This document shows positions 1 through 23,092 of a stretch of DNA of 23,092 nucleotides, piece by piece. Each line of letters opens with the position of its first letter. Within the stretch, counting starts at the first letter, position 1. The DNA is from Candidatus Hermodarchaeota archaeon (GTDB taxonomy: Archaea > Asgardarchaeota > Lokiarchaeia > Sigyniarchaeales > SOKP01), in NCBI GenBank assembly GCA_048885925.1, contig JBHLLG010000045.1, forward strand, positions 1-23,092, read 5' to 3'. The notes under the pieces were generated by a model. That model searched no databases, was not told the origin of the DNA, and saw only the letters and a program-made list of their open reading frames with translations. The position numbers were made by a program, and so were the translations under genes.

Positions 1-1
1 A

Positions 2-718
2 AAATCTTGTTTAAATATGATGAATATTCCTGTAGGTAAAACAAGGCAACCTATTGTTTTGGGTGATACATTATCTTATGAAATAAAGGATGAATTAAGA
101 GTTGAGCTTGAAAAAATAGGATTAATTAAAAAAACAGAGATCCAATTTGAATTGGGTGATAAACCACTTACTAGTCGTTTCTATGCAGTTGGAATTACAC
201 CTCAAAAAATTTCTGATTTTAACTTAAAAGTTGGGGAATCTCTTGTCGATGATAGAGCAGAACTTGCACATATTGATCTGTTAATAGGTAAGAAAGATGG
301 TCCTGTAGGTATTGCATATGCTCAAGCTTTAACAAATCCACAAGAAGGACGTGAAGGGCTTCAAGTGATACTTGAACCGAATATGCAAATAAAGCCTCCG
401 ACGATTATGATTCCAACAGTGCGTCCTACCTCATTACGTCATGCTAGTTTAACCTATGGACCCGCTCAAGCAGCAATCGCCAAAGCTGTTATGCAATGTG
501 TTGAAGATGGAATTCTTCCAAAAGAATTATTGGATGAGATCGTAATAATTGTAAATGTTTTTGTACATCCAAGTGCTAGTGCCAGAAAAAGAATATTCAT
601 TAACAACTACAAAGCAACCCGAAATGCTATCCGAAAAGCAATGGAAGGAGTACCAACTGTTGATGATGCTATTGAGAATATTGAAAATGCTCGTCACCCC
701 TTCAGGAATGATCCATAA
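2..718 (+). CDS. fae: Formaldehyde-activating enzyme (Fae) domain, C-terminal to a probable DapA-family domain; 5' end truncated by the window edge
   Basis: Fae motifs VGESLV..ELAHIDLLIGKKDGPVG, KPPTIMIP, GPAQAAIAKAV, VFVHP, NYKAT..AI and HPF. The frame has no stop between base 2 and the ATG at 17. The upstream peptide KSCLNMMNIPVGKTRQPI...ELEKIGLI resembles a DapA C-terminus. Confidence 0.85.
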   Translation, partial: KSCLNMMNIPVGKTRQPIVLGDTLSYEIKDELRVELEKIGLIKKTEIQFELGDKPLTSRFYAVGITPQKISDFNLKVGESLVDDRAELAHIDLLIGKKDGPVGIAYAQALTNPQEGREGLQVILEPNMQIKPPTIMIPTVRPTSLRHASLTYGPAQAAIAKAVMQCVEDGILPKELLDEIVIIVNVFVHPSASARKRIFINNYKATRNAIRKAMEGVPTVDDAIENIENARHPFRNDP

Positions 719-740
719 TTCTCTTTTTATTCTTTTTTAT
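719..740 (+). terminator. Probable archaeal oligo-T terminator after fae
   Basis: T-rich run TTTCTCTTTTTATTCTTTTTT immediately after the stop codon. Confidence 0.45.
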
Positions 741-880
741 AAATTATTCATTAACTTTTTTGATTAGTTCCTCCCTATGTTATCAATCTTCCTAAATTCT
801 TACTTCTAGAAATAAATATATTCAGTGGAATATATTTTATCAATATAAGTTTCAATCATTAAAGCTAGTTGTAATCTAAT

Positions 881-1195
881 ATGTGTCCAATATATACTAG
901 TAATATTGCTAATATATTAAAAATTGAACCTCCATCAAAGGAAGAAATAAAAGTATTTCGAGAAAAGAACTTATGTTTGGTGTGTAAAGGAGAAGCTTTA
1001 GGATTTAATGCTTTTATTTGCCCTACCTGTGATGTTCTATATTGTGAAAAATGTGCTAGGGCTTTAATTCTACTAGAAAATGCTTGTTGGGTGTGTAAAG
1101 GAATATTTAACCCTGCAAAACCAGTAAATCCATTCAACGAGGAAGGATATAATGGAAAATCTCCAAAAAAATCAAAAAATAGTATGAAAAAATAA
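881..1195 (+). CDS. Small 8-Cys zinc-binding (RING/C1-like) protein, possibly the remnant of a longer gene
   Basis: Four CxxC pairs: CLVC, CPTC, CEKC, CWVC. Confidence 0.7.
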   Translation: MCPIYTSNIANILKIEPPSKEEIKVFREKNLCLVCKGEALGFNAFICPTCDVLYCEKCARALILLENACWVCKGIFNPAKPVNPFNEEGYNGKSPKKSKNSMKK

Positions 1196-1227
1196 TTATA
1201 GCTGGAATTATAGACTTTTTTAGAATT

Positions 1228-1542
1228 CTATATCTCCAATTCAGCTAACTTCCGCATATCTCTACCACTTAAGACAGATTCTATCTTGTAAGAATATCCT
1301 TTAATCTCATTGAAATGAGATAACAATTTCATTAAATGAATTAAGGTCTCTTCAACTTTATTCTCCTCTATATAGATGATATTGTAGGTTTTCATCCCTT
1401 TTTGACCATCAGGAGTCGATAATATTGTCCATTTCTTAATATTAGGAATTGTAAATGGTGTTTCACCTCGAGATATCATTATTTCATCAACTTCTTTGAT
1501 TTTATCGAATGGAACCCAGGTAATTATCATATAAATTGCCAT
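1228..1542 (-). CDS. Hypothetical protein (~104 aa); alternative start at 1557
   Basis: Clean ORF with protein-like composition (MAIYMIITWVPFDK...) filling the gap between genes. No recognisable motif. Confidence 0.65.
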   Translation of the reverse strand: MAIYMIITWVPFDKIKEVDEIMISRGETPFTIPNIKKWTILSTPDGQKGMKTYNIIYIEENKVEETLIHLMKLLSHFNEIKGYSYKIESVLSGRDMRKLAELEI

Positions 1543-1749
1543 TATATAACAATCCATCTCTATTTTATTTTTTTCTAAATTATTAGTTTTTTATGAATTT
1601 CAACAAATTTTGTATAATTTATTTAAGTGATAGTAATAAGTAATAAATATAAATTTCCTATCTTTCAAATATGGATTTGATTCTTTAAATAAGCTTAAAA
1701 ATGCATATTTCGTTAATATAATCCATTATTCAACCATCCTTGAACAATC

Positions 1750-2907
1750 ATGATAGATAATACAGATAAAAAATATTATCGAATAGTTAAAATAATCAAT
1801 AACGCGGAAGCAACTCCGGTACCTCTTATAGATAGTAATTATAAAGTCCTCTCAACATTAATAGATATCTTGAAACACATTTTAACTGAAGAAGAAATTG
1901 ATTTTACATTCGCATTTAAAGTGAAATCCTCTCAAACCATGGAACAGTTAAAGATGAGCACTAAATTATCAGAAGAAGAAATCTTGGAAAAGGTTAATAA
2001 TTTAGCAAAAAAAGGTGTAATATTCAATCAACCAAATCGTCATGGAGTGATGGTGTATAAATTGTTATCATTTGTGCGTATATTTGAAAACTCCTTTATG
2101 AAGGACCTTGAACCTTCAAACTATAATAGGAAACTAGCGGATTTATTTGCCCAAGTGTTTGAAGAATTAAATGAGTTTTATCAAGAGTATTATGATTTTA
2201 TATCAAATATGATTCGTAACACACCACCAATTATACGAATATTACCAATATTAAAGAATAGACAAAACAAGAAAGAAATTAAAATAATAATTAATGAAGA
2301 ATTAGAAGTTCCAAGCGAAAAAATTTTACGTCTAAATAGTATAGAAGAAATTATAGAAAAATCTGATGATATTGCTGTCGGAAATTGTTATTGTAGACAT
2401 CATAAGGAACTTCTAAACGATAGCTGTAAAGTAAATGCTCCTGTTAAATCTTGTTTTACTTTTGGTAAATCAGCTCGATTTACATCCGATCAAGGGTTCG
2501 CTAGATTAATCTCTAAAGATGAAGCGTTAAAGATCTTTAAGGAAACAGAAGAATATGGTCTAGTTCATAAAACCTTTCATAATAATTTTGATATTAATAA
2601 AGAAATTATGGCTATTTGTAATTGTTGTAAATGTTGTTGCGTAGTATCCGGACAAAATTTAATTATTCCCCATGTTGATGCCACAAATTATATGGCAAAA
2701 ATAAATTATGATTTGTGTAAGGGAATAGGTATATGTATCGAAAAGTGTATTAATAAAGCCATCCAATTAAATGATGATAAGAAAACTATTATATCTGAAG
2801 AAAATTGTATTGGCTGTGGAGTTTGTGCTTCTTTTTGTCCTGAGGGCGCCATTTCTTTGCTTGAAGGTTCACGTAATGTAGTTGTACTTCCTCACCGTAG
2901 AGATTAG
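1750..2907 (+). CDS. 4Fe-4S dicluster domain protein with N-terminal winged-helix-like segment
   Basis: HTH-like TMEQLK..LSEEEILEKVNNLAKKGVI. Central CYCRH..C..C and ICNCCKCCC. C-terminal CKGIGICIEKC and CIGCGVCASFCP ferredoxin motifs. Confidence 0.8.
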   Translation: MIDNTDKKYYRIVKIINNAEATPVPLIDSNYKVLSTLIDILKHILTEEEIDFTFAFKVKSSQTMEQLKMSTKLSEEEILEKVNNLAKKGVIFNQPNRHGVMVYKLLSFVRIFENSFMKDLEPSNYNRKLADLFAQVFEELNEFYQEYYDFISNMIRNTPPIIRILPILKNRQNKKEIKIIINEELEVPSEKILRLNSIEEIIEKSDDIAVGNCYCRHHKELLNDSCKVNAPVKSCFTFGKSARFTSDQGFARLISKDEALKIFKETEEYGLVHKTFHNNFDINKEIMAICNCCKCCCVVSGQNLIIPHVDATNYMAKINYDLCKGIGICIEKCINKAIQLNDDKKTIISEENCIGCGVCASFCPEGAISLLEGSRNVVVLPHRRD

Positions 2908-3344
2908 ACTTTTAATTTTAAGAGTTTCTGCTTCAGATCGTCAGAAATTTTTGCTTTTCTTTAGTTTTCATAATCATACCAAATTTTATGAGATTCTCCT
3001 TCAGCTACTTTTCTTTCTAATTTCTCACTTACTAAAATATGTTTTATAATATTCTAAGATCCTTCTATACTAGTTATTTTTGCACCTACATATACGGTAT
3101 CGGGATACCTTAAAGGTGCTTTATAATAGCAATCTTGGTTAGATAATATATGTCCAATCCGAACTGATGTATGTTCTTCATAAATATCAAAGAATCTAAA
3201 TAATATTATTCGAGTGCATTCAAAATAACGATAATATATTGTATTGTTTACATGCCCTCTAGAATCCATGTCCCCCCATCGAATGGGTATTTCTTCTACT
3301 ATTGTATACTGAAAATGTAAAACATCTTTTTAGAAATGATCCAT
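2904..3344 (-). pseudogene. Acyl-CoA thioesterase (4HBT/YbgC-like hotdog fold) with three in-frame stops
   Basis: One continuous frame reads MDHF*KDVLHFQYTIVEEIPIRWGDMDSRGHVNNTIYYRYFE...YKAPLRYPD...GS*NIIKH...VAEGESHKIWYDYEN*RKAKISDDLKQKLLKLKV*. Stops lie at 3330-3332 (TAA), 3054-3056 (TAG) and 2961-2963 (TAA). Confidence 0.85.
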
Positions 3345-3545
3345 AGATTCTTTTTTTTAATCCTTTATCTATAATACACTAATACAGTTTTCAAATAAAA
3401 GTTATAAAATTTATTTAAAATTTTAGTTCAAAATTATCATATAACGATTAAATTCTCATTAAGAATCTTCAAATTTAATAATTCATTATTATCTTCAACA
3501 AAATTCATCTAATTTTACTTTTAAAAATTCTAAGGTTAAATAACC

Positions 3546-4106
3546 ATGGATCTAAAAGAAATAATTAATTTAAGAAGATCATACAGATCTATTACTCCTA
3601 TTAAAATTACACAAAATATCATTAATGACTTAGCTGAATGTGCAAGTTTAGCACCTTCTTGTAAAAATTCACAACCATGGAGATTTGTTTTTGTATTTGA
3701 AAATAACCAACTTCAAAAATTATTTAAAACTTTAAAATCTCCAAATGATAAATGGGCTGTTAATGCTTCTATGATTATAGTCATTTTCAGCAATGTAAAG
3801 TTTGATTGCATCATCAATGAACGTTTATATTATTTATTTGATAGTGGGATAGCCACTGCCTTCATTTTGCTTAGAGCCACTGAACTAGGATTAGTCGCAC
3901 ACCCAATAGCAGGTTTTGAGGAATCAATGGTAAAGGAAGTCCTTAATATCCCAGTAGATATGAGAGTAATTACCTTAATCATTATAGGAAAAAAATCTGA
4001 AACTGTAGATAGGAATTTAACAGAATTAATGATAAATACTGAATTTAATAAACCTTCACGTAAGAACTTTAAAGAATTCGCATACTTGAATAAATACACT
4101 CCTTAG
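3546..4106 (+). CDS. Nitroreductase family protein (copy 1)
   Basis: RRSYR, APSCKNSQPWRF, D.GIA...[12 protein letters not shown] motifs. Confidence 0.9.
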   Translation: MDLKEIINLRRSYRSITPIKITQNIINDLAECASLAPSCKNSQPWRFVFVFENNQLQKLFKTLKSPNDKWAVNASMIIVIFSNVKFDCIINERLYYLFDSGIATAFILLRATELGLVAHPIAGFEESMVKEVLNIPVDMRVITLIIIGKKSETVDRNLTELMINTEFNKPSRKNFKEFAYLNKYTP

Positions 4107-4327
4107 AAGATAATTTTTCTCACAAATTTAAACCTCCTATATCTATCTAGTGTTTATTCTATATCATATTATATTTTATTAATTTAATTCAGTTTAGATT
4201 TTAAATTAGTAAACTTTTATTATAGAAGTTTAATACACTATAACCCTAATATTGATAATTTATAGAAATTATTAACTATTAATAATATAAAATCCAAAAA
4301 TTACAAAAATTGAGAGCTATATATAAA

Positions 4328-4813
4328 ATGTCACAACAAATTCTTGAATTAAAAGAAGGAAATGATGCTCCTGAATTTACTCTTCCGGATAAAGACAATA
4401 AACTAATCTCTTTAAAAGAGTTTAAAGGAAAATATGTTATACTTTATTTTTACCCTGCAGATAATACACCCGCTTGCACAACCGAAGCTATTGGTTTTAC
4501 AGGAATTTTACCTGCATTAGAGAAATTAGATGCGGTAGTAATTGGAATCAGTCCTGATAGCCCCGAATCTCATGCTAAATTTATTGAAAAGAAAAATCTG
4601 AAAGTGATTCTATTAAGTGATGTTGATAATAAAGTAATCAAGAAATACGGTAAATGGGGAAAGAAGAAATTTAGAGGTAAAGAATATATTGGTGTTATTA
4701 GAAGTACATTTTTGATTGATCCAGAAGGTAAAATCGCTCATATTTGGCCTAAAGTTTCTGTTAAAGGTCATCCTGAAGAAGTAGAAAGTATTTTAAGAAA
4801 TTTAATAAAATAA
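4328..4813 (+). CDS. bcp: Peroxiredoxin Bcp/PrxQ family
   Basis: LYFYPADNTPACTTEA, GISPD, LLSD, RSTFLIDPEG and VKGH motifs. The ATG at 4328 is preferred over the TTG at 4310. Confidence 0.92.
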   Translation: MSQQILELKEGNDAPEFTLPDKDNKLISLKEFKGKYVILYFYPADNTPACTTEAIGFTGILPALEKLDAVVIGISPDSPESHAKFIEKKNLKVILLSDVDNKVIKKYGKWGKKKFRGKEYIGVIRSTFLIDPEGKIAHIWPKVSVKGHPEEVESILRNLIK

Positions 4814-4873
4814 TTTGTTTTTTCCTAATTTTTTTTAAAATTTTATGAATTTATTAAAAAGATAACTAATAAA

Positions 4874-5458
4874 ATGAATGTTAAAGAAGCAATAGAGAAA
4901 AGAAGAGCATATCGTTCCCTTGATTTTATTGAAGTTAATGATGATTTAATTATAGATTTAGCTAAAATAGCTCAAATTGCTCCTTCATGTGCCAATAAAC
5001 AACCATGGAATTTCATTTTTGTAAAAGATAAAAACCAATTAAATACATTATTTACAACGTTATCCGAAGGAAATAAATGGGTCGAAAAAGCCTCAATGAT
5101 TATAGCTGTATTCAGTAGACCTGAATTTGATTGCATAATAGAAGAACGTCAATATTTTGTATTTGATACAGGGCTTGCAACAGCATTCATAATCTTACGT
5201 GCTACAGAATTAGGATTAATTGCCCATCCAATAGCTGGCTATAATGAAGATCAAGCAAAAAAAATTCTTGAAATTCCTGTGGAGATGAGATTAATTACTC
5301 TTGTAATTATTGGAAAACATTCAAAAGAAATTAATCCAGTCCTTTCTGAAGCTATGAAGTTAGGAGAAAAACAACGTCCACCTAGGAAGAAATTAGAAGA
5401 TTTTATATTTCTAAATAGATATAATGACAAATTTATTGAAAAAGGAAGCAAAGAATGA
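4874..5458 (+). CDS. Nitroreductase family protein (copy 2)
   Basis: [17 protein letters not shown] and [15 protein letters not shown] motifs. Clear paralog of 3546..4106. Confidence 0.9.
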
Positions 5459-7536
5459 ATAATACGCTAATTAAAAATTATAAAAATCATTTATCAAATG
5501 AAAAAAGTCCATATTTACTTCAACATGTAAAGAATCCTGTAGATTGGTACCCATGGAGTGAAACGGCTTTTAAAAAGGCTAAAGAAGAGAATAAGCCAAT
5601 ATTTTTGTCAATAGGATATTCTACATGCCATTGGTGTCATGTAATGGCACATGAATCATTTGAAGATAAAGAAGTTGCTGAACTGATGAATGAGATATTT
5701 ATATCAATAAAAGTAGATAGAGAAGAGCGTCCTGATATTGATAAAGTATATATGACTGTATGTCAAATGATGACAGGGTCAGGAGGATGGCCACTTACCA
5801 TCATCATGACCCCCGATAAAAAACCTTTTTTTGCAGGGACTTATTTCCCAAAAGAAACTCGATTTGGGCGAATTGGATTAATTGATTTATTTATCCGTAT
5901 AAAAGAACTTTGGACTAATCAAAGAGATGAGTTATTGAATTCTGCCGAACAGATAACCTTCAGTCTTCAAAATCTAGATCAAGAACCACCTGGTGAAAAA
6001 TTAACCATAAATATTCTTAAAAAGACATACCAACAATTGTCAATACAATTTGATTCAAAAAATGGTGGATTTGGGAATCGTCCAAAATTCCCTACTCCCC
6101 ATAATCTTATCTTTCTACTACGATATTGGAAACGCACTGGAGACAGTAAAGCATTAGAAATGGTGGAAAAAACACTTTTAGAGATGAGAAAAGGAGGAAT
6201 ATACGACCATATTGGTTTTGGATTTCATAGGTATTCGACTGATTCATTCTGGTTTGTACCTCATTTTGAAAAAATGCTCTATGATCAAGCATTAATCGCA
6301 ATTGCTTACATTGAAGCCTATCAAGCAACTAAAAATAATTTATATAAAAGAACCGCACAAGAAATATTTACTTACGTTTTAAGAGACATGGTTTCCCCTG
6401 AAGGGGGCTTTTATTCTGCTGAAGATGCGGATAGTGAAGGAGTAGAGGGTAAATTTTATTTATGGTCCAAAATAGAACTTGAGAAAATTCTGGAGATAGA
6501 TCAACTAGATTTAATTCTGAAATTGTTTAACGTACACGAATTTGGCAATTATCTTGAAGAAGCATCGGCTAAACAAACAGGAAAAAATATTTTATATTTA
6601 AGTTCTCTTCCAGATAAAGAAATTATTGAAAAAATTGAAGAAATTCGTCTAATCCTTTTTGCTACAAGAGAAAGTAGAATTCATCCTCATAAAGATGATA
6701 AAATCTTAACCGATTGGAACGGATTAATGATTGCGGCATTAGTTAAAGGTGCTGTCGCTTTTCAAGAAGAAATTTATTTAGAAACAGCAAAAAAAGCTGT
6801 AAATTTTATTCTATCAAATCTCAAAGAATCTAATAATAATCTATTACATCGTTATAGAGCTGGTGTCTCCGAGATTAAAGGTTTTTTAACTGATTATGCT
6901 TTTTTTATCTGGGGTCTTATTGAATTATATGAAGCTACTTTTGATACTTTCTACTTAAAAACTGCTCTTGAACTACATAAAATTCTAATGGAAAATTTTT
7001 GGGATACTGATATAGGGGGATTTTTCTTCACTGCGAAAAATAGTGAAAATTTATTAACAAAACAAAAAGAAATATATGATGGTGCTATTCCTTCAGGTAA
7101 TTCAATAGCATTACTTAATTTATTGCGACTAAGCTACATTACAGGAAATCATGAATTGGAAGAGAAAGCAGATAAATTATTTAGGGTGTTTTCTGAAAAG
7201 ATAAAGGCAAACGTATTAGCTCATACTCAATTTTTAGTTGCTATCGATTTTGCAATAGGACCAAGTTATTCATTAGTTATAGCTGGCGATTCTAAAAGTA
7301 AAGATACAAAAGACTTTATTAATCTAATAAGTGATGAATATATTCCTAACAAAGTATTAATGCTTAGAAAGATCGATCAGGAAGTTCCAGATATCGATCA
7401 ATATTCAAATTTCGTTGAATTTTTTTATGATTATAAGAATAAAACTACCTCTTATGTTTGCATTAATAAAACATGTAAACCACCAACGAATGATATCAAT
7501 CAAACTTTAAAATACTTAAATCCTAAAAGAGAATAA
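5455..7536 (+). CDS. yyaL: Thioredoxin domain-containing protein, YyaL/SPATA20 (SSP411) family
   Basis: [60 protein letters not shown] and [10 protein letters not shown] motifs. ATGA overlap with the upstream gene. Confidence 0.95.
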
Positions 7537-7572
7537 TTTCAGAAGTAGTATAAAAGTTAAAGAAGATCTGAT

Positions 7573-7710
7573 TTATAAGCCAAATTCCTCAATTTTTTGA
7601 TTTACTAAGTCTATTAATTAATCGCTTGTTATCAAAGCATTCATTCTTTCTTGAGATATGAATAAATCTAATCCTGATGCATCCATAAAATAATTTAAAG
7701 GAAATTATTT
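7573..7710 (-). pseudogene. Degraded fragment paralogous to the C-terminus of the neighbouring gene
   Basis: K*FPLNYFMDASGLDLFISQERMNALITSD*LIDLVNQKIEEFGL* aligns by eye with KYPSAYILENGNLTLMISDDEMNLVKSLDEMKLLVISKINNL of 7759..8172. Confidence 0.6.
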
Positions 7711-7758
7711 ATTTCTTGTAAAAGAAATAATTAAAAAATATTATAAACTTACAAATAT

Positions 7759-8172
7759 CTAAATAATTCGAGCAGATTCACTAAACTCTGTAATATTTGG
7801 CAAATTATTAATCTTACTTATTACTAAAAGTTTCATTTCGTCTAAAGACTTTACCAAGTTCATTTCATCATCAGAGATCATGAGTGTTAAATTTCCATTC
7901 TCAAGGATATATGCTGAAGGATATTTTGCATCTTTAATATTATATTCTCTCTCAAATTCATCCCGATGCAAGAATTCAGTCTCAATATTAAGTTTATTAA
8001 TAAATGATTTCCAATCTTTTTTCATAGAGAATATCCCAAATGTCTGAAAACACAAATTACATTCATACGTACTTGGTCTAAGAATCTTTTTCCAAAAATC
8101 CTTGATTAAATTAATTACTCCAGAATCGGCATTATATACAAAAACGAGTTTTTTTTTATAAATATTCTTCAA
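7759..8172 (-). CDS. Conserved hypothetical CxxC protein (FVYNADSG...YxCxLC family)
   Basis: LVFVYNADSG, TYECNLC and FLHRDEF motifs. The TTG start at 8172 is preceded by a GGGGTG Shine-Dalgarno, so the longer ORF-track start at 8256 is unlikely. Confidence 0.75.
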   Translation of the reverse strand: MKNIYKKKLVFVYNADSGVINLIKDFWKKILRPSTYECNLCFQTFGIFSMKKDWKSFINKLNIETEFLHRDEFEREYNIKDAKYPSAYILENGNLTLMISDDEMNLVKSLDEMKLLVISKINNLPNITEFSESARII

Positions 8173-8280
8173 TTTAATTACACCCCGTGCTAAATTATAC
8201 ATATTACAACATTTTAATCTCTTTATTATCATCAATAAATTTTTTACCAAGAACACTGAAAAAATAAACGAGAAATTTTC

Positions 8281-8359
8281 AAAGAGCTATGAAAGTATTA
8301 CTTACTTTTTTAAAAGAAAAGATATTTTTTTATTAAATTCGAATACTTTTCATTCTTTT
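8281..8359 (-). promoter_or_regulatory. SECIS-like stem-loop (degenerate) downstream of the in-frame UGA
   Basis: Minus strand AAAGA-AUGA-AAAGUAUU-(42 nt)-AAUACUUU-CAU-AGC-UCUUU. Two helices flank an AUGA, but the 3' side has CA where a SECIS needs GA. Confidence 0.35.
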
Positions 8360-8443
8360 TCTATTAACACATAATAATCAACAATAAAAACAACGAATTA
8401 TCATTTCTAGATGATTTACTACACCTTCGGGAACTTCACTCAT
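8333..8443 (-). CDS. vhuU: VhuU/MvhU-like [NiFe]-hydrogenase C-terminal peptide with in-frame UGA (putative selenocysteine); divergent or decaying
   Basis: Translates MSEVPEGVVNHLEMIIRCFYC(UGA)LLCVNRKRMKSIRI*. The UGA at 8378-8380 aligns to U/C of the N-x-x-E-M-x-I-R-x-x-D-P-U-x-x-C-x-x-H motif. It has an upstream TATA and GTGA, and lies downstream of mvhG-hdrC-hdrB. Confidence 0.7.
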
Positions 8444-8470
8444 TTATTATTTTCACATTTATTTGTTGTT

Positions 8471-8490
8471 ATTATATATTAACCTTTTTT
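8471..8490 (-). promoter_or_regulatory. BRE + TATA box for the vhuU-like gene
   Basis: Minus strand AAAAAAGGTTAATATATAAT, about 30 nt upstream of the ATG at 8443. Confidence 0.55.
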
Positions 8491-8514
8491 AATTTGTAAA
8501 AAATTAGGATTGAA

Positions 8515-9402
8515 TTATTTTAAGTTGCATTTTTCAAGCAACCCTGTTAATCTAGCTCTATGAAAATTAAGTCCTAACTCATCGGGTTCAAATCCATATG
8601 CTAGTGCCATTAATTCAGTAATGTATAAAACTGGGATTGTATACTTTATCCCTGTATACTTTTCTAAATCTCTTAATTTGCTATCAAATTGCTGGAAACA
8701 TTGAGGACAATTTACAATAAAAGCTTCTGCCCCTGCGGAGACGGCACTTTTATATTTTTGTGCAAGTATTGCCATAGCTGGTTCAGACTCAGCGTGCTCT
8801 GTTCCTGCTCCACAACATATGACTTCTGTATCATATTCAACTGGAGTTGCTCCTACTGCTTGTACCAATGCTCTTAATTTTATTGGTTTCATAGGATCGT
8901 CAGTCTGTACCTTATCCGAAGGTCTCATATAATGACAACCCGTATGACATGCTACTTTTAACGCTGATAAGTCATTGACTACATGACTATTTATTTTCTC
9001 TTTTCCAATTTCGTATAAGACCTCAACAAAGTGGCGTACATTGATAATTCCCTTATATTCTTTGCCAATTTTTCTCAGTATCTCATTAGTCTTGTGTCTT
9101 CCATGATCATCGTGCTTCAACTCCTGATTAACTAATTTAAGGGTTTGAAAACATCCATTGCAAATACTCATAATATCTTTGCCTTCTGCCTCAGCAATTG
9201 TAAGATTATATGCACCTAAAGTTAACCAACTTAAATGATCGGTTGAAGCTTGACCAACAGGATCTGGACAGCACGCAAATGGTGCATCAGATATTTTAAT
9301 CCCTAATTTATCGAATACCTTTCTTGCAGATGCCTCTAAAAACGGAACTCTATTCCCAATAAAACAACCAGGGAAAAATTTGAATTCATTTACTTTAGCC
9401 AT
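8515..9402 (-). CDS. hdrB: Heterodisulfide reductase subunit B (divergent copy 1)
   Basis: Two complete CCG domains: PGC..CCPDP..CNGC and HTGCH..CCGAG..CPQC. Confidence 0.92.
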   Translation of the reverse strand: MAKVNEFKFFPGCFIGNRVPFLEASARKVFDKLGIKISDAPFACCPDPVGQASTDHLSWLTLGAYNLTIAEAEGKDIMSICNGCFQTLKLVNQELKHDDHGRHKTNEILRKIGKEYKGIINVRHFVEVLYEIGKEKINSHVVNDLSALKVACHTGCHYMRPSDKVQTDDPMKPIKLRALVQAVGATPVEYDTEVICCGAGTEHAESEPAMAILAQKYKSAVSAGAEAFIVNCPQCFQQFDSKLRDLEKYTGIKYTIPVLYITELMALAYGFEPDELGLNFHRARLTGLLEKCNLK

Positions 9403-9415
9403 TGTTTTTATTCTC

Positions 9416-9916
9416 TTATTCTTTTTTTATTAGTTTAATTAGTTTTGTTTCAGTTAAAAGTTTTTGAACATCATCTTTTGATGGATTTTGTACAATTGGA
9501 AGGCCTAATTGTTCCCTACGTCTTTCAATTGCAGGTTGGGAAGGTATTGCCTTTCCATAATCATAAATTGCCGATGCTTGGCCAATAAAATAATCTGGAC
9601 CTTCACCTCTAGCAATGCTTATATTTTTTAAAATGTAGAATACTTCAGTTAACTCAATTTTTTGTGGACATACTTCATCGCAGGTATCGCATACAGTGCA
9701 CCCCCAAATATTGAAATTTGATTCTAAACCAAACAATGAGTCCTTTAACCCTAAAAATGCATTAAGTATTAAGGGTCGAGGGCGATATCTATTATTTGTT
9801 ACCTTTGCAACAGGACATTCATCTGTACAACGATTACATTGATAACAATTTTTCAGTATGTCTTTGATATGAACATCCATTACTCTTTTTTTAAATTCAT
9901 AATCTATAACAACCAT
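9416..9916 (-). CDS. hdrC: Heterodisulfide reductase subunit C (copy 1)
   Basis: CYQCNRCTDECP and WGCTVCDTCDEVCP motifs; directly upstream of hdrB. Confidence 0.9.
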   Translation of the reverse strand: MVVIDYEFKKRVMDVHIKDILKNCYQCNRCTDECPVAKVTNNRYRPRPLILNAFLGLKDSLFGLESNFNIWGCTVCDTCDEVCPQKIELTEVFYILKNISIARGEGPDYFIGQASAIYDYGKAIPSQPAIERRREQLGLPIVQNPSKDDVQKLLTETKLIKLIKKE

Positions 9917-9947
9917 ATTAGGTTCACATTACTATAATTCTAATATA

Positions 9948-11348
9948 TTATTCATTTTCCATTTTATCATGATATTTATGCCCTAAAGTACTTGCTGCTA
10001 ATGTAAATCGATTAAACAACCCTGCTGGATCTTTAATCGTATTCATTATCTCTTCAAGGTCCTTATCTTTACAAAGAGAACCTAAAGTACTAATAAATTT
10101 AGCTCCTTGGTCTTTAATTCCTGTCGCAGCCCCAAAGCATCCCAAGCAAGGAGCGTTTGCTTTATTCGGGCATATTGTTCCGCAACCTGCTTGTGTCACT
10201 GGTCCTAAACAAACATAACCTTGCTCTAAAAAGCAAATATCCATAGTTGGTAAACCTTCATAATCACGTTTTAATTGAGATGGTATTTTATCTGCAATTT
10301 CTCTATCACAGTGGCTACATACTGTTTTAGTACTAAATTTAAAGTTAGGATCATCTTTCAAGAGATATAAAAAAGTACCAATTAAATTATCTATGATTGC
10401 ATTTCCAGTTGGTGAAACATCTAAAGCATATTTCTTACCTTTTTTCGTCTGGATTTCTTTTATTTTGAAACTTTCAGGTTCATATGCTAATCTTTGGATT
10501 AGATCTCCACGAAAATAAAAATTCGTAAGATTTGATGCTCCTAAATATAAATCAAGGAAATGTTGAAGGCTAGAAGCTTGTTCTGGTGATAAAACAACTA
10601 TCTCTTCAAATATATCTTTCAATTGATTTGCTTTTTCACCTAAATTGTCTGTTGGTTTGAAACATCCGTAGCAAATATCACCATCGTTTGGACACATTAA
10701 ATCACATCCCGCAGCCGTGATTGAACCGTAACACAACTTTCCTTCGTTCAAAAAGCAACGATCATTATTTAATTTACAAGTATCACATACACACTCTTTT
10801 TTATTAAGAGATGCTGGACTTTTTGCTACTAATGTAAGTAAATATGAAATAGCAGCGACAATATTATCAGTTGTAGGTGGACAACCAGGAATAAACATAT
10901 CTACATCAATTATATCTTTCGCATTAATTATGTAATCCTCAAATCCCGGAACATGTTCTATAGGTTCCTTTGGATCTTCAGTTGTAATCGATTCATTTTC
11001 AATAAATTTGCGTTTTACAAGTTCTTCTTTATCGTATAAATTTGCTAAACCCATTACGCTCCCATAACAAGGACAAGCTCCAAGAGCAACAATAATAGAA
11101 CACTTTTTTCTCATTAACTTTATATTATCAAGATCTTTTTTTGTTCTCACGACACCTTCAAGAAATCCTACTAAAATATCAGCTTCTGGTTTCTCTTTTA
11201 GGGACTTTTCTTTAAAGTCTACAACCGCAGGCCAATAAACAATATCTAATTGTGGTAATATTGGAAGTAAGTCAAAATGTGCATTTAAAAGACTCTGGTG
11301 ACACCCCCAGCAACTGCTTAATTGCATAAAAGCTACTTTTACTGGCAT
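9948..11348 (-). CDS. mvhG: F420-non-reducing hydrogenase small subunit (MvhG/VhuG-like), extended with a duplicated C-terminal Fe-S module
   Basis: SSCWGCH, EG, GACPCYG and IPGCPP motifs. Then VCDTC..CFLNEGKLCYGSITAAGCDLMCP....CYGCF and a second VCSHC..CFLEQGYVCLGPVTQAGCGTICP.....CLGCFG. ATG at 11348 (TTG 11357 is an alternative). Confidence 0.88.
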   Translation of the reverse strand: MPVKVAFMQLSSCWGCHQSLLNAHFDLLPILPQLDIVYWPAVVDFKEKSLKEKPEADILVGFLEGVVRTKKDLDNIKLMRKKCSIIVALGACPCYGSVMGLANLYDKEELVKRKFIENESITTEDPKEPIEHVPGFEDYIINAKDIIDVDMFIPGCPPTTDNIVAAISYLLTLVAKSPASLNKKECVCDTCKLNNDRCFLNEGKLCYGSITAAGCDLMCPNDGDICYGCFKPTDNLGEKANQLKDIFEEIVVLSPEQASSLQHFLDLYLGASNLTNFYFRGDLIQRLAYEPESFKIKEIQTKKGKKYALDVSPTGNAIIDNLIGTFLYLLKDDPNFKFSTKTVCSHCDREIADKIPSQLKRDYEGLPTMDICFLEQGYVCLGPVTQAGCGTICPNKANAPCLGCFGAATGIKDQGAKFISTLGSLCKDKDLEEIMNTIKDPAGLFNRFTLAASTLGHKYHDKMENE

Positions 11349-11930
11349 TTTTTTCAATATTTTTTTCTATTTTAATTTCTATTAATAAATTTATAATTTA
11401 TTAAAAATTTGTTCATTAACTATAATAATATTCAATTAAATGATCAGAATAATCCATAACAAAAAAAATAAGTAAGAAAATAATATATTGACTATATTAT
11501 ATACTCAGTAATCTTTTCTTTCCATAAACTATTAAAAATTATATATAGATTAGCTCTCATTTATTATTTTTCTAAAGAATAAATTAAAACAAATGACTTA
11601 AAGTCAAAATTGTCTTTTCGAAATTTTTATTAAACTCCAAATTAAATAAAAATTTTTTTCAAATATGATCATAATTATAGGAAAGGATAATTTAATCTAG
11701 TTTTTTGACTAATTTAACAAATAGAAATTAGAAAGTATATCGATAAGTTAAATTTTGATGATTTTTAGTAACATATTCTGTTTTATGTGATCGATTCTCG
11801 ATTTTTCCCTCCAAAAATTAAATGGTTTACGTAATATTTTTTATGTCTAAGGACGGAATCCGTCATTTCAAGTTCGAGGATTTACATTTTTGTACTTCAT
11901 ATGATCACAGATTTGGCGAAAAACAGCATC

Positions 11931-11939
11931 TTTATATAT
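11931..11939 (+). promoter_or_regulatory. Candidate TATA box for the plus-strand hdr operon
   Basis: TTTATATAT preceded by an A-rich stretch, upstream of the AAGGAGG ribosome-binding site at about 12000-12006. Confidence 0.4.
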
Positions 11940-12017
11940 TTAAATTTACTTATATTAATTGGGTTTAAAACTGCAACAATTTTAATTAAAAAGTTTCCAA
12001 AGGAGGAAAATAAACTA

Positions 12018-12182
12018 ATGTTGGTTTCAAAAATAATCTTAAAAAATGAGAAATTTAATGATTGTCCACTCTGTGGAGCAAAAATTGAATTAATTTTTGA
12101 AGAAGATGAGAAAATAAACGCATCTAAAAAAGAAATCTCTGAACTTGAAAAAATTAATGAAGCAGATTGGCTCTTACCCTAA
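12018..12182 (+). CDS. Small (54 aa) CPxCG-motif protein leading the hdrCBA operon
   Basis: Strong AAGGAGG Shine-Dalgarno before ATG 12018. Translates MLVSKIILKNEKFNDCPLCGAKIELIFEEDEK...EADWLLP. The longer ORF-track start (11901) crosses a TATA-like region. Confidence 0.65.
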   Translation: MLVSKIILKNEKFNDCPLCGAKIELIFEEDEKINASKKEISELEKINEADWLLP

Positions 12183-12244
12183 CTATAAGAAGAATATAAA
12201 GACACTTTAAATAAAAATCTTTAAGGTAAATTGAGATAAAAGTA

Positions 12245-12826
12245 ATGACTAAAAGCTGGAATAGTTATATCAAAAGACAAACTTATACAACCATCAACTC
12301 TGATATACAACACAAGTTTAAAGGCATGGGACTAGAAATTCTTCGTTCTTGTATAAATTGTGGGACGTGTACAGGAAGTTGTCCATCAGGAAGGAGAACA
12401 GCATTACGTACGCGATCTTTAATCCGAAGAGCCTTAATTGGCGATGAAAGTATTTTAAATGAAATCGACTTATGGTTTTGCTCAACATGCTATACCTGTT
12501 ATGAGCGGTGTCCCCGAGCCATCCCTATTACAGATATACTACTAAAATTAAGAAATTTAGCAGTTGAGAAAGGCAAAATATTAGATTCTCATTTCAATTT
12601 ATGTGAATTATTTTATGACACTGGTCATGGGGTTCCAATAAATGCTCCTGATCATCAACGATGGCGAGATTTACGCAAATCTTTAGATCTACCTGAATTA
12701 CCTCCAACAGTCCATTCTTTTCAAAAAGAACTTAAAGAATGCCAAACGATTATGGAATTAAATGGATTTAAAAGGTTGTTAGATAACTTAAGAGCCCAAA
12801 AAGAAGAAGAGATAATGCTTGCTTAG
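12245..12826 (+). CDS. hdrC: Heterodisulfide reductase subunit C (copy 2)
   Basis: CINCGTCTGSCPSGRRT, WFCSTCYTCYERCPR, TGHGVPIN and PPTVH motifs. Confidence 0.95.
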   Translation: MTKSWNSYIKRQTYTTINSDIQHKFKGMGLEILRSCINCGTCTGSCPSGRRTALRTRSLIRRALIGDESILNEIDLWFCSTCYTCYERCPRAIPITDILLKLRNLAVEKGKILDSHFNLCELFYDTGHGVPINAPDHQRWRDLRKSLDLPELPPTVHSFQKELKECQTIMELNGFKRLLDNLRAQKEEEIMLA

Positions 12827-12864
12827 TTAACATATTTATTAAATATAGACAGAGGTGAAAAAGA

Positions 12865-13821
12865 TTGGGCTTTAGAAAAAGATGGAGCTATGGATTTTTT
12901 TTGGGTTGTATAATACCAAACAGATATCCTATGATTTCTGCTAGTATAAGAGAAACTTTTAATATTCTTGGTGCTAAATTATATGAACTGAGAGGTGCAT
13001 CATGTTGTCCAGCCCCAGGAGTTTTTAAAAGTTTTCATAATCCTACTTGGGAAATGATCGCAGCTAGAAATTTAACTATAGCAGAAGAATTAGGAGTAAA
13101 TATTGTAACGGGATGCAATGGATGCTATAGTACATTAAGAGATGCTTGGTATGAATTTCAACACAATCCAGAGAAGAAAAAAACAGTAAATGAAGTTCTT
13201 TCTAAAATTGGTCGAGAATTTAAGGGTACTCATGTACCAAAGCATATTGTTGAAGTCCTATATCTAGATATGGGAAAGGATTACATAAGTGATTACATTA
13301 AATTTAAATTTAACAACTTGCGTTGTGCCGTTCATTATGGATGTCATCTTGTTAAACCAAGTGAGAAACGTCCTTGGAATGGAAAATGTGAACGTCCCAG
13401 ATTCCTAGATGAGATTGTTGAATTAACAGGTGCCGCAAGTATTGATTACACAGATAAATATATGTGTTGTGGGGCGGGAGGAGCTGTTCGAACTGCAGTA
13501 AAGGAAGTTTCTGCGGATTTTACCCGTGAAAAATTAATAAATATGCGAGATGCGGGAGTAGATGTCATCATAACAGCATGTCCATTCTGTCATATGCAAT
13601 TTGATTTAGGACAAGTTGAAGTAAATAACATTTATCAAGATATAATTGGTGAACCATTCAAAATTCCAGTTATTTATATTACACAATTATTAGGACTGGC
13701 AATGGGGATTAATCCTTATAAATTAGGATTAATAAAAAACCCTGATTTAGAAGGTGTAACACCATTTATATCTATTAACCCCTTTTTAAATATTATTAAA
13801 AATAATTTTGTTATAAAATAA
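12865..13821 (+). CDS. hdrB: Heterodisulfide reductase subunit B (copy 2)
   Basis: FLGCIIPNRYP, GASCCPAPGVF, CNGCY, HYGCH, CCGAGG and CPFCH motifs. TTG start after a GAGGTGA Shine-Dalgarno. Confidence 0.95.
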   Translation: MGFRKRWSYGFFLGCIIPNRYPMISASIRETFNILGAKLYELRGASCCPAPGVFKSFHNPTWEMIAARNLTIAEELGVNIVTGCNGCYSTLRDAWYEFQHNPEKKKTVNEVLSKIGREFKGTHVPKHIVEVLYLDMGKDYISDYIKFKFNNLRCAVHYGCHLVKPSEKRPWNGKCERPRFLDEIVELTGAASIDYTDKYMCCGAGGAVRTAVKEVSADFTREKLINMRDAGVDVIITACPFCHMQFDLGQVEVNNIYQDIIGEPFKIPVIYITQLLGLAMGINPYKLGLIKNPDLEGVTPFISINPFLNIIKNNFVIK

Positions 13822-13822
13822 A

Positions 13823-15820
13823 ATGGTGGAAGCTACCAAAAAAATATATATAACTGGCAATGAAAAACCAAAAATTGGAGTTTATATTTGTCATTGTGGT
13901 GTAAACATTGGAGGAGTAATTTCTGTACAAGATTTAGTAGATTACACTTTAACCCTTCCTGATGTAAATATAGTTCGGGAATATAAATTTTTCTGCTCAG
14001 AAGTGGGCCAGAATATAATTAAAGAGGATATTCAATCAGGATTAGTTAATAGAGTTGTTGTTGCTGCATGTTCTCCTCGAATGCACGAATCTACTTTTAG
14101 AATAGTATTAAAAGAAGCAGGCTTGAATCAATTTTTGTTCGAACAAGCGAATATAAGGGAACATTCTACATGGGTTCACATGAGAGAACCAAAAGGTGCT
14201 TATGAAACCGCTAAAGACCTAATTAGAATGTCTGTAGCAAGATCAAGAAAATTACAACCCTTAGAAGTTACAACTGTCAAAGTTGAACCAGCTTGTTTAG
14301 TGGTTGGAGCTGGCATTTCTGGAATGAATGCAGCATTAGATCTTGCAAATGAGGGATATAAAGTATATCTAGTTGAGAAATCTGCAACAATAGGAGGTCA
14401 TATGGCTCAATTGGATAAAACCTTTCCTACAATGGATTGTAGCGCATGCATTTTAACACCTAGGATGGTAGATATTGCTAGAAATGAAAATATTGAGTTA
14501 TTTACATATTCAGAAATAATAGATATTAAGGGTTATATCGGAAATTTTGAAGTTACTATTAATAAAAAGCCGCACTATATTGATCAAAACAAATGCACAG
14601 GATGCGGAATATGTGTTGATTTTTGCCCTACTTATTGTGATAATGAATTTGATCTTGGTTTATCTTCAAGAAAAGCAATATATATTCCATTCCCCCAAGC
14701 AGTTCCAGGAAAATATACAATTGACATTGATCATTGTATAAAATGCGGGATTTGCGCAAGAAAAGATGTTTGTGAACCTGAAGCTATAAATTTTGATGAC
14801 AAACCTGAATATGTGGATGTGAAAGTAGGAACAATTATCATAGCAACTGGGTGGGATTTATATGATCCAACAGAGCTAGAACAATATGGATATGGTAGAT
14901 ATCCAAATGTTATAACAGGACTTCAAATGGAGCGATTATTAAGTGCTACAGGCCCTTTAGCAGGAAGACCTGTTCGACCATCAGATCTTAAAGAACCACA
15001 TAATATTGCCTTTCTCCAATGTGTTGGAAGTCGAAATTTTAGAGATGGAGGAAATAAATACTGTTCTAGAGTATGTTGTATGTATGCAACTAAACAAGCA
15101 CGACAATACAAAGAAAAACATCCAGATGCTGATGTATATATCTATTACATGGACATTAGAGCTTTTGGAAAAGGTTATGAAGAATTTTACGAATCTGGGG
15201 CTGAAAATTATGGAATAAGTTACATCCGAGGTAGAATTGCTGATGTAAGGGAAGGTAAGGATCATAATATCATTATAAGAGCTGAAGATACACTGCTGCA
15301 GCAACCAATTGAAGCCACTGTTAATATGTTGATTCTTTCTTGTGGTTTGGAACCTAGCGCTGATGCTGATTTACTGACTTCTTTATTAAGGATCCAGAGA
15401 TCATCAGATGGATTTTTTATGGAAGCCCATCCAAAATTAAGACCAGTAGATACTCTAACTGAGGGGATTTTTATAGCAGGTGTCGCCCAAGGGCCAAAAG
15501 ACATCCCAGATTCTGTTGCCCAAGCCAAAGGGGCCGCATCTAGTGCTGCTGTATTAATGGCTAAAGGTGAAGTCGAAATGGAGCCATTTTCTGCTATTGT
15601 ACGACCAGAGCGTTGTATAGCATGCGGAATGTGTGTTGAAATTTGTTCGTATAACGCTATTGAATTGATCAATGGTACAAGGTTAAGTAAAGTGGCTTTT
15701 GTTAATCCAGCATTATGTAAAGGGTGTGGTCTTTGTTCAGGTAATTGTAGATGTTCAGCAATAGATATTTTCGGATTTACTAATGAACAAATCTATTCTA
15801 TGATAACTAAAAGGTTGTAA
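13823..15820 (+). CDS. hdrA: Heterodisulfide reductase subunit A (FAD/Fe-S), plus-strand copy
   Basis: GVYICHCGVNI, AACSPRMHE, GAGISG, LDKTFPTMDCSAC, inserted ferredoxin domain, CVGSR..YCSRVCCMY, GPKDIPD, and C-terminal ferredoxin motifs. Confidence 0.97.
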   Translation: MVEATKKIYITGNEKPKIGVYICHCGVNIGGVISVQDLVDYTLTLPDVNIVREYKFFCSEVGQNIIKEDIQSGLVNRVVVAACSPRMHESTFRIVLKEAGLNQFLFEQANIREHSTWVHMREPKGAYETAKDLIRMSVARSRKLQPLEVTTVKVEPACLVVGAGISGMNAALDLANEGYKVYLVEKSATIGGHMAQLDKTFPTMDCSACILTPRMVDIARNENIELFTYSEIIDIKGYIGNFEVTINKKPHYIDQNKCTGCGICVDFCPTYCDNEFDLGLSSRKAIYIPFPQAVPGKYTIDIDHCIKCGICARKDVCEPEAINFDDKPEYVDVKVGTIIIATGWDLYDPTELEQYGYGRYPNVITGLQMERLLSATGPLAGRPVRPSDLKEPHNIAFLQCVGSRNFRDGGNKYCSRVCCMYATKQARQYKEKHPDADVYIYYMDIRAFGKGYEEFYESGAENYGISYIRGRIADVREGKDHNIIIRAEDTLLQQPIEATVNMLILSCGLEPSADADLLTSLLRIQRSSDGFFMEAHPKLRPVDTLTEGIFIAGVAQGPKDIPDSVAQAKGAASSAAVLMAKGEVEMEPFSAIVRPERCIACGMCVEICSYNAIELINGTRLSKVAFVNPALCKGCGLCSGNCRCSAIDIFGFTNEQIYSMITKRL

Positions 15821-15957
15821 GAGCCAAAGTGATTCTGAAAACTTAAGTAATAATTTATTTTTTAATTAGGGGCGAAAATTAGTTTTTTTTAAATAGGAAA
15901 TTTTATCACTACCTATAAGAAAATTTTAGAAATATTGATTGAGAATATACGAATTTA

Positions 15958-15979
15958 ATTTAGAATTAAAGTTCTAAAT
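15958..15979. terminator. AT-rich hairpin between the convergent hdr operons, possible terminator
   Basis: ATTTAGAAT-TAAA-GTTCTAAAT in the intergenic gap between convergent genes. Confidence 0.3.
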
Positions 15980-16037
15980 CAATTTGAAAGAAATAATTAA
16001 AAAATAAGGATTTTTAACATAGATTTAAATTTACACT

Positions 16038-16709
16038 TTATCCTTGTAGACGTTTAATGAGATCTGGCCAAAAAATCTCTTTATATTCCCCAGAATAATT
16101 TACTTTTTCAATATTAACAGTTATTGCTTGTTTTGAACAGGATATTTCGCATGTGCCACACTTGATACATTTTGATGCATCTAAATCGACTTTTATATTT
16201 TTACCTAGCTCATTTTGACGTTCAGCCTTAAAAAAAGCACCTGTAGGGCAAACTTCGAAACATGACATACATGAGATACACAGATTCCAATCAACTATGA
16301 TATTACCTTCAACATAAACTTTTGCCTTTAGAGCAGCTTTTTTGCAATCAATTATTTTATATTCTAGTTTTGGTAGGACTTTTTTTTGAACAATCAAAAT
16401 ATCTTCTAAAGCAACTGGATTTCCGTTTTTTTTCAAGGTAATGGCAGAAAAAGGGCACATATAAACGCAAGTTCCACAATACGAGCATAATGTCGCATCT
16501 GGGATTTCTGGCAGCAAATCAGTTGTTTTTACTCTCACTTTTCCATGGTGGGTTTGTATAATAGCACTTTTAGGACAAACTTTTACACAAGTTGAACATC
16601 CTACGCAGAGATCTTTGCTGAATTCAATCGCTTGATTTTTTGTATAAAAATTTAGGATGATTTCATTAACTTGATCGTTAATAATTCTCTCAATTCTTGG
16701 ATATGACAT
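16038..16709 (-). CDS. Polyferredoxin with four [4Fe-4S] motifs, FwdF-like
   Basis: CVGCSTCVKVCP, CSYCGTCVYMCPFSAITLKKNG, CISCMSCFEVCP and CIKCGTCEISC. AAGGAGGT Shine-Dalgarno inside the mvhD 3' end. Confidence 0.85.
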   Translation of the reverse strand: MSYPRIERIINDQVNEIILNFYTKNQAIEFSKDLCVGCSTCVKVCPKSAIIQTHHGKVRVKTTDLLPEIPDATLCSYCGTCVYMCPFSAITLKKNGNPVALEDILIVQKKVLPKLEYKIIDCKKAALKAKVYVEGNIIVDWNLCISCMSCFEVCPTGAFFKAERQNELGKNIKVDLDASKCIKCGTCEISCSKQAITVNIEKVNYSGEYKEIFWPDLIKRLQG

Positions 16710-16714
16710 TTATT

Positions 16715-17152
16715 TTACCTCCTTAGTCTTTTTTCTTCTTTGATTGGATTAGGACCTAATTCTTTGATTTCTTCTACATATTCTTTGACAATTTCTGTTA
16801 ACTCAGCACCTTCAGAAGCAGATACGAATGTGTATTTCACTCTCTTAGGATTAATTCCAAATTGTTTTAAATATAAGTGTAAAAGTGTCATTTTTTGTAT
16901 TGTTTTAAGATTCCCTTCTACATAATGACAATCTCCTGGGTGGCAATGACTTACCATCACCCCATCAGCTCCATTCATAAGGGCGTTAAGAATATATTGA
17001 GGATCGACTCTACCCCCACACATTACTCTTATGATTCTTAAATTAGCTGGTCGTTGCATTCTTGATGTTCCTGCACCGTCAGCACCCGCGTAAGAGCACC
17101 AATTACAAAAAATTCCTAAAATATATGGGTCAAACGTTTCCAGAGTACTCAA
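16715..17152 (-). CDS. mvhD: Hydrogenase iron-sulfur subunit MvhD ([2Fe-2S] adaptor of HdrA)
   Basis: FCNWCSYAGAD.AG, RVMCGGRVDP, GADGV...CHPGDCHY..GN and SASEG motifs. The TTG start overlaps the hdrA TGA stop. Confidence 0.96.
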   Translation of the reverse strand: MSTLETFDPYILGIFCNWCSYAGADGAGTSRMQRPANLRIIRVMCGGRVDPQYILNALMNGADGVMVSHCHPGDCHYVEGNLKTIQKMTLLHLYLKQFGINPKRVKYTFVSASEGAELTEIVKEYVEEIKELGPNPIKEEKRLRR

Positions 17153-19164
17153 TTTTCTCCCCCTTCTACTTTTGTTTCTTCTGGAATTGCTGTTTCAATC
17201 ATAGGTAAAATCTGAATATCACCAAAATGATTTTGAATGATGGCTTCTGATGGACAAGCTGCTACACATGTCCCACATCCTTTACAAAGAATTTCATTTA
17301 TTTCGGCAACTTTTTCAAATTCGTTAAAAGAGATTGCATTAAAAGCGCATAAACTAATACAACTCTTACATCCTGCACATTTAAAGCTTAGAACTTTTGA
17401 ATAATAAGGTTCAATTTCAACTTCTCCGCGAGCCATTAAAGCAATAGCACTTGCAGCTGCACCTTTTGCTTGCGCAACGGTATCTGGAATATCTTTTGGA
17501 CCTTGTACAGTTCCGGCAACAAATACACCTTCTGTTAAAGTATCAACTGGACGAAGCTTAGGGTGAGCCTCCATTAAAAATCCATCTTCTGTTCTTTGCA
17601 CATTAAAAATACGCGCAATTTCTTCCATATCATCCCGGCATTGCAATCCTATGGAAAGTACCAATAAGTCAGTTTCGATTTCAACTTGCCTTTGCAGTAA
17701 TGTGTCTTCAGCTCTTACAATGATATTATGATAATCCCCCTCAAAAACTTCAGAAATTCGACCTCTTATATATTTAATCCCATAATTTTTTCCTGCAGAT
17801 TCGTAAAATTCTTCGTACCCTTTTCCAAATGCCCTAATATCCATGTAAAATATATAGATTTTTGCTTCAGGATGTTTCTCTTTGTATTGCCGTGCTTGTT
17901 TTGTTGCATACATACAACATACCCTAGAACAGTATTTATTTCCTTTCCCTGTAAAATCTCGACTTCCCACACACTGGAGGAAAATTACTGTGTGTGGTTC
18001 ATTATGGTCAGAGGGTCTCTTTATTTTTCCTTCAGTTGGACCAAAAGAACTTAAGAGTCTCTCCATTTGAAGTCCTGTTATAACATTTGGATATCTACCA
18101 TATCCATATTGTTTTAATGTTGTTGGATCGTACGGATCCCAACCTGTAGCTATGATAATTGTTCCTACTTTCACATCCACATATTCAGGTTTGTCATCAT
18201 ATCTAATTGCATTTGTTGGGCATACTTCCGCACAAATTCCACATTTAATACAATGATCCATATCTAAGGTGTATTCACCAGGAACTGCTTGAGGGAAAGG
18301 AATATAACATACTTTTCGAGCCTTCATTCCTAAATCAAATTCATTAGGAACCTCAATAGGACAAGCCTCTGCACATGCCCCGCATCCTGTACAAGCTTCT
18401 TGGTCGATATAGTGAGGTTTCTTTCTAATCTTGACTTGGAAATTACCTACATATCCATCAATAGATTCAACCTCAGAATATGTCATCAGTTCTACGTTAC
18501 GATTTTGTGCGACTTCACTCATTTTAGGAGTTGTAATACAAGCTGAGCAATCCATTGTAGGAAAGGTTTTATCCAATTGAGCCATATGACCTCCTACTGT
18601 TGGAGATTTTTCAACTAAATAAACTTTATAACCTGAATTTCCAAGATCTAAAGCAGCATTAATTCCGGCAATCCCTGCTCCAACAATTAAACAAGAAGGT
18701 TCAACTTTAACAGTTGTAACTTCTAATGGTTTTAAATTACTAACTTTTGCTACTGCCATCCTAATATGATCTCTAGCTATTCTTGTGGCGCCTGGTACAT
18801 CTCGCATATTAACCCAAGTACAATGTTCACGAATATTAGCTTGTTCGAATAGAAATTGGTTTAATCCTGCATCTTGACAGGTTCTTCTGAATGTTGGTTC
18901 ATGCATTCGGGGAGAACATGCAGCAACCACGACCCTATTAATCTTTCCAGCTTCAATATCTTCTTTTATCATGTTTTGACCAATATCTGAACACATGAAT
19001 TTGTATTCTTTCGCTAATACTACGTTTGGCAATGTTGAAACATATTCACATAATTTTGGAACGTCTACAACACCACCAATGTTAATACCACAATGGCAAA
19101 TGTAAACTCCCACTTTTGGGTCTTCTCTACCAGTTAACTTGATTTCTTTTTTACTTTCAACCAT
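17149..19164 (-). CDS. hdrA: Heterodisulfide reductase subunit A (FAD/Fe-S), minus-strand copy
   Basis: Same full HdrA motif set, including NIREHC, LDKTFPTMDCSAC and CSRVCCMY. AGGTGA Shine-Dalgarno. Confidence 0.97.
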   Translation of the reverse strand: MVESKKEIKLTGREDPKVGVYICHCGINIGGVVDVPKLCEYVSTLPNVVLAKEYKFMCSDIGQNMIKEDIEAGKINRVVVAACSPRMHEPTFRRTCQDAGLNQFLFEQANIREHCTWVNMRDVPGATRIARDHIRMAVAKVSNLKPLEVTTVKVEPSCLIVGAGIAGINAALDLGNSGYKVYLVEKSPTVGGHMAQLDKTFPTMDCSACITTPKMSEVAQNRNVELMTYSEVESIDGYVGNFQVKIRKKPHYIDQEACTGCGACAEACPIEVPNEFDLGMKARKVCYIPFPQAVPGEYTLDMDHCIKCGICAEVCPTNAIRYDDKPEYVDVKVGTIIIATGWDPYDPTTLKQYGYGRYPNVITGLQMERLLSSFGPTEGKIKRPSDHNEPHTVIFLQCVGSRDFTGKGNKYCSRVCCMYATKQARQYKEKHPEAKIYIFYMDIRAFGKGYEEFYESAGKNYGIKYIRGRISEVFEGDYHNIIVRAEDTLLQRQVEIETDLLVLSIGLQCRDDMEEIARIFNVQRTEDGFLMEAHPKLRPVDTLTEGVFVAGTVQGPKDIPDTVAQAKGAAASAIALMARGEVEIEPYYSKVLSFKCAGCKSCISLCAFNAISFNEFEKVAEINEILCKGCGTCVAACPSEAIIQNHFGDIQILPMIETAIPEETKVEGGEN

Positions 19165-19179
19165 TTTTTCTCACCTTTC

Positions 19180-20133
19180 TTAGACAGTTTCTCCAATTTT
19201 TATTAATAGTGGATTTAACGAGATAAATGGAGGAACACCTTCTAAATCAGGGCTCTTTATTAAACCTAATTCTTCTGGGCTCATACCCAAAGCCAATCCT
19301 AATAATTGTGTATAATAAATAACAGGAATTTTAAATGGCGTTTTAATCTTATTTTTGAAAATACTATTAACTTCTAATTGCCCTAAGTCCATTTGTAAAT
19401 GACAGAATGGACATACTGTAACAATAGCATCTGCTCCTGAGGTTGCTATATTCTCCAACTTCTCTCTAGTGAAATCAAGAGAAACCTCCTTAAAAGCTCC
19501 CCTTACACCACCTCCAGCTCCACAACACATGAATTTATCTTTATAATCTAAACTTTTACATCCCGAAATTTCTACTAATTCATCTAAAAAACGAGGATCC
19601 TCGACTTCTTGATTCCATGGCCGAATTTCACCTGGTTTTATTAAATGACACCCATAATGGGTTGCTAAATTCAAATTTAATTGCTGTTTTCTTCCATATT
19701 TCGTCTTGTTTCGTATCTTCTCAACAGTTATATCATTATATAAGATATCAATAATGTGCCGAATTTTGGTCGTTCCTTTGAATTCCCTACCGATTTTTCC
19801 TAAGTGTTCATTCACCATTCGTCGTTTTTCTTTATTATGTTTTAATGTATGATTTACTTCAAGCAAGCTTCCGTAACAACCATTGCACATTAATGCAATA
19901 TCAACGCCAAGTTCTTCAGCAATAGTTATGTTTCTCGCCCCAATTACTAACCATGTGTCAATGTCAAACCCGCGAAATACACCAGGAGCAGGACAACACG
20001 ATGCGCCATCCATTTCAACCAATTCGATATTTAACTTCTCAAAAACACTTCTAGTAGCACGCTCTATAAAAGGATATCTATTGGGTATGACGCACCCTAA
20101 GAAAAGTGCAAATTTTAGTTTGTCTTTCGGCAT
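19180..20133 (-). CDS. hdrB: Heterodisulfide reductase subunit B (copy 3)
   Basis: FLGCVIPNRYP, CCPAPG, CNGCY, HYGCH, CCGAGG and CPFCH motifs. ATG 20133 follows a GGAGGT Shine-Dalgarno. Confidence 0.95.
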   Translation of the reverse strand: MPKDKLKFALFLGCVIPNRYPFIERATRSVFEKLNIELVEMDGASCCPAPGVFRGFDIDTWLVIGARNITIAEELGVDIALMCNGCYGSLLEVNHTLKHNKEKRRMVNEHLGKIGREFKGTTKIRHIIDILYNDITVEKIRNKTKYGRKQQLNLNLATHYGCHLIKPGEIRPWNQEVEDPRFLDELVEISGCKSLDYKDKFMCCGAGGGVRGAFKEVSLDFTREKLENIATSGADAIVTVCPFCHLQMDLGQLEVNSIFKNKIKTPFKIPVIYYTQLLGLALGMSPEELGLIKSPDLEGVPPFISLNPLLIKIGETV

Positions 20134-20137
20134 TTTT

Positions 20138-20710
20138 CTAACCTCCATTATCAACATTCAGTAAATCTACTTTTTTTTCATAATCGCCAACGCCAGTGAG
20201 TTTATCAAATCCAGTGCTTTTTAGTAGAACTTGAACTTCCTTTTCCGCAGCAGGAAATTTATGTGTAGTAGGTGGAATTTTACTTAACTTATAATATTCT
20301 CTTAATTTATTCCATTTCTTATCATTAATTGGGACTCCGTGTCCAGTATTATAAAACAATTTACAAAGGGCAAGATGAGGTGCTTGAATGTATCCTCTCT
20401 GAACAGCTAAATTTCTCAAAAAAATTATCATATCTGTCACAGGCACACCTCTGGGGCATCGTTCTAAGCACGTATAACAAGTACTACAAAACCAGAGTTC
20501 TTTATTTGAGAGAACTTCTTCTACAAGTCCTAATTGTGCTTTTCTTATAAGAGATCTAGTTTTATATGCAGTTCTTCTTCCACTTGGGCATCCACCTGTG
20601 CATGTTCCACACTGAATACATGATCCTATTTCTAAATAACCAACATCTCTTAATAAGTCAGCAAGATCATCTGTAAATTCTGTAATTTTGTTTGCTTCTA
20701 AATTTTCCAT
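20138..20710 (-). CDS. hdrC: Heterodisulfide reductase subunit C (copy 3)
   Basis: CIQCGTCTGGCPSGRRT, WFCSTCYTCLERCPR and TGHGVPIN motifs. Confidence 0.95.
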   Translation of the reverse strand: MENLEANKITEFTDDLADLLRDVGYLEIGSCIQCGTCTGGCPSGRRTAYKTRSLIRKAQLGLVEEVLSNKELWFCSTCYTCLERCPRGVPVTDMIIFLRNLAVQRGYIQAPHLALCKLFYNTGHGVPINDKKWNKLREYYKLSKIPPTTHKFPAAEKEVQVLLKSTGFDKLTGVGDYEKKVDLLNVDNGG

Positions 20711-20739
20711 TATAATTTCTCTTTATATTGATCTTTAAT

Positions 20740-20766
20740 GATTTCCTTTTTTTTAAAAAGGAAATC
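20740..20766. repeat. Perfect 12-bp inverted repeat in the hdrC leader region
   Basis: GATTTCCTTTTT-TTT-AAAAAGGAAATC. Confidence 0.7.
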
Positions 20767-20947
20767 TCTGTTTCTTTCTACTATGGAGTAAAAAATATTT
20801 TTTATTAATTAAAAAATTTGTTATAGATATTTAATAATTAAATTCATTTTAACAGTTATCTCTTATATTTTACAGATTTATAAGCAATTAGAAAATAAAA
20901 AATAGATATGACTAAAATACGATTAATATTGTTTAAAAAAAAGATTC

Positions 20948-21196
20948 TTAATTGGAATCAAATTTTAAGCCAAATTGTTTGTATAATTCTCTTAGATATT
21001 TAAATTGAGTCTGTTTTGGTAAAAAGGCAAGTTCTTTTTTTAATTTCTTTTTCTCTTTTTTAGATATATTCAAATTGTCTAATTTTTCTCTAATATCCTT
21101 AGATAATACTGTATATATTCTTAAAAAATATTTCTTAATTTCTGTGATTTCCTCTAATTCTTTTCCATCTATATCTCCGTTAATTTTTTTCACCAT
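20948..21196 (-). CDS. Hypothetical small basic helical protein (82 aa)
   Basis: Clean ORF with K/E/L-rich helical composition. No recognisable motif. Confidence 0.6.
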   Translation of the reverse strand: MVKKINGDIDGKELEEITEIKKYFLRIYTVLSKDIREKLDNLNISKKEKKKLKKELAFLPKQTQFKYLRELYKQFGLKFDSN

Positions 21197-21439
21197 TTTT
21201 TTTAATGATATTATTAATCAAACCTGTGCTAAATAAAGATTAACAAAAAAATCTAATAAAAAAATAGGAGTCCAATTATTCTTTTTTTAGATTTTGTAAT
21301 GTTAAAAAGTTTTCAGATTTTGAAAAGAAAGAAACTACGAAATTTACTTGAAAACTGAACTTAAAATTAAGTACTAATATTTTAGGTTTTCCTAGATTAT
21401 TAAGAAAAAATCTAATCTGCTCATTAATAATTTAAAATT

Positions 21440-22468
21440 TTAGAGAAGATACTTCTTTAAATTTTCTTCTTTATTTATTTTACTAAAAATTTCTTTATTT
21501 AAATCATTATAATCATATCCATAAATTACTAAACCGTTTAAATCATCATAATCTGAATACCTTACTGTTAATTTTGCAGCAAAATTTAGAATTTCTTCGT
21601 TTATTTCACCTTGAACAATTGCCACTGGTCCTGGTACATCTTTGGCTTCCATAATTAAATCATTTGATTTTCTTAGATTAAGTAGTATTTTGTTTTCATT
21701 TTCATTTCTTCCTATAATTATTTTATTATTCTTAAATCGGAAGTGCCGCCCATATTTTAAGATATGAATATCCTGCATTATTGGATTATCATTAAATTTC
21801 AGATAATCCCTCATCCTATTAGCAAAATTCACATCTGTTAATAAACATCCACCGCATGCATAGTAATTTTCTAATAATCCATACTTTCTTGCTAATTCTA
21901 ATTGTATTTTTCTGCTTCGTCCTTTTATTCCCAGTAATTTTTGGCGATTTATTAGTCCTTTTTCCTCATATATGGTTGGTTTTAATTGAAGCGCAGATAA
22001 AGGTCTTAATAGTTTTCCTTCAAGACCTGATTCTCTTTCTACAATGTTTAGTGCTTTCATATGTTGAGACTTTGGCCGCTGGTCAAGAACTTCTCCTGTA
22101 AATATGAAGTCAGCATTAATTTTTTTCAAAAATTTCTTAGCTTTATTCAAAATATAAATTCTACAATCTATACAAGGATTAAGATTTTTACCATAACCAA
22201 ATTTTGGATTACGAATTATTTCTAAATAATCATCCTCTTTTGATAAGTGGTAAACTTTTATCCCAAGTTTTTCATGAAATAACCCTATTCCACATTCTGA
22301 ATGACTATGTACCTTATCGCAAAGGCAAAAAGGAGATTTTAAATTTAAACCAATAACTTTTATTCCTTGTATTTGTAATAGAAGACAAGCAGTTAAGCTA
22401 TCTAATCCTCCAGATACTAAACCAAGCCCAACTAATTGTTCTTTATTTTCCGATTTTTCGACTTTCAT
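21440..22468 (-). CDS. PP-loop tRNA sulfurtransferase-like protein (ThiI/MnmA-related) with C-terminal DUF814/NFACT-R-like domain
   Basis: SGGLDS PP-loop, NPCIDCR, TGEVLDQRPKSQ, GRSRKIQ, GGCLLTD, GRHFR and IIGRNENEN motifs. Confidence 0.85.
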   Translation of the reverse strand: MKVEKSENKEQLVGLGLVSGGLDSLTACLLLQIQGIKVIGLNLKSPFCLCDKVHSHSECGIGLFHEKLGIKVYHLSKEDDYLEIIRNPKFGYGKNLNPCIDCRIYILNKAKKFLKKINADFIFTGEVLDQRPKSQHMKALNIVERESGLEGKLLRPLSALQLKPTIYEEKGLINRQKLLGIKGRSRKIQLELARKYGLLENYYACGGCLLTDVNFANRMRDYLKFNDNPIMQDIHILKYGRHFRFKNNKIIIGRNENENKILLNLRKSNDLIMEAKDVPGPVAIVQGEINEEILNFAAKLTVRYSDYDDLNGLVIYGYDYNDLNKEIFSKINKEENLKKYLL

Positions 22469-22687
22469 TTTAATAAATAAAAAAGAAATATAACCAAGAA
22501 TATTTGAAAATTTTATAAAATTTATTCTTTTCTTTAATTTCTTATAATTCCCACTATTTGAATTAAATAAATCATAGATTATTTTTTTTATTGCCTAATT
22601 AATTAAATTGGAGCTTTATTTATTTATGACAACTTCAAAATAGAAAACCTAAAAAAAAATTATGAATAAATTTTTATATCATACTAG

Positions 22688-22700
22688 TAAAGATTTATAA
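22688..22700 (+). promoter_or_regulatory. BRE + TATA promoter of tRNA-Cys
   Basis: TAAAGA followed by TTTATAA (22694-22700), ending 27 nt before the tRNA 5' end. Confidence 0.65.
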
Positions 22701-22727
22701 GAGACTTCGATTATTTTAGATTTTTAA

Positions 22728-22832
22728 GCCAGTGTTGCCGAGTCGTAAGGCGATGGCCTGCAGAGCCATTTATCATGATAATAAAAGTATCTTGAGTTGA
22801 AATCATGGGTTCAAATCCCATCACTGGCTCCA
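22728..22832 (+). tRNA. tRNA-Cys(GCA) with encoded CCA and a probable 30-nt intron (22772-22801) in the variable loop
   Basis: Acceptor GCCAGTG/CACTGGC, D stem GCC/GGC, anticodon arm ATGGC-CTGCAGA-GCCAT, T arm ATGGG-TTCAAAT-CCCAT, U73 discriminator and CCA. The variable region is 35 nt instead of about 5. Confidence 0.92.
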
Positions 22833-23092
22833 TCTTATTATAAATCTTATAAGTATAATTAAAAATTTGAGAACAAATCAAAATTTTCTAATAAAAGAGT
22901 AAATTATTCTTTTTGATTACAATTTGTTATTTTATGATTTAATTTGAAACATTGATTCTATTATATTAATTGGGAGAAATTAATGTGCAAGTTTATTAAA
23001 TAAGGGTCAAATCTTAATCATAATAGCCTTTACAAGCAAAATATATTCAAAATTTTACCACTTTAATTTAAATAATAGCATAAAAATTATCA

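Follow-up and report, generated by a model that had tools for sequence, protein, structure and literature searches.

The large subunit of the Vhu [NiFe]-hydrogenase receives its C-terminal Ni-binding segment from a small selenopeptide, VhuU. Where the large subunit of a [NiFe]-hydrogenase is unsplit, it ends in the Ni-binding motif D-P-C-x-x-C-x-x-H/R, and VhuU is that same segment encoded as a separate gene. In the description by Mariotti et al. (2016; PMC4989117), the Lokiarchaeial form, VhuU.1, is about 50 residues long, and the AUGA of its SECIS element (lokiSECIS) doubles as the stop codon of the gene.

We analyzed a stretch of 23,092 nucleotides of archaeal DNA (the window; contig C45 of its assembly), in which an initial annotation had singled out a short frame with an in-frame UGA. 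Two readings had been offered, a Cys/Sec-rich active-site peptide of a novel kind that serves a split hydrogenase or a decaying fossil recording the loss of selenocysteine (Sec) use. Our analysis indicates that the frame is very probably a non-functional, truncated remnant of vhuU left behind by deletions, and not a new active-site peptide.

The window shares the leader, the first 25 codons and a UGA at the Sec position with Lokiarchaeial VhuU.1 (PMC4989117). It differs past codon 25, where neither the His nor the tail of 21 residues nor the SECIS is present, and it has Tyr in place of an invariant Asp. The intact copies considered here fit the published arrangement, with AA following the SECIS stem in the host genome's own copy (contig C7) and in some congeners, and GA in others. 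Compared with VhuU of the Methanococcales (NF041786, an equivalog model), the window has the same N-x-x-E-x-x-x-R spacing and the same Sec position, although the intact copies of this lineage read D-C-U, not D-P-U. Set against the C-terminus of an unsplit large subunit, the remnant keeps the first Cys/Sec position and one Cys codon only. By descent the stub belongs to the Lokiarchaeial VhuU family, which was already described in 2016, but it falls short of that family in its incomplete motif and missing partner as well as in the lost tail and SECIS.

Results

Homology of the frame to vhuU

The 36-codon frame is present as the initial annotation had claimed, on the minus strand at 8443..8333, and reads MSEVPEGVVNHLEMIIRCFYC-TGA-LLCVNRKRMKSIRI-TAA with the TGA as codon 22. 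It was also said to follow the genes for a hydrogenase small subunit, HdrC and HdrB, and these three genes (here vhuG', hdrC' and hdrB') do precede it on the same strand. Coordinates of all features are collected in Table 1.

Residues 1-26 of the frame match the genome's own intact vhuU on C7 with E = 9.5e-8 in a tblastn-type search, and blastn against the vhuU of metagenome contig L094 gave E = 2.6e-14 (81% identity over 78 nt; small database). The TGA of the frame aligns with the Sec codon of the intact vhuU genes. The VhuU identity first proposed is borne out by this homology; the likeness is above chance, and the frame is truly related to VhuU. The NCBIfam model for VhuU, NF041786, matched the frame with 16 bits (E = 0.0077), covering only model positions 2-24 of 45 and frame residues 3-25. 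This is under the cut-off of 70 bits, but failure at the cut-off is by itself a weak criterion because the intact VhuU copies of the lineage, at 50-52 bits, also score too low.

The DNA homology to vhuU spans only about 78 nt (8445..8368). Seven of 11 metagenome loci align through the frame (blastn). Position 8368 is the exact end of five of these alignments, which have 72-81% identity, and the other two reach only to 8374. Local DNA alignments with the C7 vhuU and with the vhuU of a congener both terminate at 8368, one base past the second Cys codon. Therefore only 25 codons and the leader are vhuU, and the V-N-R…KRMKSIRI tail is unrelated sequence rather than diverged vhuU. The claim that the final His of the motif reads Arg does not hold, since the Arg lies beyond the break at 8368 and there is hence no substituted His. 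Upstream of the start codon, the leader with its GTGA aligns to the vhuA-vhuU spacer of C7 back to approximately 8493, in a low-complexity stretch where the alignment is weak.

Table 1. Features of the operon in the window and their counterparts on metagenome contig L094.
Feature	Window position	Strand	L094 position	Evidence and remarks
vhuG-like [NiFe]-hydrogenase small-subunit gene (vhuG'), 469 aa, intact	9948..11357	-		NF045875 VhuG 244 bits, under cut-off 450; Pfam Oxidored_q6
Presumed former vhuA site	9920..9957	-		vhuA ~1.38 kb in closest relatives; 38 nt left between aligned blocks, comprising the 3' end of vhuG' and the gap to hdrC'
hdrC-like gene (hdrC'), 166 aa, intact	9416..9916	-		
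hdrB-like gene (hdrB'), 295 aa, intact	8515..9402	-		TIGR03288 267 bits, under cut-off 345; Pfam CCG domains
Spacer from hdrB' to probable remnant	8444..8514	-		GTGA (8456..8453) and AT-rich leader; alignment to C7
Probable vhuU 5' remnant, start codon to first base after second Cys codon (codons 1-25)	8368..8443	-		Sole part homologous to intact vhuU; alignment ends
TGA homologous to Sec codon of intact vhuU	8378..8380	-		TAA in runs X5 and X6; alignment and contigs
Non-homologous tail of open frame, VNRKRMKSIRI then stop	8333..8367	-		Aligns to no vhuU locus past 8368
Stretch from stop of frame to next gene, without SECIS match	8257..8332	-		R1, pattern scan, Rfam
Downstream neighbor, 165 aa, no family match	7759..8256	-		~2.9 kb beyond vhuU in relatives
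Aligned block, vhuG'	11417..9958		146-1601	78% identity (blastn)
vhuA			1602-2983	Absent from window, 38 nt left
Aligned block, hdrC' and hdrB'	9919..8547		2984-4388	77% identity (blastn)
Aligned block, first 78 nt of vhuU	8445..8368		4440-4517	81% identity (blastn)
Rest of vhuU and SECIS, CDP-alcohol phosphatidyltransferase gene, 436-aa ORF, DUF1499 gene			4518-7445	Absent from window
Aligned block, 165-aa neighbor	8157..7822		7446-7781	70% identity (blastn)

The orthologous operon in metagenomes

With HdrB' as the query, 11 metagenome contigs were found at 42-87% identity; homologues on L092-L100 are 65-87% identical to HdrB'. The gene order in the closest contigs is vhuG-vhuA-hdrC-hdrB-vhuU with the SECIS. 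An intact vhuU directly follows hdrB in 8 of the 11 contigs and has 49-50 codons in seven of them; the vhuU of L098 counts 73 codons from the first ATG, which is probably upstream of the true start. In the contigs that extend far enough upstream, vhuA lies between the counterparts of vhuG' and hdrC'; it is present as a whole in L094 and L099 and with its 3' end in L092, L093, L095 and L100. Contig L096 carries a diverged, apparently intact VhuA-like gene in which RICGTC is kept, and no vhuU follows its hdrB. L099 stops inside hdrB, and L102 is distant.

A location of vhuU after hdrB was considered as a rearrangement and rejected, this being the normal order in the closest contigs. The order vhuG-hdrC-hdrB-vhuA-vhuU, which is seen in other families of the order, was dropped as the ancestral form in favor of these closer metagenomic comparators.

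The window aligns to L094, in which positions 1614-2915 encode a VhuA of 434 aa, in separate blocks (Table 1). The window operon therefore corresponds to an L094-type operon minus vhuA and minus everything from the 3' half of vhuU through to the next kept gene. The 165-aa product of that neighboring gene has tblastn matches of 57-63% identity at L092 4898-5290 and L094 7413-7796, and the spacing from vhuU to this homologue is the same in L092 as in L094. No match to the large-subunit family PF00374 was found on the window contig.

VhuG' is 76% identical to its L094 homologue. Its 469 aa were considered as an abnormal length or a fusion, which was rejected: the canonical VhuG frame of C7 has about 448 aa, and the congeners with C7 have about 434-460 aa. 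Measured against L094, dN/dS is 0.13 for vhuG' and 0.08 for hdrC', as averages over a long path that are silent on constraint since the deletions. For hdrB' the dN is 0.10 and the dS is saturated, giving no ratio. The three flanking genes are intact, with dN/dS values of this order for vhuG' and hdrC', so the operon is not dead in its entirety.

Search for a SECIS element

A covariance model for lokiSECIS (R1) was built from 18 genus-level vhuU 3' regions. It scored the SECIS of the C7 vhuU, one of the 18 training sequences, at 96.8 bits, and among nine sources searched it matched all 8 intact orthologous vhuU genes at 51-86 bits; the remaining source, L096, has neither vhuU nor SECIS. Over the whole window and with filters off, the top score was 14.7 bits (E = 0.5), with no match at the frame or shortly beyond it. 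Further downstream, the closest match was at 7939-8017 (10 bits, E = 5.4), and there was none within 8257..8332. Because the true element of C7, with its 13-nt loop, escaped a strict lokiSECIS pattern run over the whole genome, a relaxed pattern, AUGA-stem-loop-(G/A)A, and the covariance model were used instead. This relaxed pattern recovered 15 of 18 control loci and yielded no credible element over 8460..7600. An Rfam scan of 7500-9000 with E values up to 10 returned two chance-level matches only, mir-9465 and U7.

Thus, by models of the known SECIS shapes, a lokiSECIS was not found and would seem to be absent from the remnant; an element of another shape is conceivable. Because the published lokiSECIS acts in cis, the UGA would be read as a stop here, and at most a 21-residue peptide would be made. 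Such a peptide would be without the second Ni-ligand Cys and would have no large-subunit partner in its operon.

Residues compared with intact VhuU

A comparison set of 38 intact VhuU sequences comprised the C7 copy, 29 from genomes of relatives and 8 from metagenome contigs. The collecting pattern fixed N10, E13, R17 and C25, whose invariance accordingly carries no meaning, and left D20, S24, A26 and H28 free. Each of these four free residues is found in 38/38 intact sequences; their counterparts in the window are Y, L, V and R, respectively. The first 19 residues of the window mostly resemble intact VhuU, yet its H11 and its Y20 each occur in 0/38. In 36 of the 38, AAH is followed by the 21-residue tail; in the window 8 unrelated residues follow the R. 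The Ni-binding motif D-[P/C]-U-x-x-C-x-x-H is incomplete in the window, where the D is replaced by Y and x-x-H falls outside the homologous part. The initial annotation had noted that DP reads YC, giving C-x-x-C-U-x-x-C. The change from D to Y is indeed derived, but the Cys-x-x-Cys-Sec arrangement is not peculiar to the window copy: the lineage reads R-C-[FY]-D-C-U, with Cys18 in 38/38 and Cys21 in 37/38 of the intact sequences.

Independent assemblies and distribution

Contigs from runs X5, X6 and X7, which belong to three studies, bridge both junctions over 8150-10100 with 11-16 single-base differences. The whole stretch lies in a single contig in X5 as well as in X6, and in two overlapping contigs in X7; run X12 covered part of hdrB' only and not the frame. 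Since the junctions are bridged by contigs of three studies, they do not reflect misassembly. We therefore give hardly any credence to an artefact, either an open frame that arose by chance in AT-rich DNA or sequences joined chimerically during assembly. A G+C content of 29% does make short open frames common, and an assembly of 181 contigs is fragmented, but the significant vhuU homology refutes the first version and the bridging contigs the second.

X5 and X6 have TAA at the former Sec codon and Tyr in place of Cys21, and their codon 24 still encodes Ser, whereas the window and X7 retain TGA. All four versions (window, X5, X6 and X7) have a stop at codon 22, either TGA or TAA. Of the 11 differences between the window and X5/X6, 8 fall in the 258-nt interval 8257-8514 and 3 in approximately 1,650 nt of flanking coding sequence, where two of the three are synonymous. 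The changes in the window (CTA to TTA, TCA to TTA) and those in X5/X6 (TGT to TAT, TGA to TAA) are all G:C to A:T transitions and lie on different branches. Sequence change in the frame follows the pattern of spacer DNA, and its UGA seems unprotected.

Some observations run against the remnant reading. The ATG, the leader with GTGA and the reading frame are kept. The nucleotide identity to the relatives, 78-81%, is not below the approximately 77% of the flanking genes, so decay is not advanced, and two of the versions still have the TGA.

Among 39 other genomes of the order, 29 carry one or two ordinary TGA-containing vhuU genes. In the same 39 genomes no TGA-containing match extended past query residue 26. 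Six congeners have a lone vhuG' adjoining hypE-hypD-hypF.

We also considered the hypothesis that the 21-residue peptide, the N-terminal half of VhuU ending at UGA or UAA, is translated and useful, for example by competing with full VhuU for VhuA or as a regulatory leader. The preserved start codon and leader, the mostly VhuU-like first 19 residues and the codon-22 stop shared by all versions would fit such a role, but the peptide carries H11 and Y20, which no intact VhuU has, near-identical strains differ at its codon 21 (Cys or Tyr), and substitutions accumulate in the segment as fast as in the intergenic DNA around it. It was also not found in the 39 genomes of relatives, and we regard this hypothesis as improbable.

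Selenocysteine genes and large subunits of the host genome

The assembly comprises 3.9 Mb in 181 contigs and is about 95% complete with 4.4% contamination. Its intact operon on C7 has the order vhuG-vhuA-vhuU-hdrC-hdrB. The VhuA of C7 has 434 aa and lacks the C-terminal Ni-binding segment. The C7 vhuU has 49 codons with one TGA and reads MSDIPEGVVNLLEMIVRCFDC-TGA-LSCAAH followed by 21 residues. The TGA at its end provides the UGA of the AUGA motif that opens a 9-bp stem, followed by an A-rich loop and then AA. The intact C7 VhuU also matches the C-termini of the FrhA and HydA models.

A check for Sec genes, suggested with the initial annotation, found two of them above their cut-offs, SepSecS (TIGR03531, 478 bits) and a selD with one in-frame TGA (TIGR00476, 177 bits). 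A candidate tRNA-Sec at C8:83730-83804, 80 nt upstream of SepSecS, scored 34.1 bits with RF01852, under the gathering score of 47, and its anticodon loop CTTCAAA would give the anticodon UCA. ARAGORN listed just 12 tRNAs in the whole genome and no tRNA-Sec, and it called nothing at the C8 candidate; the tool is evidently insensitive here. The PSTK model TIGR03574 gave weak N-terminal matches only, at most 27 bits against a cut-off of 290. From these genes the host genome appears to retain the use of Sec.

Three large subunits were found in the assembly with PF00374, on C39, C11 and C7. The C39 and C11 subunits each end in a DPCISC..H of their own, and that of C7 is adjoined by its own vhuU. 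A search for an MvhA without a DPCxxCxxH tail had been suggested; no orphan tail-less large subunit is among the three matches, the only tail-less one being that of C7.

The functional reading of the initial annotation, in which read-through of the UGA would yield a new type of separate active-site peptide with Sec (C-x-x-C-U-x-x-C) for a split hydrogenase, is highly improbable in the light of these results. The genome does use Sec, an ATG, a GTGA leader and a UGA at the homologous Sec position are all there, and Arg, as known from E. coli HycE, could in principle replace His as the endopeptidase site. However, the Arg is not a substituted His, the homology ending at 8368, and the invariant Asp is lost. 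No SECIS match was obtained for the frame, as against a SECIS in 8/8 intact orthologous vhuU genes. The 3' half of the gene is missing, as are a vhuA in the operon and an orphan tail-less large subunit in the assembly, and no such peptide was found in the 39 other genomes. The reading is contradicted further by the TAA allele, TGA having changed to TAA and Cys21 to Tyr in two independent assemblies.

Discussion

The frame is thus best explained as a truncated vhuU. The ancestral operon would have had the order vhuG-vhuA-hdrC-hdrB-vhuU, and the stop codon of vhuU would have overlapped with a lokiSECIS, as is still intact in the closest metagenomic relatives. One deletion would have removed vhuA. 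A second would have removed vhuU from codon 26 on, that is Ala-Ala-His, the 21-residue tail and the SECIS, together with approximately 2.9 kb of downstream genes. What remained would be the leader and the start of the gene (ATG and 25 codons, the former Sec codon among them), joined to unrelated AT-rich sequence that stays open for 11 more codons by chance, and the fragment would now be drifting like intergenic DNA. We infer the order of these deletion events and the lack of a useful translation product.

The locus resembles ordinary deletion pseudogenes in redundant paralogous operons, with which it shares a sharp homology boundary, the loss of neighboring genes and AT-ward substitutions that differ between strains. 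It differs from them only in its origin from a selenoprotein gene, which leaves a stranded UGA that mimics a recoding site. The suggestion of a decaying fossil recording the loss of Sec use was therefore half right. The fossil part agrees with the truncation, the missing SECIS and the TAA alleles, whereas a loss of Sec is at odds with SepSecS, selD, the tRNA candidate and the intact C7 vhuU with its SECIS. Since the Sec genes and an intact Sec-encoding vhuU are kept, the fragment does not record Sec loss; what it records is that one redundant copy of the hydrogenase was lost.

The unassembled part of the genome, about 5%, could hold a second tail-less vhuA, and given the 4.4% contamination C7 and C45 might belong to different cells. 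Incompleteness, contamination and a conceivable SECIS of another shape leave the homology break, the missing vhuA and the TAA allele untouched.

It is conceivable, though rather unlikely, that vhuG'-hdrC'-hdrB' still make an electron-transfer module that borrows the sole VhuA/VhuU pair, that of C7. If so, one catalytic core would serve two alternative small-subunit/Hdr modules, and the vhuU stub would mark the place where redundant catalytic genes were shed. The six congeners with a lone vhuG' beside hypE-hypD-hypF would then represent a later stage of the same streamlining.

No VhuU pseudogene was found in the full-text literature; a similar fragment may be present in the supplements of PMC4989117 and PMC11227280, which give all VhuU genes of Loki/Asgard archaea. 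When a selenoprotein gene is truncated, its stranded Sec codon is indistinguishable in appearance from a new recoding site, and selenoproteome surveys that align Sec to UGA and require neither a SECIS nor full length would miscount such a remnant. This is mostly a matter of annotation, and the remnant reveals no new active-site chemistry. Read as a truncated vhuU, the locus would provide a natural example of an Asgard-type archaeon that sheds one of two paralogous pairs of Vhu catalytic genes while Sec decoding is kept, with TGA and TAA alleles both present in closely related populations.

Residues around selenocysteine in VhuU

The VhuU sequences compared comprised 38 intact loci of the order, namely the one on contig C7 of the same genome assembly (G000) and 37 from relatives' genomes and metagenome contigs (L019-L047 and L092-L101). 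The reading of this segment in the order is R-C-[F/Y]-D-C-Sec. In the textbook motif the residue preceding Sec is Pro, whereas in the intact VhuU of the order it is Cys, which stands immediately 5' of the Sec position in 37/38 loci. Only L042 encodes D-P-Sec. In L047 (1/38) Sec itself is replaced by Cys, which adjoins the preceding Cys.

The vhuU of L037, from the same-genus genome G012, has a premature TAA six codons past the His codon; 3' of this stop, the rest of the tail coding sequence and the SECIS can still be made out. The gene may be at the onset of decay, or the cleaved tail may have been shortened in a way that is tolerated.

Substitutions around the vhuU remnant

Near-identical populations in three sequencing runs from different studies (X5, X6 and X7) were compared with the window over 1,951 nt. 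The 258 nt at window 8257-8514 contained 8 of the 11 single-base differences to X5/X6, and 5 of the 16 to X7. Between these populations, the density of differences in this interval was higher than at synonymous positions in the genes on either side. That there is an excess is explained by relaxed constraint, which perhaps does not account for all of its magnitude.

Selenocysteine genes and additional hdr sets

The tRNA-Sec candidate of G000 was missed by ARAGORN. Four further elements have the shape of the vhuU SECIS (lokiSECIS), consisting, in this order, of ATGA, a stem of 9 bp, the loop AAAAAT..TAG and GA or AA. They are presumably parts of other selenoprotein genes. The window also encodes two hdrA frames of 671 and 665 aa, both uninterrupted. 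Since no in-frame TGA was found in either of these frames, both HdrA proteins appear from their sequences to be Cys forms.

Coordinates of features in G000, including the window
Feature	Location	Strand	Remarks
Intact vhuU	C7:33919-34068	-	one of the 38 intact VhuU compared
tRNA-Sec candidate, anticodon TCA	C8:83730-83804	+	RF01852, 34 bits only
SepSecS	C8:83884-85185	+	80 nt downstream of tRNA-Sec candidate
lokiSECIS-shaped element	C5:47914-47992	-	shape; VhuU-SECIS model 39.8 bits
lokiSECIS-shaped element	C11 ~60221	-	shape
lokiSECIS-shaped element	C47 ~6017	-	shape
lokiSECIS-shaped element	C23 ~14217	+	shape
hdrC-hdrB-hdrA set	window 12245-15820	+	additional to vhuG'-linked hdrC'-hdrB'
hdrC-hdrB-hdrA set, then VhuD/MvhD-like ORF	window 20710-16715	-	additional to vhuG'-linked hdrC'-hdrB'
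VhuD/MvhD-like ORF	window 16715-17152	-	start overlaps hdrA stop by 4 nt, different frame

Gene order and history of the vhu operons

Solitary homologues of VhuG', the VhuG of the window operon, occur in six genomes of the genus (L078-L083) at 61-63% identity, and no hdrC, hdrB or vhuA matches were found beside them in 6/6. In L078, the one locus in which neighbours were examined, the genes after the homologue are hypE, hypD, a PI-PLC-like gene and hypF. The homologue in L078-L083 is a lone hydrogenase small-subunit gene, adjoining maturation genes in L078. A third gene order, vhuG-hdrC-hdrB-vhuA-vhuU, is present in other genera, from other families of the order (L084, L085 and L086), and vhuA and vhuU have therefore shifted position with respect to hdrCB at least twice within the order.

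The metagenome contig L096 carries vhuG-vhuA-hdrC-hdrB; neither vhuU nor a SECIS was found within 3.5 kb 3' of hdrB. Its VhuA is only 53-55% identical to other VhuA, with RICGTC retained.

The VhuA of three window-type operons on metagenome contigs (L094, L099 and L093) are 86-92% identical to the C7 VhuA, matching the closeness of VhuA from genomes of the same genus (85-96%), whereas the flanking VhuG, HdrC and HdrB share only 44-58% identity between the two operon types. Judged by these identities, the catalytic genes appear to differ in history from those for electron transfer, via recombination or gene conversion.
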